From NCBI GenBank assembly GCA_022824565.1, contig JAJDZQ010000120.1, positions 74,445-138,444 on the forward strand: a stretch of 64,000 nt of DNA, written 5' to 3'. The DNA comes from Anaerolineae bacterium. Lineage in GTDB: Bacteria; Chloroflexota; Anaerolineae; Aggregatilineales; Phototrophicaceae. Positions 1 to 64,000 of this stretch are shown here, in pieces. Each line of letters opens with the position of its first letter. Position 1 is the first letter of the stretch. The position numbers and the translations under genes are program-made. The notes beneath the pieces were generated by a model. The model did not search any database. It was not told the DNA's origin and saw nothing but the letters and a program-made list of their open reading frames with translations.

Positions 1-56
1 CTCCCCTCCCTGACTCGTCGGGGAGGGGCTGGGGGAGGGGTTGGGGGAGGGGCTGG
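1..56. repeat. G/C-tract hairpin repeat (REP-like, family A)
   Basis: A ctcccctccc-tgactcgtc-ggggagggg hairpin is followed by ggggaggggctgggggaggggttg units. The same motif recurs at 6275-6317, 8244-8274 and 15446-15488. It lies just past the stop of the 57-6020 gene. Confidence 0.7.
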
Positions 57-3000
57 CTACTCGTCTGTGATGCGGAAGAGCAGGCCCGCGCCCCGGCCAT
101 AGACTTCGGGGAAGTTCAGCTCGCGCGCAGTGGGCGGGATGACCTGGTACTCACCTGCGATAGTCGGTCGGAGCGTATAGACATATTCATAGACGCCACG
201 CGGCAAATAGCTGGCATAGATGCTGGCTTTCTCATCGCGAAATTCGATCGAGTCGAAGTGCCACCAGCCCCAGCCCTGCGCCTGGTCGATGCGTTCGCCG
301 CCGGGCATGGTGCCGATCTGTTGGCTGGTTGCCAGCGCGGGATTGATTGGTTCTGCCCCGGCCGGGAAGGCATCTTCAATGACGACATAGCGCAGCGCAT
401 TGGGCGCGACGATCTGCAAACGAACCTGGACCGTTTCCCCGACTGCGGCGCTATGTATTGCCGTCTTCGTTTCATCGCCCAGCAGCGTGTAGGTGCGCGA
501 AATTTCCAGGCCGCGGTTGATCGGCTGCAGGGCGGGCACGGGCAGATCGGCCCGCAGATGGGCGGTATAATACAGCGTCCCGGCTCCGTCTCCACGCCGA
601 AATGACAGGATGTTGGTCTCGTCTTGCAACAGCTGATCCAGCTCGACTCGCAGCGCATCGTCTTGCAGCGCATTGTCGGACATGGCGACATCGACCAGCA
701 ACTGCTCACCGTTGATTTCGGCGCTATAGATGAAGTCGGGGGTCAGCTCGCCGCTGTGCAGCAGCCAGTTGGTCAACGCGATAATCGACCAGGTTGTCTG
801 CTGCATGGAAGGCCAATGTCCGCCGCCTTCTCGCACAGTGACCAGATGCCGCACGATATTGGGCAGCAGTTCGCTTTGCGGGCGCAGTGTCTGCAAAGTG
901 TCCAAAGCCAGCGCGGTGCTGCGAATATCCGATGACCAATTCCAGCGGTCGACATAGCTTTCTTCGAAAAATGTGCCCGTGGCGCGGCTAACAGCGCGAT
1001 TTTGCAGCATCTGGACGAGCGCATCCAGGCGGGTTGCGTCTTGTGGGTTGATGCTGTGCAATGTCTGCGCTAAAAAGGCGACCGCGTCCAGGTTTAGGCG
1101 CTGGCGGCTTTGGAAAAGTTCGGCGCTATGGTCGGGTTCTGGCGCGCCAGATAACGCCAGCGCATACAAGAGGAATGCCTGACGGTTCAACTGCCAGGCT
1201 TCGTCCGCCAACGAAGGCTTGATTATAGCCTGCCGCAGATGCCGCTGCGCGCGATCGATTGTCGCGGCATCGACGAGATAGCCTTGCTGCCGGGCGATTG
1301 CCAAGCCATAGAGCGCATAAGCGGTTGTCGTGATGTCGCTGCTATTGCCGCCGCACCAGCTCCAGCCGCCGTCGCGTAACTGCCGCCCAACCAGCTCTTG
1401 CAAAGACTCGGCGGTCAGCGCGTCCAAAGTGGCTTTCAGCGCCGTGTCCGCCAATTTCAACTGCTCCAGCGCTCGGTAGCTGACGATATTGGGCAGAAAG
1501 CGGCTGACCAGGCTGGCTGTGCAATCCTGGTACCGCGTTGATTCTGCCGCCAGGTAGGTCAGGCTCTCGGTCAGCATGCCGGCCAGCGACTTTTGCAGGC
1601 GTATATCCAGGCTACCCTGCCGCAAATCCAGGTCGCCAGGCAGACGCAGCGCTTCCTGGCGCATCCCCGCCGCACGCAGCAGCCCGGCCGTGCCGATTGT
1701 TTCCGAAGCGGCAAAGCGATACACGGGCAAGCTGCCTTTGTCATCGATGCTTGCGGGAGAAATACTGGCATCGCTGAACGAGCCATCATCGCTGCGCACA
1801 GCAAAATATGGCGCGACCGACTCGACAGCGCCGACTTCGACCTGCCAGGTGATGCGCTGCCGACCACCAGCCGGGATGTTGATGCGCCGGCTGGCCTCGC
1901 CATCCGCCAACTCCAGCCCGGCCAGATTGTGCAGGGATACATTGGCGGCCAAGTGCGCTGCGCTGTTGTTGTTGACGATGGCAGCCAGCTGAACGCGGTC
2001 GCCGACGATGAAAAAGCGAGGCGTGATTGGGCGGATCAACACGGGGCGCGTGCTACGCAGATCGGATGTGTTTTCGCCCAGCAGCAGCTTGCCATCGGGC
2101 GACTTCGTCCAGGCGCGGGCATCGAGCCGCCAAGTCGTCAGGTTATCGGGCAGGCGGAGTTCAAAAGCCACTTTGCCAGCCGAGTCGGTCACAAGCAGCG
2201 GATTCCAATAGGGCGTATCGATAAATTCGCTGCGGATATCAAAAATGGCTTCGTCAGAAAGCCCGCCACCGCCACGACCATCGTCAAAGCAGCAGCTATC
2301 GGACATCGCCGCCGATTCCATCATCGCGCGCTCTTGAGCCACTTGCATGACGAGCGGGCTGGAAGTCTGCACACCCAGCGCTTGCCGGTGATAAAAGTGC
2401 TCCAGCAAAGTCGGGTTGACCGGCTCGCCAAGCGAAAGCGCTGCCAGGTCGGTCAAAGCCACGCCCACTTCCGCCACAATCGGCTCGCCAAGATAATCGC
2501 TGACCTGCATCTGCCAGGCGATGGTGTCGTCCGGAGCGGCGCTGCGGCTGTCGGGGCGGATGTCGATAGCCAGCGCCTGGCGGTCAACATCGACACGCAA
2601 CTGTGTCATGCCCATTCGCCAACTGGCGGACCGATTGTTCGCGTCGGGTGGCTTTATGATGAAGGCGCTGACATAGATATTCGGCGCATGCTCGGGCCGG
2701 ACTTCAAATTCGTAGAGCTGCGAATTGCTGCGCAATGTCAAGACTTCTGTGCTGAGCACCTCGCCGCGCTCGATGGTGACCAGCGCCTGCGCCTCGCCCT
2801 GGAATGGCGATGTGATGAGCACTTTGGCTGTTTCGCCGATTTGGTAGGCGCTCGCAGCGGGCACCAGCTCGATGACCCGGTCGTTTTGCGCGCGCCAGGG
2901 GATGTAGTCATCGCCAACCGCCCAGCTATAGGCCGCGGTTCGAAGCTCGTTGCCTACAGAATCGCTGGCTGAGGCAGTGATTTTGTAGCTGCCACCCACC

Positions 3001-6000
3001 GGCGGCTGGTAGACGAATAGCGCTTTGCCAGCGGCGTCCGTGACCAGGCTGCCGCTGCTGACAGGGTAGTAGTCGACTTCCCAGGTCGTGCTGACGCTAC
3101 CGCTGATCGGGTCTTGCTCTTGCACTGGCCGCCAACGTTGTTCGACTACTTCAATATCAATCGGCTGGCTGGCGATAGGCTGGCTGTCCCAGTCGACGAC
3201 GATGAGTTGGATGCGGCTGTCTTCGCCCGCTCGCACGACGGCGCTTTCAGCCTGCGCGCCAATATAAAAGAGTCCCTGATGCACGATCAGGCTGGTCTGT
3301 TCATAGATCGCCTGCCCCGACTCATCGCCGACAGAAGCTTCAATCAGCCAACGTTGACTCCGATTGTCTGCGCCCTGCTCGCCCACCAGTTGGAAGCGCG
3401 CCCGGCCATGCGCGTCGGTGCTCAACTCGCCTTGGGCAATCAGGCTTTCGTCAATGTAGAATTCGCGCTCGGCCGCGTCATATAGGTCGCGCTCGCCAAA
3501 ATCGTAATCGCCAGCCCCCGTATAGTCAAATGCGTAGGGCGCAGCCAGGACGGTGTAGTCGGCTTTTGCCTGTGATACCGCGCCACCAAAGAAGTACGCG
3601 CCTTCCAGCTCGATTTCGGCTGTGTCGCCAGGCGCGATTTGCGCTGGATCGGCACGCAGCGAAACCTGAAATTCCGGCAAGCGATAGTCCGCCACCAAGA
3701 AGCTGAACCAGCCGCTGGCTTCTTGATAGCCTTCTGCATCGCCTTCTGCATAGCCAGAGTCGACAGGCAGAGCGACCGAGACAACATAGCGTCCGGGCGC
3801 GGCATCGGCCGGGAGCTCGAACTTGCCGTGAAAACTGCCGGACTCACTGAGCGGCAACACTTGTTCATAGACAGCATCGCCACGCGAATCGCCGATGCTG
3901 ACCAGTGCGCTGGAATGCTGCGGGGGCGGGTAGCTCACATCGTCTTTGGCGCGCGCCAAGCCACGAAAATAGACGGGCTGGCCGCCACGATACACGGTAC
4001 GGTCAGCATAGACATAAACCTGATGGGGACTGGGATAATAGTCCGCATCAAAGCCGAAATCCCAGGCAGCCACGCCGTCCGTCCAGTTCGTGAAGCCGAT
4101 GCCAAAATGCTCGCCTGCATCCAGCACAGCGACGAAGCCTGCATAGCGCTCTTTTGCTGGCGGCAGATCAATCTGCGCGATGCCTTGTGCGTCGCTGAAA
4201 CCACTGCCAATCTCACGGGACTCTGGACCATAGACACGGATGCGCTGGCCGCCGATTGGCGCGCCGCTTTTGGCATCGAGCGCCCAGATCGTCAGTTTGC
4301 TGGTGGATTGCTTCATCGTCAGCACAGCGTTGGCCACGGTCAGGAAGTGTCTGGTCGGCGCCCAGCGCAGATCCAGCCCTGGCGCGCTTAGCTCGGCGAA
4401 ATAGATGCCTGGCGTCAATCCGTTTTCTGCCAAAGTCACGGTCTCGGTCTGGCGGGTTTTCTCTGCTGTGCCAGGGATGCGCCAGCTTTGCAGCAAGCTC
4501 GACTCGGGTGGGCGGTAGTCATCGGCGGCAGAATGCTGTTCTGGATCAGTCAGGCGCGCGACGAAGTCTGCCTGCGAAAGCCCATATAGCGCCAGGTCGA
4601 CATGCTCGATTCCCCGATGATAGACCTGCAAGCGGGTCGGTGGCTGCGCGTAGGTAACACCGACAGCGCCGGGCAAAACAAAGCCGACTTCTGGCGGACG
4701 CGGCGCGGTTTTGTAGGCAAACGTCAGCGGTTCGGCGATGGCATTCCCATAGATATCGCGCATGCCAGCAGCGACTGTGACGCGATAATTCGTGTCTGGC
4801 TGGGCATCAAATGACACGGCATAGCGATTGTTCCAGTCGCTGTAATAGGTGGTCGGCGCTTCGGCAGGGGCTGGCTCGATGCGCACTTTGCCAGCCAGCG
4901 AGTCGATTGCCATTGGCGATGCGAAGTAGAGCGACAACCCGTGCGTATAGGCGTCTTGTTCGCCAGCGCGCGGCTCTGTTTCGACAATGCGCGGCGCGCC
5001 GACAGTGCTGTAGGACCAGTCGGGCGCTTGGGAACTGCCAGCTAGGCGCAGACCCGGCAGCAATTCGCCATCAAAACTGGCTGTATACACCGTGTCCAAG
5101 GCCAGCCGCCGATCGGGCCTATAAGCGAAACCCAGGCCATCTTCCGCCCATTGGAATGCGCCGCCGAGCTTGGGGTCGCTGCTATTGGGCTGCGCCCGAA
5201 AGCGGAATGCGCGCTCGACCAGGTTTTGTGAGAGCGGCTGATCGAAGCGGATCTGGATGCGCGGATCCAAAACCAGCCCACTTGTATCGGGCGGCGGATT
5301 GATGGCAACGATTGTGGGCGGCGCTGTTTTGAACGACCAGCTTGCCGGTCCCCCCAGGACCGAGCCATCAACCGCGGCCAGGTCGGCGGCAATTGTCACA
5401 GTATAGTCCGTAGCGCCGGCCAGTGGCTGGGATGGCGTATACACATAAACAGCGCTATTCACCCATTCGCCAATCCCAGCGACCGCGGGCGACAAATTCA
5501 GCGGTTGCGGCAGATCGCCCCGGTCCGGCGACAAGGCAAGCGGAACGACCGGCGCGTCGAATGCCACGCTAATGGCGGAATCTACCGGCGCCAGCGAGCT
5601 GCCTGGCAACGGAAATGCATCTGCGATTGCCAGAAAGCCAACAGTGGAAAATACCACCTGGACAGGATCGAGCAAAGGCGCGCCATCTTTGGCAGCCAGC
5701 GGCGTATTCAAGCGAAAGGTGTACTGCTGGTCGCGCTGGAAAGCGCCAACTGGCTCGAAGCCAAGCGAATATTCATCGCAGCGCAGCTCTCCGCGAGTGG
5801 CGGGCTGCCAGGAAAATGCCGCTTCTGCCTGCGCGCAATCGACCCGGCGATTGAACCAGAAGGTGACCGTGTCTTCCAAGCCCAGCTGCCCGGCGGGCGA
5901 GGGCTGTACAGCTATTACCGCCAGGTAGGCGGCTTGATTGACCTGCGCGGCGATGTGGAGCGCGCCAGCCAGCATCAGCAGATTGAATAAGGCAAATGCA

Positions 6001-6020
6001 AGACAGAGCTGTCTGCGCAT
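57..6020 (-). CDS. alpha-2-macroglobulin family protein (large secreted, non-thioester type)
   Basis: 1987-aa ORF with a hydrophobic signal-like N-terminus (LAFALFNLLMLAGALHIAAQ) and about four Ig-like N-terminal modules. The C-terminal region has an A2M-like TTTAYALYGLAIARQQGY segment. The thioester-site context is YQDCTASLVSRFLP, i.e. CTAS where CxEQ is expected. Confidence 0.8.
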   Translation of the reverse strand: MRRQLCLAFALFNLLMLAGALHIAAQVNQAAYLAVIAVQPSPAGQLGLEDTVTFWFNRRVDCAQAEAAFSWQPATRGELRCDEYSLGFEPVGAFQRDQQYTFRLNTPLAAKDGAPLLDPVQVVFSTVGFLAIADAFPLPGSSLAPVDSAISVAFDAPVVPLALSPDRGDLPQPLNLSPAVAGIGEWVNSAVYVYTPSQPLAGATDYTVTIAADLAAVDGSVLGGPASWSFKTAPPTIVAINPPPDTSGLVLDPRIQIRFDQPLSQNLVERAFRFRAQPNSSDPKLGGAFQWAEDGLGFAYRPDRRLALDTVYTASFDGELLPGLRLAGSSQAPDWSYSTVGAPRIVETEPRAGEQDAYTHGLSLYFASPMAIDSLAGKVRIEPAPAEAPTTYYSDWNNRYAVSFDAQPDTNYRVTVAAGMRDIYGNAIAEPLTFAYKTAPRPPEVGFVLPGAVGVTYAQPPTRLQVYHRGIEHVDLALYGLSQADFVARLTDPEQHSAADDYRPPESSLLQSWRIPGTAEKTRQTETVTLAENGLTPGIYFAELSAPGLDLRWAPTRHFLTVANAVLTMKQSTSKLTIWALDAKSGAPIGGQRIRVYGPESREIGSGFSDAQGIAQIDLPPAKERYAGFVAVLDAGEHFGIGFTNWTDGVAAWDFGFDADYYPSPHQVYVYADRTVYRGGQPVYFRGLARAKDDVSYPPPQHSSALVSIGDSRGDAVYEQVLPLSESGSFHGKFELPADAAPGRYVVSVALPVDSGYAEGDAEGYQEASGWFSFLVADYRLPEFQVSLRADPAQIAPGDTAEIELEGAYFFGGAVSQAKADYTVLAAPYAFDYTGAGDYDFGERDLYDAAEREFYIDESLIAQGELSTDAHGRARFQLVGEQGADNRSQRWLIEASVGDESGQAIYEQTSLIVHQGLFYIGAQAESAVVRAGEDSRIQLIVVDWDSQPIASQPIDIEVVEQRWRPVQEQDPISGSVSTTWEVDYYPVSSGSLVTDAAGKALFVYQPPVGGSYKITASASDSVGNELRTAAYSWAVGDDYIPWRAQNDRVIELVPAASAYQIGETAKVLITSPFQGEAQALVTIERGEVLSTEVLTLRSNSQLYEFEVRPEHAPNIYVSAFIIKPPDANNRSASWRMGMTQLRVDVDRQALAIDIRPDSRSAAPDDTIAWQMQVSDYLGEPIVAEVGVALTDLAALSLGEPVNPTLLEHFYHRQALGVQTSSPLVMQVAQERAMMESAAMSDSCCFDDGRGGGGLSDEAIFDIRSEFIDTPYWNPLLVTDSAGKVAFELRLPDNLTTWRLDARAWTKSPDGKLLLGENTSDLRSTRPVLIRPITPRFFIVGDRVQLAAIVNNNSAAHLAANVSLHNLAGLELADGEASRRINIPAGGRQRITWQVEVGAVESVAPYFAVRSDDGSFSDASISPASIDDKGSLPVYRFAASETIGTAGLLRAAGMRQEALRLPGDLDLRQGSLDIRLQKSLAGMLTESLTYLAAESTRYQDCTASLVSRFLPNIVSYRALEQLKLADTALKATLDALTAESLQELVGRQLRDGGWSWCGGNSSDITTTAYALYGLAIARQQGYLVDAATIDRAQRHLRQAIIKPSLADEAWQLNRQAFLLYALALSGAPEPDHSAELFQSRQRLNLDAVAFLAQTLHSINPQDATRLDALVQMLQNRAVSRATGTFFEESYVDRWNWSSDIRSTALALDTLQTLRPQSELLPNIVRHLVTVREGGGHWPSMQQTTWSIIALTNWLLHSGELTPDFIYSAEINGEQLLVDVAMSDNALQDDALRVELDQLLQDETNILSFRRGDGAGTLYYTAHLRADLPVPALQPINRGLEISRTYTLLGDETKTAIHSAAVGETVQVRLQIVAPNALRYVVIEDAFPAGAEPINPALATSQQIGTMPGGERIDQAQGWGWWHFDSIEFRDEKASIYASYLPRGVYEYVYTLRPTIAGEYQVIPPTARELNFPEVYGRGAGLLFRITDE

Positions 6021-6070
6021 GGGCTATCCCTCCCGAATAGTTGCCCGTCGCAGACAAAGTATACTTGATA

Positions 6071-6212
6071 CCCCCCTCGGTCCCCCGACAGGTCAGGGGG
6101 AAGCAACCCCCCTCGGTCCCCCCGACAGGTCAAGAGGGAGAAACCCCCTCGGTCCCCCCGACAAGTCAAGAGGAAGCAACCCCCTCGGTCCCCCATATCA
6201 ATAGGGGGAAGG
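6071..6212. repeat. tandem array of 36-37-nt C/G-tract units (family B), about 3.5 copies
   Basis: Head-to-tail units cccccctcggtcccccgacaggtcagggggaagcaa, cccccctcggtccccccgacaggtcaagagggagaaa and ccccctcggtccccccgacaagtcaagaggaagcaa, plus a partial unit. There are no spacers between units. Confidence 0.8.
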
Positions 6213-6274
6213 TTTCGCCGAGCGTTCGCTTAGACTTTGAAACCCACAAACAGTCGCGATTCCGGTTGCTTTAA

Positions 6275-6317
6275 CTCCCCTCCCTGATGCTTCGGGGAGG
6301 GGCTGGGGGAGGGGTTG
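6275..6317. repeat. G/C-tract hairpin repeat (family A)
   Basis: ctcccctccctgatgcttcggggaggggctgggggaggggttg. A stem cccctccc/ggggagggg is followed by the same G-rich tail as at 1-56. Confidence 0.75.
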
Positions 6318-6329
6318 ACTCGCCCGCTA

Positions 6330-6366
6330 CCCCCCTCGGTCCCCCCGACAGGTCAGGGGGAAGCAA
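6330..6366. repeat. isolated family-B unit
   Basis: cccccctcggtccccccgacaggtcagggggaagcaa, near-identical to the units of the 6071-6212 array. Confidence 0.75.
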
Positions 6367-6417
6367 GCATCGGCAACCCTTTCCGTCCATACGGGGCTGG
6401 GGGAGTGGTCGCCAAGC

Positions 6418-7428
6418 TTAGCCGGGGATGCGGGCGAAGGCTGCGTGCGCGCGCTGGACGACATCGCCGGGCGCGAAGAGCTTCTCGAACTCTCGCAGCG
6501 CCAGCGCCAGGTCCCGCTCGCCGAGGTAGCTGGCGCAAAAGACGCGCTCGCCATAATCCGCAAATTCTTGCAAGGTCCAGTCATAGCGATAATAGGCGAT
6601 CGCAGCCAGGTCGATGTGGCAATCGCCATATCCTGCCAAAAAAGCGGCTTCGCTCTGCGGCGCATGTCCATCGCCCAAAAAGAACATCAGGTCGCGTTCC
6701 ATCGGCGCGAGCAGAGCCTCGTCCCAGTCGACGATATGCATGTCGGCTTCGTCAGAAATGATGAGGTTGGCGGCGTGCATATCGGCGTGGCAGATGACAA
6801 AAGGCCGCGCTAGCTGTGCGAGCTGTTCGCCCAAGGCGCAGTAGCGCTCTTTGCACAACGCAATCTCGTCAGCTTGTTCGCGCCAGATAGTCGCAACTTG
6901 CCGCGCGGCTTCGCTTTTGAATTGGCCAGTTTCCAAAATCCGTTCCACCATGGCGATGCTGGAATGCCACTTTACGCCGAAGACCTCGCGCTCGACAACT
7001 TGACCCAGCTGGCTGCTGACTGGCGCGTCATGAATGGCGCGCACGATTTCTCCCCAGGCTCGCCATTGCGCGGGCTGCAGATGCCTCCCCCATGCCGATC
7101 TGCCCGCAACAAAGGGGTACAGGATCAGCGAAAACTCCGCAGTGACAGGCGCGGACAGCTCGCCAGCCAGTGTCGCCAAAGGCGCGACAACCTGCTTGAT
7201 GCCCAGGCGCTGCAAGCTATGCGGCACATGCAGAGCCGCCTGTTTCAGTTCGCCACGGCGCATTTTTGCGAAGTAGCGAGTCGTTCCAGCTTCAACGCGA
7301 TAAGACCAAGCGCGCGAGTCGTTGCCTATCGGCAGAAACTCCAGCGCAGTCGGCGCAATGTCATAGGCGGCGCTGAGGACATTTTTGAGGCAGTGGTCGG
7401 GCAGGTCGGGTTTGCTCAGCATAGGCAT
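6418..7428 (-). CDS. aminoglycoside/phosphotransferase (APH) family kinase
   Basis: Brenner-type motif ICHADMHAANLII followed by IVDWDEA. The track ORF extends to 7467. The ATG at 7428 (MPMLSKPDL...) is preferred, but the start is uncertain. Confidence 0.75.
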   Translation of the reverse strand: MPMLSKPDLPDHCLKNVLSAAYDIAPTALEFLPIGNDSRAWSYRVEAGTTRYFAKMRRGELKQAALHVPHSLQRLGIKQVVAPLATLAGELSAPVTAEFSLILYPFVAGRSAWGRHLQPAQWRAWGEIVRAIHDAPVSSQLGQVVEREVFGVKWHSSIAMVERILETGQFKSEAARQVATIWREQADEIALCKERYCALGEQLAQLARPFVICHADMHAANLIISDEADMHIVDWDEALLAPMERDLMFFLGDGHAPQSEAAFLAGYGDCHIDLAAIAYYRYDWTLQEFADYGERVFCASYLGERDLALALREFEKLFAPGDVVQRAHAAFARIPG

Positions 7429-7594
7429 GATTCGTACCACAGGGCTGCGAGCCAGTAAAGCGGGCAAGGCGCGCCGCTTTGCATAAAGAATGGGTTGAGG
7501 ATTCGGCTTGCGCTCGGCAGGCTGGTTGAATCTTGCTATACTCAGTCAAGGTCTCAAATAGATCTGGCAAGCGAGCAGAGAGGCGATCCTGGCG

Positions 7595-8143
7595 GTGTCC
7601 AGCACAAGTGTCATGCAGTTGCGGGTGTTGCTGTTGAATGGCAGCACCTGGGAGCCCCTGTCTGTCATCACAGTGCCGCGCGCGATGAACCTGCTGCTGG
7701 CGGGCAAAGCCATCGCGGTAGAACAAACAGGCCAATACCTGAATACTGTGCGCGCCAAATTTGCCGTGCCATCGGTCATCGCATTGCGGTCGTATGTCAA
7801 TGTGCCGCGCCGCAAATCGCACTGGAGTCGCAAGGGAGTGCTGGTGCGAGATCATTACACCTGCATCTACTGCGGCGTCCAGCTGGGCTCGCAGATGCGG
7901 GGGCGCGTCCTGACCAAGCGCGACTTCACGATTGACCACATCATCCCGCGCTGCCAGGGCGGCAAAGACACCTGGTCGAATACGGCTTGCGCCTGCGCGC
8001 GCTGCAACCACCGCAAAGGCAATCGTCTGCACAATGTCGCTGGCATGCGGCTGTTGTGGGAACCCAAGATGCCGCGGACCAGCTACCTGGTCATCGCGCT
8101 GGGGTCTGGTCCCGAAGTGTGGAAACGTTATGTAGAGATCTAG
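7595..8143 (+). CDS. HNH endonuclease (McrA/COG1403-like)
   Basis: CxxC ... DHIIPRCQGGKDTWSNTACACARCNHRKGN motif. Start is either GTG 7595 or ATG 7613. Confidence 0.8.
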   Translation: MSSTSVMQLRVLLLNGSTWEPLSVITVPRAMNLLLAGKAIAVEQTGQYLNTVRAKFAVPSVIALRSYVNVPRRKSHWSRKGVLVRDHYTCIYCGVQLGSQMRGRVLTKRDFTIDHIIPRCQGGKDTWSNTACACARCNHRKGNRLHNVAGMRLLWEPKMPRTSYLVIALGSGPEVWKRYVEI

Positions 8144-8156
8144 GCGCGCCAGATTA

Positions 8157-8274
8157 CCCCCCGGACAGGGCTGGGGGAGGCAACCCCCACCCCAAACCCC
8201 TCCCCCAAAATGAGGGAGGGGCTTTTCACGCCCCATCAATCCACCTGACGGGGAGGGGCTGGGGGAGGGGTTGG
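8157..8274. repeat. cluster of G/C-tract hairpin repeats
   Basis: ccccccggacagggctgggggagg, the hairpin cccctcccccaaaatgagggagggg, and the family-A tail ggggaggggctgggggaggggttgg. Confidence 0.7.
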
Positions 8275-8286
8275 CTATCCTCCTTC

Positions 8287-8315
8287 TTGACAGAATAGAA
8301 TTTCTGTTCTATAGT
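8287..8315 (+). promoter_or_regulatory. near-consensus sigma70-type promoter with an embedded palindrome
   Basis: TTGACA (8287-8292), a 17-nt spacer, then TATAGT (8310-8315). The inverted repeat ACAGAA-tagaat-TTCTGT (8290-8307) overlaps the -35 box and spacer. Confidence 0.55.
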
Positions 8316-8393
8316 CGGGTTGCAGAATGCCTTCACAGGGCAGCCCGGTCGGTTTCGCCGCGCTTGCCCACATCGGCTACGGGGCGAATTTTG

Positions 8394-8594
8394 ATGCAGA
8401 TGGGTGGCGAATTAGCGTGTTGCGCGGTCGTGCGCTTGACGGTGCCCTACCGAGAGGCGGCGCGTGGCGCTTACATCATCGTGTACATCTATCGCAATGG
8501 CTGGCTGGGCGTGGTATCGAGGCGCGACGGGCGCAGATACGATGTGCCCGCTTACATTTGCCGCGTAATTAAAAGCGCTGGAGCAGGCGCCTAG
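8394..8594 (+). CDS. hypothetical small protein (66 aa), tentative
   Basis: ATG ORF MQMGGELACCAVVRLTVPYREAARGAYIIVYIYRNGWLGVVSRRDGRRYDVPAYICRVIKSAGAGA with G/C-rich third positions, about 80 nt downstream of the strong promoter. No recognisable family and a weak SD. A non-coding RNA cannot be excluded. Confidence 0.35.
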   Translation: MQMGGELACCAVVRLTVPYREAARGAYIIVYIYRNGWLGVVSRRDGRRYDVPAYICRVIKSAGAGA

Positions 8595-9226
8595 ACGAAG
8601 TGCGCCAGGCTCATGCGGGCAGTCTGCGCGAGCAGCGAGCAGCCCATGATCGCCAAGAAAACAGCGCAGGCCAGGTTGATCCAGCGGAAGAGGCGCTGGT
8701 TGAGCAGGCGACGTCCAAATTCGACCAGCGTGGCGAAGAAGAAACACCAGCAAACCTGCGCAATCATGAAGCCGGCGAAGAAGACGAGCAGATGAATTGG
8801 CTGAGGATCCAGGAAGCCGATACCGATGATCGTGCCGCTCATGCCCACCCAAAAGGTGATATTCTGCGGATTGGACAGCGAAAGCATCGCGCCAGCCAGC
8901 AGATGATTCGCTTGCTCATCGCCCGCGCCAGCCATCTCAACATCCGCGCGCGAGGCTCGCCAGGCATCCCAGGCGAATCGCAACAGCAGGACGCAGCCGA
9001 ACACGCCCAGCAGCATGGTCACCCAGCGATTTTGGAAGAGGATCGACGCGCCCAGCAGCGCGATGATCGCCCAGACGCCATCGCCCAGCAGCGAGCCCAA
9101 TTCCACATGCAGAGCCGCCGTCCAGCCATGCGAGATCCCTCGCCGCAGCGATTCAAAACCGATGACGCCAGGCTGAACAGCAAATGCCAGAGACATAGCG
9201 AATGCAGAGAAAAATAGAACTTCCAA
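8591..9226 (-). CDS. LysE/RhtB family amino-acid efflux translocator
   Basis: 211-aa polytopic membrane protein with LysE-like N-terminal and NPQNITFW-type segments. TTG start at 9226. Confidence 0.75.
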   Translation of the reverse strand: MEVLFFSAFAMSLAFAVQPGVIGFESLRRGISHGWTAALHVELGSLLGDGVWAIIALLGASILFQNRWVTMLLGVFGCVLLLRFAWDAWRASRADVEMAGAGDEQANHLLAGAMLSLSNPQNITFWVGMSGTIIGIGFLDPQPIHLLVFFAGFMIAQVCWCFFFATLVEFGRRLLNQRLFRWINLACAVFLAIMGCSLLAQTARMSLAHFV

Positions 9227-9366
9227 AGTGGCGGCATCCAGCGAAGATGGGCAGTCATGCCATCGTAACGCCCCAAATGCTGCGCCGCCTTGCGCATTTT
9301 CACCAAGTTATCTGCGCACATTTTGTACGAAGCTGACAGCATTCTGCCTATGCGCTGCGCTTGCGC

Positions 9367-10506
9367 CTACCACTCCTGCAAGATTGCCGCGACCACCGCT
9401 GCCTGGCGAGGCAGGCTGTCGATGATGATGTGCTCTTGCAGGGTGTGCGCGCCATCGCCATGCGCGCCCAAGCCGTCCAGCGTCGGGATGCCCATGGCGG
9501 CCGTGTAGTTGCCATCGGAGCCACCGCCACTTGCGCCTTCTTCCAATGTGATGCCGTGCCGGGCAGCAATCTCCGCCGCGCGCTCAAAGATGCCAGCTTG
9601 CCGTTCCATGGGTGGGCGGAAGCCGTGTCGCCGGCAGCGAACTACCGCGCCGGGCATCTTGGGGTAGAGGCTCCCCAGCGCCTGCTCGACGCGCTGCATC
9701 TCTGCGCTGGTGATAGCGCGCGTGTCGATGTGCGCTTCGACATGCGCCGGGATGACATTGCCCGCGCTGCCGCCAGAAACCCGCGTAACCGAAACCGATG
9801 TGCCATATTTGAGGTCGTTCAGCCCATTGATTTCCAGCGCTTGCTGGGCAAATTCAATGATGGCGTTGATGCCCAGCTGTGGCGCGATGCCAGCATGAGC
9901 GGGTCGCCCTTCGATGGTCAAGGTGAACTTTGCGCCGCCTTTGCGCGCCGTTTTGATTGCGCCGGCCGGGGTGGCTGGCTCCAACACCAGCGCCAGCTCG
10001 GCTTTAGCTGCCTCGGCTTCAATCACAGCGCGGCTGTGCGGGCTGCCGATCTCTTCGTCTGTGGTCATCAACAGCTTGACGGTCCGCCTCAGCCGGTTCT
10101 GATTGTGCAGCGACCGCAAGGCCTGCAAAGCGATGACTGCGCCAGCTTTCATATCCAGCGCGCCCGGCGCAAAAAAGCGCTGGTCTGCTATGTGGGCAGG
10201 CGCTTTTTGCAATGTGCCAGGCGGATGCACGGTGTCGATGTGACAGAGCACGAGAACGGGCTGGCCGGGCGCGGTCGGATTCCATTCCGCCAGCAGAAAA
10301 TCCCCAACTTCGGGCTGTGGCAGCCGCTGCACGGTTTGCGCGCCGAACAAACTCAGCGCCCCTTGCAAATAGTCTGCCAACTGGTCAACCTGGGTTTTGT
10401 CGGCGGTGAACGATTCGCGCTGCACGAGCTCCCCAAGCAGATCCAACATGCCGTCTTTGCGGGCGCGGAAGTGTGCGAGCAGGTCAGTCATGCGGAGCCT
10501 TTCCAC
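9367..10506 (-). CDS. M20 family metallopeptidase (carboxypeptidase G2-like)
   Basis: HIDTVHP, DMKAG and TTDEEIGSPHS motifs. 379 aa. Confidence 0.85.
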   Translation of the reverse strand: MERLRMTDLLAHFRARKDGMLDLLGELVQRESFTADKTQVDQLADYLQGALSLFGAQTVQRLPQPEVGDFLLAEWNPTAPGQPVLVLCHIDTVHPPGTLQKAPAHIADQRFFAPGALDMKAGAVIALQALRSLHNQNRLRRTVKLLMTTDEEIGSPHSRAVIEAEAAKAELALVLEPATPAGAIKTARKGGAKFTLTIEGRPAHAGIAPQLGINAIIEFAQQALEINGLNDLKYGTSVSVTRVSGGSAGNVIPAHVEAHIDTRAITSAEMQRVEQALGSLYPKMPGAVVRCRRHGFRPPMERQAGIFERAAEIAARHGITLEEGASGGGSDGNYTAAMGIPTLDGLGAHGDGAHTLQEHIIIDSLPRQAAVVAAILQEW

Positions 10507-11272
10507 TGGCGATCACAATCATCCGTTCGCTTTCGTCATCATACTTGCCGCCTGCGTGATCGCCATGCACAGCCTGCACCTGGAATCGGCAGCGGTCTAG
10601 CAGCAAACGCAATTCTGCCAAGAAGAAATAGCGCAATTCGTGCGAAGCGATCAGCCGGCGCACGACGCCATCGCCATCAATCTCGTCGTAGACCCAGTCG
10701 ACATTCAGCAGTTGCGCCGCCCGGTCCAGCCAACTGATCGATTGCAGCATGACGAGATGCCCGCTGGCGGGGTCGAGGAAGTTGCGTTCCCAGGTCAGCG
10801 CGTCGCTATTTTCGTCGGCATAGGCGGGCGCGGCGTTGGGCAGATCGATGACCAGCGCGCCATCGGCAGCCAGACAAGCGCGCAAGTTTTCCAGCAGCGA
10901 CACTTGCGCAGCCTGCGATTTGAAGTGCATCAGCGCGTTGTAGCTGAGCAGGATGAGGCTGAACTGGCGATCAAAGCCGTGTGTTTGCGCGTCAGCCCGC
11001 ACAAAAGACAGCCGCCCGCGCAAGTGTGGCTGGCTTTGAACTTTCTGTTCGAGCCGCGCCAGCATAGCTGGGTCATTCTCTATGCCATGGATCGTGTGCC
11101 CCTCGTTGGCCAGGTGGATCAACACCCGCCCCGTGCCACAGCCGACATCCAAAATCGCGCCGGGATACGCGCGCGCCAAGCGGCTGAACAATGCGAGGTC
11201 GTCGGTCTTTTCGCCCGTTTCAGCATCATAGAAGCGCGCCACTGCTGTGTAGTATGTGGACATGGCCATCAA
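10484..11272 (-). CDS. class I SAM-dependent methyltransferase
   Basis: Motif I ILDVGCGTGRV. The 3' end overlaps the M20 gene start by 23 nt. Confidence 0.8.
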   Translation of the reverse strand: MMAMSTYYTAVARFYDAETGEKTDDLALFSRLARAYPGAILDVGCGTGRVLIHLANEGHTIHGIENDPAMLARLEQKVQSQPHLRGRLSFVRADAQTHGFDRQFSLILLSYNALMHFKSQAAQVSLLENLRACLAADGALVIDLPNAAPAYADENSDALTWERNFLDPASGHLVMLQSISWLDRAAQLLNVDWVYDEIDGDGVVRRLIASHELRYFFLAELRLLLDRCRFQVQAVHGDHAGGKYDDESERMIVIASGKAPHD

Positions 11273-11339
11273 GATTGACTGCGGGCGGACCCGTGGCTCG
11301 CGGCTATATTTTCCGTTCGCATGCGTACCCTGGCATCAT

Positions 11340-12524
11340 TCAGTTGAGGTTCTGGAACAAGCCCGCCGCGCCCATGCCGCCACCAATGCACATCGTCACC
11401 AGGCCATAAGCGCTCTCGCGGCGTTTCATCTCGTTGATCAACTGCACGGTGAGTTTTGCGCCGGTGCAGCCCAGTGGATGCCCCAGCGCGATCGCCCCGC
11501 CATTGACATTGACGCGCTCTGGATTCATCTCCAGCTCGCGCATGACTGCCAGCGCCTGGGCGGCAAAGGCTTCGTTGAGTTCGATCAGGTCGATAGCGTC
11601 CAGCGACAGGCCCGCCCGCTGCAAGAGCTTGGGCACGGCTTTGATGGGACCAACGCCCATGACCTCTGGACGCACGCCAGCCACAGCAAAGCCCACAAAG
11701 CGCGCCAGCGGAGTCAAACCCAGCTGCTCGGCTTTGGCGCGCTCCATCACAATGACTGCGGCCGCGCCATCGCTCAGCGGGCTGGAATTGCCGGCGGTTA
11801 CGCTGCCACCGGCTTTGAATGCCGGCTTCAATTTGGCGAGCGCATCGATGGTGGTTTCGCGGCGCAAGTGTTCATCGCGCCCCAGCATTTTCGTCACTTC
11901 GCTGGGCTTGCCATCCGCGCCGATGATGGTCTCTTGCCACTGGTAGGGCACGATTTCTGCGGCGAATGCGCCGGCATCGGTCGCGGCGGCGGCTTTGCGA
12001 TGACTGTGATAAGCGAATTCGTCCATATCCGCGCGGCTGACGGCAAACTCGCTGGCCACCCGTTCGGCGGTCAAACCCATGCTCATGTAGACATTGGGCG
12101 CATGTTCGGCCATGTGCGGATTCGGGCTGAGGTGATGCCCGGTCATGGGCACAGACGACATCGACTCTGCGCCGCCAGCGATGACCACATCGGCTTGGTC
12201 GGCGATGATACTGTTGGCGGCCAGCGCGATCGTCTGCAAGCCGCTGGAACAAAAGCGATTGACCGTCTGCCCGGGCGTATCGACTGGCAACCCAGCGCGC
12301 AAAGCGATGACTCGGGCGAAGTTCATGCTCTGCGAGCCTTCTGGCATCGCGCAGCCCATGACGACATCGTCAATGTCATGCGGGTCGAGCGCGCCGTCGG
12401 TCTGGCGCAGCAGGTCGGTTATCACTGCGGCGGCCATGTCGTCCGAGCGGGCATTTTTTGTGCTGCCGCGGATCGCCTTGCCGACTGCAGTGCGCGCTGC
12501 CGCCACAATTACTGCTTCTCGCAT
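11340..12524 (-). CDS. fadA: acetyl-CoA C-acyltransferase (thiolase)
   Basis: N-terminal REAVIVAAARTAVGKA, active-site NRFCSSGLQ, and C-terminal GGAIALGHPLGCTG. Confidence 0.9.
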   Translation of the reverse strand: MREAVIVAAARTAVGKAIRGSTKNARSDDMAAAVITDLLRQTDGALDPHDIDDVVMGCAMPEGSQSMNFARVIALRAGLPVDTPGQTVNRFCSSGLQTIALAANSIIADQADVVIAGGAESMSSVPMTGHHLSPNPHMAEHAPNVYMSMGLTAERVASEFAVSRADMDEFAYHSHRKAAAATDAGAFAAEIVPYQWQETIIGADGKPSEVTKMLGRDEHLRRETTIDALAKLKPAFKAGGSVTAGNSSPLSDGAAAVIVMERAKAEQLGLTPLARFVGFAVAGVRPEVMGVGPIKAVPKLLQRAGLSLDAIDLIELNEAFAAQALAVMRELEMNPERVNVNGGAIALGHPLGCTGAKLTVQLINEMKRRESAYGLVTMCIGGGMGAAGLFQNLN

Positions 12525-12607
12525 GGGGGGAGTCCTTTCTTGCTGTTTACGCTATCGCTACAGTATCGCCGAAACTATCCTTGCGAGACTGTTCGGTTGC
12601 GCGCAGG

Positions 12608-14989
12608 TCAATTCCGCAATGGCTTGTTCGTCTGCAGCATGTGCAAGATGCGCGCTTGCGTCTTTTCTTCCACGATAAGTTGCAAAAATGCTTCGCGTTC
12701 CAGATCGAGCAGGTATTGCTGGCTGACCCACTGGGCTTCTGCCAAACCAGCGCCGCAAAGAATATGCGCCAGGTTGCGCGCGATAAACGCATCGTAAGCG
12801 CTGGCATAACCCGCCTCTTGGAAGCCTGCCACCGCCAGCAGCAAGGCGGCATAGGCATCGCGCCCGGCGGCATAGACAGGCTCGGGTTTGCGCGGCTGGT
12901 ACGACTCGCTCAAGGCCAGCGCCAGCGCTTTCGCCTCGCCCAGCAGGTGCGCGCGATTCATCACGATCTTGTCATGCTCATTCAAGAATCCCAGCGCCAG
13001 CGCTTCTTTGGCACTGCCACTGACTTTGGCTGTGGCGATGGTCTCAAACACTGTCTGCAAGCCGGCCAGCACGCCTTCTGTGCCTGTGCGCGCCAGTGGA
13101 TTGACCAGCCGCCGCAGCAGCTCTTTGCAGCCGCCGCCAGCCGGCAGCAAGCCGACGCCAACCTCCACCAAGCCCGCATATAGCTCGGCATGGGCGACCA
13201 CCGCTGTGCCCGCCATGACCAGTTCTGCGCCGCCACCCAGCGCCAGATTGTGCGCAGCGACCACCACCGGCTTTTCGGCATAACGCAAGGCTTGTGTCAA
13301 ATCCTGCAGGTCCACCAGCGCCTTTTCTATGCCGGGCACGCCGTCACTGAGCGCGCGCGGGTCGAGGTTTGCGCCGATTGAAAACCGTTCGCCGTCATTG
13401 CCGATGACCAGCGCTTTGTACTTGGCATCCGCCAGCAGTTCCAGGGCGCGCCAGCCACTTTCGATCAAGCCCGGCGTGATGCTGTTGTGCCTGGTTTGGA
13501 ATGCCCAAAGCAGCGCGCCATCATCCATGTCGAACAAGCTGCCGTGGCCATTGCTATAGACTTCTGCCTCGCCCAGCGCCGAGACAGTGATTTCGCGCCG
13601 ATCTTTCTCCAGCGGCACATAGGCTGCGCGCTGCGGGCAATAGTAGCTCGTGAACTGGCCGCCAGCATCGCGCGTATAGAAAGTTGCGTTGCCGTCCGCC
13701 AGCATGGTCTTGACCCAGTCGGCGACCGGATAACCGTCTTTTTCGAAGCGAGCGACGCTTTCGGCCACGCCGATCGCATCCCAGATCTCGAAGGGACCCA
13801 GCTGATGATTGAAGCCCCACTTATGGGCGTTATCGACATTGACGATGCTGTCGGTGATCTCGGGCACGCGCTGGGATGCATACGCCAGCAGGAATCCGTG
13901 CAGGTGATACAGGTAGCGCCCGCCGCGGTCATCGGCATTGATCAACAGGCGGATGCGCTCGCCCAGCGGCTCGACCTGGCGGTATTGCGTGACGCTGTCG
14001 AAGCGCGGTTTGCCCGGCGGCTCGTATTCCAGTGTGTCCAGGTTGAGCGCCCACAGCTCTTTCAGCCCGCCCTCGCGCCGCATGTGGTAGAAGCCCCGGC
14101 CTGTTTTGCGTCCCAGCCAGCCACGCTCCAGCAGCGCATCGGAAAGCGCCCTGTTGCCAGGGTGCATCAGCAGTTCGCGAGCAGGATCATCGGGGATAGC
14201 AGCATACAGATTGCGAGCGACGCCCACGGCGATATCAAAGCCGACCAGGTCATTCAGGTTGAAGGTGGCGGTCTTTGGGCGGCCGATAAGCGGACCCGTC
14301 AGCAGGTCGACTTCTTCTACGCTATACGCATGATCCAGCGCATAATTGGTCGCTTGCATGCCCGACATGGACATAAAGCGGTTGCCAATGAAGTTGGGCT
14401 TGTCGTTGCAAAGCACCGTGCCTTTGCCCAATTTCTCGCTGCCAAAACGCAGCATGAACGCGGCGATTTCCGGGTCGGTATCGGCATGGGGGATGATCTC
14501 CAGCAAGCGCAGATAACGCGGAGGGTTAAAGAAATGCGTACCCAGAAAACGGCGCGCAAATGCAATCGGCAGACCCGCGGCGATGCTGCCGATGGGCAAG
14601 CCAGAGGTATTGCTGCTTATGATGGCGTCTGCGCTGACGACATCCGCCAGGCGCGCGAACAGCGCTCGCTTTATTGCCAGGTTTTCGACCACCGCTTCGA
14701 TCACCCAGTCGGCAGTGGCGACTTGCTCCAGATCATCTTCTATGTTGCCGATGCGGATCTGGTTGAGATCGGCTGAACTATAGAGCTGTGGCGGTCGCGC
14801 TCTGCTCAAGGCTTTGAGATTGGCAGCGACGATGGCATTTCGCTCAGAAGCTCCGGCGTCTGGGGCGCTGTCACGCGGCGGAATATCCAGTAGCAGGGTG
14901 TCGATGCCGCAGCCAGCCAACAAAGCCGCGATGCCGCCGCCCATGGTGCCGCTGCCGATGACCGCTGCCGTCTTGATTTGGTATGCCAT
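12608..14989 (-). CDS. fadN: fused 3-hydroxyacyl-CoA dehydrogenase / enoyl-CoA hydratase (FadN-type domain order)
   Basis: N-terminal NAD fold AAVIGSGTMGGGIA and a C-terminal crotonase segment ALGGGAELVMAG...GLLPAGGG. 793 aa, sited upstream of the thiolase. Confidence 0.85.
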   Translation of the reverse strand: MAYQIKTAAVIGSGTMGGGIAALLAGCGIDTLLLDIPPRDSAPDAGASERNAIVAANLKALSRARPPQLYSSADLNQIRIGNIEDDLEQVATADWVIEAVVENLAIKRALFARLADVVSADAIISSNTSGLPIGSIAAGLPIAFARRFLGTHFFNPPRYLRLLEIIPHADTDPEIAAFMLRFGSEKLGKGTVLCNDKPNFIGNRFMSMSGMQATNYALDHAYSVEEVDLLTGPLIGRPKTATFNLNDLVGFDIAVGVARNLYAAIPDDPARELLMHPGNRALSDALLERGWLGRKTGRGFYHMRREGGLKELWALNLDTLEYEPPGKPRFDSVTQYRQVEPLGERIRLLINADDRGGRYLYHLHGFLLAYASQRVPEITDSIVNVDNAHKWGFNHQLGPFEIWDAIGVAESVARFEKDGYPVADWVKTMLADGNATFYTRDAGGQFTSYYCPQRAAYVPLEKDRREITVSALGEAEVYSNGHGSLFDMDDGALLWAFQTRHNSITPGLIESGWRALELLADAKYKALVIGNDGERFSIGANLDPRALSDGVPGIEKALVDLQDLTQALRYAEKPVVVAAHNLALGGGAELVMAGTAVVAHAELYAGLVEVGVGLLPAGGGCKELLRRLVNPLARTGTEGVLAGLQTVFETIATAKVSGSAKEALALGFLNEHDKIVMNRAHLLGEAKALALALSESYQPRKPEPVYAAGRDAYAALLLAVAGFQEAGYASAYDAFIARNLAHILCGAGLAEAQWVSQQYLLDLEREAFLQLIVEEKTQARILHMLQTNKPLRN

Positions 14990-15161
14990 CTATCCCTTCG
15001 CCTTTCGCCATTGCCGCAATCGTTTGTCATAAGAAAGGCAATATCTTTATCACAGAGAACACCTAGCTAAGACCTAGTTAATCATGCGCAACCGAGCAAC
15101 ACCGCTCATATTCGGAACATGTAGGGCTTGTCCGCTACTATAGCAAACTCGCCGGATTTCA

Positions 15162-15488
15162 CCCCCATCCCCCGGCCCCTTGCCCCCATTGAGAGGGAAG
15201 GGGAGCTAGAATCGAGGAAAATCGTCGTTATTTCTGGTGTTTTCAGCAGCACCATACCGAATTCTCATGCGATCATTCGGCTTTAAGCCCCTCCCTCTTC
15301 ATGGGCTGAGGAGAGGACATGTTTCATTCTACCCCATCCCCAGCCCTTCCCCATATCAATGGAGAAGGGAGACTCGTCGAGAAACCAGTGCAATACTTGC
15401 TATCTGCAAGAAATTGAGCATCAGTGTTCATTTTCTCTGCATGCGCTCCCCCTCCCTGATGCTTCGGGGAGAGGGTTGGGGGGTGGGG
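15162..15488. repeat. four G/C-tract hairpin repeats in a long intergenic spacer
   Basis: Hairpins at 15162-15205 (ccccttgcccccattgagagggaagggg), 15287-15317, 15331-15372 (cccttccccatatcaatggagaaggg) and 15446-15488 (family A, ctccccctccctgatgcttcggggagaggg). Confidence 0.65.
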
Positions 15489-15513
15489 CAGGCCCTCACG
15501 TGCGCTCGGGCGC

Positions 15514-16227
15514 TCACCAGGGCAATTCGCTGCCGTCGTATTGGTAGAATTTGCCCTGGTCTGCCTCGGTCAAGCCGCCGATCAATGTGTGCAAGCCACT
15601 GCCCGATTCCTCTGGTTCGAGCAGCGCGCCCGCGCCGCCCATATCGGTTTTCACCCAGCCGGGATTGGCTGTGATGGTGATGATGCCCGCCATCGCTTCA
15701 TCAAATGCCAGCACGCGCGCCGCCATGTTCATCGCCGCCTTGCTCATGCGATAGGCATAGGAATCGCCTTGCGTCCGCTGCATAGAGCCCATGCCCGACG
15801 AAATCATGACAACCCGCGGATTGTCGCCCGCGCTCAGCAGCGGCCGGCAGGCTTGCGTCACAATCAGCGCGGCCACGGCGTTGGTGGTGATGATCTCGCT
15901 GACATCGTCGGCGGACAAGCTGCCCATGTGGCTCGATTGATGTGCGCCTCTGGGATTGATGCCGGCGTTGTTGACGAGGATGTCCAGCGCGCCGGCTCTG
16001 GCTGCGATTCGCTCGGTCGCGGCGGTTATGGACCTCGCATCGTTGACATCCAGCTGCACGATGACGAGCCTGTCGGCAGCTTGCCCCGCCCGTTCTTTCA
16101 AGCCCGTAGCGGCAGACGGTCGCCGACAGCCAGCGAAGACCAGCGCATCGCCCGCGGCGACATATTGCCGCGCCAGCTCGAAGCCGATGCCACGATTCGC
16201 GCCTGTGATCAAGATTCTTTGCATCAT
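15514..16227 (-). CDS. short-chain dehydrogenase/reductase (SDR)
   Basis: TGANRGIG cofactor motif. The first 19 codons lie inside the proximal copy of the 57-bp duplication. Confidence 0.85.
   Translation of the reverse strand: MMQRILITGANRGIGFELARQYVAAGDALVFAGCRRPSAATGLKERAGQAADRLVIVQLDVNDARSITAATERIAARAGALDILVNNAGINPRGAHQSSHMGSLSADDVSEIITTNAVAALIVTQACRPLLSAGDNPRVVMISSGMGSMQRTQGDSYAYRMSKAAMNMAARVLAFDEAMAGIITITANPGWVKTDMGGAGALLEPEESGSGLHTLIGGLTEADQGKFYQYDGSELPW
16168..16224. repeat. 57-bp direct repeat, copy 1 (heads the intact SDR ORF)
   Basis: ccgcgccagctcgaagccgatgccacgattcgcgcctgtgatcaagattctttgcat, identical base for base to 17523-17579. Confidence 0.95.
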
Positions 16228-17522
16228 AGTTCTCTACCCATTCTCCATTTGTTGCGATTGAACCTCATTCAAGTCTTCGTCCGTTTCAAGCTGGCTTAAA
16301 CCTTCAGCGTCAAATTCTAAGAACTTAATCTTCTTTTGGTGGATGCCAATTTCGTTTTCAATCAGCAAGTCAAACAGTCTTTGCCCATCAATCAAAGTTA
16401 TTGGAGCAGCGCCCTTTTCAAACGCAGCAATTCTCGCAGGCATTGCGAATCCACCAGTTGTAATGATTGTGGCACGAACTGCGTCAAATCGATGTAACGA
16501 GCCGCGGAGCATATCCAGCACAGGGCGTCCCACTCTACTCCGTTGTCGCTTTACTTGGATCACTTCGCGCACCCTGCTGATGCCAACTTCTAAATCGCCT
16601 ACAACATCTACTCCTTTGTCATTACTTTGTTGTGTGACTTCGACATTTTCGTAACCCATCTTTTCAAGGAGGCGTTTAACTAGATGCTCAAATGCATAAG
16701 GTTCCATATCTTGAATATATTCCTTGAGATCTTTGCGTGCTTTGTCGCTTAACTTTTTTGCTAGGTCGCTGAGACCGAGGCTTGCTTCTCCAGGAGACCC
16801 ATCGGAAGTTAGCTGCCGCAAATGCTTAAGTCCAATGTCAGTAATCTGGTAAGCATGCCCGATTCGCTCAATAAGTTTCCGTTCTTTCAGATGGCGGAAT
16901 CGAGCGCTAAGCGCATAATCAATAGATGATGAGGCTCTCCAAGTGGTATAGGTCTGGCAGTATGTGGTAAAAGCACTAATCAAGTCAGAACGTTTGCAAG
17001 GACTCTTTTCTGCGATCTCGCTCAAGGCAAACAATAGGCCTTCACTTTTATCGATTTCTAGAACGATCTCGCTTTCGTTGTTTAGGAACTTCATTCCCTT
17101 CTCTGTAAGCCGAATCGTATCCTCTGTGAATAGCGCAAGATGGCGATTCTTGGCAAACATTCGGATATCCTGAGAATGTCGAGGATTGATCAGTTTGCCA
17201 GATTCTTGCCAAAGTCTCAGTGCCAAGTCCTTGCTCGTTCCTTCCAATCGTTCCGGAATCCATTCGTCAGGTTTCATCCAATTCACCTGGCTCTTTTGTG
17301 AACCAATTTGGGCCAAAATGTCGTTCATCATTGACACATAGCTCGAATAACGAGTCCCTTGCAGTATTCTGAGGAATTCTTGCGCACTCTCGTATGCTGG
17401 AATGTAGCCAGTCAGCGATCGGTTCTTCATTGAGTCCACGCCTCCATCAATCTAAGGAAGTGAGCGCCGCCAGTCATACATAGACAATGACTCGGCGTTT
17501 TTCTCGACATTAGACCGTTCGT
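16225..17522 (-). mobile_element. inserted single-gene cassette (Mrr-type endonuclease) bounded by a 57-bp target duplication
   Basis: The 1298-bp segment is visibly AT-richer than both flanks (by eye, not computed). It holds one gene, perfect direct repeats lie on each side, and no recombinase gene is present. Confidence 0.6.
16234..17439 (-). CDS. Mrr-like (type IV) restriction endonuclease with an N-terminal winged-helix region
   Basis: C-terminal Mrr_cat-like core FEHLVKRLLEKMGY...DKGVDVVGD...VIQVKRQ...TIITTGGF. The likely real start is ATG 17430 (MKNRSL), preceded by GGAGG. The track start is GTG 17439. Confidence 0.8.
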   Translation of the reverse strand: MDSMKNRSLTGYIPAYESAQEFLRILQGTRYSSYVSMMNDILAQIGSQKSQVNWMKPDEWIPERLEGTSKDLALRLWQESGKLINPRHSQDIRMFAKNRHLALFTEDTIRLTEKGMKFLNNESEIVLEIDKSEGLLFALSEIAEKSPCKRSDLISAFTTYCQTYTTWRASSSIDYALSARFRHLKERKLIERIGHAYQITDIGLKHLRQLTSDGSPGEASLGLSDLAKKLSDKARKDLKEYIQDMEPYAFEHLVKRLLEKMGYENVEVTQQSNDKGVDVVGDLEVGISRVREVIQVKRQRSRVGRPVLDMLRGSLHRFDAVRATIITTGGFAMPARIAAFEKGAAPITLIDGQRLFDLLIENEIGIHQKKIKFLEFDAEGLSQLETDEDLNEVQSQQMENG

Positions 17523-17579
17523 CCGCGCCAGCTCGAAGCCGATGCCACGATTCGCGCCTGTGATCAAGATTCTTTGCAT
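17427..17579 (-). pseudogene. duplicated 5' fragment of the SDR gene, read as a 50-codon remnant ORF
   Basis: ATG 17579 retains the native GGAGGAG SD 7 nt upstream. It encodes MQRILITGANRGIGFELAR plus 31 unrelated codons. Its TGA (17429-17427) overlaps the Mrr ATG as ATGA. Confidence 0.6.
17523..17579. repeat. 57-bp direct repeat, copy 2 (original SDR start context)
   Basis: Identical to 16168-16224. Confidence 0.95.
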
Positions 17580-17718
17580 GGTCGCGCTCCTCCTCTTGCT
17601 GCAGAATTGACGCGCATGATACTGGACGACCGCCCCGCATTCCAGTCCAAGCGCGCAATACCATTTCGCGCGGCGGGGACTATACTACGGCTCGGCGACT
17701 GGCTGGGGACTGGACACC

Positions 17719-18573
17719 ATGCGCGAGGGTTGGCGCGGCTGCGATTTGATCTTCTTCGATTGCGACAGCACCTTGTCCAAGATTGAAGGCATAGACGAGC
17801 TGGCGCGGCTAAAAGGAAAGGCGGCGCGGGTCGGCTTGTTGACCAACAAAGCGATGGATGGCGAGCTCGACCTGGCGGATGTCTATGGCAAGCGCCTGCA
17901 AGCCATCCGGCCCACCCGAGCACAGCTCAAAGCCGTGGAGCAGCGCTATTGGGAAACGCTGGTGGACGATGCGCCAGCAGTCATCGCGGCGCTGCAGAAA
18001 ATGGGCAAGCGAGTTTTCATCATCAGCGGCGGGCTGATTGACGCCGTGCGCGGTTTTGGACGGCGGCTGGGTGTCCCGCCCGAGCAGATCCGCGCGGTCG
18101 AGCTGGAATACAACGAGCTTTCTGGCGACTGGTGGCGCTATCATGAGCCGGGCGCGCAGCAAGCCAAGACCTACCTGGCTTATGATGAAAGCCCATTGAC
18201 CATTTCCGATGGCAAGGCGCGCATCATCGGCGAACTGGCATACGGACAGCCCGGTCGGCGGATGATGGTTGGCGATGGTTCATCCGACCTGGCAGCCAGC
18301 GGCGCGGTGGATGTCTTTGTGGGCTTTGGCGGCGTGGTGGCTCGCGAACGCGTCCAAACCGAGGCAGCGCTGTTCTTGCGGTCGGGCTCGCTCGCGGCGG
18401 TGCTGGCCCTGGCGGGCGGCTGGCGCGGTTGGAGAATGCTACAAGGCAGCCAATTCGAAGCGATTTATCGCAAAGGCATCACCCAGGCGCGGGATGCGAG
18501 CTTGCTGCGCTTCCGCGATGCATACCAACGCGAGCAGCTTATCCACGAGTTTAAGGACTTCACCCGCTTATGA
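17719..18573 (+). CDS. HAD-IB phosphoserine phosphatase-like hydrolase
   Basis: FFDCDSTL (DxDxT) and GDGSSD motifs. First gene of an ATGA-overlapping operon that ends in serA. Confidence 0.7.
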   Translation: MREGWRGCDLIFFDCDSTLSKIEGIDELARLKGKAARVGLLTNKAMDGELDLADVYGKRLQAIRPTRAQLKAVEQRYWETLVDDAPAVIAALQKMGKRVFIISGGLIDAVRGFGRRLGVPPEQIRAVELEYNELSGDWWRYHEPGAQQAKTYLAYDESPLTISDGKARIIGELAYGQPGRRMMVGDGSSDLAASGAVDVFVGFGGVVARERVQTEAALFLRSGSLAAVLALAGGWRGWRMLQGSQFEAIYRKGITQARDASLLRFRDAYQREQLIHEFKDFTRL

Positions 18574-19238
18574 ATTTCGATGCAATCTTGTTTGATATGG
18601 ACGGCTTGCTGATCGACTCTGAGCCGGTCTGGCACGAAGTCGAGGTCGAGCTGATCGAGGCTTGTGGCTATCGCTATGCCGAAGAAGTGCGCGAACTGGG
18701 CATTGGCATGCGCGTGGACGAATTCGCCGTCATCTTGCAGACGCACTATCCCAAACTCGGCGACTCGCCCGCGGCGATTGAACAGGCTATCACCGAGCGC
18801 ATGCTGCAGTTGCCAGCAGAGCGCATCCAGGCGCGTCCGGGCGCAGAAGCCATCATCCGTTATGCCGCCGACAATGCCATTCCCCGAGCCATCGCCTCAA
18901 GCTCGTCGCAGGTTATCATCGAGCATTTTGTGCATCTGTTGGGCTGGGACAAATGGCTCCCGCAGCGGTATTCTGCAGAATTTGTGCCACACGGCAAGCC
19001 CGCCCCCGATATCTACTTGCACGCGGCTGGGCAACTGGGTATGCGACCGGCTCGCTGTCTGGCGCTGGAAGACAGTCGGGCTGGCACGAAGGCGGCTTTG
19101 GCAGCCGGCATGACCTGTTTCACCGTGCCCGACCTGTCCCATTCGACTCTGGATGACTTCGCCCAGCTGAACCCGCATGTATTCCGCAGCCTGGACGAGG
19201 CGCTGGACGAAGTGATCGAGAAGCGGCTCTTCGCATGA
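18570..19238 (+). CDS. HAD-IA family hydrolase (beta-phosphoglucomutase/phosphatase-like)
   Basis: LFDMDGLLIDSE motif I and EDSRAG motif. Confidence 0.8.
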   Translation: MNFDAILFDMDGLLIDSEPVWHEVEVELIEACGYRYAEEVRELGIGMRVDEFAVILQTHYPKLGDSPAAIEQAITERMLQLPAERIQARPGAEAIIRYAADNAIPRAIASSSSQVIIEHFVHLLGWDKWLPQRYSAEFVPHGKPAPDIYLHAAGQLGMRPARCLALEDSRAGTKAALAAGMTCFTVPDLSHSTLDDFAQLNPHVFRSLDEALDEVIEKRLFA

Positions 19239-20830
19239 CTCCAAAGCGAGTCGTCATCGCCACCGATTTGACAGCCGACAGCCTGGCTCTGCTGGAAGCT
19301 GCCGAGGACCTGGCAGTCACGGTTGTGCCGCCCAAGACCGCCCCTGTGCGCGAGGCTTTGGCCGAGGCCAGCGCGATCATCACGCGCTCGGACTTTCGGC
19401 TAGATGCGCCGCTGCTGGGTTACGCGCCCAAATTGAAGCTGATTGCGCGCATGTCGGCTGGCTTGACCGGCCTCGATATCGACGCCGCCACCGCCCGCGG
19501 AATCCTGGTCATGAATGCGCCGGGTGGCAGCGCAATCGCCGCCGCCGAGCACACCTTGACATTGATGCTGGCTTTGGCGCGCAACCTGCCAGCTGTGCAT
19601 GAAAGCTTGCGCGAGGGCTGGTGGCTCTTCGACCGCGGCCAGCAGATTGGCAGGCAGTTGCACGGCAAAACTTGTGGCATCGTCGGCTTGGGGCGCGTCG
19701 GCGGGCGAGTGGCCCAGTTGTGTCTGGCGCTGGGCATGAATGTGCTGGCCTGCGACCCCTATATCCGCGAAGAGCAGGTTCGGGATGCGCGTATTCAGTT
19801 GGTCAGCCTGGAAGAGCTCCTGCGCGCATCGGACTATATTAGCCTGCATGTGCCAGCCACGCGCGAAACGCAGGCTCTGCTCTCGACCGAGTCGCTGGCG
19901 AGTGTCAAGCCGGGCGCTTGTATCATCAATACGGCGCATGGCGGCATCGTCAGCGAAGCGCTGTTGGCAGACGCGTTGAAAGAAGGCCGGCTGGGCGGAG
20001 TCGCGCTGGATGTCTGGAACGAAGAACCGCCGTTTAACAGCCCGCTAATCGGCATGGATGGCGTGATACACACCCCGCATATCGGCGACAACACAGCCGA
20101 GGCGCGCCAGGATTTGTCGCTGCAAATCGTGCGGCAAGTCATCGACGCCCTCGCCGATCGCGACTATCGCAATGTGGTCAATATGCCGCTGCTGCCCGGG
20201 CTGAGCTACGACGAAATTCGCCCCTATATGCAGCTGGCGGAGGGTATAGGCGCGTTGCAGCATGCCTTGGCGCGCAGCCCCATCCGCCGCATCGCCATCG
20301 AAATTATCGGCGAAGACATGAACGGGTTGATCAAAGCCATGACGGTGGGCATCTTGAAAGGCTTGCTCAGTCCTTTCCTCGGCGACCAGGTGAGTTATGT
20401 CAACGCGCCTTTGCTGGCGGCAGAGCGCGGCTGGTTAATCACGCAAGTCAAGGGCATCCAGATCAGCGAATACCGCAATGTCATCACCTGTCAGTTCACA
20501 ATGGAAGGCGGCGAAGAAATCAGCATTGCCGGCGCATTATTCGACCGGCAGCAGCCCATGATTGTGCAGATCAACGACTATCGTGTGAACTTCGAGCCGC
20601 GTGGGCATCTGCTTATTATGGGCAGCTATGACAAACCGGGCGTGATTGGCCGGGTGGGCACATTGATGGCGCAGCGGGGCGTGAATATCGCCAGCTGGCA
20701 CACTGGCCGCGCCGAACCGGGCGGCAACACCTTGACGGTGCTCAGCTTCGACGAAGACTTGCCAGAAGATGTCATGGAAACCTTGCGCGGACAGGACTTC
20801 ATCCGCCATGTGCATCAACTGCGGATATGA
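19235..20830 (+). CDS. serA: D-3-phosphoglycerate dehydrogenase
   Basis: 531 aa, with the GIVGLGRVG NAD motif and a C-terminal ACT-like domain. Confidence 0.9.
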   Translation: MTPKRVVIATDLTADSLALLEAAEDLAVTVVPPKTAPVREALAEASAIITRSDFRLDAPLLGYAPKLKLIARMSAGLTGLDIDAATARGILVMNAPGGSAIAAAEHTLTLMLALARNLPAVHESLREGWWLFDRGQQIGRQLHGKTCGIVGLGRVGGRVAQLCLALGMNVLACDPYIREEQVRDARIQLVSLEELLRASDYISLHVPATRETQALLSTESLASVKPGACIINTAHGGIVSEALLADALKEGRLGGVALDVWNEEPPFNSPLIGMDGVIHTPHIGDNTAEARQDLSLQIVRQVIDALADRDYRNVVNMPLLPGLSYDEIRPYMQLAEGIGALQHALARSPIRRIAIEIIGEDMNGLIKAMTVGILKGLLSPFLGDQVSYVNAPLLAAERGWLITQVKGIQISEYRNVITCQFTMEGGEEISIAGALFDRQQPMIVQINDYRVNFEPRGHLLIMGSYDKPGVIGRVGTLMAQRGVNIASWHTGRAEPGGNTLTVLSFDEDLPEDVMETLRGQDFIRHVHQLRI

Positions 20831-20889
20831 GCGGGCAGAAACAAACAACTGTGCGCTATACTCGTGGTGCCAGTTCTAAGGGGTGCTTT

Positions 20890-21204
20890 ATGAGTCCCGA
20901 ACACAAGCTGGGCTTGCCGCTACAAGTCATACGCGAATACTGCGCAAAGCAGCCGATCCGGCGCTTGTCCCTTTTTGGCTCGGCATTGCGCGGGGAGTTG
21001 CGCCCGGACAGCGATATCGACTTGCTGGTGGAATATAACGCGGAGTCACTAATTGGCATTGACTTCTTCCAGCACATGGTCGACTTGGGCGAAATCATCG
21101 GCCGCGAAGTAGACCTGCGCACGCCAGAAGATCTGAGCCGCTATTTTCGTCAAGTTGTCTGTGAAGAGGCGAGGCCGATTTTTGAAGTCCGGCTGGGAGA
21201 GTGA
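20890..21204 (+). CDS. MNT-type nucleotidyltransferase (antitoxin-like, HEPN/MNT module)
   Basis: LFGSALRGELRPDSDIDLLVEY motif. ATG 20890 is preceded by AAGGGG. The track ORF begins at 20827. Confidence 0.75.
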   Translation: MSPEHKLGLPLQVIREYCAKQPIRRLSLFGSALRGELRPDSDIDLLVEYNAESLIGIDFFQHMVDLGEIIGREVDLRTPEDLSRYFRQVVCEEARPIFEVRLGE

Positions 21205-21250
21205 TTGCATAAGCCTGAGGATATACTCCGAGCGTGGCAAGGAGCTCCTA

Positions 21251-21805
21251 TCACGAGGGCAGTTCATCATCAGCACGCCGGCGAGCCACAAGGAATATGC
21301 CAGCAACAACGGCAGCATCGGCAATTATGAGGGTCACACCTGCTTCAAGACTGCGCCCCGATACGATCACCAGCGTTGCAATGCCGAGGACGGACAGCGA
21401 AAGCACGAATCCCAAGATCATTCCCGTGTATTCGCGGCGGCTGTATGATTGCAGAATCTGCTTTTGAAATTCAACCGCATCATCGTGACGCCGCGTCACT
21501 TGAGCGACACGGTGTGCCAGCTGCCGATCTTCCATTTGCAGTCGTGCCTGCTGCTGCCGTTCAGCTAAACCCAGGATGCGGTCAAGGCTCCCTGGCAGCA
21601 GATGTTCGTATCTTTCGGCGAAATCAGGATGCGGCAACGGCCCTTCAAAGTACTGTTGAACCTCCGCTATTATCTGGAGATCCTTTTTGGGATCACTGGG
21701 AGCACTTGGCGACCCAGCAAGCTCCTGTGTTTCACTGGATTTCGAATTATCCGCAGTCCTCAAATTCGATTCGGAATCGTTCTGTAACTTGTTGTCATCT
21801 TGCAC
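21251..21805 (-). CDS. DUF2335-like membrane protein
   Basis: The HPDFAERYEHLLPGSLDRILGLAERQQ segment resembles DUF2335, followed by two C-terminal hydrophobic helices. GTG start. Confidence 0.6.
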   Translation of the reverse strand: MQDDNKLQNDSESNLRTADNSKSSETQELAGSPSAPSDPKKDLQIIAEVQQYFEGPLPHPDFAERYEHLLPGSLDRILGLAERQQQARLQMEDRQLAHRVAQVTRRHDDAVEFQKQILQSYSRREYTGMILGFVLSLSVLGIATLVIVSGRSLEAGVTLIIADAAVVAGIFLVARRRADDELPS

Positions 21806-21810
21806 TGCAG

Positions 21811-22107
21811 CTACTTCTCAGCTAATTCTGATTCGTATCTTTGAATTGCCCAGCGCATGTCGTCTCCCACTGCCTTCCACACAGCGCGAATCGCGTCTCC
21901 GTCAGCTTTCCAACCGTCGTGTTCGCTTAAGAACCCCGGCTCGGTGCTGGATTGATCAGTCGGATTATCGTCGAAGGCGTACAACCCCCGAATCTCCTCC
22001 AACAACTCGCGATCCAAGCTGCCGCCAAAATCAACGAGCCTGGCGATGCCACGCAGAAATGGGCGCTTGGGCAAGTTAAGCGATTTCGTCAAATCGTTCT
22101 CGTTCAT
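21811..22107 (-). CDS. hypothetical protein (98 aa)
   Basis: ATG 22107 has GGGGAGG 3 nt upstream. It ends 5 nt before the DUF2335 start. No recognisable family. The longer track ORF would overlap the uvrC 3' end. Confidence 0.5.
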   Translation of the reverse strand: MNENDLTKSLNLPKRPFLRGIARLVDFGGSLDRELLEEIRGLYAFDDNPTDQSSTEPGFLSEHDGWKADGDAIRAVWKAVGDDMRWAIQRYESELAEK

Positions 22108-22132
22108 CACAACCTCCCCATTCAGCACAAAT

Positions 22133-22160
22133 AGTATCCCCATAGACCTCCACTTGTCAA
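22133..22160 (-). promoter_or_regulatory. candidate promoter of the two-gene DUF2335 module
   Basis: The minus strand reads TTGACA-16 nt-GATACT (or TTGACA-18 nt-TACTAT), placed between the uvrC stop and the 98-aa gene. Confidence 0.4.
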
Positions 22161-22171
22161 GCCAGCCGCGC

Positions 22172-24058
22172 CTAGTCCAGATGACTCTTGATGGCCAGCG
22201 CCACTTCTTTATTGATGCCATTGACCTGCGCCAGTTCGCCGATTGATGCCGAGCGGATGGCGTCTATGGAGTTTTCGAAGTGCTTTAGCAGCAGCTTGCG
22301 CCGTTTTGGACCGACGCCGGGGATAGTTTCCAGGCGGCTGGCCAGGCTCATTTTGCGGCGACGTGTGCGGTGGCTGGTGATGGCGAAGCGATGGGCTTCG
22401 TCGCGCGCTCGCTGCAATAGATAGAGCGCCTCGCCCCGACGCTCCAGCAGAATGGACTGCGCCCGGCCGGGCAAGAAGACCTCTTCGATGCGCTTCGCCA
22501 GCGAGGCGACCGGCACGCGTTGCCTCAAGCCAAATTCTTCCAGCACAGAGCTGGCCACATTGAGCTGCCCCACCCCGCCGTCAATCAGCAGCAAGTCGGG
22601 CAGCAGCCGCCAGGTTTCTTGCTTGTCCGATCCATCGGGCGCGAGTTCAGCTGTCGATTCGCTGGCGGTCTTCCAGCGGCTGAAGCGGCGGGTCAGCGCT
22701 TCTCGCATGGATTGATAATCATCGGAACCGCTGTGGTCGACGCTGCGAATGTTGAAGCGGCGATACTCGCTCTTGCGCGGCGCGCCACGCACAAAGACGA
22801 TGCGGCTGGCCACGATGGCTGTGCCCTGCGTCGTGCTGATGTCATAGCATTCGATGCGGTTGGGGATGCGCGGCAGGCTCAACGCCGATTGCAGTTCGGC
22901 CATGGCTTGCTCGTGCCGAGTGGTATCGGCTTCGTATTGCGCGCGCATCATCTGCAAGCTCTCCAGGGCATTTTCTTGTGCCAGGCGCACCAGCTTGCGT
23001 TTGTCGCCGCGCTGGGGCACATGGATAGACACTTTGGAGCTGGCGCGTTTGTCGCTCAGCCAACTTTCCAGGATGCGCGCTTCTCCCACCTGGTCGGGCA
23101 AGATTAGTTCGCGCGGGATATTGCCGCTGCCGGCGTAAAACTGGCTGATAAATTGCTCCAGCACGACAGCGTCCGATTCGCCTTCGGTGTTGCTCATCAT
23201 GCGCGAGTCGCTGCCGATGAGCTTGCCGTTGCGGATGAACATGATCTGCACGGTGGCATCGCGGTCTTCGCGGGCCAGGGCGATGACATCGTGGTCGGTC
23301 AGATTCTTGCCCACGACTTTGTGCTTGTTGGTGATGAAGTCGATGGCTTGCAGTTGATCGCGGATGGCGGCGGCTTTTTCGAAGTTGAGTTCTTTTGCCG
23401 CGGCGTTCATTTCGTTCACCAGACGCAGCTGCACGGCTTTGGCGCGGCCGCTCAGCACATCCATCAGTTCCTGGATCATGAAGCGGTATTGGTCGCGGCT
23501 GACAGCGGCGATGCAGGGCGCGTTGCACAATTTGATGTCGTGAAAGAGGCAGGCGCGCTCGTCTTGCCCATCGATGTCGCGGTCGCAGGTCAAATAGGGG
23601 AAGGCGCGGCGCAAGTCGCTCAAGGTCTTTTGCACCACCCACATAGCCGAATAGGGACCAAAATAGCGCGAGCCATCGTTGACGATTCGGCGCGTCGTTT
23701 CGACTTTGGGGAAGGCATCGCTCCAGCTGACGCGGATGTAAGGATAGCGTTTGTCATCTTTAAGCTCGATGTTGTAGCGGGGCTTGTGCTTCTTGATTAA
23801 TGTTTCTTCCAAGATGAGCGCTTTGACTTCGTTTTCTGTGATGATGAAGTTGATGTCGTCGACCTCGGAGCGCATGCGCAGGGTTTTGCCGTTGCCATCG
23901 GCATGCGTGGTGAAATAACTGCGGACGCGGTTGCGCAGCCGCTTCGCCTTGCCCACATAGATTATCTTGCCCCGGCTGTTCTTCATCAGGTAACAGCCAG
24001 GCTTGGCGGGCAGATTTTTTAAGATGGTCTCGATATGCGCGGGTTTCTGGTACGACAT
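22172..24058 (-). CDS. uvrC: excinuclease ABC subunit C
   Basis: GIY-YIG N-terminus (GCYLMKNSRGKIIYVGKAKRLRNRVRSY) and a C-terminal (HhH)2. The start is taken at MSYQKPAHIE (24058), not the track start. Confidence 0.92.
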   Translation of the reverse strand: MSYQKPAHIETILKNLPAKPGCYLMKNSRGKIIYVGKAKRLRNRVRSYFTTHADGNGKTLRMRSEVDDINFIITENEVKALILEETLIKKHKPRYNIELKDDKRYPYIRVSWSDAFPKVETTRRIVNDGSRYFGPYSAMWVVQKTLSDLRRAFPYLTCDRDIDGQDERACLFHDIKLCNAPCIAAVSRDQYRFMIQELMDVLSGRAKAVQLRLVNEMNAAAKELNFEKAAAIRDQLQAIDFITNKHKVVGKNLTDHDVIALAREDRDATVQIMFIRNGKLIGSDSRMMSNTEGESDAVVLEQFISQFYAGSGNIPRELILPDQVGEARILESWLSDKRASSKVSIHVPQRGDKRKLVRLAQENALESLQMMRAQYEADTTRHEQAMAELQSALSLPRIPNRIECYDISTTQGTAIVASRIVFVRGAPRKSEYRRFNIRSVDHSGSDDYQSMREALTRRFSRWKTASESTAELAPDGSDKQETWRLLPDLLLIDGGVGQLNVASSVLEEFGLRQRVPVASLAKRIEEVFLPGRAQSILLERRGEALYLLQRARDEAHRFAITSHRTRRRKMSLASRLETIPGVGPKRRKLLLKHFENSIDAIRSASIGELAQVNGINKEVALAIKSHLD

Positions 24059-24183
24059 TGGGCGACAGCAGGCTAACTTTCGCGGACGAACATCGCGTAT
24101 AGTGTAGCATGATGCCGATTCTGCGGCGTGTTGGAGCTTGGCAATTTTGCGCCTTCCGCATGGACGCGCCAACGAGGATCTGG

Positions 24184-25104
24184 ATGACACATATTCCCGT
24201 CTTGCTGGAAGAAGTCAGCGCGGCGCTGATACCCGGTGGCAATGCGCCGGCACGGGTTATAGACGGCACCCTGGGCGCTGGCGGGCACAGCCAGGCGCTG
24301 CTGGAGGCAGGCGCAGAAAAGCTGCTGGGCTGCGACCTGGATGCTCACGCCCTGCGGACAGCCCGGCAGACATTGCAAGAGCATGGCGACCGGACGCATA
24401 TGTTCCAAGGCAGCTATTTGCGCATGCGTGATTACGCGCAAGAACTGGGCTGGGATGTCGTGGATGCCATTCTGCTGGATCTGGGCTTGTCTTCGCTGCA
24501 ACTGGACGACCCCGCCCGCGGCTTCTCGTTTCGACACGCTGCGCGGCTGGACATGCGCTTTGACACATCTTTGGGCGCAAGCGCGTACGACCTCGTCAAC
24601 AGCCTGCCGGGCGAGGAGTTGACGCGGCTGCTGTTTCGCTATGGTGAAGAACGACAGGCTCGCCGCATCGTCCGCGCCATCGTGGCTGCCCGACCGATCG
24701 GCACAACGCGCGAACTGGCCGAGCTGGTCGCCGCCGCGCTGCCCGCCCCCTTGCGCCGATCCATGCGCATTCATCCAGCCACGCGCACATTCCAGGCGCT
24801 GCGCATCGCAGTCAACGACGAACTGGCCACAGTCGAACGGGTCATCCCCATCGCCGTCGATCTGCTGCGTTCGGGCGGCCGACTGGCGATCATCAGCTTT
24901 CACAGCCTCGAAGACCGCATCGTCAAGCGGGCTTTCCGCGAGCTGGCGCACAGTCAGGCTGCTCCGCCGGGCATGGCCTCGCTGGGTAGCAAGCGCGCGA
25001 GCATCCGCCTCGTCAACCGCAAGCCTATCATCCCCAGCCAAACAGAGATCCAGCGAAATCCACGCAGCCGCAGCGCCAAACTGCGGGTTGCCGAGAAGTT
25101 GTAA
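24184..25104 (+). CDS. rsmH: 16S rRNA (cytosine1402-N4)-methyltransferase
   Basis: MTHIPVLLEEV, DGTLGAGGHS and DLGLSS motifs. First gene of the dcw cluster. Confidence 0.92.
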   Translation: MTHIPVLLEEVSAALIPGGNAPARVIDGTLGAGGHSQALLEAGAEKLLGCDLDAHALRTARQTLQEHGDRTHMFQGSYLRMRDYAQELGWDVVDAILLDLGLSSLQLDDPARGFSFRHAARLDMRFDTSLGASAYDLVNSLPGEELTRLLFRYGEERQARRIVRAIVAARPIGTTRELAELVAAALPAPLRRSMRIHPATRTFQALRIAVNDELATVERVIPIAVDLLRSGGRLAIISFHSLEDRIVKRAFRELAHSQAAPPGMASLGSKRASIRLVNRKPIIPSQTEIQRNPRSRSAKLRVAEKL

Positions 25105-25190
25105 TCGCCGCGCTGGCAAGTTGCGCAAGCTGGCGATTCTGATACATTGGGATAGAAGCGGCGCGGCGACCGGTCGCGCCAGGGTGAGTC

Positions 25191-25661
25191 ATGTCGCAAG
25201 CCTGGTTTCAACATACATTCAGCCGCCGACGCTTCCAGACGCAGAGCCAGGCGACAGCCATCGCCATCCTGAGTGTGGCGATTCTGTTGATTCTGGGCAG
25301 CTTGTATCTGTCGCAGGTGGCCGCTTTTGCCATTACGAATCGCGAAATCGAAGACCTCATCAGCCGCCGCGACGAGATCAAACAGCAGAACGAACAGCTC
25401 ATCGGCGAGATAGCCAGCTTTCGCACCGTGCCGCGTTTGTATGCCCGCGCGGTAGAAATCGGCTTTCGCCCCGCCACCAACGACGACATTGAATACCTGG
25501 TCTTTGAAAGCTACAACCCAAATCTGCAAACAAGGTCATTCGCAGCCGCAGCAAGACACAGCGCCGAGCCAGCCGCATCCGATTATGACGAGACATTTGG
25601 CGGGTGGCTGCAAGCGCAATTTGATCACTTGCGCCGGCAATTCCAAGCATTCGGCGAGTGA
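25191..25661 (+). CDS. ftsL: FtsL-like cell division protein
   Basis: Single TM helix (AIAILSVAILLILGSLYL) followed by a coiled-coil-like segment. Positioned between rsmH and ftsI. Confidence 0.6.
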   Translation: MSQAWFQHTFSRRRFQTQSQATAIAILSVAILLILGSLYLSQVAAFAITNREIEDLISRRDEIKQQNEQLIGEIASFRTVPRLYARAVEIGFRPATNDDIEYLVFESYNPNLQTRSFAAAARHSAEPAASDYDETFGGWLQAQFDHLRRQFQAFGE

Positions 25662-25664
25662 CGC

Positions 25665-27422
25665 ATGCCGGGACAATCCACACAGCAAGCCACCATCCAT
25701 GCGCGCCTGCCCATCGTGGCGCTCTTTCTGATCTTCCTGGCCAGCTTGCTCATCATCCATTTGGCGAACTTTCAGTTCTTCCCGCGGTCGGTGCGGCAAG
25801 AGCTGGAGCGCATCGGCAGCTCGATCACCAATACGACCCTGCGCATCCCGGCTGAACGCGGCATGATTTATGACCGTGATGGCGAGCCGCTGACCTTCAA
25901 CATTATGCAATATCGACTCGGAGTCAGCCCCGACCTGGTCTTTGATGCCGAGACTTTGATGAAGCAATTGTCCGTGATCCTGGATATGGATGAAGTAGAG
26001 CTTTACTTCCGACTGACCAGCGAGAATGTTTGGGAGTTTGTGGCGGGACCCATCTCGGCTGAGCAGGGCCAGGCGGTTGCAGAGCTGGACGACATATCGC
26101 TGGGCTTGGAAGAGATACCCAGGCGCTTTTATCCACAAGGCAGCCTGGCCGCGCATGTCATCGGCATCGTATTGGACGACGGGCTAATCGGCACCCTGGG
26201 CGTGGAAGGCGCATACAACAGCACATTGGCGGGCCGGGTGATGGATTTGTCGGTCAGCAATGTGCCTTTCGACTTGCCCGAAGACCGGCCTGCCGAACAG
26301 CGCGGGCAAGATATCGTGCTGACGCTCGACCGCGATGTGCAATTCTGGATGGAAGTCGAGCTGGAGCAGGCAGTCCGGGAAAATGGCGCCTTCCGCGGCA
26401 GCATCATTGTCATGGATCCGCGCAATGGCGAAGTGCTGGCGCTGGCGAATTATCCTTCTTTTGACCCCAACCGCTTCCTGGAAATCACCGATCCCAATCT
26501 GCTCATCAATCCGGCTGTGCAAGAGACCTATGAACCGGGCTCGCTCATGCAGGTGCTGACGGCGGCGACAGCGCTGGAAAGTGGCGCCATCACCTCGCAA
26601 TGGAGCTATAATGATGTCGGTTTGATCGAGATCGGCGGGCGCGAGTTTCGCAATCGCTTTTTTCGAGCGCACGGCACTGTCGATATCGCCGGCGTGCTGG
26701 CGCAATCGCTGCATGTGGGCAGCGCAACCATGGCGCTGGAAATGGGCGAAGAAGCATTCTACAACGGCTTGCGGGCATTTGGCCTCGGGCAAGCGACGGG
26801 CGTGGGCTTGTTCAACGAAGAGCAGGGCGAGCTGCGTCTGCGGGGCGATACCGGCTGGAGCGAAAGCGCTTTTGGGCTGAATAGCTATGGACAAGATCTG
26901 CAAGTCACTCAGATGCAGATGATCACCGCCTTCGCGGCCATCGCCAACGACGGCATCATGCGTCAACCGCATATCGTCCGCCAGGTGATTAGCGAAGAAG
27001 GACCCAAAGACGCGCGGCACAGCACAGTCCGGCGCGTGCTTTCGACAGAAACCGCCACCATTCTCAAAAATTTGCTGGTGCGCACAGTGCGCGAAGGCGC
27101 TCCCGAAGCCTATATGCCCAATTACACCGTGGCTGGCAAACCGGGCACCGCCCAGATCAACACCGCCATCGGTTATGAGACAGGACCGAACTCCTCGATC
27201 GTATCCTTCATCGGTTTTTTGCCGGCTGACGCGCCAGAAGTGGTGGCGATGGTCAAGCTGGACAGACCCGACGACTTTTTCGGTTTTGAAGTGGCTGCGC
27301 CGGTCTTCAGACGCATCGCCGACCGGCTGGTTATTCTGCTCGAGATCCCGGACGACGCGGTTCGGCAGGAGCTGCAAGCGGTCGAAGCCCGCCTGCGCGC
27401 GTCCCAGACGGAGCAAGGCTAG
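25665..27422 (+). CDS. ftsI: class B penicillin-binding protein (FtsI homolog) with non-canonical catalytic motifs
   Basis: N-terminal TM, PBP dimerisation and transpeptidase-fold regions align by eye to E. coli FtsI. The motif positions read EPGSLMQ, QSLHVG and GKPGTA instead of SxxK, SxN and K(T/S)G. Confidence 0.85.
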   Translation: MPGQSTQQATIHARLPIVALFLIFLASLLIIHLANFQFFPRSVRQELERIGSSITNTTLRIPAERGMIYDRDGEPLTFNIMQYRLGVSPDLVFDAETLMKQLSVILDMDEVELYFRLTSENVWEFVAGPISAEQGQAVAELDDISLGLEEIPRRFYPQGSLAAHVIGIVLDDGLIGTLGVEGAYNSTLAGRVMDLSVSNVPFDLPEDRPAEQRGQDIVLTLDRDVQFWMEVELEQAVRENGAFRGSIIVMDPRNGEVLALANYPSFDPNRFLEITDPNLLINPAVQETYEPGSLMQVLTAATALESGAITSQWSYNDVGLIEIGGREFRNRFFRAHGTVDIAGVLAQSLHVGSATMALEMGEEAFYNGLRAFGLGQATGVGLFNEEQGELRLRGDTGWSESAFGLNSYGQDLQVTQMQMITAFAAIANDGIMRQPHIVRQVISEEGPKDARHSTVRRVLSTETATILKNLLVRTVREGAPEAYMPNYTVAGKPGTAQINTAIGYETGPNSSIVSFIGFLPADAPEVVAMVKLDRPDDFFGFEVAAPVFRRIADRLVILLEIPDDAVRQELQAVEARLRASQTEQG

Positions 27423-27424
27423 CT

Positions 27425-28450
27425 ATGGAAAGCCAACTGCCACTGGCGCTCAGCATTGGCGCTGCGACATTCGTGCTCGGCATGATCTGGGGCGGTCCTT
27501 TCATTGCCATCCTGCGCCTGTTGAAGATCGGCAAGCAGATCCGCCCCGAGCTGCAAGACAGCAGCCACATCAACAAAGTCGGCACGCCGACCATGGGCGG
27601 CATCATGATCATCGTGCCGGCGATCTTGTTTTCGCTGGCGCTGAACTTGTCGCGCATCGTCGAAGAAGGCAGCGGTCGCAGCATCTTGCTGCCGCTATTC
27701 GTATTGATCGGCTTCGCGCTGCTGGGATTGATCGACGATTGGGCGGGCATCCAGACTTCGCGCGGTAACCTGGGAGAGGGGCTTTCGGGTCGGGTCAAGT
27801 TCGCTTTTCAGATCATCCTGGCGCTTTTTGCCTCGACCGTGATGTCGCATTTTGAATTCTCTTTCGCCAATTCTTTGACCCTGCCTTTGTTGCAAGTTAC
27901 TGTCCCGGTGAATCCCGTCATTTTTGTTGTGATTAGCACATTTATCATTGTGGCCAGTTCCAATGCGACCAATCTAACCGATGGGCTGGATGGCTTGGCG
28001 GGCCTCATCACTGCCAGCGCCTACGCCGCGTATGGCGTCATCGCCGTCCTGCAAAATCAGATTTTCGTCGCCGAGCTGTGCTTCGTCGTTGTGGGCGCGT
28101 GCTTTGCGTTCTTGTGGTACAACGCGCATCCAGCCCAATTATTCATGGGCGATACCGGCTCGCTCTCGCTGGGGGCGACGCTGGGCGCGGTCGCAGTCAT
28201 GTCGGGGCATTGGCTGCTGCTGCCCATCATTGCCATTGTGCCCGTGGCCGAGATCCTCAGCGTGATTATCCAGGTGACTTCTGCCAAGATCACGCGGCGC
28301 TTTTATGGCGTCGACTGGCGGCCCTTTTTGCGCACGCCCATCCATCATCACTTCGAGCTACTGGGCTGGAGCGAGATGCGCATCGTGCAACGTTTTTGGC
28401 TGATCGCGATATTGAGCGCGTTCGTCGGCGTGGCGCTGGCGTTGCTCTGA
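27425..28450 (+). CDS. mraY: phospho-N-acetylmuramoyl-pentapeptide transferase
   Basis: NATNLTDGLDGLAG and FMGDTGSLSLG motifs. Confidence 0.93.
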   Translation: MESQLPLALSIGAATFVLGMIWGGPFIAILRLLKIGKQIRPELQDSSHINKVGTPTMGGIMIIVPAILFSLALNLSRIVEEGSGRSILLPLFVLIGFALLGLIDDWAGIQTSRGNLGEGLSGRVKFAFQIILALFASTVMSHFEFSFANSLTLPLLQVTVPVNPVIFVVISTFIIVASSNATNLTDGLDGLAGLITASAYAAYGVIAVLQNQIFVAELCFVVVGACFAFLWYNAHPAQLFMGDTGSLSLGATLGAVAVMSGHWLLLPIIAIVPVAEILSVIIQVTSAKITRRFYGVDWRPFLRTPIHHHFELLGWSEMRIVQRFWLIAILSAFVGVALALL

Positions 28451-28464
28451 GCCTGGGCGGGGGT

Positions 28465-29874
28465 ATGAGCGGACGCGATTATCTGGCCGGCAAACGTGTC
28501 GTCATCTTTGGCTTTGGCCGACAGGGACGCGCCCTGGCTCGCTGGTTGCCCACAGTTGGCGCGGATGTGGTTGTCACCGACAGTCGCAGCGCCCGGGAAT
28601 TGGCTGTGCGCCGCCGCGACTGGAAAAGTGTGCGCTTTTATCTGGGCGGACACCCGGAAGATGTGCTGTTTGGCGCGCGTTTGATCTGCGTTTCTGGGGG
28701 TGTGCCGCTGGACTTGCCCCTGCTGGTCGAGGCGCGCGAGCACGGCATCCCCCTAAGCAACGATGCCCAGCTCTTCCTGGAGCGCTGCCCGGCGCCCGTC
28801 ATCGGCATCACTGGCAGCGCTGGCAAGACGACGACCGCCTCGCTGGTGGCAGCTATCCTGCGGCAAGCTGGCTACACCGTCTGGCTGGGCGGCAATATCG
28901 GCAATCCCCTGCTCGAGGACCTGGCGAAGATCAAGCCGATGGACATCGTCGTCATGGAGCTTTCCAGTTTTCAGCTGGAGTTGATGGGCAGCTCGCCACC
29001 GGTCGCTGCCATTTTGAATTTGACACCGAATCACCTCGATCGGCATGGCAGCCTGGACAAATACGCCGCTGCCAAGTCGAACATATTGCGGCATCAACGC
29101 AAGCAGGATGTGGCGGTTCTTTGTCAGGACGACACAGGCAGCCAGCCTTTCGCGCCGTTGGTGGCTGGCGAATCCCTGCGCTTCAGCAGCTACGAAATGG
29201 TTGCGAATGGTGCCTTTATGCTGGGCAACCGGCTGTTGGTTGCGGGCGCGGCCAGTTTTGATGGCGCGGCGCATGTGGTTTGTCGGCGAGACGATATCTC
29301 GCTGCGCGGCGATCACAATGTGTCGAATGTGCTGGCGGCCTGCGCGATCACCGGCGGCATGGGCTTGGCGACCGACCGTCCCGGCATCGCGCCAGAGGTG
29401 ATGCGCGCCGCCATTCGCGACTTTCGTCCGGTGGCGCATCGGCTGGAAATCGTGCGCAGGCAAAATGGCGTCAGCTGGGTCAATGACAGCATCGCCACCG
29501 CGCCAGAACGACTGCACGCAGCCCTGAAAAGCTACGACGAGCCACTGATATTGCTGATCGGCGGGGCAGACAAAGACCTGCCCTGGCAAGCGGCGTTGCA
29601 AGTTGCCCTGCGCAAGGCAAAGCATATCGTCGTCTTTGGAGAAGAGGGAGAAAAGCAGGTTGCCTCAAAGGTGATGCCCTTGCTCAGCTTGCTGCATCCG
29701 CGCCAGGGACAAGTGCTGCGCGCCGACACCTTGGCCGCTGCGGTCGAATGCGCGGCGCGGGTGGCGCTGGCGGGCGATGTTGTGCTGCTTTCGCCTGGCG
29801 GCACCAGTTATGACGTCTATGCAGATTTCGCCGAGCGCGGAAATCACTTTCGCCAGTTGGTAACTCAACTATAA
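28465..29874 (+). CDS. murD: UDP-N-acetylmuramoylalanine--D-glutamate ligase
   Basis: MSGRDYLAGKRVVIFGFGRQGRA N-terminus and GITGSAGKTTT P-loop. The track ORF start (28078) lies inside mraY. Confidence 0.9.
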   Translation: MSGRDYLAGKRVVIFGFGRQGRALARWLPTVGADVVVTDSRSARELAVRRRDWKSVRFYLGGHPEDVLFGARLICVSGGVPLDLPLLVEAREHGIPLSNDAQLFLERCPAPVIGITGSAGKTTTASLVAAILRQAGYTVWLGGNIGNPLLEDLAKIKPMDIVVMELSSFQLELMGSSPPVAAILNLTPNHLDRHGSLDKYAAAKSNILRHQRKQDVAVLCQDDTGSQPFAPLVAGESLRFSSYEMVANGAFMLGNRLLVAGAASFDGAAHVVCRRDDISLRGDHNVSNVLAACAITGGMGLATDRPGIAPEVMRAAIRDFRPVAHRLEIVRRQNGVSWVNDSIATAPERLHAALKSYDEPLILLIGGADKDLPWQAALQVALRKAKHIVVFGEEGEKQVASKVMPLLSLLHPRQGQVLRADTLAAAVECAARVALAGDVVLLSPGGTSYDVYADFAERGNHFRQLVTQL

Positions 29875-29900
29875 TGATGCGCGCGGGATAGAGGAGAGCG

Positions 29901-31226
29901 ATGAGCGAGCAAACCAGCCCCGATGCGCGGTATCGGCGATTGCGGCGCAGGCTGCGACAACGCAGAGGCGTGCCCCTGGATAGTGGCGCCGGTCGTCCGC
30001 GCCGATTCTATCTGCCCCGCCAGCGCTTCCTGAACGCTTTTGACCGGCCGCTGCTGGCGATCGTGCTGCTGTTGCTTATCATTGGCTCGTTGATGGTCTT
30101 CAGCGCGACATTCGACTGGAGTCGCGCGACTTATGGAACAGCCAGCGGCTTCTTTGTTGAAGAGCACTTGCGCAATATCGGCTGGGCAATTTGGTGGATG
30201 TTTGTGTTCGCGCTGGTGGATTATCGCTTTTGGAAGCGATTTGCTGTCTGGCTGCTGCTGTTTACGATTGTTGCGCTGGCGGCGGTGCTGTTCGTTGGCG
30301 AAGAAGTGTTTGGCGCGCGACGTTCTTTTTCGGCGGGCCGCTTCCAGCCCGGAGAATTGGCAGAATTCGCCATTGTGCTCTATCTGGCGGCTTGGCTGGG
30401 CTCCAAGCGAACCCGGCCCGCCAGTTTGTTGTTTGGCTTGGCGCCTTTTTTGATTGTCGTAGGCGTGGTGGGTTTTCTCATCGTTCAGCAGCCAGATCTG
30501 AGTTCGGCTGCCATCGTCGTGTTGACAGCGGGCGCGATCTATTTTGTGGCTGGCGCGAACATTTTTCATCTGGCTGCCATTGGCGCGTTGTCGAGCAGCG
30601 TCGCGCTATTTATGCTGCAAGTCTTTCCCTATGCCCAGCGGCGGGTCGATAACTTCTTGGCCGGGCTGAGCGATCTGACACTGGCCGAATACCATACCTT
30701 GCAAGCCATCACGGCATTTTTGCGCGGCGGCTGGTTCGGCGTCGGCGTCGGACAATCCCAGCAGAAGTTTGGCGCGCTGCCCGCCCCGCACACCGACAGC
30801 ATCTTTGCGGTGATTGGCGAGGAGCTGGGCGTATTGGGCGCTGCGGTTGTCGTTACGCTATTTATCTGTTTTGCCATTCGCGGCTTCCAGTTGGCGCGGC
30901 GGGCAAAAGACGATTTTGGCGCTTTGCTGTGCGTGGGCTTTACCTCTTGGGTGATCATCCAGGCGCTGCTGAATATCGCCGTGATGACGGGCGCGATTCC
31001 ATCGACGGGCGTCCCGCTGCCATTCATCAGCTTCGGCGGATCGTCCTTGACTGTGGTGATGATCGGCGTAGGCTTGATGCTCAGCGTACAGCGGGTGGCG
31101 ACACGCCGCATACCTATCTCGGAACGGAGAAGCGAGCTTGCGAATACTGATCGGGGCGGGCGGCACCGGCGGTCATATTTATCCCGCGCTGGCGACAGCC
31201 CAGGCTCTGCTGAGCGCGGGGGCTGA
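29901..31226 (+). CDS. ftsW: SEDS family peptidoglycan glycosyltransferase FtsW
   Basis: Polytopic, with the PLPFISFGGSSL motif. The C-terminal tail overlaps murG by 89 nt. Confidence 0.88.
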   Translation: MSEQTSPDARYRRLRRRLRQRRGVPLDSGAGRPRRFYLPRQRFLNAFDRPLLAIVLLLLIIGSLMVFSATFDWSRATYGTASGFFVEEHLRNIGWAIWWMFVFALVDYRFWKRFAVWLLLFTIVALAAVLFVGEEVFGARRSFSAGRFQPGELAEFAIVLYLAAWLGSKRTRPASLLFGLAPFLIVVGVVGFLIVQQPDLSSAAIVVLTAGAIYFVAGANIFHLAAIGALSSSVALFMLQVFPYAQRRVDNFLAGLSDLTLAEYHTLQAITAFLRGGWFGVGVGQSQQKFGALPAPHTDSIFAVIGEELGVLGAAVVVTLFICFAIRGFQLARRAKDDFGALLCVGFTSWVIIQALLNIAVMTGAIPSTGVPLPFISFGGSSLTVVMIGVGLMLSVQRVATRRIPISERRSELANTDRGGRHRRSYLSRAGDSPGSAERGG

Positions 31227-32241
31227 GGCGCACGAGCTGCATTTTGTCGGCGCGGTCGGTGGCATGGAAAGCAAGCTGGTGGCAGCCGCGGGGCTGGGCT
31301 TTGCCGGCTATCACGAAGTGCTGGCGGGTCCCGTACACGGGGTCAATCCACTGCGCATGAGCAGCAGCCTGCTGAAACTGGTGGCGGGCACGGGGCAATC
31401 GCTGGGCTTGCTGCGGCGAATCCAACCCCAGGTCATCTTGCTGACAGGTGGCTGGGCGAACTTGCCTGTGGCGCTGGCGGCAAAGCTGTACCGCATCCCC
31501 ATTGTGATCTACTTGCCCGATATCGAGCCCGGTTTGACCATCAAGGTCTTGCGACGGCTGGCGCACGCAATCGCCGTTACCGCTGCGCCATCCCTTGCCT
31601 TCTTCCCTGACGGCAAAGCGGTGGTGACCGGTTATCCATTGCAAACCGACCGGCTGTGCGCAGACCGCGATCAGGCTCGCGCGCATTTTGGGCTGGACCC
31701 CGACCACAAAACATTGCTGGTCTTCGGTGGCAGCCGCGGCGCACGCAGCATCAACCTGGCGCTGGGCAACAGCTTGGGACGTCTGCTGGCGGCGGACCTG
31801 CAAATCATTCATATCACTGGCCAGCTGGACTGGCAGCGCGCTCAGCAGCAGTTGGGCGACCTGGCCGGGCATCCGCATTATCACGCTTTCGCCTATTTGC
31901 ATGCAGAGATGGGCTTGGCTTTTGCCGCGGCCGACCTGGCGATCTGCCGCGCGGGCGCCAGCACCCTCGCCGAACTGCCGGCTTTTGGTTTGCCAGCCAT
32001 TTTGGTGCCCTACCCCTACGCGTGGCGTTACCAGAAAGTGAATGCCGATTACCTCAGCCAGCGGGGCGCGGGCCTGCGGCTCGACGATGAAGACATGCGC
32101 TCAAAGCTGGGCGACCTGGTTTTGCAGCTGCTCAACGACGAGGCGCGCCTGGCGGAGCTGCGGGCAAATTCGCGCGCGTTGGCAAATCGGGACGGCGCGG
32201 ACAATGTGGCGAAGCTGCTACTAAAGACGGGCAGGGACTGA
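31138..32241 (+). CDS. murG: UDP-GlcNAc:lipid I N-acetylglucosaminyltransferase
   Basis: GGTGGHIYPALA motif. TTG start with GGAGAA 6 nt upstream. Confidence 0.9.
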   Translation: MRILIGAGGTGGHIYPALATAQALLSAGAEAHELHFVGAVGGMESKLVAAAGLGFAGYHEVLAGPVHGVNPLRMSSSLLKLVAGTGQSLGLLRRIQPQVILLTGGWANLPVALAAKLYRIPIVIYLPDIEPGLTIKVLRRLAHAIAVTAAPSLAFFPDGKAVVTGYPLQTDRLCADRDQARAHFGLDPDHKTLLVFGGSRGARSINLALGNSLGRLLAADLQIIHITGQLDWQRAQQQLGDLAGHPHYHAFAYLHAEMGLAFAAADLAICRAGASTLAELPAFGLPAILVPYPYAWRYQKVNADYLSQRGAGLRLDDEDMRSKLGDLVLQLLNDEARLAELRANSRALANRDGADNVAKLLLKTGRD

Positions 32242-32245
32242 CAAG

Positions 32246-33622
32246 ATGCTCGAGGCTGGGCAGCGCATACATCTAATTGGCATTGGCGGAGCGGGCTTGT
32301 CGGCGATCGCGCGGATCTTGCTGGGGCGCGGATTGCGTGTGAGCGGCTCGGACAGTCGCAAAAGCGCAATCACGCTGGCGCTGGCAAAAGAGGGCGCGCG
32401 AGTCGAGATTGGGCACGCTGCCGACTTTGTCTTGGGCGCGGATGCTGTCTTGGCGACATCGGCTGTGCCCGACGACCACATCGAGGTGGCTGCGGCGCGG
32501 GCTGTGGGCATTCCTGTCTATCGGCGGCGGCAATTCATGCGCGCGTTGCTGGGCGGCTTCGCTACCCTGGCGGTGGCCGGCGCTCACGGCAAAACCACCA
32601 CGACGGCCATGTTGACGCACATTCTGCGCTGCGCCGGGCAAGACCCCAGCTACATAGTCGGCGGGACCCTGGGCAACACGGGCAGCAATGCGGCTTTCGG
32701 CAGCGGCGAGGACTTCGTCATTGAAGCCGATGAATATGACAATATGTTCCTCGGCTTGTCGCCAGACCTGGCTATCATTACCAATATTGAGCACGATCAT
32801 CCAGATTTCTTCGCCACTTTCGAAGATGTCCGGTCCGCTTTCAGCCGATTTGCCGCGTTGCTCGGGTCCGCTGGTTTGTTAATCGCCTGCGCAGACAACC
32901 CGCCGGCTCTGGAACTGGCGGTCGCGCGGCGGGCGCAAGGCAGACCAGCCCTCACCTATGGCATCGACTGCGCATCAGCAGACTGGCGAGCGGTCGAACT
33001 GCGCTTCGCAGACCTGGGCAGCCAATTCACCGTGCGGCAGGCTGGCCTGGTGCGCGGGCAGGCGCGGCTGGGATTGCCCGGCCGGCACAATGTGCTCAAT
33101 GCGCTGGCGGCGCTGGTGGCAGCCAACCATCGAGGCGTCAGCATCGAGCGAGGCGCAGAGGCTTTGGCGGGATTCATCGGCGCGGGGCGGCGCTTCGAGC
33201 TGCGTGGCGAGCGCGACGGCATCGCTGTCATCGATGACTACGCGCATCATCCGACAGCCATTCAAGCCAATCTGGAAGCGGCGCGGCGCAGCTACCCACA
33301 GCGACAGATTTGGGCGATCTGGCAGCCACATACCTACACGCGCATGCAGCAGTTTGCTGCTGAATTTGTCGCAGCATTCGACCAAGCCGACCGCGTCCTG
33401 GTTACGCCGATTTACGCAGCGCGAGAAGAGCCGATCGTGGGCATCAGCAGCCCGAACCTGGCGCAGGCGATCTCTGCGCGTTGCCCTGCCCTGTATGTGC
33501 CTACATTCGCCGCCGCCGCCGAGCTCATCCAAGACGAGGCGCACCGACCAGCAGCCGTCCTGATATTCAGCGCGGGCGACGCCAACCATATCGCCGAGCT
33601 GCTCTTGGGCGATGACACATGA
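32246..33622 (+). CDS. murC: UDP-N-acetylmuramate--L-alanine ligase
   Basis: IHLIGIGGAGLSAIA and GAHGKTTTTAM motifs. Confidence 0.92.
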   Translation: MLEAGQRIHLIGIGGAGLSAIARILLGRGLRVSGSDSRKSAITLALAKEGARVEIGHAADFVLGADAVLATSAVPDDHIEVAAARAVGIPVYRRRQFMRALLGGFATLAVAGAHGKTTTTAMLTHILRCAGQDPSYIVGGTLGNTGSNAAFGSGEDFVIEADEYDNMFLGLSPDLAIITNIEHDHPDFFATFEDVRSAFSRFAALLGSAGLLIACADNPPALELAVARRAQGRPALTYGIDCASADWRAVELRFADLGSQFTVRQAGLVRGQARLGLPGRHNVLNALAALVAANHRGVSIERGAEALAGFIGAGRRFELRGERDGIAVIDDYAHHPTAIQANLEAARRSYPQRQIWAIWQPHTYTRMQQFAAEFVAAFDQADRVLVTPIYAAREEPIVGISSPNLAQAISARCPALYVPTFAAAAELIQDEAHRPAAVLIFSAGDANHIAELLLGDDT

Positions 33623-34518
33623 GCGACGGCCTGCTGCGGGCATTCCCAGCCCTCCAGCGCAATCAATCTTTGGCGCGCTTCACAGCAGCCCGGCTGGGCG
33701 GTCTGGCAGATTACCTATACATCGCCAAAGACCCCGCTTACACCGACATCAAGCGCTTGCTGCGCGTAGCATGGGCGCAGGACCTGCCCGTCACGGTCAT
33801 CGGCGGCGGCGCCAATATCCTGGTCGCGGACGCGGGCATTCGCGGGCTGGTAATCGTGAATCGGGCGGCGCGCATCGAGCCTTGCGGGACACGTGTGCAG
33901 GCGGCGGCTGGCACGAGCTTGATCCACCTGGCGCGATTTTGCCATGAACAGGCATTGGGCGGCCTGGAATGGGCGATCGCCGTGCCGGGCACTGTGGGCG
34001 GCGCAGTCGTCAACAATGCCGGTGCGCACGGCAGCGATATCGCCAGCAACTTGTTGCGAGCGCGCGTCGTAGAGCCGGGCAATATAACCTGGCTGGCGGC
34101 GAACGACCTGAAGTATGCCTATCGTCATTCGCTGCTCAAATCTCGGGCAGACCGGCGCTTCTTCGTGCTCGAAGCAGAATTTGCCTTGCAGCGAACAGAT
34201 CGTGAAGCGATCGGCGCGAAGATGGCGCAGCACAATGCCTATCGCCGGCGCACACAGCCGCCTGGAGCCAGCCTGGGCAGCATCTTCAAGAATCCACCTG
34301 GCGATTTCGCTGGCCGGTTGATTGAAGCGGCGGGGTTAAAAGGCGAGCGCCTGGGCGGCGTGCAGGTTTCCCCGCGGCATGCCAACTTCTTCGTCAACCT
34401 GGACGGCGCCGCGACAGCCGCTGATTACTGGCGGCTTATCCGGCTGGTGCAAGCGCGCGTCAAACGAGCGAGTGGCGTGACGCTGGAATTGGAAGTGCAA
34501 CTGCTGGGCGATTGGTGA
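33619..34518 (+). CDS. murB: UDP-N-acetylenolpyruvoylglucosamine reductase
   Basis: GGGANILV FAD-binding segment and SLGSIFKNP motif. Confidence 0.9.
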   Translation: MSDGLLRAFPALQRNQSLARFTAARLGGLADYLYIAKDPAYTDIKRLLRVAWAQDLPVTVIGGGANILVADAGIRGLVIVNRAARIEPCGTRVQAAAGTSLIHLARFCHEQALGGLEWAIAVPGTVGGAVVNNAGAHGSDIASNLLRARVVEPGNITWLAANDLKYAYRHSLLKSRADRRFFVLEAEFALQRTDREAIGAKMAQHNAYRRRTQPPGASLGSIFKNPPGDFAGRLIEAAGLKGERLGGVQVSPRHANFFVNLDGAATAADYWRLIRLVQARVKRASGVTLELEVQLLGDW

Positions 34519-34570
34519 TAAATAGCGCGCCTGTATGTTTGCGCCATTGTTGCGGCAAGTGTAGACTTTA

Positions 34571-35452
34571 ATGCGAAATGAGTTGCAGTTGCCAAAGGCA
34601 ACGGCTGAAAGACGCACAGTGGCGAGTCATGTTCAAACGCAGCAGCGTCAGCCTGAGCGCGCGCCAGGTGTCTTGCACAGGGCAAGACCTGGGAGCGTTC
34701 CCAAACGTCAGATGCTGGTGTACGGCGATGGTAGCGAGAGTTACTTGCAATGGCGGGCAGCCAGCGCCGTGCTGTTCTTGCTGCTGGGCGCTTTGCTGGC
34801 GATATTTTTTATCAGCGATGTATTTTTTGTGCGTTCAATAGTCGTCCGAGGCAACGACCTGATGCCACGCGAAGAGATATTCGCTTATTCCGATATCGCC
34901 GATTTCCACATGTTCTGGCTCGACCCGGCGCAGATACGCGAGAATATTTTGCGCTCGCCATCGATAGCGGATGTGGTCGTCCAATTGGGCTGGCCCCCCG
35001 ACTTGATCACCATTTTGGTCCAAGAGCGGCAGCCAGCCATGATTTGGTCGGACGCGGGCGCAGAAAGCTGGATCGACTTGCAGGGGCGCACCATGCCAGC
35101 CCGAGCCGAGATGCCACATGTGCCGCGCGTGAACCTGGTGAAAGACGACTATGCGGGTTCGCTGCCCAGCGCAGAAGACTTCAATGCCGACATGGTGCTG
35201 GGCGCGCTGCAGCTGATCGAGCGATTGCCGGCCGGCACCAACCTGGACTTTCATCCTGTGCATGGGCTTGGCTGGACCAATGAATATGGCTGGCAAGTGT
35301 GGATGGGCAGGGGTTCGGCGTCAGAAACGAGCGAGAAACTGCAGATGTACGAGGTGCTGGTGGCCGATCTGAACAATCGGGCGGTTGATATCGCCGAGCT
35401 GAATATCGCCAATCCAGACGCGCCATTCTACAGGGTATTGTGGGAGCGATAG
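34571..35452 (+). CDS. ftsQ: cell division protein FtsQ (POTRA)
   Basis: Single TM (AVLFLLLGALLAIFFI) followed by a POTRA-like domain. Positioned before ftsA. The exact start is uncertain. Confidence 0.7.
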   Translation: MRNELQLPKATAERRTVASHVQTQQRQPERAPGVLHRARPGSVPKRQMLVYGDGSESYLQWRAASAVLFLLLGALLAIFFISDVFFVRSIVVRGNDLMPREEIFAYSDIADFHMFWLDPAQIRENILRSPSIADVVVQLGWPPDLITILVQERQPAMIWSDAGAESWIDLQGRTMPARAEMPHVPRVNLVKDDYAGSLPSAEDFNADMVLGALQLIERLPAGTNLDFHPVHGLGWTNEYGWQVWMGRGSASETSEKLQMYEVLVADLNNRAVDIAELNIANPDAPFYRVLWER

Positions 35453-35458
35453 AAGCTG

Positions 35459-36694
35459 ATGGGCGATTTGGTCGTAGGCCTCGATGTAGGCACACACAAG
35501 ATATGCACGATAGTCGGCGAAGTGCGCCCGGAAGATGTCTATGTCGTCGGCCTGGGCATCGAAGCGAGCGACGGCATGAAGAAAGGTGTCGTCAGCGATG
35601 TCGGCGCGCTTTCTGCCGCGATTGCCCAGTCCATCCGCAAGGCAGAAAGGTCCAGCGGTTATGACATCAATCGCGCTTTTGTGAGCGTGGCGGGCAGTCA
35701 TATCTCGTCATTGACCAGCCGCGGCATGGCGACGGTCGTGGGCTCGCGCAGCGTGCAGACAGCCGACCTGGAAAAAGCCATGAGCGTGGCGCGCAATATC
35801 GCCATCCCCCACAACCGCGAGATCTTGCATGTCGTGCCGCGCAGCTACACACTGGACGGGCAAGAGGGCATCCGCAGTCCGCTGGGCATGCACTGCTTCC
35901 GGCTGGAAGTGGACGCGCACATCATCACCGCGTCGACAACCAGCCTGGCCAACCTGGAAGACGCGGTGGAATCGGCGGGTGTGCTGGTCGACCGGTTTAT
36001 CCTGAATCCCCTGGCGGCTGGCGAAGCCGTCTTGACACCGCACGAACGAGAGATGGGCGCGGTGGTCATCGACATTGGCGGCGGCACCACCGATATCGCC
36101 ATCTTCATCGACAACACAGTTTGGCATACAGCCATCATCCCGGTCGGCGGCAATCATGTGACGCAAGATATTACCTATTGGATGCGCGTGCCGTTTGGCC
36201 TGGCAGAACAAGTCAAAATTCAACGCGGGCACGCCGATATGCAAGCCGTCAGCGAATCGGAAGTCTTCCCGGTCGAGCCATTTGGCGGCGAGATTTTGCC
36301 CGTATCGCGGCGCGACCTGGCTATGGTGGTCGAGGCGCGCTTCGAAGAGATCTTCGAGATGGCGGAGAAAGAAATCAAGCGCTCGGGTTATGCTGGCTTG
36401 CTGCGAGCGGGCTCGGTGATCACGGGCGGGAGTTCGCTGCTGCCTGGCTATCGCGATTTGGCATCGCGCATTCTCAATTTGCCAGTCCGTCTGGCGCAGC
36501 CGGAGCGCGTAACGGGAATCGCCGATACACTGAAGAATCCTTCTTACAGCACGAGTGTCGGTTTGCTGCGGCTGGGGCTGGAGATGGACGCCATGCTGGA
36601 GCCCGACCTGGATGCCAATGTCGGCGTACCCGTGAATCAATGGGGGCGGCGAATGAACAACTTCTTGCGGCGCTTTTTGCCACAGGACGAATGA
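35459..36694 (+). CDS. ftsA: cell division protein FtsA
   Basis: Actin-fold VVGLDVGTHKICTIVGE and DIGGGTTDIAIF motifs. Confidence 0.92.
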   Translation: MGDLVVGLDVGTHKICTIVGEVRPEDVYVVGLGIEASDGMKKGVVSDVGALSAAIAQSIRKAERSSGYDINRAFVSVAGSHISSLTSRGMATVVGSRSVQTADLEKAMSVARNIAIPHNREILHVVPRSYTLDGQEGIRSPLGMHCFRLEVDAHIITASTTSLANLEDAVESAGVLVDRFILNPLAAGEAVLTPHEREMGAVVIDIGGGTTDIAIFIDNTVWHTAIIPVGGNHVTQDITYWMRVPFGLAEQVKIQRGHADMQAVSESEVFPVEPFGGEILPVSRRDLAMVVEARFEEIFEMAEKEIKRSGYAGLLRAGSVITGGSSLLPGYRDLASRILNLPVRLAQPERVTGIADTLKNPSYSTSVGLLRLGLEMDAMLEPDLDANVGVPVNQWGRRMNNFLRRFLPQDE

Positions 36695-36811
36695 GCGGCG
36701 CTTTTTTTACTTCAGTATTGCCAGCAAATTGCTGTTTGTACTGATTGCGCGCATATCGATTGGGCGTACAATGTACGCGTGAACTTGGGAAAAGCGGCAC
36801 AACGCTGTTGA

Positions 36812-38056
36812 ATGGCGAGGGACATCATAATGGTCAATGATTTGATAACCGGGGAACATTTCGCCCAGATCAAGGTTGTAGGTGTCGGCGGTGGTGGCGG
36901 CAATGCCATCAATCGCATGATCAACGAAGGCTTGGGCGGCGTAGAGTTTATCGCGGTCAACACCGACAACCAGGCGTTGATGCTTTCCAAAGCCAAGACG
37001 CGCGTGCGCATCGGCGACAAGCTGACGCGTGGCCTGGGCGCGGGCGGCAATCCAGAGATCGGTCGCAAAGCTGCCGAAGAAAGCTCGGAAGACCTGCTCG
37101 AAGTCTTGCGCGGCTCGGATATGGTTTTCGTGGCTTGCGGCATGGGCGGCGGCACGGGCACAGGCGCATCGCCGGTCATCGCGCAGATTGCCAAAGAGCT
37201 GGGCGCACTCACCATTGGCGTGGTCACCCGGCCTTTCACCTTTGAAGGCACGCGGCGCGCGCAGCTGGCCAAGACAGGCATCGAAGCGCTAAAGAGCCAG
37301 GTCGACACACTCATCGTGATCCCCAACGACCGCCTGCTGCAAATGGCCGACAAGCGCTCGACCCTGCAGCAAGCGTTTTCGCTGGCGGACGATGTGCTGC
37401 GCCAAGGCATCCAGGGCATCTCGGAATTGATCACCGTGCCCGGCTTGATCAACCTGGATTTCGCTGATGTGCGTACGGTCATGAGCGAAGGCGGCGCGGC
37501 CTTGATGGCGGTTGGACGGGCGGCCGGCGATGATCGGGCGCGGTCGGCAGCAGAAATGGCCATCACCAGTGGCTTGCTGGATGTGACGATTGATGGCGCG
37601 CGCGGCATCTTGTTCTCGATCACGGGTGGCGCCGATTTGACGCTCTTCGAGGTCAACGAGGCGGCAGCTATCATCAAAGATTCGGCGCATGCAGAATGCA
37701 ACCTCATCTTCGGCGCGCACATCGACGAAAGCCTGGGCGACGAGGTGCACATCACCGTGATCGCCACTGGCTTTGAACGCAGCCGCCTGGAAACCACCAT
37801 GAAAGAAGCGGGCCAGCTGCCTATCCGCCAGTCGACGCCGCTGCCGCAATCAACGCCAGTACAGCGCCCGGTCTATGAAGATGTCGAAGTGCAGTCGCCC
37901 GGTCAAGGCGTCTCGGTAGGCAGTGGATCGCCATTCCAGCGGACACGCCAGACCCCGCCCTCGCCGGCGCCAGACGATGCCCGAACCTATGACAACATCG
38001 ACCCCAAAAACACCGAGCTGCCCGCCTTTCTGCGCAAGCGAAATCGCCGGCAGTAG
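36812..38056 (+). CDS. ftsZ: cell division GTPase FtsZ
   Basis: [13 protein letters not shown] signature and the C-terminal ELPAFLRKR peptide. An alternative start at ATG 36830 is preceded by AGGGA. Confidence 0.95.
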
Positions 38057-38086
38057 CCAGACTACAAAATAGTCTCCCCCTAGTTT

Positions 38087-38120
38087 GGGCGATCCAGCGG
38101 GTCGCCCTTTTTTGTTTTTG
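38087..38120 (+). terminator. rho-independent terminator after ftsZ
   Basis: GGGCGA-tccagcggg-TCGCCC stem-loop followed by TTTTTTGTTTTT. Confidence 0.75.
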
Positions 38121-38254
38121 TCAAGCCTGTTTCCGCTGCTTTTCGTATGAAAAACTCAATGCAATGCAATGCGATTCAAACTAAAAAAGCCGAATCGCCG
38201 CTAGCCGATTCATGGCTTCGCGACCATAATTTGACTATCCACAGGACAGCAATC

Positions 38255-38425
38255 GGGAGTGGTGAGAAGCGTGGAGATGCCGCCATATGAACCCGCCTTA
38301 CAACCTTGCCCCCTTAAAGAGGGCGGGACTGCAAAGCGTCGTAGCGCGCTCCTTCCTTCGTGTTGGGGGCGAGGCGCTGGGCGCTGGGCGCAGGCTTGTC
38401 CACTTCACGAAAAATCACCACTCCC
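38255..38425 (+). promoter_or_regulatory. candidate structured 5' leader of nrdJ (unclassified)
   Basis: gggagtggtga (38255-38265) is perfectly complementary to tcaccactccc (38415-38425). The helix extends via GAAG..TGGA / TCCA-CTTC. An internal CCCGCC...GGCGGG hairpin is present. Confidence 0.4.
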
Positions 38426-38468
38426 AGCCAGCTGAAGAGCCCGAATCAATCTACAGATAAGGTATACT

Positions 38469-41033
38469 ATGTTCGCCCAAGCACCCGAGATGCCAGACAT
38501 GACACTAGCGCCCACCGGCGAAAACAAGCTGCACGAACTGGGCTACAAGATTTTCCTCGATCGCTATGCCCAGAAGGATATGACGCGCGCCAGCCTGTCT
38601 ATTGGCGACACGGTCATTGTGGTTGTCGACCCCAAGACCGGACAGCGCGAGATCGGCTCGATCACTGCGCTCGACTTGCCCATGGTCACCATAAAATTGC
38701 TGGATGGCGAAGTGGTCGAGCGCGACTTGCAGCATGTGGACAAGCCGCTCGAAACCGAACCCAGCCAAATGATGGACCGCGTGGCCCGGGGCGTGGCCGC
38801 TACCGAAGACGGCGAGGCGAAACAAATCGAGTGGACGAGGAAATTCCGCTGGCTGCTGGACGACTGGAAGTTCGTGCCCGGCGGGCGCATCTTGACCGCG
38901 GCCGGCACCGACCAGGACCTGACTTATTACAACTGCTATGTCATCCCGTCGCCGCAGGACTCGCGCGAAGGCATCATGACGACACTGGGACAGATGACCG
39001 AGATCATGTCGCGAGGTGGTGGCGTCGGCATCAATCTCTCGACCCTGCGACCGCGGCATGCCTATGTAAAAGGCGTAAACGGACGGTCCAGCGGGTCGGT
39101 CTCTTGGGGCGGCTTGTACAGTTTCGTCACCGGGCTCATCGAGCAAGGCGGCAGCCGGCGCGGCGCTTTGATGCTGATACTGAATGACTGGCATCCAGAC
39201 ATCTTCAACTTCATCGGCAGCAAGCGGCAGGCTGGCAATATCACCAATGCCAACATCAGCGTCGGCGTTTCTGACAAGTTAATGGCGGCGGTGGAGGCCG
39301 ATGACGATTGGGAGCTGGTCTTCCCAGATACGCACGATCCAGACTTCGATGAGCTTTGGGATGGCGATCTGGATACCTGGATGGCGACCGGGCGCAAGGT
39401 CACGCATCACAAGACCATCAAGGCGCGCGAATTGTGGGATGCGATCATCGAAAGCGCCTGGGCCAGCGCCGAGCCGGGCGTCTGGTTCCGCGAGCGCAGC
39501 AACAAGATGGCGAACAGCTGGTACTTCAATCCGCAGATATGCACCAATCCCTGTGGCGAACAGCCGCTGGGCGCTTTTTCTGTCTGCAACCTGGGCGCAA
39601 TAAACTTGTCGAAGTTCTATGACGAGACCCAGCATGCTGTCGCCTGGGACGAGCTGCGCCGCACGGTCGCCTTTGCCACGCGCTTTTTGGACAATATCAT
39701 CGACACCACGCCCTATTTCTTTGAGGAGAACCACAAAGTGCAGATGTCAGAGCGGCGTGTCGGGCTGGGCACGATGGGAATCGCCGAATTGATGCTGAAG
39801 CTGGGCGTGCGCTATGGCAGCGACAAATCGGTCGCCGTCATCGACAAAATCTACCGCGAGATCGCAGTCACGGCCTATGAAACATCGAGCGATCTGGCGC
39901 AGGAAAAAGGCGCCTTCCCCATGTTCATCGCCGAGATGTTTCTTGAAAGCGGCTACATGCAAACGATGCCACTTGAATTACGCGAGAAGATCCGCCGCGA
40001 TGGCATTCGCAATGTCACGCTGCTGACACAAGCGCCGACCGGCACCACCGGCACGATGGTCAATACCTCGACCGGCGTCGAGCCCTTTTTCTCCTGGGTT
40101 TATTATCGCAAGAGCCGTCTCGGCTTGCACGAGGAGCAGGTGCCCATCGTCAAAGAGTGGTACGCTGCCAATCCCGCCGCCGACTCCCTGCCCGAGCACT
40201 TCGTCACTGCGATGGACTTGTCGCCCAACGAGCATATCAAGGTGCAAGGTGCCTTCCAGCGCTGGATCGACAGCGCCATCAGCAAAACTTGCAATGTGCC
40301 GAGTGACTACAGTGTCGAGCAGGTCAGCGAGTTGTACAAATACATGTACGAGCTCGGCTGCAAGGGCGGCACCATCTATCGCGATGGCAGCCGCGACGAA
40401 CAAGTGCTGATGCTCAAGGGCGATGAGCGCGCCGAAAGCGAAATGGCCGGGCTGAAAGAGAACGCCTCTGCCGAGCCCGCCACCACGCCGCATCGTGTCT
40501 ATCCGCGCCCGGACAAGCTGCGCGGCACGACCGTGGCCACTCAGACGCCCTTTGGCAAAGCCTACATCACCATCAACCGCGATGAAGATGACAACCCGTT
40601 CGAGGTCTTCGTGGCCATAGGCAAAGCCGGCAGCGATATCCAGGCCGACGCCGAGAGTCTGGGCCGGATGCTTTCGCTGTTGCTGCGCAGCACCGCCCCG
40701 CCCAACCGCCGCGAAATGATGAAGCTGATCATCGAGCAGCTGCAAGATATCGGTGGCGCGAGGCCGATCGGCTTTGGACCCAAGCGCGTGTTGTCGCTGC
40801 CCGATGCCGTGGCGCGCGTGTTGCAGGTCGAATTCTTCCCCGAAGAGTCGCTGCAGCAACTGGGATTGCCTATCACAGCATCGTCAGAAGCGCAGCAGCC
40901 GGCGATCAACGCATCGTCAGAGGCGAATGCGGCCATATCCGGCGCGGACATGTGCCCGGAGTGCAATATGATCACCTTGGTGCGCGCCGAGGGCTGCCGC
41001 AAGTGTGTGTATTGTGGCTACAGCGAATGTTGA
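38469..41033 (+). CDS. nrdJ: class II (adenosylcobalamin-dependent) ribonucleotide reductase
   Basis: Active-site TNPCGEQPL and the C-terminal Cys cluster CPECNMITLVRAEGCRKCVYCGYSEC. 854 aa. Confidence 0.92.
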   Translation: MFAQAPEMPDMTLAPTGENKLHELGYKIFLDRYAQKDMTRASLSIGDTVIVVVDPKTGQREIGSITALDLPMVTIKLLDGEVVERDLQHVDKPLETEPSQMMDRVARGVAATEDGEAKQIEWTRKFRWLLDDWKFVPGGRILTAAGTDQDLTYYNCYVIPSPQDSREGIMTTLGQMTEIMSRGGGVGINLSTLRPRHAYVKGVNGRSSGSVSWGGLYSFVTGLIEQGGSRRGALMLILNDWHPDIFNFIGSKRQAGNITNANISVGVSDKLMAAVEADDDWELVFPDTHDPDFDELWDGDLDTWMATGRKVTHHKTIKARELWDAIIESAWASAEPGVWFRERSNKMANSWYFNPQICTNPCGEQPLGAFSVCNLGAINLSKFYDETQHAVAWDELRRTVAFATRFLDNIIDTTPYFFEENHKVQMSERRVGLGTMGIAELMLKLGVRYGSDKSVAVIDKIYREIAVTAYETSSDLAQEKGAFPMFIAEMFLESGYMQTMPLELREKIRRDGIRNVTLLTQAPTGTTGTMVNTSTGVEPFFSWVYYRKSRLGLHEEQVPIVKEWYAANPAADSLPEHFVTAMDLSPNEHIKVQGAFQRWIDSAISKTCNVPSDYSVEQVSELYKYMYELGCKGGTIYRDGSRDEQVLMLKGDERAESEMAGLKENASAEPATTPHRVYPRPDKLRGTTVATQTPFGKAYITINRDEDDNPFEVFVAIGKAGSDIQADAESLGRMLSLLLRSTAPPNRREMMKLIIEQLQDIGGARPIGFGPKRVLSLPDAVARVLQVEFFPEESLQQLGLPITASSEAQQPAINASSEANAAISGADMCPECNMITLVRAEGCRKCVYCGYSEC

Positions 41034-41204
41034 GACTGGGCGCGCCAGCCAAGTCATGCGCTCGCCCGCCCTTCCCTTGCTTGAGCGTGGATTTCCTCAG
41101 TCATTGCGGCGCGATGCGACGATGAATGGCCCCTTGCGCCAGGCTAATCGGCCACGGACATGGCCCATTGCCTGCGTATGAATCGGGCGAAGGAGAACGA
41201 CAAC

Positions 41205-42002
41205 ATGCGCGACTACATTTGCATTGGCGTGCCCTACTATTTGGGCGAGGCGCTGGCAGAACGGCGCGAAGTCGCAGCCCTGCGCGATAGGGGCATCGCG
41301 GCTGAGCTAGACGCCGAATGGGTGGACATCGCGCCGGACTTCGCCGCGCACAAAAACCCGGTTGTAGCCGTCAACCGGGCGCTGGCAGAAGCGATCCAAA
41401 CACATGCGCCAAAGACGCCCGTGGTCTTTGCCAACGACTGCACCAGTTGCCTGGGAGTGGTGAAGGGCCTGGAGGCGCAATCGCCCGCCATTCTGTGGTA
41501 CGACTCGCACGGCGACTTCAACACGCCAGAAACGACACCCAGCGGTTTCTTGGGCGGCATGCCCCTGGCGGCGCTGGTCGGTCGCGGCAACCAGCAGCTG
41601 ATGCGCGGCCTGCAGCTTGCGCCAATCGCCGAGGCGGACATCGTCATCAGCGATGTGCGCAACCTCGATCCACAAGAAGGCGTGATGCTGCGCGAAAGCC
41701 AGGTCGCTATTCATGAGACACTGCGGGAATTGGACGCCGCGCCCCTGCCAGACAAGCCGCTCTACATCCACTTCGACACCGATGTGGTCGACTGCGCCGA
41801 GATGCCCGCCATGAGTTATCCCGAGCCAGGCGGACCCACACTGGACGAGAGCATCGAGTCGCTGGGCATCGCGCTGGCAAAGAGTCGCCTTGCCGCCGTT
41901 TTGTTCAGCTTGTGGAACAGCACGTTGCCCGGCGCGGACGAAGCCATGTCCGCCACCTTGCGGCTGGTGCGCACCTTGAAGCAAAGCGCCGATTCACAAT
42001 AA
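41205..42002 (+). CDS. arginase/ureohydrolase family protein
   Basis: Mn-site motifs WYDSHGDFNTP, SDVRNLDPQE and IHFDTDVVD. ATG 41205 is preceded by AAGGAG. Confidence 0.8.
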   Translation: MRDYICIGVPYYLGEALAERREVAALRDRGIAAELDAEWVDIAPDFAAHKNPVVAVNRALAEAIQTHAPKTPVVFANDCTSCLGVVKGLEAQSPAILWYDSHGDFNTPETTPSGFLGGMPLAALVGRGNQQLMRGLQLAPIAEADIVISDVRNLDPQEGVMLRESQVAIHETLRELDAAPLPDKPLYIHFDTDVVDCAEMPAMSYPEPGGPTLDESIESLGIALAKSRLAAVLFSLWNSTLPGADEAMSATLRLVRTLKQSADSQ

Positions 42003-42044
42003 GGCGCGCATTCTGCCAGCGCAATCGCATTAAATTGTTTATAT

Positions 42045-42180
42045 GCCACCGAGGCACAGAGGCACAGAGTCTGGTTTGGTAAGGCAGAACAATTCGGAAT
42101 CCTTGTTGTACTGAGGGCGAGCTGTCAGCCACCCAAAGTTAAATTGAACGCTTTTCTCTGTGTCTCAGTGCCTCTGTGGC
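42045..42180. mobile_element. MITE-like element with CACAGAG-rich terminal inverted repeats (copy 1)
   Basis: Left end gccaccgaggcacagaggcacagag versus the reverse complement of the right end gccacagaggcactgagacacagag (22/25). The core gcagaacaattcggaatcctt is shared with the 59992-60147 copy. Confidence 0.6.
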
Positions 42181-42327
42181 AAGGATTTGTTTCATTTGGT
42201 CGCTGGCATCATGGATTTCGTTTTGATGAGATTGCCCTGCGCAATTTGTAGCAATGCCTTGCAGGGCGGAGAAAAAACGCGTATGCTGTGCTGGCGCGCG
42301 AGCAAAAAACGTTGAGGGAAGTGGCGC

Positions 42328-42651
42328 TTGTACAGCGACAACGAGATTCTGTTTCCGCATTATGCAATCCCCGCCCTGCGCAACACGCGGTGTGGTAAAT
42401 GGGCGCAGCTTGTCGATGAGTTGGAAGGCAAACCAGAAACCAGCCCCGAGGTGCTCGGGCTGATGTCGTTGATGATCGACCTGAACGGTTGCTTGTCGTG
42501 CGAAACCGACAGCTTCAGGGCGATGCGCGGCTGCACAGCTTGCGCCAAACAGACACTGCGCAGATGCAAAGACAGCGATGAAGACTTGTTGCGATCGGTT
42601 CAGCAGCGCGTGACACACATGCGCAACGACGACCCGGGCGCGGAGCAATGA
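42328..42651 (+). CDS. hypothetical Cys-rich small protein (107 aa)
   Basis: Codon usage looks coding (G/C-rich third positions). Has a CLSC...CTAC pair of CxxC motifs. TTG start in the track, so the start is uncertain. No family recognised. Confidence 0.5.
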   Translation: MYSDNEILFPHYAIPALRNTRCGKWAQLVDELEGKPETSPEVLGLMSLMIDLNGCLSCETDSFRAMRGCTACAKQTLRRCKDSDEDLLRSVQQRVTHMRNDDPGAEQ

Positions 42652-42672
42652 CAGGCCATTTGCGACTGCCTG

Positions 42673-42702
42673 TTGACAGCCAATGGCGCGCTGTGTTACG
42701 CT
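42673..42702 (+). promoter_or_regulatory. candidate promoter of the infC-rpmI-rplT operon
   Basis: TTGACA (42673-42678), an 18-nt spacer, then TACGCT (42697-42702). Confidence 0.4.
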
Positions 42703-42748
42703 ATGGCTTCGTGGCGTTTGCCGCGTGTCTGATGGATGTCGCATCGTA

Positions 42749-43309
42749 ATGAAGGGTCGTGCAAAGATAGCGAGTTCAGGTCTGCGAATCAACGGCAATA
42801 TCCGCGGTGTACGCGAAGTTCGCCTGATCGACCATGCCAACAACAATATCGGCGTTGTGGGCATCAGCTATGCCCAGGAGCGTGCAGAAGCCGCTGGCTT
42901 GGATCTGGTCGAAGTGGCGCCCAAAGCCCGTCCGCCCGTCTGCCGCATCATGGATTATGGCAAGTTTCAATACGAGCAGCGGCGCAAGGAACGCAAATCC
43001 AAGAAGAACCAGATTAAGGTAACCGTCAAAGAGATCCAACTGCGACCCAAAACCGACGAATATCATTTGCAGTTTGATATCAAACGCGCCGAAAAGTGGT
43101 TGCAAGAAGGCAAAAAGGTGAAGTTCCGCGTGCGTTTCCGCGGTCGCGAAATCACGCATCAATATATCGGACGCGATCGACTGGGCAGGATAGAAGAAGC
43201 GCTTAAGGATGTCGGCGTGGTGGAGCAGCGCCCCAATATCGAAGGCAGAGACATGCTGATGATCCTCGCGCCGACCAAGGAATACAGACAAAGTTCGGAG
43301 AAGCAATAG
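42749..43309 (+). CDS. infC: translation initiation factor IF-3
   Basis: MKGRAKIASSGLRINGNIRGVREVRLI aligns with the E. coli IF-3 N-terminus. PPVCRIMDYGKF motif present. Confidence 0.92.
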   Translation: MKGRAKIASSGLRINGNIRGVREVRLIDHANNNIGVVGISYAQERAEAAGLDLVEVAPKARPPVCRIMDYGKFQYEQRRKERKSKKNQIKVTVKEIQLRPKTDEYHLQFDIKRAEKWLQEGKKVKFRVRFRGREITHQYIGRDRLGRIEEALKDVGVVEQRPNIEGRDMLMILAPTKEYRQSSEKQ

Positions 43310-43560
43310 TGCCACGCAAGAAAAAGAGCACAAAGTACAAACTGAAGACGCACAAAGCCACAGCCAAACGGTTCAAAATGACCGGGACAGGCAAGATCGT
43401 CCGCACCAAAGGCGGCAAGAGTCATCGGCGTCGCATGTCGGCCAAGCGCGTGCGCCGTCAATGGGACAAGACCATGCAGGTCGGCGAAAAAGCCATGCAG
43501 CGTCGCATCCGCCGCCTCGCCCCCTATCTGGGCAAATACAAAGCCAATCCGCCCGCCTAA
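43309..43560 (+). CDS. rpmI: 50S ribosomal protein L35
   Basis: KLKTHKATAKRFKMTGTGKI signature. GTG start overlapping the infC stop. Confidence 0.88.
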   Translation: MPRKKKSTKYKLKTHKATAKRFKMTGTGKIVRTKGGKSHRRRMSAKRVRRQWDKTMQVGEKAMQRRIRRLAPYLGKYKANPPA

Positions 43561-43587
43561 CCCAGCGCTACTCACGGAGAATACGCA

Positions 43588-43941
43588 ATGGCCAGAACAC
43601 GCACCGGCTTCGTCAGACGGCGCCGACACAAGAAAATCATCAAGATGACCAAAGGGCAATGGGGCACGCGCAGCAAGAACTTCAAGCGCGCCAACGAAGC
43701 CATGATGCGCAGCTTGTGGTATGCCTACCGCGACCGCCGACAACGCCGCCGCCAACTGCGCCGCTTGTGGATCCAGCGCATCAACGCAGCCGCGCGTCTC
43801 AATGGCCTGAAGTACAGCCAGTTGGTCTATGGTTTGAAGCGCGCTCGTATCGAGCTGGACCGCAAGAGCCTCGCGCATCTCGCTGTGCACGATGCCGCCA
43901 CCTTCAGCCAAATCGCCGAAGCAGCCCGACAGCATCTTTAG
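43588..43941 (+). CDS. rplT: 50S ribosomal protein L20
   Basis: [23 protein letters not shown]... typical L20 sequence. Confidence 0.95.
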
Positions 43942-43972
43942 GGCGCAGCAACAACTAGCCAGTCAACCGTAC

Positions 43973-44000
43973 AAAGGGTCGTTATAGATGACCCTTTTTG
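43973..44000 (+). terminator. rho-independent terminator after rplT
   Basis: AAAGGGTC-gttatagat-GACCCTTT stem-loop followed by a T-run. Confidence 0.7.
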
Positions 44001-44018
44001 TATTTATGGTGGCGCGGC

Positions 44019-44825
44019 ATGCAGCCAATCAGCAGCCTACATAACAAGCGCGTCCGCCATGTGAAGGCGCTGGCAAGCAAAGCGCGACTGCGCCGCAGCG
44101 AACGCAAATTGATCCTGGAAGGCGACCGGCTGATCGCCGATGCGCTCGCGCGGGGCGGGGCTGCCGAGCTGGCTCTGTATGCCCCACAACGCGCAGATTA
44201 TGGCGTCATCGCGCAGCTGCAAAAGCGCAAGTGTACATTGCTGCCGGTCACCGAGTCGATCTTGCGACATGTCAGCGATACGCAGCAGCCACCGGGCATC
44301 CTGGCCGTTTTTCACATGCCCAAGCCAACTATCGCCCAGCCCTGTCGGCGCGTGCTGATCTTGGACGCCATCAGCGAGCCGGGCAACCTGGGCACAATCC
44401 TGCGCAGCGCTTCGGCCGCGGGCGTCGAGCTGGCGATCCTGGCGCCAGGCTGCTGCGATGTCTACAACGGCAAGACACTGCGCGCGGGCATGGGCGCTCA
44501 TTTTCGACTGCCCATCGTGGAAGCAAGCTGGAGCGAAATCGCTGACTTCTGCCGCGAACTGCGAGTCTATGCGACGCGCGCCGCTGCCGATTGCCCGTAT
44601 ACAAACGTCGACTGGGCGGGCGACTGGGCGCTGGTCTTGGGCAACGAAGCGCACGGGCTCAGCCAGGCGGCGCGGCGGTTGGCTGTTTGCGAGATCGCCA
44701 TCCCCATGGCGCAAGCCAGCGAATCGCTGAATGTGGCCAGCGCGGCGGCTGTCATCTTGTTCGAGGCGCAGCGACAACGTTTGCGCAGCGACTCTACCCT
44801 TGTCGGCGCGCTTGCTGTAGACTAA
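44019..44825 (+). CDS. TrmH/SpoU family RNA 2'-O-methyltransferase
   Basis: EPGNLGTILRSA, LVLGNEAHGLS and SLNVASAAAVILFE motifs. Confidence 0.85.
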   Translation: MQPISSLHNKRVRHVKALASKARLRRSERKLILEGDRLIADALARGGAAELALYAPQRADYGVIAQLQKRKCTLLPVTESILRHVSDTQQPPGILAVFHMPKPTIAQPCRRVLILDAISEPGNLGTILRSASAAGVELAILAPGCCDVYNGKTLRAGMGAHFRLPIVEASWSEIADFCRELRVYATRAAADCPYTNVDWAGDWALVLGNEAHGLSQAARRLAVCEIAIPMAQASESLNVASAAAVILFEAQRQRLRSDSTLVGALAVD

Positions 44826-44860
44826 GCCGCGTTCAACAAGCAATCAGAACTGGGTGAGAC

Positions 44861-46258
44861 ATGGCAAAAGAATATGATGTCGTCGTGTTGGGCGCGGGAC
44901 CGGGCGGTTATATCGCTGCCATCCGCGCCAGTCAGCTTGGGCTTGCGACCGCCATAGTCGAAAAGAAGTATTGGGGCGGCGTCTGCCTGAATGTCGGCTG
45001 CATCCCCTCGAAGGCGCTGCTGCGCAATGCCGAGCTGGCGCAAATCCTCACGCGCGAAGCCGACCAATTTGGCATCAGTGGCGACTTCACGCTGGACTAT
45101 GGCAAAGCCTTCAAACGCAGCCGGCGCGTCTCCAATGGGCTGACCAAAGGCGTGCAGTTCCTCATGCGCAAAAACAAGATCGCGACTTATGCAGGCTGGG
45201 CGACTATCGAGGACCAACACAGCCTGCAGGTGGCCAAAAACGACGGCAGCAGCGAGACACTCCTCTTCAAGCACCTGATCATCGCGACCGGGGCCAACAC
45301 GCGACTGCTGCCTGGCACGACATTGAGCGAGCGCGTGGTTACCTATGAAGAGCAAATCATGCAAGATTCGTTGCCAGCCAGCATCATCATCGCGGGCGCG
45401 GGCGCAATCGGCGTCGAATTCGCCTATATCATGGCGAACTATGGCGTTGAGGTTACCCTGGTCGAATATATGCAGCGCATTCTGCCTTTGGAAGATCCTG
45501 ATGTCAGCGCCGAATTGGCGAAGGCATTCCAGAAGCTGGGCATCAACATGCTGGTCGGCACAAGCGTGCAGACCATTGACGAGGCGGCAGACGGTGTCGT
45601 GGTCGTGGTGAAGACAGCCGATGGGCAGCAAGAGACGCTACAAGCCGAGCGAGCTTTGCAAGCGATTGGTTTCGCGCCGCGCGTGACCGGCTTTGGGCTG
45701 GAAAAACTGGCTATCGGGCTGAACGAGGCGGGCGGCATCGAGATCAACGAGCACATGCAGACCAACCTGCCCCATATCTACGCTGTCGGCGATGTCACGG
45801 CCAAGCTGATGCTGGCGCATGTGGCAGAAGTCATGGGCGTGGCCGCGGCCGAACATATCGCCGGCGCAGACAGTGTGACGCTGGAATTCGACATGATGCC
45901 GCGCGCAACCTATTGTCAGCCGCAAGTCGCCAGCTTTGGTTATACCGAGCAGCAGGCAAAAGAGCGCGGCTATCAGATCAATGTGGCGAAGTTCCCCTTC
46001 CAGGCGAATGGCAAGGCGCGGGGATTGGGCGATGCCAGCGGCTTCGTCAAGCTCATCAGCGATGCCAAGTATGGCGAGATTTTGGGCGCGCACATGATTG
46101 GGCATGATGTAACCGAGCTGCTGCCAGAATTAACCCTGGCGCGGTCGGCCGAACTGACGCCCAGCGAAATCGCGCGCAATGTGCATGCGCATCCCACCCT
46201 GAGCGAGGCCTTGAAAGAAGCGGCGCATGGCTTGGAGGGCAGCTTCCTAAACGCCTAG
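44861..46258 (+). CDS. lpdA: dihydrolipoyl dehydrogenase
   Basis: [14 protein letters not shown] motif and the redox-active [13 protein letters not shown]. Confidence 0.93.
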
Positions 46259-46914
46259 GCCAGCCAGCAATCGACAAGCAAGCTGGTATAGCGCAAGACG
46301 CCGTCCTGATTGCGCTCGTCGTGGGCAGCAGAGCGGCTGACGAAACCATCGTCCGCGCTCCAGGCCTGGCTGTGGAACGCGCCAGTGGCATCAAAGGCTT
46401 CCAGCAAGGCAAATTCATAACCCTGCGCTGCGATTAACTGGCTGATGATTGCTTGCGTGTACAGCATTTTGTGGTCGTCGGCCCCGGCACCACTGCCACC
46501 GGGACGAACGCTATCGATGTAATCGGGCGATGGATGGTTGCCATCGGGCACCGCGATGCGAATGCGCCCGTCCGCTGCCAGAAAGTCGCGCGCGCTGGCC
46601 AGAAAGCCGCTGAATTGCGCAGCTGTCAAATGCTCGAAGACATGTTCAGCCAGCAGGCGGTCGATGCCAGCCTTTGGGAAGAGCCGCCGCCAATGGCTCT
46701 GTCTGGATATATCAAATGCGGGGATGTCTGTGGCGATCCAGCCCGAGTAGCGCGTCTGCCCGGCGCCGATGATGATCTTTACCGGACATCCCTGTGCCCG
46801 CGCATTCACCACTTCCGCGCGGATGCGGCTTTGTTCGGCGCGATAGGCTGCCCAGCGGCGGACTCTGCGCAGCGGCGGCGCATAGACTGGCTGCAGAAGG
46901 CGCTTGAGCGGCAC
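46255..46914 (-). CDS. SAM-dependent methyltransferase (type 11-like)
   Basis: [17 protein letters not shown]...[10 protein letters not shown] pattern typical of small envelope-cluster methyltransferases. Last gene of the minus-strand operon. Confidence 0.6.
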
Positions 46915-46919
46915 GGGCG

Positions 46920-48788
46920 CTACCTTTCCACCGTGAAATGCAGAATGGGCAGAATCGCCCCCGTCTCGCCACTGGTCAAGTCCACGCCGGTCACCTTCGA
47001 TTTGCTGTTGCGATCATAGACGATGACCACAGCGCGATAGTCGGCGGGCGGCAGGTGGTCGGTCGGCAACTCGGCGGCATACCATTTCAAGATATTGTCG
47101 TACAAATGGCGGTCGATCTGGGCGACATTGCGTTGGTCGGCCGTCAAAATCTGCAGCGAGACATTGTATTGCTGGGGTTGCGCTCGGCTTGCCACTTCCC
47201 AGCCGGTTATCAGGCGCACGGTCTGCGCCGCATGGTCATATTCGCCGAATTTGTCGACGATGCGGATGCCATTGACATAATGAACAGGCTGATAGGCTCG
47301 CTGGCACGATAGCCGTTTGTCAACATGCCGTTGGACGAATAGCCGCGGCTGGTCGAGCACGGTGCCGCAAGCTTCGTACCAGTGGCTTAGGCCTTGCCTG
47401 GTCGGGTCGAGGCTGGCTGGCGGCGCTTGCGGGTCGTGCATCAGCAGCAGATAGGGATTGTTTGCCAGCCGCTCCCCTAGCCGGGCAGCCAACTGGTCGG
47501 TGGTCCAGTCGCTGGGGATGAGCGTGCCATCAACGCCAAGCAGGGTCTCGAAGTAATAATCGGCTGTGCTCTTGCCTTGCTTGCTGGCGTGGTTGACGAA
47601 GTTGGCGTCGGTGAAGCCGACCACAAAATCCTGCGCTTGTGTCGGTCCGCGCAGCGCCTGCACTATGGTCTCCAGCGGCGGATACAGATGCACCGCGTAG
47701 ACAGTGCCTTGATGCGCCAGATAATCGTCAACTTGGCGGAAGCCAAATCCAGCTGCGGCATAGACCGCCAAAAACAGCGCTGCCAGCCAGCGCCATTTGA
47801 TGCCAGCCAAGCCGCCACCTAAGGCCAAGACCAGCATGCCCCAGGTCAAGAAAAAGTAGCGCGAACGCCGCAGCGGAATCAAGCCCACCCATTCATTGGC
47901 GACCAGCAGAATCAGCAAGCTACCGCCAGCCAGAAAGAGGAAGGGCAGCAATCGTCGGCGGTACGATGCGCGCATGGCGATCGGCAGGCAGGCAAAAGGC
48001 ATCAGCAACAGCCAGGGCTGCCCGTTGCCCAGCAGGCGCAGAAAAACTGACAAGGCTTGCGACAAAGGCATGGCATCGGCGGCGGTATCAAACCGGGTGG
48101 TCAGCCCCTGCAAGGTAACCGGCAGCCAGGGCAAGTAGAGCAACGCCGCTACCAGCATGGCCAAGCCGACCCGCCAAAACAACTGGGGACGCCGCAGCCA
48201 GCGCAAATGCCACAATCCCAGCGCCAGCAAGAAAATGATAGAAAATGGCTGCGCATACAGGCTTAGCGCCGCACAGCCGATTAAGCCCGCCCAGTGATGA
48301 CGCCGCGGCACAACATCCCGCCGCGTGATGGTGAGGTAATGCCAGACCAGCGCCGAGAGCAGCATGAATTGCAAGGTGTACATGCGGATTTCGTGAAAAT
48401 AATCCAGCCAGAAAGCATTCAGCGCCAGCAGCAAACAAGCGTATAGGCCGGCCCGCGCATCGATGAAATCTGCGCCCAGGCGATATATCCAGGCCAAAGC
48501 CAGCAACCCGCAGAAGAGTGGCAGCGCGCGCAACACCACCTGATGCCAGCCCATCAGCGCGCCCCATAGCGCCAGAATCTCAAAGAATAGCGGCGTATGT
48601 TTCGGGCTGTGTGTTTGCACCGAGTCGGCGATTTCCAGTGGCGTAAACCCGCCGTTTACGCCGCCGGCATGGCTGATCGAGGTCAGCTCGTCAAACCAGA
48701 TCAGGTCGCCATTCAAGCCCGGCGCAGCCAGCAGCAGCGTAAGCAGCAGCAACGGCAGCATGGGCAACCAGCGCGTGGACAGGGTCAT
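46920..48788 (-). CDS. GT-C fold (ArnT/PMT-like, GT39/83-type) membrane glycosyltransferase, paralog 1
   Basis: Polytopic N-terminal half with DELTSISHA...SPKHTPLFFEILALW, plus a soluble C-terminal domain shared with the upstream paralog. Confidence 0.7.
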   Translation of the reverse strand: MTLSTRWLPMLPLLLLTLLLAAPGLNGDLIWFDELTSISHAGGVNGGFTPLEIADSVQTHSPKHTPLFFEILALWGALMGWHQVVLRALPLFCGLLALAWIYRLGADFIDARAGLYACLLLALNAFWLDYFHEIRMYTLQFMLLSALVWHYLTITRRDVVPRRHHWAGLIGCAALSLYAQPFSIIFLLALGLWHLRWLRRPQLFWRVGLAMLVAALLYLPWLPVTLQGLTTRFDTAADAMPLSQALSVFLRLLGNGQPWLLLMPFACLPIAMRASYRRRLLPFLFLAGGSLLILLVANEWVGLIPLRRSRYFFLTWGMLVLALGGGLAGIKWRWLAALFLAVYAAAGFGFRQVDDYLAHQGTVYAVHLYPPLETIVQALRGPTQAQDFVVGFTDANFVNHASKQGKSTADYYFETLLGVDGTLIPSDWTTDQLAARLGERLANNPYLLLMHDPQAPPASLDPTRQGLSHWYEACGTVLDQPRLFVQRHVDKRLSCQRAYQPVHYVNGIRIVDKFGEYDHAAQTVRLITGWEVASRAQPQQYNVSLQILTADQRNVAQIDRHLYDNILKWYAAELPTDHLPPADYRAVVIVYDRNSKSKVTGVDLTSGETGAILPILHFTVER

Positions 48789-50669
48789 CTAGCTTTCAAT
48801 GCTAAATTGGTAGATCGGAAACATGTTGGCGGTCTGCCCGGTAGCCACATCCAAGCCCGAAACTTTAAGCATGGTCTGGCGCTCGTAGACAATGACAAAG
48901 ACGCGGTAATCGCCAGCAGCCAGGTTCGCGGTTGACAAGTCAATGTCAACCCACTTGAGAAGTTCTGCATCGAGGTGGCGATCGTTCTGCGCCACATTGC
49001 GCCCGTCAACAGTGATGATTTGCCAGGAGACATTGTACAACGTCAGCAGGTCATCGCGCGGAACATCCCAACCGGTCACGATGCGCAGCCGGTCGTTGGC
49101 GGCATCACGTCGGACGAAGCGATCCACCATGCGGATGCCATTTTCAAAGAGAATTTCTTGGCGCGCATGATCACAGTCGAGCGCGCTGTCGATATACCGT
49201 TGTGCAAAGAGCTTGTCATCATCGACAAGGATCGCACAGGCATGAAAGTCGGCGCTGATGGCGGCGCGAGCCTCGTCCAGGTTTTCGGGAAGGTTATATG
49301 GCTCATAAATGAACACCAGGAAGGGGTGGCTGTCGATCTGCTCCTCCAGCGCGGCCATCAATCGTTCGCCACTCAGCCGATCGGGGATAAACGCGCCATC
49401 GCTGCCCAACTGCGCCTGGGTGTAATAATCGGCAGGGCTGACGCCGTGCTTGCGGTCGCTGTTGATATAATCCGAACCCGTAAAGCCGATGATGGTTTCG
49501 TGTTCCTGGATCTGGTCGCGCAAGCCCGTCACCGCATGCTGCAAGTTGGGATAGCGGCTGGCATAGACCATCCCGCCCACATAGGCGCTGATGTCTTGCG
49601 AGCGCTGAAACCCCCAGCCCAAAGCGCCCCACAACAACAGACACAGAGCAACGAACAGGGGCTTGGCGCCAGCGCTGATGGCATAAGCGAAGAGCGTCAG
49701 CATGGGCAGCCACAATATCAACAAATAACGCGACCGATACAAGCCGATCAGACGAAATTGCTGATTGAATACCAGCAGAACCACCAGCATCAGCGCCGCG
49801 AAGACTGTCCAGCGCAGGGCAACTCGAGCGCGCAGCTGCCACAGACGCCACAACAGCAGCAGACACAGCAGCAGGCAGATCCATGGCGAGCCATTGCCGA
49901 GCAACGTCGCCAGGGTTTCCAGCAGCTCTGGCGCGGCAAATGCGGCTGAGACTGTCGAGGGCTTGCTCGTCTCTTCCAGGAAGCCTGCATAGACTACCGG
50001 CACATAAGGCAAGAACAATAGGCCCGCGGCCAGCCAGCCAGCGACAATGCGCCAGCCACTTTTACGACGCAGCGCAAAGAACAGATGCTGCAGTCCCAGC
50101 GCCGCCAGCAAAATCGCCGAAAACATGTGCGTGTAGAGCAAGGCAGCCGCCGTGATGACAAAGCACAGCGCCGTGCCCCGGCCTTTTGCGCGCCCATACG
50201 CCCGCCGCCAATAACAGATGCTGTGCAGGGTCGCCAGCATCAGCATCAAGGTATACATGCGGATCTCGTGGAAGGACACCAGCAGGAAAGCCGATGTCAC
50301 CGTCAGACAAGCCCCGGTCATGCCAGCGCCCCGACCGAACAGGTCTGCGCACAATCGATACAGGCAGGCGATGAACAAGCTGCCCGCGAAGAGCGAAACC
50401 AGGCGCATGGAAAATTGCGACCAGCCAGCCAACTGCGCCCAACTTGCGCTGATGAAATAAAAGAGTGGCGTGTGCTGGGGGCTGTATCGCGCCAGCGAAT
50501 CGATGATCTGCGCCGGGCTGTAGGCTGGAGCAAACGCGCCGATATTCGCCAGCGAATACAGCTCATCCGTCCAGATCGCATCGGCATTCAACTGCGCCGC
50601 GCCAATCGCAAAGCCGACAAGCAGAATCAATGTCAGCGCAGCCAAGAATTCGGGCTGGCGCGCTTTCAC
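48789..50669 (-). CDS. GT-C fold membrane glycosyltransferase, paralog 2
   Basis: DELYSLANI...SPQHTPLFYFISASW. The C-terminal domain is collinear with paralog 1 (IVTGWDV...YNVSWQI...NVAQNDRHL). The GTG 50669 start forms a GTGA overlap with the GNAT stop. Confidence 0.7.
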   Translation of the reverse strand: MKARQPEFLAALTLILLVGFAIGAAQLNADAIWTDELYSLANIGAFAPAYSPAQIIDSLARYSPQHTPLFYFISASWAQLAGWSQFSMRLVSLFAGSLFIACLYRLCADLFGRGAGMTGACLTVTSAFLLVSFHEIRMYTLMLMLATLHSICYWRRAYGRAKGRGTALCFVITAAALLYTHMFSAILLAALGLQHLFFALRRKSGWRIVAGWLAAGLLFLPYVPVVYAGFLEETSKPSTVSAAFAAPELLETLATLLGNGSPWICLLLCLLLLWRLWQLRARVALRWTVFAALMLVVLLVFNQQFRLIGLYRSRYLLILWLPMLTLFAYAISAGAKPLFVALCLLLWGALGWGFQRSQDISAYVGGMVYASRYPNLQHAVTGLRDQIQEHETIIGFTGSDYINSDRKHGVSPADYYTQAQLGSDGAFIPDRLSGERLMAALEEQIDSHPFLVFIYEPYNLPENLDEARAAISADFHACAILVDDDKLFAQRYIDSALDCDHARQEILFENGIRMVDRFVRRDAANDRLRIVTGWDVPRDDLLTLYNVSWQIITVDGRNVAQNDRHLDAELLKWVDIDLSTANLAAGDYRVFVIVYERQTMLKVSGLDVATGQTANMFPIYQFSIES

Positions 50670-51268
50670 GCCAACCGCCCCGCCTCGATCAGCCCGCGAT
50701 ATTCTGGCTCGAGCAAGCCGAATAGCCACAAATTGTGATGCTCGCCCCGCCAAAAAACGCGCTCGCGCAGAACGCCTTCCAGCGAAAAACCCATTTTTTG
50801 CAGCAGCGCCGCCGATGCCGCATTGCCCTCGGTTGTATCCGCAGCCAGGCGATGCAGCGACAGCCTGTCAAAACAAAAGCGCATGACCGCCGCGACCGCC
50901 TCGCTCATCAACCCGCGCCGCCAATACTCCGAATGCAGCTCATAGCCGATTTCTGCATAGTGGTGCGCCGGCGCATACAAGTGGAATCCGCAAGTGCCAA
51001 TCAGCCTGTCGTCTGGCTTGAGCGTGAGCGCCCAACGTATGCCTGTCTTCGCAGCGAAGACCGCATCTGCCCAGTCGACGATGCCCAGGATTTCTGAGGG
51101 ACGCGGCACCTGTTCAAAGTCGCTCAACCAGTCGATCACACCGGGGCTCTGGAAGACCGCCAGCCAGTCGTCGCAATCGGCCCGGTTGATGCGCCGCAGA
51201 CGCAATCGCGCCGTTTCCAGGGTCGGAATCTCGCTGAAGTCGAAGGCTGCCACCCGCGCCGTCTTCAT
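50666..51268 (-). CDS. GNAT family N-acetyltransferase (RimJ/RimL-like)
   Basis: LRLRRINRADCDDW ... GNAASAALLQKMGFSLEG segments. Confidence 0.8.
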   Translation of the reverse strand: MKTARVAAFDFSEIPTLETARLRLRRINRADCDDWLAVFQSPGVIDWLSDFEQVPRPSEILGIVDWADAVFAAKTGIRWALTLKPDDRLIGTCGFHLYAPAHHYAEIGYELHSEYWRRGLMSEAVAAVMRFCFDRLSLHRLAADTTEGNAASAALLQKMGFSLEGVLRERVFWRGEHHNLWLFGLLEPEYRGLIEAGRLA

Positions 51269-53286
51269 AGCTCCGCGGCCATGACTTCGGCGATATCGAG
51301 GACGCGGGGACCGCCGGCCAGTTCATTGCGGGCGTCTTCGAACATGCGCATGCAAAAAGGACAGCCGACCGCCAACGTATCCGCGCCCGTTTCGACAGCT
51401 TCTTGGTAGCGTTCCAGGCTGACTTTCTGCTCGCCGGGTTCTTCTTCTTTCCAGAATTGCGCGCCGCCAGCGCCACAGCAGAAGGAGTTTTTGCGGTTGC
51501 GGGGCATCTCTATCAGCGGGATGGCGTTGGCGCTCAGGACATCGCGGGGGGCATCCAGCACATCGTTGTGACGACCCAGATAACAGGGGTCATGGAAAGT
51601 TACATTGCTCCAGCTGGCGGGGTTTGCGCGCGCCGGCAGCTGGCCCGCTTCGATCAGCTCGGCGATCAGCTCGGTGTGATGAACGATTGCATATTCACCG
51701 CCAAAAGCCGGGTATTCCGCCCCGAGATTGTGCAGGCAATGGGGACAAGTTACCACGATGCGCCTGGGCACGACTTCGTTCAAGGTCTCAACATTCAGCG
51801 CTGCCATTTCGCTGTACAGGTATTCGTTGCCGGCGCGGCGGGCGACATCGCCAGTGCATCGTTCGCGCTCCCCCAGGATGGCGAAGTTGACATCGGCGGC
51901 GCGCAGCAGTTTGACCAGCGCGCGAGCTGTCTCTTGTGCGCGTGGATCGTAACTTACGGCGCAGCCCGTCCAATACAGCAGGTCGCAGCCAGGATTTTCA
52001 GCGATTGTCGGCACGGGGAAGTCCAGCGCCTGCGTCCAGTTGTCGCGCGACTCGGCGATCTGCCAGGGATTGCCTTGCCGTTCCATGCCATGGAACGCGC
52101 CGCCCAGCTCGGCAGGAAATTCGCCTTGCATCAGCACAGAATCGCGGCGGATATCCAGGATGTCGAACATGGGCTCGTTGCCGACCGGGCAGATATCGAT
52201 GCAAGCTCCGCAAGCCGTACAGGCCCACAAAGCCGATTCACTGAGCAGCCCACCCGCCAAGGTCTGAACGGTCTCTGCTCCACCAGCCAGCGCCTCCCAG
52301 TTGTCTTGCATAACAAATCGTTTGTTGATTTCCAACGCGGCCGGCGACAATTCCTTGCCTGTCGCATAGGCTGGGCAAACATCTTGGCAGCGGTTGCACA
52401 TGATACACGCAAATCCGTCAAGAAGCTGAGTCATCGACAAGTCTTCCAACCGCCCCGCGCCGAATTGTTCGAGCGATTCATCTGCGAAGTCCAGCTCTGC
52501 CAACGCGCCCAGGGAACGCCGCTGCGGACGCGTCAGAAAGTTCAAAGGCGCCATGAACAAATGCGCGTGCTTGCTCTGTGGGAAGTAGGGCAAAAACACC
52601 AGCACGCCGCCCAGCGCCAGCCACCAGCAAATATGTCGAGCGAAGTGCAAGGCATCGGCATTCAGTCCGCTCCAGATGCCCGCGACAGCCGACGCAAAAG
52701 GCATATAGGCATCTGCCCCATACTGCGCCACCGCCACCGACTCGCCCAGGAATCGTGCGCCGACATGCAGCAGGATGAAGCCAGCCACAATCAGCGAATC
52801 GTGGGTGATCGCGCCAGCAGCGGCCTGGGGATGCAGCAAGATATTGTCATGAAAGCGCAGGGACTGGCGATTGGGCAGCGCAAAACGCCGCAGCATGAAG
52901 TAGACGATGCCCGCCAGCACCAGCACACTCAGCCCATCAGCCAACAGGCGATAGGCATCGTAAAGCCCGCCCAACTGTGCCAACTGCGCATCAAAATCAT
53001 GCGCGAAGCCGTGCAGCAGGTCGAAGATATTTACGAGGAAGTAGTAGGTGAAGCCCAGCACGACGCCCCAATGAATGGCGCTGGTCAAGGGGCGCGTCTT
53101 CAGAGTCGTGCGCTGCGTGAGATAGATGGCGAGTGCCTGCAAGGTCCGCGGGATGATGCGCTCCAGATGCAGCTGGCCCGTGCCGCGTTGGATAATCTGC
53201 CACATTTCACGAAAGCCAGCCGCCGCCGCGCCGATAGACAGCAGCGCCAACAAGATGAAAAGCATTTTTTCGACATCGGTCAACAT
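51265..53286 (-). CDS. membrane-anchored (Fe-S)-binding oxidoreductase, HdrD/DsrK-like with CCG domains
   Basis: N-terminal multi-TM domain, two 4Fe-4S motifs (CIMCNRCQDVCP, CTACGACIDICP), and a C-terminal CCG motif (SFCCGAGG). Start taken at MLTDVEK (53286). Confidence 0.75.
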   Translation of the reverse strand: MLTDVEKMLFILLALLSIGAAAAGFREMWQIIQRGTGQLHLERIIPRTLQALAIYLTQRTTLKTRPLTSAIHWGVVLGFTYYFLVNIFDLLHGFAHDFDAQLAQLGGLYDAYRLLADGLSVLVLAGIVYFMLRRFALPNRQSLRFHDNILLHPQAAAGAITHDSLIVAGFILLHVGARFLGESVAVAQYGADAYMPFASAVAGIWSGLNADALHFARHICWWLALGGVLVFLPYFPQSKHAHLFMAPLNFLTRPQRRSLGALAELDFADESLEQFGAGRLEDLSMTQLLDGFACIMCNRCQDVCPAYATGKELSPAALEINKRFVMQDNWEALAGGAETVQTLAGGLLSESALWACTACGACIDICPVGNEPMFDILDIRRDSVLMQGEFPAELGGAFHGMERQGNPWQIAESRDNWTQALDFPVPTIAENPGCDLLYWTGCAVSYDPRAQETARALVKLLRAADVNFAILGERERCTGDVARRAGNEYLYSEMAALNVETLNEVVPRRIVVTCPHCLHNLGAEYPAFGGEYAIVHHTELIAELIEAGQLPARANPASWSNVTFHDPCYLGRHNDVLDAPRDVLSANAIPLIEMPRNRKNSFCCGAGGAQFWKEEEPGEQKVSLERYQEAVETGADTLAVGCPFCMRMFEDARNELAGGPRVLDIAEVMAAEL

Positions 53287-53450
53287 GATGGCTGCGCTTT
53301 CGCAGGTGCTTCTGCCCTGCCCAGATTTAACCACAAGTCCCGCCAAGACACAAAGCCGCGCTGTGGTTCGGAAGGAACGAAGTAAGACCAATACGGTAAG
53401 GAAAGAAAAAACGAACCGCCGAGTTGAAAGCGTACACCGAGAGCTTTATT

Positions 53451-53487
53451 CCTCTGTGCTCTCTGTGCTCTCTGTGCACTCTGTGTC
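53451..53487. repeat. CTCTGTG-rich repeat, degenerate or solo end of the MITE-like family
   Basis: cctctgtgctctctgtgctctctgtgcactctgtgtc, the same 7-8-mer as the right ends of the elements at 42156-42180 and 60107-60147. Confidence 0.55.
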
Positions 53488-53591
53488 AAAAATATGCGCA
53501 ATAAGAGGGGGCTGTCCGTATGCCAGCTTGTCTTATCGTCCAGCATCGGTAGAATGAAAGCACAATCATCTGCAAGCGCAGGAGACCTCTT

Positions 53592-54182
53592 ATGATCGAC
53601 TTTACCCCCATGCGCGAAGGCGAGTTGAGCTTCATGGACTACGCGACGCGCGAGAATATCGAGCCCGCAGATCTGCGCGTCCTAAGCGACGAGAGCATCG
53701 ACTTTCTACTCAGCCAGTTGGACGGCTTGACCGATGCGGATATCGTCTTCGCGCCCGAAGACCCCGATGCCAGCGACCCTTTTGCTGTCGAGGGCGAAGA
53801 AGAGATCGGCTGGAACTTCGGGCATCTTATTGCGCATGTGACGGCTAGCAGCGAAGAAGGCGCGGCGCTGAGCTCGCTATTGGCGCGTGGCGTGCCTGCC
53901 GCAGAACGTCCGCGTTACGAGACGCCCTGGCGCGACATGCAGACGGTTGCGCAAGTGCGGCAGCGCCTCGAAGAAAGCCGGCGCATGCGCAATGCCTACC
54001 TGGAAACTTGGCCCCAAGCGCCACTGCTGGATACCGTGCGCGACATTTCCGAGCGATTCACGGCGCGCTTTGGGCATATGAATGCGCCAGCCGCCTTTCT
54101 CTTTGGGTTATCGCACGAGGTCGGGCATTATGCGCAGATTGCAGAGGTTCGCCGACAAGCCCTGGCCGCCCGGTCTGGTTGA
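53592..54182 (+). CDS. DinB-like metal-dependent hydrolase superfamily protein
   Basis: WNFGHLIAH ... LSHEVGHYAQ histidine pattern and a four-helix-bundle-sized protein. Confidence 0.5.
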   Translation: MIDFTPMREGELSFMDYATRENIEPADLRVLSDESIDFLLSQLDGLTDADIVFAPEDPDASDPFAVEGEEEIGWNFGHLIAHVTASSEEGAALSSLLARGVPAAERPRYETPWRDMQTVAQVRQRLEESRRMRNAYLETWPQAPLLDTVRDISERFTARFGHMNAPAAFLFGLSHEVGHYAQIAEVRRQALAARSG

Positions 54183-54197
54183 AACCGCGGAGCGCAA

Positions 54198-55526
54198 ATG
54201 AGCCAGTTTATCAAGCCGCGCGCGCCCAAAGGCTTTCGGGATTTTCTGCCGCGGGCGATGTTGCGGCGGCGTTATGTCATCGGCTGCATCACCGAGATTT
54301 TTGAGCGCTTCGGGTTTGAGCCGCTGGATACGCCCATCCTGGAGCTGCGCGAGACACTCTTTGGCAAATATGGCGAAGACGCCGAGCAGTTGATCTTTAG
54401 CGCGCAGCATGGACGCAGCGCCAGCGAACCGCTAGCCATGCGCTACGACTTGACTGTGCCCCTGGCGCGCGTGGTGGCGCAGCACGAAAGCCAGCTACAC
54501 CTGCCCTTCAAGCGCTATCACATCGCGCCGGTCTTTCGTGGCGAACGCCCGCAACGGGGCCGCTATCGGGAATTTTATCAGTGCGATGCCGATATCGTGG
54601 GCGTGGCCAGCGTGATGGCCGATGCGGAAATTGTCATCATGATGCAGCAGATATTGAGTCGGCTGGGCTTTCCACAATTTGTCATCAAGATCAACCACCG
54701 GCGCTTGTTGACGGCCATTGGCGCTTTCTCGGGTTTGCCCGCCGACCAGTTGCCCGATTTGTATCGCAGCGTCGATAAATACGACAAACTGGGCGCAGCT
54801 GGTGTTCGCGCCGAGCTGGCTGCGCGGGGCATCGCTGAAGACGCAATCAGCCGCATGATGGACCTGCTGCAAGCGCATGCGCCGGGCACCGCCAGCCTCG
54901 ACCAGGTCGAGCATGCGTTGGGCAAAGGCGAAAATGGGCTGGACGAACTGCGCGAACTGGCCGACTTGCTGGCAGCGGCCGGTGTGCCCGCCGAGCATTA
55001 CGACTTCGACTTCACCATGGTGCGCGGATTGGGTTATTACACCGGACCGATCTTCGAAACAGTCATCTCGCAACCCAACCTGGGCAGCATCACCGGCGGC
55101 GGACGGTATGACAACCTGATCGGCATGTTTCGCCGCCAGAGCTTGCCCACCACTGGCACATCCTTTGGCATTGAGCGCATCATCGACCTGCTGGACGCGC
55201 TGGATTTGTATCCTGCCGAGCTGGGCGGGACCTTGGTGCAGGCGCTGGTCACTGTGTTCGGCGCAGACACCCGCCACGCATCGCTGCGAATCGCCGAGGC
55301 GCTGCGGGCAGCGGGCATCAATGCCGAGCTGCACCTGGAATCGCGCAAGCTGGGGCGGCAGATCGCCTATGCCGACCGCAAGGGCATCCCCCTGGTGGCG
55401 ATCGCCGGCTCGGACGAAATCGGCCAGGGTGTTGTGAAATTGCGGCGGCTGGCTGATCGACGCGAGCAAGTCGTCAAGCTGGAAGATATCGGCGAGGCGG
55501 CGCAGGCGCTGCTGATGGGCAGTTGA
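54198..55526 (+). CDS. hisS: histidine--tRNA ligase
   Basis: PKGFRDFLP, RYDLTVPLAR and FRGERPQRGRYREFYQCD motifs, plus a C-terminal anticodon-binding domain. Confidence 0.92.
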   Translation: MSQFIKPRAPKGFRDFLPRAMLRRRYVIGCITEIFERFGFEPLDTPILELRETLFGKYGEDAEQLIFSAQHGRSASEPLAMRYDLTVPLARVVAQHESQLHLPFKRYHIAPVFRGERPQRGRYREFYQCDADIVGVASVMADAEIVIMMQQILSRLGFPQFVIKINHRRLLTAIGAFSGLPADQLPDLYRSVDKYDKLGAAGVRAELAARGIAEDAISRMMDLLQAHAPGTASLDQVEHALGKGENGLDELRELADLLAAAGVPAEHYDFDFTMVRGLGYYTGPIFETVISQPNLGSITGGGRYDNLIGMFRRQSLPTTGTSFGIERIIDLLDALDLYPAELGGTLVQALVTVFGADTRHASLRIAEALRAAGINAELHLESRKLGRQIAYADRKGIPLVAIAGSDEIGQGVVKLRRLADRREQVVKLEDIGEAAQALLMGS

Positions 55527-55527
55527 T

Positions 55528-57066
55528 ATGCGCTGGCCGGGGCGCGCCAGCGGCATCTTGCTGCACCCGACATCGCTGCCGGGCAGATACGGCATAGGAG
55601 ATCTGGGCTCTGGCGCCTATCGCTTTGTGGATTGGCTGGCGGCACAGGGACAGACGATCTGGCAAGTGCTGCCGCTGGGACCAACCAGCTATGGCGATTC
55701 GCCCTATCAGACACTTTCCGCTTTCGCCGGCAACTGCAACCTGATCAGCCTGGATCGTCTGGTCGCCGATGGACTGCTCGCCGCGCGCGACCTGGCTGAT
55801 GCCCCGCCCTTCCCCGTCAAACGCGTCGATTATGGCTGGGTCATCCCTTTTCATGATCGGTTGCTGGCGAAGGCGCATCGCCAGTTCTGCGACCGTCCAG
55901 ACACGTTGTTGCAGGCGGCATTTGAGCAATTCGTGGCGCACAATCGGCATTGGCTGGAAGACTTCGCGCTATTTGTCGCCTTGAAGCAAGCCCATCAACT
56001 GCGCCCCTGGGTCGAATGGGAGGCGGAGCTGCGGCGGCGCGATCCAACTGCGTTGCAAAGGGCGGCGGACGAATATGCGCAGCAAATTGACCGTGAGCGC
56101 TTCCGCCAGTGGCTCTTCCATCGGCAGTGGTCGGCGCTAAAAGCCTATGCCAACGGGCGCGGCATCCAACTCTTTGGCGACTTGCCCATTTTTGTAGCGC
56201 ATGACAGCGCCGATGTCTGGGCGCGCCAAGACGACTATTTTCTGGGCGCGGATGGTCAGCCCATAGCGGTGGCTGGCGTGCCGCCCGACTACTTCAGTCC
56301 GACCGGTCAGCGCTGGGGCAACCCGCTCTATCGCTGGGAGGTCATGGCTGCCGATGGCTATAGCTGGTGGCTGCAGCGGCTGCGGTATTTGCTGCGGCTG
56401 GTCGACACCATTCGCATCGACCACTTTCGTGGCTTCGAAGCCTATTGGCGCATCCCGGCGACAGAGCCAACTGCGGAGAAGGGCGCCTGGCGGCCTGGAC
56501 CGGGGCACAGATTCTTCGAGGCGATCTTGTCAGAACTGGGCGAGCTGCCCATCATCGCCGAGGACCTGGGAGTCATCACGCCGGGGGTCGAGAAGTTGCG
56601 CGACGACTTTGGCTTGCCGGGCATGAAGGTGCTGCAATTTGCCTGGAGCGACCCCGCCAACCCCTTTTTGCCGCACAACCACAAGACCAATTGCATCGTG
56701 TATACTGGCACGCACGACAACAACACCACGCTCGGCTGGTGGGAAAATGAAGTCGCCACCGATACACGCGCTTTTGTCGAGGCGTACCTGGGGCATACGG
56801 TGCAGGACATCGTTTGGACCTTGGCAGCTACAGGCATGCGCTCGCCGGCGCGCGCCTGCATCTTGCCCATGCAAGATGTGCTGGGCTTGGGCGAGTTGGC
56901 GCGCATGAACACACCGGGCCTGCCAGACGGCAATTGGTCGTGGCGTATCGTGGAAGCCGACCTGGACGACCCGGGCAAAGACAAGCTGCGCCAGCTGACG
57001 CGCCTGTATCAGCGACATCCCGACCAGCAGGCGACGATCTATGGCGACGCGGCTACAGGCTGCTGA
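55528..57066 (+). CDS. malQ: 4-alpha-glucanotransferase (amylomaltase, GH77)
   Basis: SGILLHPTSLPGRYGIGDLG N-terminus and the IRIDHFRGF segment. Confidence 0.92.
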   Translation: MRWPGRASGILLHPTSLPGRYGIGDLGSGAYRFVDWLAAQGQTIWQVLPLGPTSYGDSPYQTLSAFAGNCNLISLDRLVADGLLAARDLADAPPFPVKRVDYGWVIPFHDRLLAKAHRQFCDRPDTLLQAAFEQFVAHNRHWLEDFALFVALKQAHQLRPWVEWEAELRRRDPTALQRAADEYAQQIDRERFRQWLFHRQWSALKAYANGRGIQLFGDLPIFVAHDSADVWARQDDYFLGADGQPIAVAGVPPDYFSPTGQRWGNPLYRWEVMAADGYSWWLQRLRYLLRLVDTIRIDHFRGFEAYWRIPATEPTAEKGAWRPGPGHRFFEAILSELGELPIIAEDLGVITPGVEKLRDDFGLPGMKVLQFAWSDPANPFLPHNHKTNCIVYTGTHDNNTTLGWWENEVATDTRAFVEAYLGHTVQDIVWTLAATGMRSPARACILPMQDVLGLGELARMNTPGLPDGNWSWRIVEADLDDPGKDKLRQLTRLYQRHPDQQATIYGDAATGC

Positions 57067-57076
57067 ACGCGGGAGG

Positions 57077-58954
57077 ATGTCTATGACACAATTGCCAGCC
57101 TGGGCGCAAACGATCCACCACGATAGCTCGCAGCTCTACCTCAGCGATATCACACCGCGCATCGGCGCTATCATCGAGGTGCGCATCCGCGTGCCAGCCG
57201 AAGCCGATATTCGCCATTTGCTCTTGCGCAGCCGCCCCGATGGCGAGTGGCGACGCATCCCCATGGCAAAAGCCAGCGCCGCCAACGGATTCGACTGGTG
57301 GACGGCTGACCTGCCCATCACCATGCACCACAACAACTATTGCTTTCACTTCTTGACCGAAACCGGTTCTTTTTATCTGAATCAATTGGGTCTCAGCCCG
57401 GTTGACAGTCCCGACTGGTTCAACTTCACCGTGCTGGGCGATTATGACGCGCCGGCCTGGGTGCGCGAGCAGGTGTTTTATCACATTTTCCCAGAGCGGT
57501 TTGCCAATGGCGACCCCGCCAACGACCGCCCAGATGGCGATGCCACGTTGATGGGCAAACCGGCCAGCCAGCGCGAATGGGGTGAACTGCCCGAACCCTT
57601 CCTGGTCTCGCGCAATGTCGACTTTTTTGGCGGCGACCTGCCAGGCATCACGCAGAATCTGGATTACCTGGTCGAGCTGGGCGTCACCGCCATTTACATC
57701 AACCCCTGCTTTGACGCCGAAACGAATCATTATTATGTCATCCGCGACTTTGACCATATCGCGCCGGCTTTGGGCGGGGACGAGGCTTTGCGAGAGCTGC
57801 GGCAGGCGATGACAGCGCGCGGCATGCGGCTCATCCTCGATATCACGCCCAACCACATCGGCTTCAACCATCCCTGGTATGTGGCCGCCAAAGCCGACCC
57901 AGACAGCGAAGAAGCGGGCTACTTCTATCGCCATCCAGACACGGGAGAAATCGAACACTGGCTGGGCGTGCCGGCCATCGTCAAGCTGAATTACACCAGC
58001 CAGGCACTGCGCGACAAGATGTATCGCGCACCAGAAAGCCCCATCCGCAAGTGGCTGCGCCCGCCGTATAGCCTGGATGGCTGGCGACTGGATGTTGCCA
58101 ATATGACCGGCAACTATTGGCGGACACAGGGCGCGCGCGATGTCTGGCTGGAGATGCGCGCCGCCATCAAAGCAGAAAATCCGCAAGCCTACATGATGGG
58201 CGAATACTTCCAGGACAGCAGCGCCCACTTGCAAGGCGATGAACTGGATGCCTCGATGAATTATCAAGGGTTCAACACGCCGACACGCCGCTGGCTGGGC
58301 TTGGGCGATCTGGGCGCGGCGCAGCAATATCCCTATGCCGACCGCAACAAATTCCCCAGCGAGTCCTTGGGATTGCAGTGGCAGCAATACATGGCGGCCA
58401 TCCCCTATGTAATCGCGTTGCAGCAATTCAACCAGCTCGGCAGCCACGATATCAGCCGACCGCTGCGGGTATGTGGGGGCGACAAGGCTTTGGTCGAAGC
58501 GGGCACGGCGCTGCTGCTGGGCTTTCCTGGCGCGCCTTGCATCTATTACGCAGACGAGATCGGCATGGATGGGGGGCAGGACCCAGACAACCGTCGCTGC
58601 ATGCCCTGGGACGAAAGCGCCTGGGACATCAATCTGCGCGACTTTCATCAGCGCGCCATCGCGATTCGCCGCAACTCTGACGCCTTGCAGCAGGGTGGCT
58701 TCCAACTGTTGCACGCTGCGGGCGACTTGGTGGCTTTTCAGCGACGTTCTCGCCAAGAGCAGATGATCGTGGCGGCCTGGCGCGGCGAAGCAGACAAGCC
58801 CGTGCCCGCGCTGGATATGCGCAAAGCCGATGTACCCGACGGCAGTACGCTCACCGACCTGCTGACTGGCGACCTGTTCCCCGTTAGCGATGGCGCGCTG
58901 CAGCTGGGTGGCTTGGCGCATGGACGGGCGCTCTTCTTGCGCGTGGAGACTTGA
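57077..58954 (+). CDS. GH13 alpha-amylase family enzyme (maltodextrin glucosidase/neopullulanase-like)
   Basis: GGDLPGITQNLDYL, LDITPNHIG, GWRLDVANM, MMGEYF and LGSHD conserved regions. Start at ATG 57077 or 57083. Confidence 0.88.
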   Translation: MSMTQLPAWAQTIHHDSSQLYLSDITPRIGAIIEVRIRVPAEADIRHLLLRSRPDGEWRRIPMAKASAANGFDWWTADLPITMHHNNYCFHFLTETGSFYLNQLGLSPVDSPDWFNFTVLGDYDAPAWVREQVFYHIFPERFANGDPANDRPDGDATLMGKPASQREWGELPEPFLVSRNVDFFGGDLPGITQNLDYLVELGVTAIYINPCFDAETNHYYVIRDFDHIAPALGGDEALRELRQAMTARGMRLILDITPNHIGFNHPWYVAAKADPDSEEAGYFYRHPDTGEIEHWLGVPAIVKLNYTSQALRDKMYRAPESPIRKWLRPPYSLDGWRLDVANMTGNYWRTQGARDVWLEMRAAIKAENPQAYMMGEYFQDSSAHLQGDELDASMNYQGFNTPTRRWLGLGDLGAAQQYPYADRNKFPSESLGLQWQQYMAAIPYVIALQQFNQLGSHDISRPLRVCGGDKALVEAGTALLLGFPGAPCIYYADEIGMDGGQDPDNRRCMPWDESAWDINLRDFHQRAIAIRRNSDALQQGGFQLLHAAGDLVAFQRRSRQEQMIVAAWRGEADKPVPALDMRKADVPDGSTLTDLLTGDLFPVSDGALQLGGLAHGRALFLRVET

Positions 58955-58956
58955 GC

Positions 58957-59478
58957 ATGGATCAACGCAGTGTTTTCTTTGACGAATGGCTGAGCAGCTT
59001 GCGCGCGCAATACCAGCATGTCGTGCGCGTTGACGACAAAGTTACCCTGCCCTCGCTCACGGCTGTATTGCAGCAGGTGGGATTTGGCGAGGACGAACTG
59101 CGGCAACTGCGCCTGGAAGCGACGCTGCATGTGGACGATGTCGCTGGCGACTTTGTGCCCGACCTGGCGATCTTGGCAGAAGACAAACCAACAACCGCAG
59201 CGCATCCGGCCGAATGCCTGTGCCCCGATTGCGCGCCGCTAGACGAGAGCCAGTTTGACGCCGCTGGGCAACCCTTGCCGCCCGATCCAGATGCCGCAGC
59301 GCATGACCCCGGGCAGGTCTTCCCGGTGGCGGCAATCGAAACCGACGAAGCCGAGCCCGAAACCTATGCCGACAGCCTGGCCTGGCAGGCGTCCTCGGAA
59401 AATGAACCGATGCCAAACGACGAAGGCGATGATCCGCCCGAAGACCCGGATGCGCCGCAGCAAAGCAGCTTGTTCTGA
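58957..59478 (+). CDS. hypothetical acidic protein
   Basis: 173 aa with a structured N-terminal half and a D/E/P-rich low-complexity tail. Packed between the GH13 gene and tadA with overlapping stop/start signals. Confidence 0.5.
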   Translation: MDQRSVFFDEWLSSLRAQYQHVVRVDDKVTLPSLTAVLQQVGFGEDELRQLRLEATLHVDDVAGDFVPDLAILAEDKPTTAAHPAECLCPDCAPLDESQFDAAGQPLPPDPDAAAHDPGQVFPVAAIETDEAEPETYADSLAWQASSENEPMPNDEGDDPPEDPDAPQQSSLF

Positions 59479-59954
59479 TGATGTCGGGCGCGCCTGACGA
59501 CAAAGCCTGGATGCGCCTGGCGCTGCAAGTGGCTGAACGCGCGCTGGAGACGGCTGATGTGCCGGTCGGAGCGATCGCGGTAGCCAACGGCAAAATCATC
59601 GGACGGGGCTGGAATCGGCGCGAAGCTGACCATGACCCAACCGCCCACGCCGAAATGATCGCCCTGCGCGAGGCGGCGCAGACAATCGGCAGTTGGCGGC
59701 TGGACGATGTCACGCTGTATTGCACCTTGGAGCCCTGCGCGATGTGTGCCGGAGCGCTGGTGCTGGCGCGGCTGCCACGACTGGTCTATGCGGCTGCCGA
59801 TCCGAAAACGGGCGCGGCTGGCAGCATCATGGATATCGCCCGACACCCCTTGCTCAATCATCAGGTGCGAGTGCAAGGCGGCGTACTGGCTGCTGAATCG
59901 GCAGCGCTACTTCGGGGGTTCTTTCGCAAGTTGCGCGCTGATGGGCAAAAGTGA
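59478..59954 (+). CDS. tadA: tRNA-specific adenosine deaminase
   Basis: HAEMIALREA and PCAMCAGAL zinc-site motifs. Confidence 0.92.
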   Translation: MMSGAPDDKAWMRLALQVAERALETADVPVGAIAVANGKIIGRGWNRREADHDPTAHAEMIALREAAQTIGSWRLDDVTLYCTLEPCAMCAGALVLARLPRLVYAAADPKTGAAGSIMDIARHPLLNHQVRVQGGVLAAESAALLRGFFRKLRADGQK

Positions 59955-59991
59955 CGCGACCTCGCAATCGCCTGCCCAAAATCGTTACTTT

Positions 59992-60147
59992 GCCACAGAG
60001 GCACAGAGGCACAGAGTTTGCATTGAAAAGCAGAACAATTCGGAATCCTTGGTCGTTGTTGAATTGAAGAGGAACTGTCAGTCAATCAAAGTAAATCAAA
60101 TCGCCCTTCTCTGTGTTCTCTGCGCCCTCTTTGATCTCTGTGCAGAG
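59992..60147. mobile_element. MITE-like element with CACAGAG-rich ends (copy 2, right end degenerate)
   Basis: Left end gccacagaggcacagaggcacagag. The core gcagaacaattcggaatcctt...ctgtcag...caaagtaaat is collinear with copy 1. Right end cttctctgtgttctctgcgccctctttgatctctgtgcagag. Confidence 0.55.
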
Positions 60148-60263
60148 TTTTGTACCCTTCGGCGCTGTCCTAGCGAGATTATGATTAGACGCGATTGCCC
60201 GGGCAGTCCAGCAAGGCAGCATTCCTTTTTTGCACGCGCTGGATTACGATAGGCTCTGCCACG

Positions 60264-60351
<88 letters not shown>

Positions 60352-60362
60352 AGCAGTTGGAC

Positions 60363-60393
60363 AAGGGCGAGCGGACAACCGTTCGCCCTTTTA
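60363..60393. terminator. bidirectional stem-loop terminator between tRNA-Ser and the convergent gene
   Basis: GGGCGAGCGG-acaa-CCGTTCGCCC stem followed by TTTTAT, with AA on the 5' side. Confidence 0.7.
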
Positions 60394-60408
60394 TGATTCT
60401 GCCGGTCC

Positions 60409-61365
60409 TTAGCGATTGCCCATCGCCAGCATCATCGCCAGCGGGAAGGCGGGCACATCTTCGGGCAGCTCGACCTCAACGGGCACATTGAACGCCGACA
60501 GGTCAATGCTCAGGCTCATCGTGGCATCCAGATCGCCGCTCGCGCCTTCAATGGTAAGCCCTTTCACCCTGAAATTGCCAGACATCTCTTGGCGATAGGT
60601 ATAGCCATCGTCCAGCCCGACATAGTGCCGGCTGGTCATTTCACCAGAGCTGATCATCGTGCCGGCCATCCCCAGCGGAGCCATGAACTCGTCAATGGAT
60701 TCTGCGCCACCAGCCATGAGCGCGTCCAAATCGGCAAGCGACTCGAAGACCGCCACCGGCACGCCATTCACAACGGAGTCGTCCAAACGCGTGATCGTGC
60801 CCATGGTTTCTGCTGGTTCGGGGCTATCCTGCAAAGCCTCTTCGCTGATGCCCGTTTGCTCGAGCACTGCATCAATTGCGCCAGTCAAGTCCAGGCCAAA
60901 CCAGTCCATGTCGTCCATCGGCGCGCCCATCAGCTCGTCCATTATGCTGCCGCTGAACAAGAAGATGCTGTCGCGCATCAGCATATCCAGTTCGATGGTT
61001 TCTGTTTTGCCCTCTTCTACCAGGCTCAAGACGAAGCTCATCTGCCCGGCCAAGCTGCCGATTATGGCTTCTGCCTGCTCGGCCATGTCATCTATACCGT
61101 CTGCGGCAGCCGCATCCATGGCCAGGTCGCCGCTGCCAGACAGTTCGAGCTTCAGGATGTCCTGGCTGGCGACACCCTGCACTTCCATACCCATCTCCGC
61201 TTCAAAGTGAAACGCGCTCAATTCGTGCATGCGCGCGTGGTTGTCGCTGAGGACCTGGCAATCCGCTTCAGAAAGGTCGCCACAATTGACATCTTCCGCC
61301 GCGACCGTCAGCACGCCAATCAACAGCAGCGCCAGGATTATCGACATTTGCTTGACCATAATCAT
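60409..61365 (-). CDS. hypothetical secreted acidic protein
   Basis: Signal-like MSIILALLLIGVLTVAAE, then a D/E/M-rich sequence with no recognised domain. Start at 61365 or 61359. Confidence 0.55.
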   Translation of the reverse strand: MIMVKQMSIILALLLIGVLTVAAEDVNCGDLSEADCQVLSDNHARMHELSAFHFEAEMGMEVQGVASQDILKLELSGSGDLAMDAAAADGIDDMAEQAEAIIGSLAGQMSFVLSLVEEGKTETIELDMLMRDSIFLFSGSIMDELMGAPMDDMDWFGLDLTGAIDAVLEQTGISEEALQDSPEPAETMGTITRLDDSVVNGVPVAVFESLADLDALMAGGAESIDEFMAPLGMAGTMISSGEMTSRHYVGLDDGYTYRQEMSGNFRVKGLTIEGASGDLDATMSLSIDLSAFNVPVEVELPEDVPAFPLAMMLAMGNR

Positions 61366-61492
61366 GCTCCTCGTATCGGATCGTATTGCCATAGTGTAGC
61401 GCAAATTCATCGTCCTCAATGTCCCCAAATATGAGGGGTGGCGCTGCCTCTGCTATACTGAGAGCTGGCCGAATTGGAGCGAATGAGGTGGC

Positions 61493-62083
61493 ATGAAGAT
61501 CATATCGGTATTTGGCAGCTCGCAAGTGCGACCAGGCGACCCGGTGTATGCGGATGCCGAGACGATCGGCCGCGGTTTGGCGCAGGCGGGCTATGCTGTA
61601 ATGAGTGGCGGCTACCACGGCGTGATGGCAGCAGTCAGCAAAGGCGCGCGCGAAGCTGGCGGAACTGTCATCGGCGTGACGACCGACCAGATCGGCTCGC
61701 GCTTTGCTGTCCAGCCCAACGTCTGGTTAAGCGAAACGCACCATTATGACCTGCTGCGCGACCGTCTTCTGCACATGGTGGAGCGCGCCGATGGCTATTT
61801 GGCGATGCCGGGCGGCGTCGGTACCTTGCACGAAATTGCTGAAACCTGGGAGCTGCTGCGCATCGGCGGTCTGCCACGGCGTCCCTTCGTCGTGTATGGC
61901 GAAATGTGGAAGCTGCTGGTCAAGGAGCTGCTGGCAACGCGCTTTATTGCCGGCGGTCTCGAGGAACGGTATGTCGCGTGGGCGCTGCAGCCGTCCGAAG
62001 CCCTAGACCTGCTGGACAATTGGTGGCAGCGCATGCAACTGGATGCGCCAACGAGCAAGTCCGCTCGAATTCGAAATCTGTAG
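61493..62083 (+). CDS. LOG family (TIGR00730) Rossmann-fold nucleotide-binding protein
   Basis: SGGYHGVMAAVSKGA and PGGVGTLHE motifs. GAGGTGG SD. Confidence 0.8.
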   Translation: MKIISVFGSSQVRPGDPVYADAETIGRGLAQAGYAVMSGGYHGVMAAVSKGAREAGGTVIGVTTDQIGSRFAVQPNVWLSETHHYDLLRDRLLHMVERADGYLAMPGGVGTLHEIAETWELLRIGGLPRRPFVVYGEMWKLLVKELLATRFIAGGLEERYVAWALQPSEALDLLDNWWQRMQLDAPTSKSARIRNL

Positions 62084-62138
62084 GAGCGATTCCAGGGTGT
62101 GGTGTACAATGAGTAGCAGGGTCACAGGGGGCTCGCCC

Positions 62139-63380
62139 ATGCCACAGCGACTGACGTTGGTTGTCATCATCATGCTCGTGTTTCCGTTTGCGCTGGTCTA
62201 TGCGCAAGATGCTGGCCTGGGCGAGGATGCGCCGCCGCCTTTGAAAGTCTGGCTGCCTGCGCCGTTGATCGCCGACGAATCGAGCGAAGCCTACCAATTG
62301 CTGAGCGGGCAAACCAACACATTTAGCGAGCGCGCTGGCGTTGACGTGCAATTTCGCATCAAGGAAGTTGGCACGCTGGGCGGCATCATGTCGACCATCC
62401 GCGCGGGCAGCGATGTGGCTCCAGGCGCCCTGCCCGATCTCGCGCTCATCCGTCGCCGCGACTTCACACCGACACAGGCGCGCCAATATTTTCAGTCTTT
62501 GGAATCTTTGTTTTCATCTTCGCTGATCAACGAGTTGGGCAGCGCGTTGACCTTTGGGCAGATCCCGCTGGATGACGGCGCGGCGCTTTATGGCCTGCCC
62601 TACTTCTTTGATTTGCTGTTGGCGATATACACGCCCGACGCCGGCGCCCTGGGCGATGCGCCCACTTTTGACGATGTGCTGGCCAGCGGCGTCTCTTTTC
62701 ACTTTCCGGCGGCGCGCACGAATGGCTTGAACCAGACCACCTACTTGCAATACTTGTCCGCCGGTGGCTCGCAACAGGGAGAAGTCGTCAGCGAAATCAA
62801 CGAGACGGCGCTGCGGATGGTGCTGGAGTTTTATGCAACGTTGGTCGAGGCAGAACAGCTTTCGCCCGATGTGTTGGGCATTCAGTCGGCAGCCGCCTAT
62901 CTGTCGGATATTCACAGTCGCGCCCCAGCGCCACAACTCGCGATTGCCCATGCCAGCGATTACCTCAGCCTGCTGGAACAAAATCCGGCGCTCGAGGTCG
63001 CCAGCATCCCGACGGTGGACGGGCTGGGCGCATCGGCGCTGGATGGCTGGCTTTGGGCGATCGTCACGCCCGATTTGAGCCGACAATCGCTGGCAGCGCG
63101 CTTCTTGGAATGGATGATGGAGCCGGTTTTCCACGCCATGCTGTCCTCGACCCTGCATCACTTGCCGACGCAGACAGCCGCCTTGACCGACAGCCTGCCC
63201 GCTGTGGTCGACCGACAATTCTTCGCCGATCTGCTGGCCAGCGCGACCTTGCCCCTGCCAGAAGGTGAGGGCGGCGCAGCATCGAGGCTGATGCAAGAGG
63301 CGCTGGCGCGGGTCTTGCATGGCGAAGCGACCGCCACAGCCGCTGTGCAAGAAGCCCTTGCGCAATTCGCCGCGCGCTAG
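62139..63380 (+). CDS. extracellular solute-binding protein (ABC family 1-like), tentative
   Basis: Signal-like LTLVVIIMLVFPFALVYAQ. Size and sequence character fit sugar-type SBPs. No permease or ATPase genes are adjacent in the window. Confidence 0.4.
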   Translation: MPQRLTLVVIIMLVFPFALVYAQDAGLGEDAPPPLKVWLPAPLIADESSEAYQLLSGQTNTFSERAGVDVQFRIKEVGTLGGIMSTIRAGSDVAPGALPDLALIRRRDFTPTQARQYFQSLESLFSSSLINELGSALTFGQIPLDDGAALYGLPYFFDLLLAIYTPDAGALGDAPTFDDVLASGVSFHFPAARTNGLNQTTYLQYLSAGGSQQGEVVSEINETALRMVLEFYATLVEAEQLSPDVLGIQSAAAYLSDIHSRAPAPQLAIAHASDYLSLLEQNPALEVASIPTVDGLGASALDGWLWAIVTPDLSRQSLAARFLEWMMEPVFHAMLSSTLHHLPTQTAALTDSLPAVVDRQFFADLLASATLPLPEGEGGAASRLMQEALARVLHGEATATAAVQEALAQFAAR

Positions 63381-64000
63381 GCGGGCAACGCTTTCTGATA
63401 GAAGCGGTGCGTCTTGTAGACCTGGCCGCCCAGGCTGAGGCTGATCTTGATGAGCGGATTCGTCTCTAGCACCCAGCCCGAATCCAGGTAGTCATATTGT
63501 GAAGGCAGCAGCGCTTTCATCATTTCGTGCAGCATCGCCAGCTCGACGCCTTTGTTGCGGCAGGCTTGCTTGACGCCCATCAACGGCATGCGCACGCCTT
63601 TGATCGACTTGCGCACCTTCCAGTGCCAGCCCACCTGCAGCATCGTCCAGGGCTCGGGCACGCCAGGTTTTGGATAGGCGAGGCGCAGCGCTTCGTTGAA
63701 GTTGGGGATGGTCAGCGCAAAGCCGACCGGCTCTCCGCCAATTTCGGCAAAGAAGGCCAGGTCGGACTCGACCAACATGCCCAGATCGGCGACCAGGGCT
63801 TCCAGCTCGGCGTCATTCATGGGGATGAAACCCCAGTTTTTCTCCCAAGCCGCGTTGTAAATTTCTCGGAAGCGCTGGAATTCGCCTTTTTTATCGCGCG
63901 CATTCAGCTTTCGCACGCTGATGCCGCTGCGTTGTGAGGCGCGCGCTACCAGGCGCTCCAGCCGTTCCAGCGAGCCGCTTTTGGCGATCGTCTCGCGGTC
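63377..64000 (-). CDS. GNAT-like acyl-CoA N-acyltransferase superfamily protein, 5'-truncated by the window edge
   Basis: The reading frame stays open from 63916 to position 64000 (DRETIAKSGSLERLERLVARASQRSGISVRKLNA...). The C-terminal part contains GFALTIPNF and MGVKQACRNKGVELAMLHE acetyltransferase-like segments. Confidence 0.45.
   Translation of the reverse strand, partial: DRETIAKSGSLERLERLVARASQRSGISVRKLNARDKKGEFQRFREIYNAAWEKNWGFIPMNDAELEALVADLGMLVESDLAFFAEIGGEPVGFALTIPNFNEALRLAYPKPGVPEPWTMLQVGWHWKVRKSIKGVRMPLMGVKQACRNKGVELAMLHEMMKALLPSQYDYLDSGWVLETNPLIKISLSLGGQVYKTHRFYQKALPA

What the first reader, a model, noticed from the sequence alone, without database searches (positions are those of the whole stretch)
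16168..17579. AT-rich Mrr-type restriction endonuclease cassette inserted into the 5' end of an SDR gene with a perfect 57-bp target duplication
The 57-mer ccgcgccagctcgaagccgatgccacgattcgcgcctgtgatcaagattctttgcat occurs twice in direct orientation, at 16168-16224 and 17523-17579. The two copies were checked base by base and are identical. On the minus strand the 57-mer is the start codon plus the first 19 codons (MQRILITGANRGIGFELAR) of the SDR gene. The 1298 bp between the copies are visibly AT-richer than both flanks. They carry a single gene: a 401-aa protein with a winged-helix middle region and an intact Mrr_cat-like core (D...QxK: GVDVVGD...VIQVKRQ). No transposase, integrase or terminal inverted repeats are present, and 57 bp is far longer than typical IS target duplications. 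The pattern resembles the 'insertion with long target duplication' mode of gene mobility proposed for restriction-modification genes from Helicobacter pylori genome comparisons. The perfect identity of the copies suggests a recent event, and the structure could delete precisely by recombination between them.
Basis: partly seen in the sequence, partly recalled or inferred. Interest (0 to 1): 0.75.

Follow-up and report, generated by a model that had tools for sequence, protein, structure and literature searches.

The report
Restriction cassette flanked by duplicated gene-start
A stand-alone restriction-enzyme gene sits between two identical copies of the first 57 bases of a metabolic gene; comparison with relatives suggests it was placed there by ordinary homologous recombination, because the cassette carries its own copy of that gene's start, not by a transposon-like jump.

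Summary
An exact 57-bp direct repeat (16168-16224 and 17523-17579) brackets a 1298-bp AT-rich insert. The insert encodes one intact Mrr-family (PADLOC PDC-S02) nuclease. The closest relatives have an empty site with a single copy of the repeat. No mobility genes are present, and independent assemblies agree.

The interpretation needs revising. This nuclease family lies immediately upstream of the orthologous SDR gene, in a TetR-nuclease-SDR-FadB arrangement, in 28 other Anaerolineae genomes or contigs. The insert therefore did not hit a random target. Nuclease alleles are shuffled between lineages at this fixed locus.

Only genomes that lack TetR carry the upstream SDR fragment: the window, L008, L095 and L098. 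In all of them the repeat starts at the SDR start codon, but it ends at different depths (57, about 60-70, about 98 nt). In L008 the two copies differ at 11 of 57 sites, all synonymous, in a mosaic host/donor pattern. Cassette dS between window and L008 is 0.24, against 0.73-1.01 for host genes.

The repeat is best explained as a cassette-borne homology arm, integrated Campbell-style or imported with a crossover inside the repeat. It meets the operational criteria of the known class 'insertion with long target duplication' and suggests a possible mechanism for it.

The parts
17523..17579 (-). Upstream copy of the 57-bp repeat (R_up). It is the SDR start codon plus 18 codons, still behind the native SDR promoter and Shine-Dalgarno sequence (GAGGAGGAG), and is now fused to cassette sequence.
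   Evidence: Exact match to the other copy. The upstream 60 nt are nearly identical to the empty-site relative L088, with 2 differences.
16168..16224 (-). Downstream copy of the 57-bp repeat (R_dn). It forms the first 19 codons of the intact SDR gene.
16225..17522 (-). The 1298-bp AT-rich cassette: a 92-nt leader, the nuclease gene, and a 9-nt spacer (AGAACTATG after the TAG stop).
   Evidence: GC profile. Absent from empty-site relatives. The Logan unitig L005 equals this stretch plus 30 nt on each side.
16234..17430 (-). Solitary Mrr-family nuclease gene, a candidate Type IV, modification-dependent restriction enzyme. It is 398 aa, with an N-terminal helical/winged-helix region and a C-terminal PD-(D/E)xK domain.
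   Evidence: Pfam Mrr_cat E 1.8e-28. PADLOC PDC-S02 model PDLC04796 E 3.9e-125 over the full length. Invariant D275, E289, Q292 and K294. AlphaFold model with pLDDT 81, matching MspJI, AspBHI and FokI. dN/dS about 0.18 against L008.
17431..17522 (-). The 92-nt leader between R_up and the nuclease ATG. It contains a GGAGG Shine-Dalgarno sequence 10 nt before the ATG. It is homologous to the last ~92 nt of the longer L095 leader, and may be a decayed relic of the TetR 3' end.
   Evidence: The TetR-3' profile gives a weak, collinear hit of 3.3 bits (2 of 1000 shuffles reach it); L008 gives 6.3 bits (0 of 1000).
17427..17579 (-). A 50-codon fusion ORF: 19 SDR codons plus 31 leader codons. Its TGA overlaps the nuclease ATG (ATGA). 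It is probably an incidental by-product.
   Evidence: The ORF is not conserved: it has 29 codons in L008 and 38 in L095, and both stop well before the nuclease ATG.
15514..16224 (-). Intact SDR (short-chain dehydrogenase) gene, 236 aa. It starts 9 nt after the nuclease stop codon (6 nt to the alternative in-frame ATG at 16227).
   Evidence: Pfam adh_short E 3e-37. Same length as the orthologues at empty sites.
17580..17718 (.). Divergent promoter region (P) between HAD284 and the SDR start. It is shared with the empty-site relatives.
14796..18119 (.). A 3.3-kb tract with no SNPs between the window and strain L004, centred on the SDR and cassette. The flanks carry 0.7-1.5% SNPs. This is the footprint of a recent recombinational transfer or sweep of the cassette-bearing allele.
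   Evidence: In simulation, the 99.9th-percentile maximum gap is 1724 nt, against 3324 nt observed.
12608..14989 (-). FadB-like gene downstream of the SDR (3-hydroxyacyl-CoA dehydrogenase / enoyl-CoA hydratase). It is part of the conserved operon that hosts the cassette.
17719..18573 (+). HAD-family hydrolase (284 aa), the divergent upstream neighbour and a conserved synteny anchor.

Best explanation
The insert is a solitary Mrr-family (PDC-S02) restriction-nuclease gene tied to one chromosomal locus: the 5' side of a conserved SDR gene at the head of a beta-oxidation operon.

In most related Anaerolineae the arrangement is TetR - nuclease - SDR - FadB. Nuclease alleles are swapped between lineages by homologous recombination through the conserved flanks. 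The window's clade has lost TetR, and most of its members have lost the nuclease as well (the empty sites).

The cassette re-enters such genomes using the only homology it still shares with them, which is the first tens of bases of the SDR gene that travel attached to the nuclease's 3' end. If that arm recombines additively, the result is promoter - SDR start - leader - nuclease - SDR start - rest of SDR. Additive recombination could be a single Campbell-type crossover of a circularised [leader-nuclease-SDR5'] fragment. It could equally be import of an already duplicated structure with the left crossover inside the repeat.

The repeat is therefore a homology arm and not a transposition footprint. 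The host gene stays intact. The nuclease is transcribed from the SDR promoter and translated from its own GGAGG site. Recombination between the two copies can delete the cassette precisely.

Shown: the anatomy, empty sites, ancestral adjacency, lateral sharing of the cassette, and the mosaic repeat in L008.
Inferred: the circular or tandem intermediate, co-transcription, and the enzyme's modification dependence.
For: 1. Ancestral adjacency. In 28 other genomes or contigs the homologous nuclease (43-66% identity) lies directly upstream of the orthologous SDR, which starts MQxILITGANRGIG. Twenty-seven show the full SerA-HAD-HAD<>TetR-nuclease-SDR-FadB synteny.

2. Empty sites. The closest relatives have the same promoter followed by one repeat copy.

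3. Clean association. An upstream SDR fragment is found in all 4 TetR-less filled loci (window, L008, L095, L098) and in none of the 27 TetR-type loci tested.

4. Repeat boundaries. The 5' boundary is the SDR start codon in every case, which is where donor-recipient homology begins. The 3' boundary varies: 57 nt, about 60-70 nt, about 98 nt.

5. Mosaic repeat in L008. The two copies differ at 11 of 57 sites, all synonymous (P about 3e-7 under neutrality; 0 of 200,000 simulations). At sites 1-36 the downstream copy matches the window at all 9 variable sites. At sites 54-55 the allegiance swaps. Sites 37-53 are identical.

6. Lateral sharing. Between window and L008, dS is 0.24 for the nuclease and 0.73-1.01 for five host genes. 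The nucleases are 91% identical where FadB is 84% identical.

7. History of L008. It retains a strong TetR-3' remnant (34 bits, E 2.8e-12) directly before its native SDR start. It descends from a TetR-type locus that lacked the nuclease before the cassette arrived.

8. Allele shuffling. Nuclease identity is nearly uncorrelated with host identity (Spearman 0.14, against 0.50 for the SDR).

9. A 3.3-kb SNP-free tract around the cassette between two strains.

10. No mobility genes, inverted repeats, or promoter/terminator signals within the cassette.
Against: - No circular or tandem intermediate has been seen.
- In the window itself the copies are identical. The window alone cannot distinguish homologous recombination from a staggered-break duplication.
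- The crossover position in L008 rests on one dinucleotide (sites 54-55).
- The proposed TetR origin of the leader is weak: 3-6 bits for window and L008, and no signal for L095 or L098.
- The three junction types could be nested deletions of one old structure and not independent events. The window-type leader aligns within the L095-type leader.
- A 57-nt arm is short for RecA-dependent recombination.
- The polarity of the deep history is not rooted. It is unclear whether the nuclease between TetR and SDR is itself an older insertion.
Confidence: 0.6

Rival explanations
1. A mobile restriction gene from an unrelated source inserted recently into the SDR 5' end by a homology-independent process, for example staggered double-strand breaks and fill-in. 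That process replicated 57 bp of the target.
For: Perfectly identical copies, an empty site in the nearest relatives, low GC, and no mobility genes. The class is documented, including for solitary Type IV genes (PMC2853133).
Against: - A random insertion would have to land, in the same orientation, exactly upstream of the orthologue of the gene that neighbours this nuclease in 28 other genomes or contigs.
- The repeat starts exactly at the start codon in all junction types.
- The L008 copies differ by 11 synonymous-only changes, so they were not made from one template at insertion.
- Low GC is family-wide, including at the long-resident TetR-type loci.
Confidence: 0.1
2. Vertical inheritance with repeated loss. 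The repeat-cassette-repeat structure arose once in an old ancestor of the TetR-less lineages. The empty sites are precise deletions by recombination between the repeats. Identity of the copies in the window reflects gene conversion.
For: The architecture occurs with nucleases 91%, 74% and 58% identical. The window and L095 leaders are homologous, and the window-type joint could derive from an L095-type joint by a ~105-nt deletion at a TGGCG(A/C)GG microhomology. Deletion between 57-bp direct repeats is easy. Empty-site genomes nest among filled ones.
Against: - Cassette dS (0.24) is 3-4 times lower than host dS (0.73-1.01) between window and L008.
- L008's upstream copy has host-type divergence and sits next to a TetR relic. 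L008's site was therefore an intact TetR-relic-SDR junction before the cassette arrived.
- Nuclease phylogeny is decoupled from host phylogeny.

Loss by repeat recombination probably does occur, but it cannot be the whole story.
Confidence: 0.2
3. Assembly artefact. The repeat results from mis-joining a separate 1.36-kb molecule or a strain variant into the chromosome.
For: A k=31 de Bruijn graph cannot by itself distinguish repeat-insert-repeat from an empty site plus a circle.
Against: - Three assemblies from different samples give the same structure on contigs of 53-105 kb.
- A different species (L008, a 278-kb contig) and L095 (a 74-kb contig) have the same architecture with diverged copies. 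Assemblers resolve diverged copies unambiguously.
Confidence: 0.02

Closest known systems
Insertion with long target duplication of restriction-modification genes (Nobusato et al. 2000; Furuta, Abe and Kobayashi 2010, PMC2853133)
   Same: A restriction gene with no mobility gene, flanked by direct repeats longer than 30 bp. The repeats correspond to a single copy at an empty site in a related genome. The insert is shorter than 20 kb and has deviating GC. Solitary Type IV genes (mcrA, and a Burkholderia case) are already in the class.
   Different: Here the duplicated 'target' is the orthologue of the cassette's ancestral neighbour. The repeat always begins at that gene's start codon. In one genome the two copies have separate (host and donor) origins. 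The authors left the mechanism open and suggested a property linked to double-strand breaks. The data here point to ordinary homologous recombination with a cassette-borne arm.
Allelic substitution of restriction/defence genes at a fixed locus by homologous recombination through conserved flanks (for example the hsd locus; Furuta et al. 2010)
   Same: In the TetR-type genomes, divergent nuclease alleles occupy the same slot between the conserved TetR 3' end and the SDR 5' end. Nuclease identity is decoupled from host identity.
   Different: In the window's clade the left flank (TetR) is gone. The same sequence, the SDR start, serves on both sides, which produces a direct repeat.
Homology-facilitated illegitimate recombination and additive displacement arrays (de Vries and Wackernagel 2002; Prudhomme et al. 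2002; T6SS effector-immunity arrays, Kirchberger et al. 2017, PMC5361080)
   Same: One conserved stretch on the incoming DNA acts as an anchor and carries adjacent non-homologous DNA into the chromosome. Remnants of the resident copy are left behind.
   Different: Those events usually delete or displace resident DNA at an illegitimate joint. Here the resident gene start is retained upstream, the gene is rebuilt downstream, and both joints with the chromosome lie in homologous sequence.
Campbell-type integration and gene-restoring integrative elements (for example elements in tRNA genes that carry a copy of the tRNA 3' end)
   Same: The element carries a copy of part of the target gene. The gene stays intact after insertion, direct repeats flank the element, and precise excision is possible.
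   Different: No integrase or att-site machinery is present. The recombination is inferred to be general (RecA-type), and it is the 5' end of a protein-coding gene that is restored.
Mrr / MspJI-type modification-dependent (Type IV) restriction endonucleases; PADLOC candidate system PDC-S02
   Same: An Mrr_cat PD-(D/E)xK domain with conserved D...(E/Q)xK residues. The nuclease-domain fold matches MspJI and AspBHI. The gene is solitary, with no methyltransferase partner.
   Different: The N-terminal ~230-residue helical/winged-helix region has no sequence match in the PDB and is not Pfam Mrr_N. Activity and specificity are untested. In the papers retrieved, PDC-S02 appears only within defence-system listings or genomic surveys (titles and abstracts only, papers not read).

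Membership tests
Insertion with long target duplication (operational class of Furuta et al. 2010) | A restriction (R, M or Type IV) gene lies inside the inserted segment | tested here: met
   Mrr_cat nuclease gene at 16234-17430.
Insertion with long target duplication (operational class of Furuta et al. 2010) | Direct repeats longer than 30 bp flank the insert, and the insert is shorter than 20 kb | tested here: met
   A 57-bp exact repeat and a 1298-bp insert.
Insertion with long target duplication (operational class of Furuta et al. 2010) | A related genome has an empty site with one copy of the repeat and conserved flanks | tested here: met
   L088-L094: the same promoter, one copy, then the SDR.
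Insertion with long target duplication (operational class of Furuta et al. 2010) | No transposase, integrase or other mobile element is associated | tested here: met
   Nothing else is in the insert. The Pfam-annotated neighbours within about 6 kb are housekeeping genes.
Insertion with long target duplication (operational class of Furuta et al. 2010) | Implied by the name: both repeat copies derive from the recipient's target at the time of insertion | tested here: inconclusive
   This cannot be told apart in the window, where the copies are identical. It is contradicted in L008, where the copies differ by 11 synonymous changes in a host/donor mosaic.
Mrr-family PD-(D/E)xK Type IV restriction endonuclease | Mrr_cat domain scoring above the Pfam threshold | tested here: met
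   99.4 bits against a cut-off of 21.
Mrr-family PD-(D/E)xK Type IV restriction endonuclease | Catalytic D...(E/Q)xK residues are conserved | tested here: met
   D275, E289, Q292 and K294 are invariant in 44 homologues.
Mrr-family PD-(D/E)xK Type IV restriction endonuclease | The nuclease fold resembles characterised modification-dependent enzymes | tested here: met
   Foldseek hits: MspJI (E 1e-5) and AspBHI (146 columns, 3.0 A rmsd). The global TM-score is low, about 0.3, because only one domain aligns.
Mrr-family PD-(D/E)xK Type IV restriction endonuclease | Cleaves modified DNA only, with no cognate methyltransferase | not testable with these tools
   No DNA methyltransferase is adjacent. 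Activity needs biochemistry.
PADLOC PDC-S02 (phage-defence candidate) | Full-length match to the family HMM | tested here: met
   PDLC04796, E 3.9e-125, residues 10-387 of the protein against positions 8-385 of 390 in the model.
Insertion sequence / transposon | Transposase gene, terminal inverted repeats, and a short (2-15 bp) target duplication | tested here: not met
   No transposase and no terminal inverted repeats. The duplication is 57 bp.
Integrase-mediated integrative element or integron cassette | Site-specific recombinase gene and att/attC sites | tested here: not met
   No recombinase in the insert or within about 6 kb. Repeat length varies between genomes.

The most novel reading that the evidence does not exclude
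The duplicated gene start may not be a passive scar. It may be the working part of a recombinase-free mobility strategy. Under this reading, a defence gene that carries a short copy of the highly conserved 5' end of a housekeeping gene can home to that gene in any related genome by host homologous recombination. It would insert without harming the gene, borrow the gene's promoter, and excise precisely as a circle ready to integrate again.

If this is general, it would supply the missing mechanism for the whole 'insertion with long target duplication' class of restriction-modification gene mobility.
Probability: 0.3. Interest if true: 0.65.

Novelty: new member of a known kind. Interest (0 to 1): 0.42.

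Why it matters
Restriction genes flanked by long direct repeats and lacking any mobility gene have been catalogued for 25 years without a mechanism. This locus offers an unusually complete natural series:
- the ancestral operon type (TetR-nuclease-SDR);
- empty sites;
- three junction variants of the repeat-flanked form;
- one genome (L008) in which the two repeat copies still carry the separate signatures of host and donor.

Together these suggest that the 'target duplication' can simply be a homology arm carried by the cassette, integrated by general recombination. They also show that a defence gene can be confined to one chromosomal slot while its alleles circulate between species. The idea can be tested directly by transformation experiments or by read-level searches for circles and deletion junctions.

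Tried and rejected
- General bracketing-repeat test. I tested all 80 homologue loci for exact direct repeats flanking the nuclease gene. 74 of 80 had none of 12 nt or more, and the distribution matched shifted-position controls. The family as a whole is therefore not repeat-flanked. A sensitive local-alignment version found the upstream fragment only in L008, the window and L095.
- Metagenome scan with the nuclease protein. It returned one distant hit and nothing useful.
- TetR-relic hypothesis for the leader. The support is weak for window and L008 (3.3 and 6.3 bits) and absent for L095 and L098. I keep it only as a possibility.
- The idea that the window's 57-mer is itself imported, based on its AT-rich codons and 9 of 57 differences from L088. 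I rejected it as unsupported. Empty-site relatives use the same codons, and another 57-nt bin is equally divergent.
- Translational coupling through the ATGA overlap of the 50-aa fusion ORF. The overlap is not conserved in L008 or L095.
- Promoter and terminator scan. Nothing on the coding strand inside the cassette.
- Rfam scan of 14900-17800. No hits.
- PDB sequence search with the family profile. No hits.
- Assembly artefact. Rejected.
Full report
OBSERVATION

The 57-mer occurs exactly twice in the window, in direct orientation, at 16168-16224 and 17523-17579. There are no mismatches, and shuffles expect no matches. The 1298 bp between the copies have GC about 0.45, against about 0.62 on both sides.

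Read on the minus strand, the layout is as follows:
- The native SDR promoter region and Shine-Dalgarno sequence (GAGGAGGAG).
- The ATG at 17579 and 18 further SDR codons, which form the upstream copy, R_up.
- A 92-nt leader containing GGAGG 10 nt before an ATG at 17430.
- A 398-aa ORF ending in TAG at 16234-16236.
- The spacer AGAACTATG.
- The downstream copy, R_dn, which is the start of an intact 236-aa SDR gene.

R_up is fused to 31 leader codons to give a 50-aa ORF. Its TGA overlaps the nuclease ATG.

The structure is not an assembly artefact. Two other metagenome assemblies from different samples carry it on contigs of 53 and 105 kb, at 99.93% and 99.41% identity to the window. Logan k=31 unitigs made directly from reads break inside the repeat exactly as expected. 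One unitig of 1358 nt equals the insert plus 30 nt on each side.

THE GENE

The protein has a Pfam Mrr_cat domain (E 1.8e-28). It matches PADLOC's phage-defence candidate PDC-S02 over its full length (E 3.9e-125). D275, E289, Q292 and K294 are invariant in 44 homologues. An AlphaFold model (mean pLDDT 81) matches, through its nuclease domain, the modification-dependent enzymes MspJI and AspBHI, and also FokI. The N-terminal helical/winged-helix region has no PDB sequence relative. dN/dS against the L008 orthologue is about 0.18, so the gene is under purifying selection. No DNA methyltransferase is adjacent. The gene is best described as a solitary enzyme, probably Type IV (modification-dependent). 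Its activity is inferred and has not been shown.

EMPTY SITES

The closest SDR orthologues (91%, 87% and 85% identical; loci L088-L094) sit in the same synteny, HAD(-) <> SDR(+) FadB(+), with no nuclease. Their promoter region is almost identical to the window's, with 2 differences in 60 nt for L088. They have one copy of the 57-mer running straight into CAATATGTC.... The cassette is therefore a true presence/absence polymorphism. The locus meets every operational criterion of 'insertion with long target duplication' (Furuta et al. 2010, PMC2853133). That class already includes solitary Type IV genes, and its mechanism is unknown.

A scan of one genome per species returned 80 loci encoding homologues. 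As a family they are not flanked by direct repeats: 74 of 80 have none, the same as the controls.

In 27 of the 80, covering essentially all the closest Chloroflexota relatives (nuclease identity 43-66%), the nuclease is immediately followed by the orthologous SDR, which starts MQxILITGANRGIG. It lies in the same synteny: SerA(-) HAD222(-) HAD284(-) <> TetR(+) nuclease(+) SDR(+) FadB(+). L097 confirms this by Pfam, with TetR_N plus TetR_C_24, and L099 has a genuine TetR 3' end before the nuclease. The SDR 5' end is therefore the nuclease's ancestral right-hand neighbour and not an arbitrary target.

In all 28 syntenic loci measured, the nuclease gene is 8-17 GC points below its neighbours. AT-richness says nothing about recency. 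Nuclease identity is almost uncorrelated with host (FadB) identity: Spearman 0.14, against 0.50 for the SDR. Host pairs with FadB of 88% or more have a median nuclease identity of 51%. Alleles are evidently exchanged between lineages at this one fixed slot.

THE REPEAT-FLANKED FORM

An upstream SDR fragment exists only where TetR is absent: the window, L008, L095 and L098. None of the 27 TetR-type loci tested has one.

- L008 is an Anaerolineae MAG whose host genes are about 80% identical to the window at nucleotide level. It has the same cassette at the same site, with a nuclease 91% identical.
- L095 has a nuclease 74% identical, a repeat of about 98 nt (33 codons), and a 155-nt leader. The last ~92 nt of that leader align with the window's leader.
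- L098 has a nuclease 58% identical. It is a 1319-nt unitig that begins inside an SDR fragment (...RGIGFELTRQYAA...) 84 nt before the nuclease ATG, and ends 31 nt into an SDR start. This is the same unitig signature as in the window.

In every case the repeat begins at the SDR start codon, while its other end lies at a different depth. That is expected if the left boundary is simply where homology between incoming DNA and the chromosome begins, and the right boundary is an illegitimate joint.

L008 IS THE MOST INFORMATIVE LOCUS

Its two 57-nt copies differ at 11 positions, and all 11 changes are synonymous. The probability is about 3e-7 if the upstream copy were a neutral relic (0 of 200,000 simulations). 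Both copies therefore come from functional SDR genes.

The differences form a mosaic:
- At the nine variable sites in positions 1-36, the downstream copy has the window-clade state. The upstream copy has GC-rich codons at host-level divergence, 13 of 57 from the window.
- Positions 37-53 are identical in both copies.
- At positions 54-55 the allegiance swaps.

This is the pattern left by a crossover inside the repeat between a resident SDR start and a cassette-borne SDR start.

Synonymous divergence between window and L008 is 0.24 for the nuclease and 0.73-1.01 for five host genes. The nucleases are 91% identical where FadB is 84% identical, whereas other host pairs at that FadB level have nucleases of about 50-60% identity.

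L008's promoter region also contains a strong TetR-3' remnant (34 bits, E 2.8e-12) ending about 18 nt before its native SDR start. L008's lineage therefore descends from a TetR-type locus, lacked the nuclease, and then received the cassette laterally from a member of the window's clade.

Within the window's own species, a second strain (L004) shows a 3.3-kb SNP-free tract centred on the cassette, amid flanks with 0.7-1.5% SNPs. In simulation the 99.9th-percentile maximum gap is 1724 nt, against 3324 nt observed. This is the footprint of recent recombinational spread or a sweep of the filled allele.

MECHANISM (BEST EXPLANATION, CONFIDENCE ABOUT 0.6)

The nuclease gene is a locus-bound cassette that moves by host homologous recombination. 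Where both conserved flanks exist (TetR 3' end and SDR 5' end), alleles are simply replaced. Where TetR has been lost, the only shared homology is the SDR start attached to the cassette.

One illegitimate joint between that SDR segment and the nuclease's upstream leader yields a unit whose single homology arm recombines with a promoter-SDR site and is thereby duplicated. The joint could form by circularisation of a fragment or by a tandem duplication in a donor. Once formed, the repeat-flanked unit can do three things:
- be imported into other genomes with a crossover inside the repeat (L008);
- spread within a species with longer arms (L004);
- be lost precisely by recombination between the copies.

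Co-transcription from the SDR promoter is inferred from the lack of promoter or terminator signals in the cassette. The ATGA coupling of the 50-aa fusion ORF is not conserved and is probably incidental.

WHAT REMAINS UNCERTAIN

- No intermediate has been observed.
- In the window the copies are identical, so this genome alone cannot exclude a staggered-break duplication.
- The TetR origin of the leader is only weakly supported.
- The three junction types may be independent events, or nested deletions of one old structure. The window-type joint could derive from an L095-type joint by a ~105-nt deletion at a TGGCG(A/C)GG microhomology.
- The deep polarity is not rooted. It is unclear whether TetR-SDR without a nuclease is the older state.
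- Vertical inheritance with repeated loss probably contributes to the pattern, but it cannot explain the dS contrast or the L008 mosaic.

VERDICT

By its operational criteria this is a new member of the known class 'restriction gene insertion with long target duplication'. The nuclease belongs to a known family. The added value is comparative evidence that the 'target duplication' here is a homology arm inherited from the cassette's ancestral neighbour. This gives a concrete, testable mechanism for a class whose mechanism has been open. Interest is moderate, at 0.42.

Noticed in passing
window 20890-22143 (between SerA and UvrC): Three small genes lie here: NTP_transf_2 (104 aa, 20890-21204, +), DUF2335 (184 aa, 21251-21805, -) and a 110-aa ORF (21811-22143, -). 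This slot is variable among relatives. L008 lacks all three. L090 has a 101-aa ORF plus DUF2335. L091 has only the nucleotidyltransferase. L093 has a HepT-like plus NTP_transf_2 pair, which resembles a toxin-antitoxin module. It looks like a second small-gene hotspot.
   Followed up: partly
window 14990-15513 (SDR-FadB intergenic region): This spacer is 524 nt in the window, about 270 nt in L088 and about 50 nt in L090/L091. It contains C-rich direct repeats (TTCACCCCCATCCCC... at 15158 and 15327). It also contains a 34-nt hairpin-like element (CCCCTCCCTGATGCTTCGGGGAGAGGG..., about 15449-15482) that recurs at window 6277-6309 and 3-35. This may be a small REP/MITE-like repeat.
   Followed up: partly
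L091-L093 (8170-9998) and L095 (9375-11179), in related loci: In several relatives a DUF4276 gene plus an AAA_15/AAA_21 ATPase gene are inserted on the opposite strand right after FadB. In L091-L093 the thiolase gene follows; L095 ends before it can be seen. The window lacks this pair. The same beta-oxidation operon therefore hosts a second variable insert; whether it is a defence module was not tested.
   Followed up: no
L022 and L024 (7199-8700); L025 (7167-7199): Two TetR-type genomes carry two tandem SDR paralogues after the nuclease. One genome (L025) has the nuclease followed directly by FadB with no SDR. The SDR position is itself rearrangement-prone.
   Followed up: no
Logan contigs L098 and L099, and others about 1.3 kb long: Many nuclease homologues sit on Logan contigs of 1308-1379 nt, barely longer than the gene. 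L099 (TetR-type) ends in the conserved TetR 3' end and SDR 5' end. This suggests assembly-graph branching caused by co-existing alternative alleles at this locus within single samples.
   Followed up: partly
window 17580-17718 and the equivalent region in L008, L088-L091 and L095: The HAD<>SDR intergenic region contains a core conserved across deep lineages (GTAGTATAGT...GCGAAATGGTATTGCGCGCTTGGACTGGAATGCG...TATCATG). This may be a shared divergent promoter or operator. There is no Rfam match.
   Followed up: no

Follow-up and report, generated by a model that had tools for sequence, protein, structure and literature searches.

The FtsI protein encoded in the dcw cluster of a 64,000-nucleotide stretch of DNA from an Anaerolineae bacterium (the whole of which is referred to here as the window) was found to be altered in all three of its transpeptidase motifs. 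Loss of the SxxK lysine is fixed across the clade to which it belongs, the order in which the other active-site residues decayed can be read from living species, and the gene has remained under purifying selection in genomes that retain an intact FtsW and canonical class B PBP (bPBP) paralogs. The likely explanation is that this protein, termed here the variant FtsI, is a pseudo-transpeptidase kept as a scaffold or activator of FtsW, with cross-linking performed by other PBPs. Its inactivity, its role and the identity of the cross-linking enzyme are inferences made without biochemical or expression data.

The open reading frame contains no internal stops and translates into 585 amino acids (Table 1). 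A Pfam search matched the C-terminal part to PF00905 (E 3.4e-63, covering positions 1-298 of the 299 in the profile) and the region preceding it to PF03717 (E 4.9e-15), and residues 6-37 were modelled by AlphaFold2 (AF2) as one long helix. The transpeptidase domain was predicted as a confident PBP fold, with pLDDT mostly >90, and the best structural matches of the model were SpoVD and PBP3 (Foldseek E 2e-40). The same two families, SpoVD and FtsI/PBP3, gave the best sequence matches among solved structures, the top one being SpoVD 7rcz. By domains, fold and dcw position, the protein thus belongs by descent to the FtsI/PBP3 lineage of class B PBPs. It nevertheless scored below the NCBIfam cut-offs for both FtsI (NF011685, 161.7 bits vs 737) and SpoVD (TIGR02214, 302.5 bits vs 688).

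Table 1. Positions in the window of the variant ftsI gene, its domains and motifs, and neighbouring dcw genes
Feature	Position (nt)	Strand	Description
rsmH	24109-25104		dcw cluster of the window
ftsL-like gene	25191..25661	+	156 aa; one TM helix, then a coiled-coil-like stretch
variant ftsI	25665..27422	+	585-aa class B PBP, dcw-cluster FtsI ortholog; three altered catalytic motifs
N-terminal membrane anchor	25707..25772	+	residues about 15-36 (LPIVALFLIFLASLLIIHLANF); hydrophobic stretch in the translation; transmembrane assignment inferred
pedestal / PBP dimerisation domain	25845..26237	+	residues 61-191; PF03717
transpeptidase-fold domain	26397..27320	+	residues 245-552; PF00905; predicted catalytically dead
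motif 1	26541..26552	+	SLMQ vs SxxK; Ser293 retained, Lys replaced by Gln296; TCG CTC ATG CAG
motif 2	26706..26714	+	SLH vs SxN; Ser348-Leu-His350
motif 3	27138..27146	+	KPG vs KTG/KSG; Lys492-Pro493-Gly494
mraY	27425-28450		begins just after the variant ftsI stop (27422)
ftsW	29901..31226	+	SEDS glycosyltransferase, presumed partner of the variant FtsI; PF01098 E 1.3e-81

The register of the three motifs was supported by phmmer alignments against solved structures, in which 'epgslmqv' aligned with 'epgstfkl' of C. difficile SpoVD (7rcz) and 'epgstvkp' of P. aeruginosa PBP3, 'aqslhvg' with 'nscnpv' and 'kssnvg', and 'agkpgta' with 'ggktgta' and 'agksgta', respectively. No alternative register restoring canonical motifs was found in either the Pfam or the phmmer structure alignments. 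The SxxK, SxN and K(T/S)G criteria for a peptidoglycan D,D-transpeptidase (EC 3.4.16.4) are therefore all unmet. The codon for Gln296, CAG, is one base away from the lysine codon AAG. A preliminary description of the locus, made by eye, had placed SLMQ, SLH and KPG at the positions listed in Table 1, had proposed the same registration, and had described the gene as intact, in frame and tightly packed between ftsL and mraY next to an apparently normal FtsW; each of these claims held, the coordinates exactly.

The compact dcw cluster has the order rsmH-ftsL-ftsI-mraY-murD-ftsW-murG-murC-murB-ftsQ-ftsA-ftsZ, and the syntenic position of the variant ftsI is conserved in relatives. The ftsL-like reading frame, which ends 3 nt upstream of the variant ftsI start, gave no Pfam match, and its assignment rests upon its position, its sequence features and its conservation at the same place in relatives. 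Aligned along its length to its P. aeruginosa counterpart (8bh1), FtsW retains the catalytic Asp299 of the HTD motif (nt 30795-30797), the surrounding PAPHTDSIF being identical in 8/8 loci of the genus.

To establish how the motif changes are distributed, 201 genomes of the GTDB family were sampled, among which the GTDB genus of the window, g1, is represented by 31 species. The ftsI frame was open in all 31, and in each of them the SxxK lysine was replaced, by Leu in two sister species only and by Gln in the remainder. Of 129 sequences from the clade, about 97% have Gln296, and about 105 of the 120 database proteins closest to the variant FtsI carry SxxQ. Sequencing error, which the preliminary description had named as a possible refutation, can be excluded because the substitutions recur across these 31 species. 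It had also proposed that orthologs be checked for shared motifs; what is shared is the loss of the lysine, and the His of motif 2 and Pro of motif 3 vary within the genus. Ten genomes from five genera neighbouring g1 were fully canonical (SxxK/SLN/KTG), and these five, together with 24 and then four more, bring the canonical genera of the family to 33. Class-wide, FtsI was canonical in 58 of 60 genomes (53 families), and SxxK was retained in 136 of the 140 nearest 50%-identity cluster representatives. In one genome outside the family (G031) the dcw FtsI reads RATQ / SRI / FSS, with three confamilial genomes being canonical; three other cluster representatives were also degenerate. Regarding habitat, a possible sponge association of the lineage is hinted at only by the MAG names of near-identical public contigs.

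The order of events could be reconstructed from a maximum-likelihood gene tree, in which g1 formed a single clade (SH-aLRT 100) set off by a long stem and the Lys to Gln change occurred once, on that stem. The deepest-branching g1 genome sampled (G176) reads SVLQ / SLN / KTG, and so carries the Lys to Gln change alone. After that change, parsimony placed 21 changes at six catalytic positions inside g1, vs 0 in the 10-genome outgroup. Within the genus the tree gave the series KTG to KAG to KPG, the KTG lysine became R, M, V or I, the SxN Asn became D, H, R or T, and the nucleophile changed from Ser to Thr five separate times. His350 is confined to the five-species subclade containing the window, the other g1 species having N, D, R or T there. 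His350 and Pro493 are thus later steps than the loss of the lysine, and drift of the other catalytic residues is the pattern expected if that loss ended catalysis and released them from selection. Only Ser and Thr were seen at position 293 in g1, which would fit an N-cap at the N-terminus of helix 292-306 of the AF2 model, although this is an inference.

Selection on the gene was estimated by the Nei-Gojobori method from unsaturated pairs, inter-genus pairs (dS about 1) being left out as saturated. Within g1, dN/dS was about 0.05-0.15 for the N-terminal part and the transpeptidase domain alike, and within-genus pairs of the canonical genera g125, g117 and g137 gave about 0.1, so that overall omega does not differ between g1 and canonical genera. 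A large relaxation suggested by an outgroup dN/dS of 0.017 was rejected, as that value came from one pair only and more canonical pairs gave about 0.1. Identity of the variant FtsI to that of the window across g1 members (98, 93, 94, 91, 89, 87, 93 and 70%) was equal to or higher than that of FtsW, MurD and MurG in the same genomes, and was comparable with MraY as well. As a whole protein, the variant FtsI is therefore under purifying selection and is not decaying. Constraint upon its transpeptidase domain is measurably but modestly relaxed: the ratio of transpeptidase to N-terminal branch length was 1.20 in g1 vs 0.74 outside it, and PF00905 scores were 194-241 bits in g1 vs 250-277 bits in most other genera.

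Loss of the motifs was not restricted to g1, two further genera of its family having lost them too. In genus g132, 8/8 genomes read SLMQ / (S/T)LN / (M/T)AG, and in genus g124 (3/3 genomes, of 2.3-2.7 Mb) the three motifs were VVVI, AIMI or AVII / GTH, GTQ or ASH / MLA, YFA or MLT, leaving a protein with neither the Ser nor either Lys and a gene that is still kept. The ftsI frames were open in all eight g132 and three g124 genomes, the rsmH-ftsL-ftsI-mraY-murD-ftsW synteny was kept and the HTD motif of FtsW was intact. With the motif columns removed, g132 grouped with the canonical genera g117, g140 and g137, and g1 with g5, g4, g112, g120 and g119; the stem of g124 was long (1.5) and its placement remained unresolved. 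A single SxxQ origin for g1 and g132 was rejected, as forcing the two together, again without the motif columns, cost 173 log-likelihood units (AU p 3.9e-60). Because their monophyly is rejected, the Lys to Gln change very probably arose independently at least twice in the family, with the caveats that this is a single-gene tree and that the group tested was defined only once the tree was known.

The complement of other wall enzymes, an inventory of which had been suggested in the preliminary description, was surveyed in the 3.46-Mb genome assembly (94.6% complete). Besides the variant ftsI, eight further PF00905 matches were found in seven ORFs. Two of these encode bPBPs of MecA_N + PBP_dimer + TPase architecture, 720 and 763 aa in length, with the motifs SVMK/SCN/KTG and SVYK/SCN/KTG, the longer bearing an LAGC lipobox. 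A PBP2-like bPBP (SVWK/SCD/KTG) lies near a SEDS gene on contig C50, two class A PBPs (aPBPs) are both canonical, and a PbpA-type bPBP with a degenerate transpeptidase domain (GNMY at the SxxK position) directly follows a third SEDS gene on contig C79. One weak aPBP-like ORF and four YkuD-domain ORFs, the latter candidate L,D-transpeptidases, are also present in the genome. Each of the two MecA_N paralogs was SxxK/SxN/KTG in 21/21 g1 genomes, and FtsI was canonical in 0/31. Both paralogs also occur in canonical sister genera, and the redundancy therefore predates the loss in FtsI. They permit that loss, without proving that they compensate for it. A g1-specific extra PBP was rejected as an explanation, since PBP counts were similar (7-9 in g1 vs 9-10 outside).

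The possibility of a relocated catalytic residue was addressed using alignment columns that are invariant in canonical relatives and changed in the clade, namely K296Q, T493P, W331R, D332x, I389E, W539Y/F, S541Y and a few N-terminal sites. None of these columns had gained a Lys or a His, and nowhere in the clade had either residue become fixed in a way that could compensate; a 'migrated lysine' was therefore rejected.

In the proposed mechanism, replacement of the SxxK lysine by Gln would prevent acylation of the variant FtsI and its participation in peptidoglycan cross-linking. The protein would be retained because FtsW, in common with other SEDS polymerases, depends on the class B PBP with which it is paired, both structurally and allosterically, and presumably also because it links FtsW to FtsQ/FtsL. 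Septal cross-links would come from other enzymes of the genome, the two canonical MecA_N bPBPs being the best candidates and the two class A PBPs or L,D-transpeptidases the alternatives. The organism is uncultured, and loss of activity (acylation and 4-3 cross-linking), the scaffold or activator role and the identity of the septal cross-linker all remain inferred. The preliminary description had offered two readings, a non-catalytic scaffold or SEDS activator on the one hand and unusual chemistry on the other. The first is supported by the comparative data and is favoured because the Lys to Gln change is fixed genus-wide, the other residues drift, the gene is under purifying selection and FtsW is intact, loss of activity itself remaining an inference. 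The second is unsupported, there being no compensating Lys or His and neither the nucleophile nor the KTG lysine being conserved.

The rival that survives best holds that the transpeptidase domain, though dead, has acquired a new non-covalent role in ligand binding or regulation, for instance by binding stem peptide or lipid II and thereby gating FtsW, or by recruiting a cross-linking PBP; the protein would then do more than serve as passive scaffolding. In its favour are the retention of Gln296, the convergent appearance of SLMQ in a second genus, the toggling of the nucleophile position between Ser and Thr only, and a dN/dS for the transpeptidase domain as low as that of the pedestal; a nearly invariant, convergent Gln in a domain of low dN/dS might mean that the pocket still does something specific. 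Against it, there is free drift at the positions that contact the substrate carboxylate and D-Ala-D-Ala, where the KTG Lys has become M, R, V, I or T, its Thr A or P, and the SxN Asn D, H, R or T, and g124 lacks Ser, Gln and Lys yet keeps the gene. Furthermore, the Ser/Thr restriction could be explained by the N-cap proposed above, and the Gln as a one-base, near-isosteric substitute for a buried Lys. A regulatory module was therefore judged unlikely.

A bolder reading, considered similarly doubtful, is that inactivation of FtsI has been an adaptive and repeatable move in this Anaerolineae family and not neutral decay. The Lys to Gln module would then dock substrate or partners without ever being acylated, and the MecA_N, PBP2a-like enzymes would take over septal cross-linking; a variant of this reading, no better favoured, has the transpeptidase-fold module sensing stem peptides and so gating FtsW. 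Chief among the arguments for the adaptive reading is again the convergent, nearly invariant Gln; it is opposed by the fact that the KTG residues, which bind the carboxylate, drift freely, and by g124, in which the motifs are lost altogether.

Much less probable is that the variant FtsI remains a D,D-transpeptidase, or another acyl-transferase, working by an unusual chemistry without the SxxK lysine. Ser293, Lys492 and Ser348 are present in this genome and the fold is intact. However, no new conserved Lys or His was seen in the clade, sister species have a Thr nucleophile and M, R, V or I in place of the KTG lysine, which a conserved mechanism would not tolerate, and canonical motifs are near-universal elsewhere. 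Slightly less probable again is that the gene is a functionless relic heading towards pseudogenisation. The catalytic residues do erode and, measured against the N-terminal part, the transpeptidase domain evolves about 1.6 times faster than it does in canonical relatives, but the frames are open in 31 g1, 8 g132 and 3 g124 genomes, dN/dS is about 0.1, identity matches that of essential neighbours and the tightly packed operon position is kept. Finally, an artefact of sequencing, assembly or alignment register, for which no supporting point was found, is all but excluded by the sharing of the state between independent assemblies of 31 species and by the agreement of profile and structure-based alignments on the register.

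The transpeptidase activity of FtsI is commonly regarded as essential to bacterial division and as the chemistry that drugs can target. To our knowledge, engineered active-site mutants are so far the only evidence that a class B PBP can also work independently of catalysis, as an activator or scaffold of its SEDS polymerase. In B. subtilis, PBP2B(S309A) can sustain division as long as the cells also have PBP3 (Sassine et al. 2017, PMC5656894), so that the division bPBP is structurally required there and its catalysis dispensable, and the present case is read by analogy with it. B. subtilis PBP3 (PbpC) is a bPBP related to S. aureus PBP2a, and the two canonical bPBPs described here share the MecA_N + PBP_dimer + TPase architecture. 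Two features expected of an arrangement of the PBP2B(S309A) type, a SEDS partner with an intact Asp (in g1, g132 and g124) and another canonical bPBP, are present, while a requirement for the dead bPBP in division and the supply of septal cross-links by the second bPBP are inferred by analogy. Unlike that engineered Firmicute mutant, the loss described here is natural, is fixed in whole genera and began with the Lys instead of the Ser, with erosion of the motifs following.

Closest to the variant FtsI in sequence and fold is SpoVD of the C. difficile SpoVD/SpoVE/PBP3 system (Shrestha et al. 2025, PMC12713402; structure 7rcz), which differs in being canonical and sporulation-specific, with catalysis that is essential for cortex synthesis and a dead form that was engineered (PMC12713402). 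With the canonical FtsI/PBP3 of the FtsWIQLB complex (P. aeruginosa 8bh1; E. coli PBP3) the variant shares its dcw position, domains, fold and adjacent FtsW, but all three of its motifs are altered and its score lies far under the NCBIfam FtsI cut-off. Within the same genome, the PbpA-type bPBP on contig C79 likewise combines SEDS pairing with a dead transpeptidase domain, although it has a PBP_dimer_2 pedestal, belongs to another bPBP subfamily and lies outside the dcw cluster. No natural, intact FtsI with dead motifs was found in the literature searched, only engineered examples. A 2025 survey that covers morphogenetic synthases (PMC12516126), when searched by term, yielded pseudogenes and domain variants without mention of such a protein.

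These data indicate that at least two natural dead-FtsI experiments have taken place within one bacterial family, the loss of catalysis being inferred, and that more than 40 species record the steps by which the active site decayed. They provide a natural data set for separating the FtsI residues needed for catalysis from those needed for the partnership with FtsW, and they show MecA_N/PBP2a-like bPBPs coexisting with a predicted dead FtsI outside the Firmicutes. For such lineages, neither the annotation 'FtsI' nor inferences of beta-lactam susceptibility are transferable. Were the adaptive reading, unlikely as it is, to prove true, a division scaffold without a beta-lactam target would amount to a naturally evolved, intrinsic beta-lactam tolerance.

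Altered transpeptidase motifs in the FtsI encoded in the dcw cluster were not confined to the genus of the window (g1). Two further genera of the same GTDB family were affected, with residues given below in the order SxxK / SxN / KTG. The dcw FtsI of genus g132 was found to carry SLMQ / (S/T)LN / (M/T)AG in 8/8 genomes (loci L164-L171 and L212-L213). The lysine-to-glutamine change in this genus is very likely of separate origin and convergent with that of g1, as monophyly of the two was rejected by the AU test (p 3.9e-60), which was performed on a single-gene tree with the motif columns removed and on a group named after the tree had been seen. For genus g124, all catalytic residues were lost from the dcw FtsI in 3/3 genomes, e.g., AVII / ASH / MLT (loci L209-L211 and L214-L215). 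In the gene tree its stem is very long (1.5). The frame remained open (592-614 aa), with synteny preserved and the HTD motif of FtsW retained. The smallest genomes of the family sample were those of g124 (2.3-2.7 Mb, three genomes) and g132 (2.8-3.3 Mb), two of the three genera with dead FtsI; a connection with shrinkage of the genome or with life in a host is conceivable.

Beyond the family, the dcw FtsI of G031, a genome of another Anaerolineae family, showed EPRATQMP / SRI / GFSS (loci L089 / L120), and canonical FtsI was present in three other genomes of its family. This represents one more independent motif loss. Among the 140 nearest FtsI-like 50%-identity cluster representatives, degenerate motifs were seen in three (P0140, P0152, and P0246: AVII/ASH/MLT, GVFQ/GSN/KAG, and SVFT/SYN/KFG), the first set matching g124.

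Unlike the loci of family f31, the dcw cluster of the window contains neither murE nor murF between ftsI and mraY (27422-27425); Mur-ligase paralogs were located elsewhere in the genome (table below).

Features of the window's own genome located outside its dcw cluster
Feature	Location	Remarks
SEDS gene, third in genome	C79:26026-27342	catalytic Asp of HSD retained
PbpA-type bPBP, 470 aa	C79:27343-28755	directly after third SEDS gene; PBP_dimer_2 + TP domain
FHA-domain-like ORF	upstream of C79:26026-28755	precedes SEDS/bPBP pair
Large ORF, 913 aa	C3:~15385-15840	weak, sub-threshold PF00905 match (20.8 bits)
MecA_N + PBP_dimer + TPase protein, 720 aa	C35
MecA_N + PBP_dimer + TPase protein, 763 aa	C63	LAGC lipobox-like
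Mur-ligase paralogs	C128:~56.7-57.5 kb; C137:14.5-15.5 kb	outside dcw cluster

Both MecA_N-type proteins have signal-peptide- or lipobox-like N-termini and share the architecture seen in PBP3 of B. subtilis and PBP2a of S. aureus; this architecture is canonical and conserved throughout the genus. No recognisable SxxK was found in the 913-aa ORF, which may encode a degenerate protein resembling class A PBPs. The TP domain of the PbpA-type bPBP has GNMY at the SxxK position and is without KTG. With the protein inferred from these motifs to be dead, the C79 locus, which lies outside the window, constitutes the organism's second pairing of a SEDS protein with a dead bPBP.
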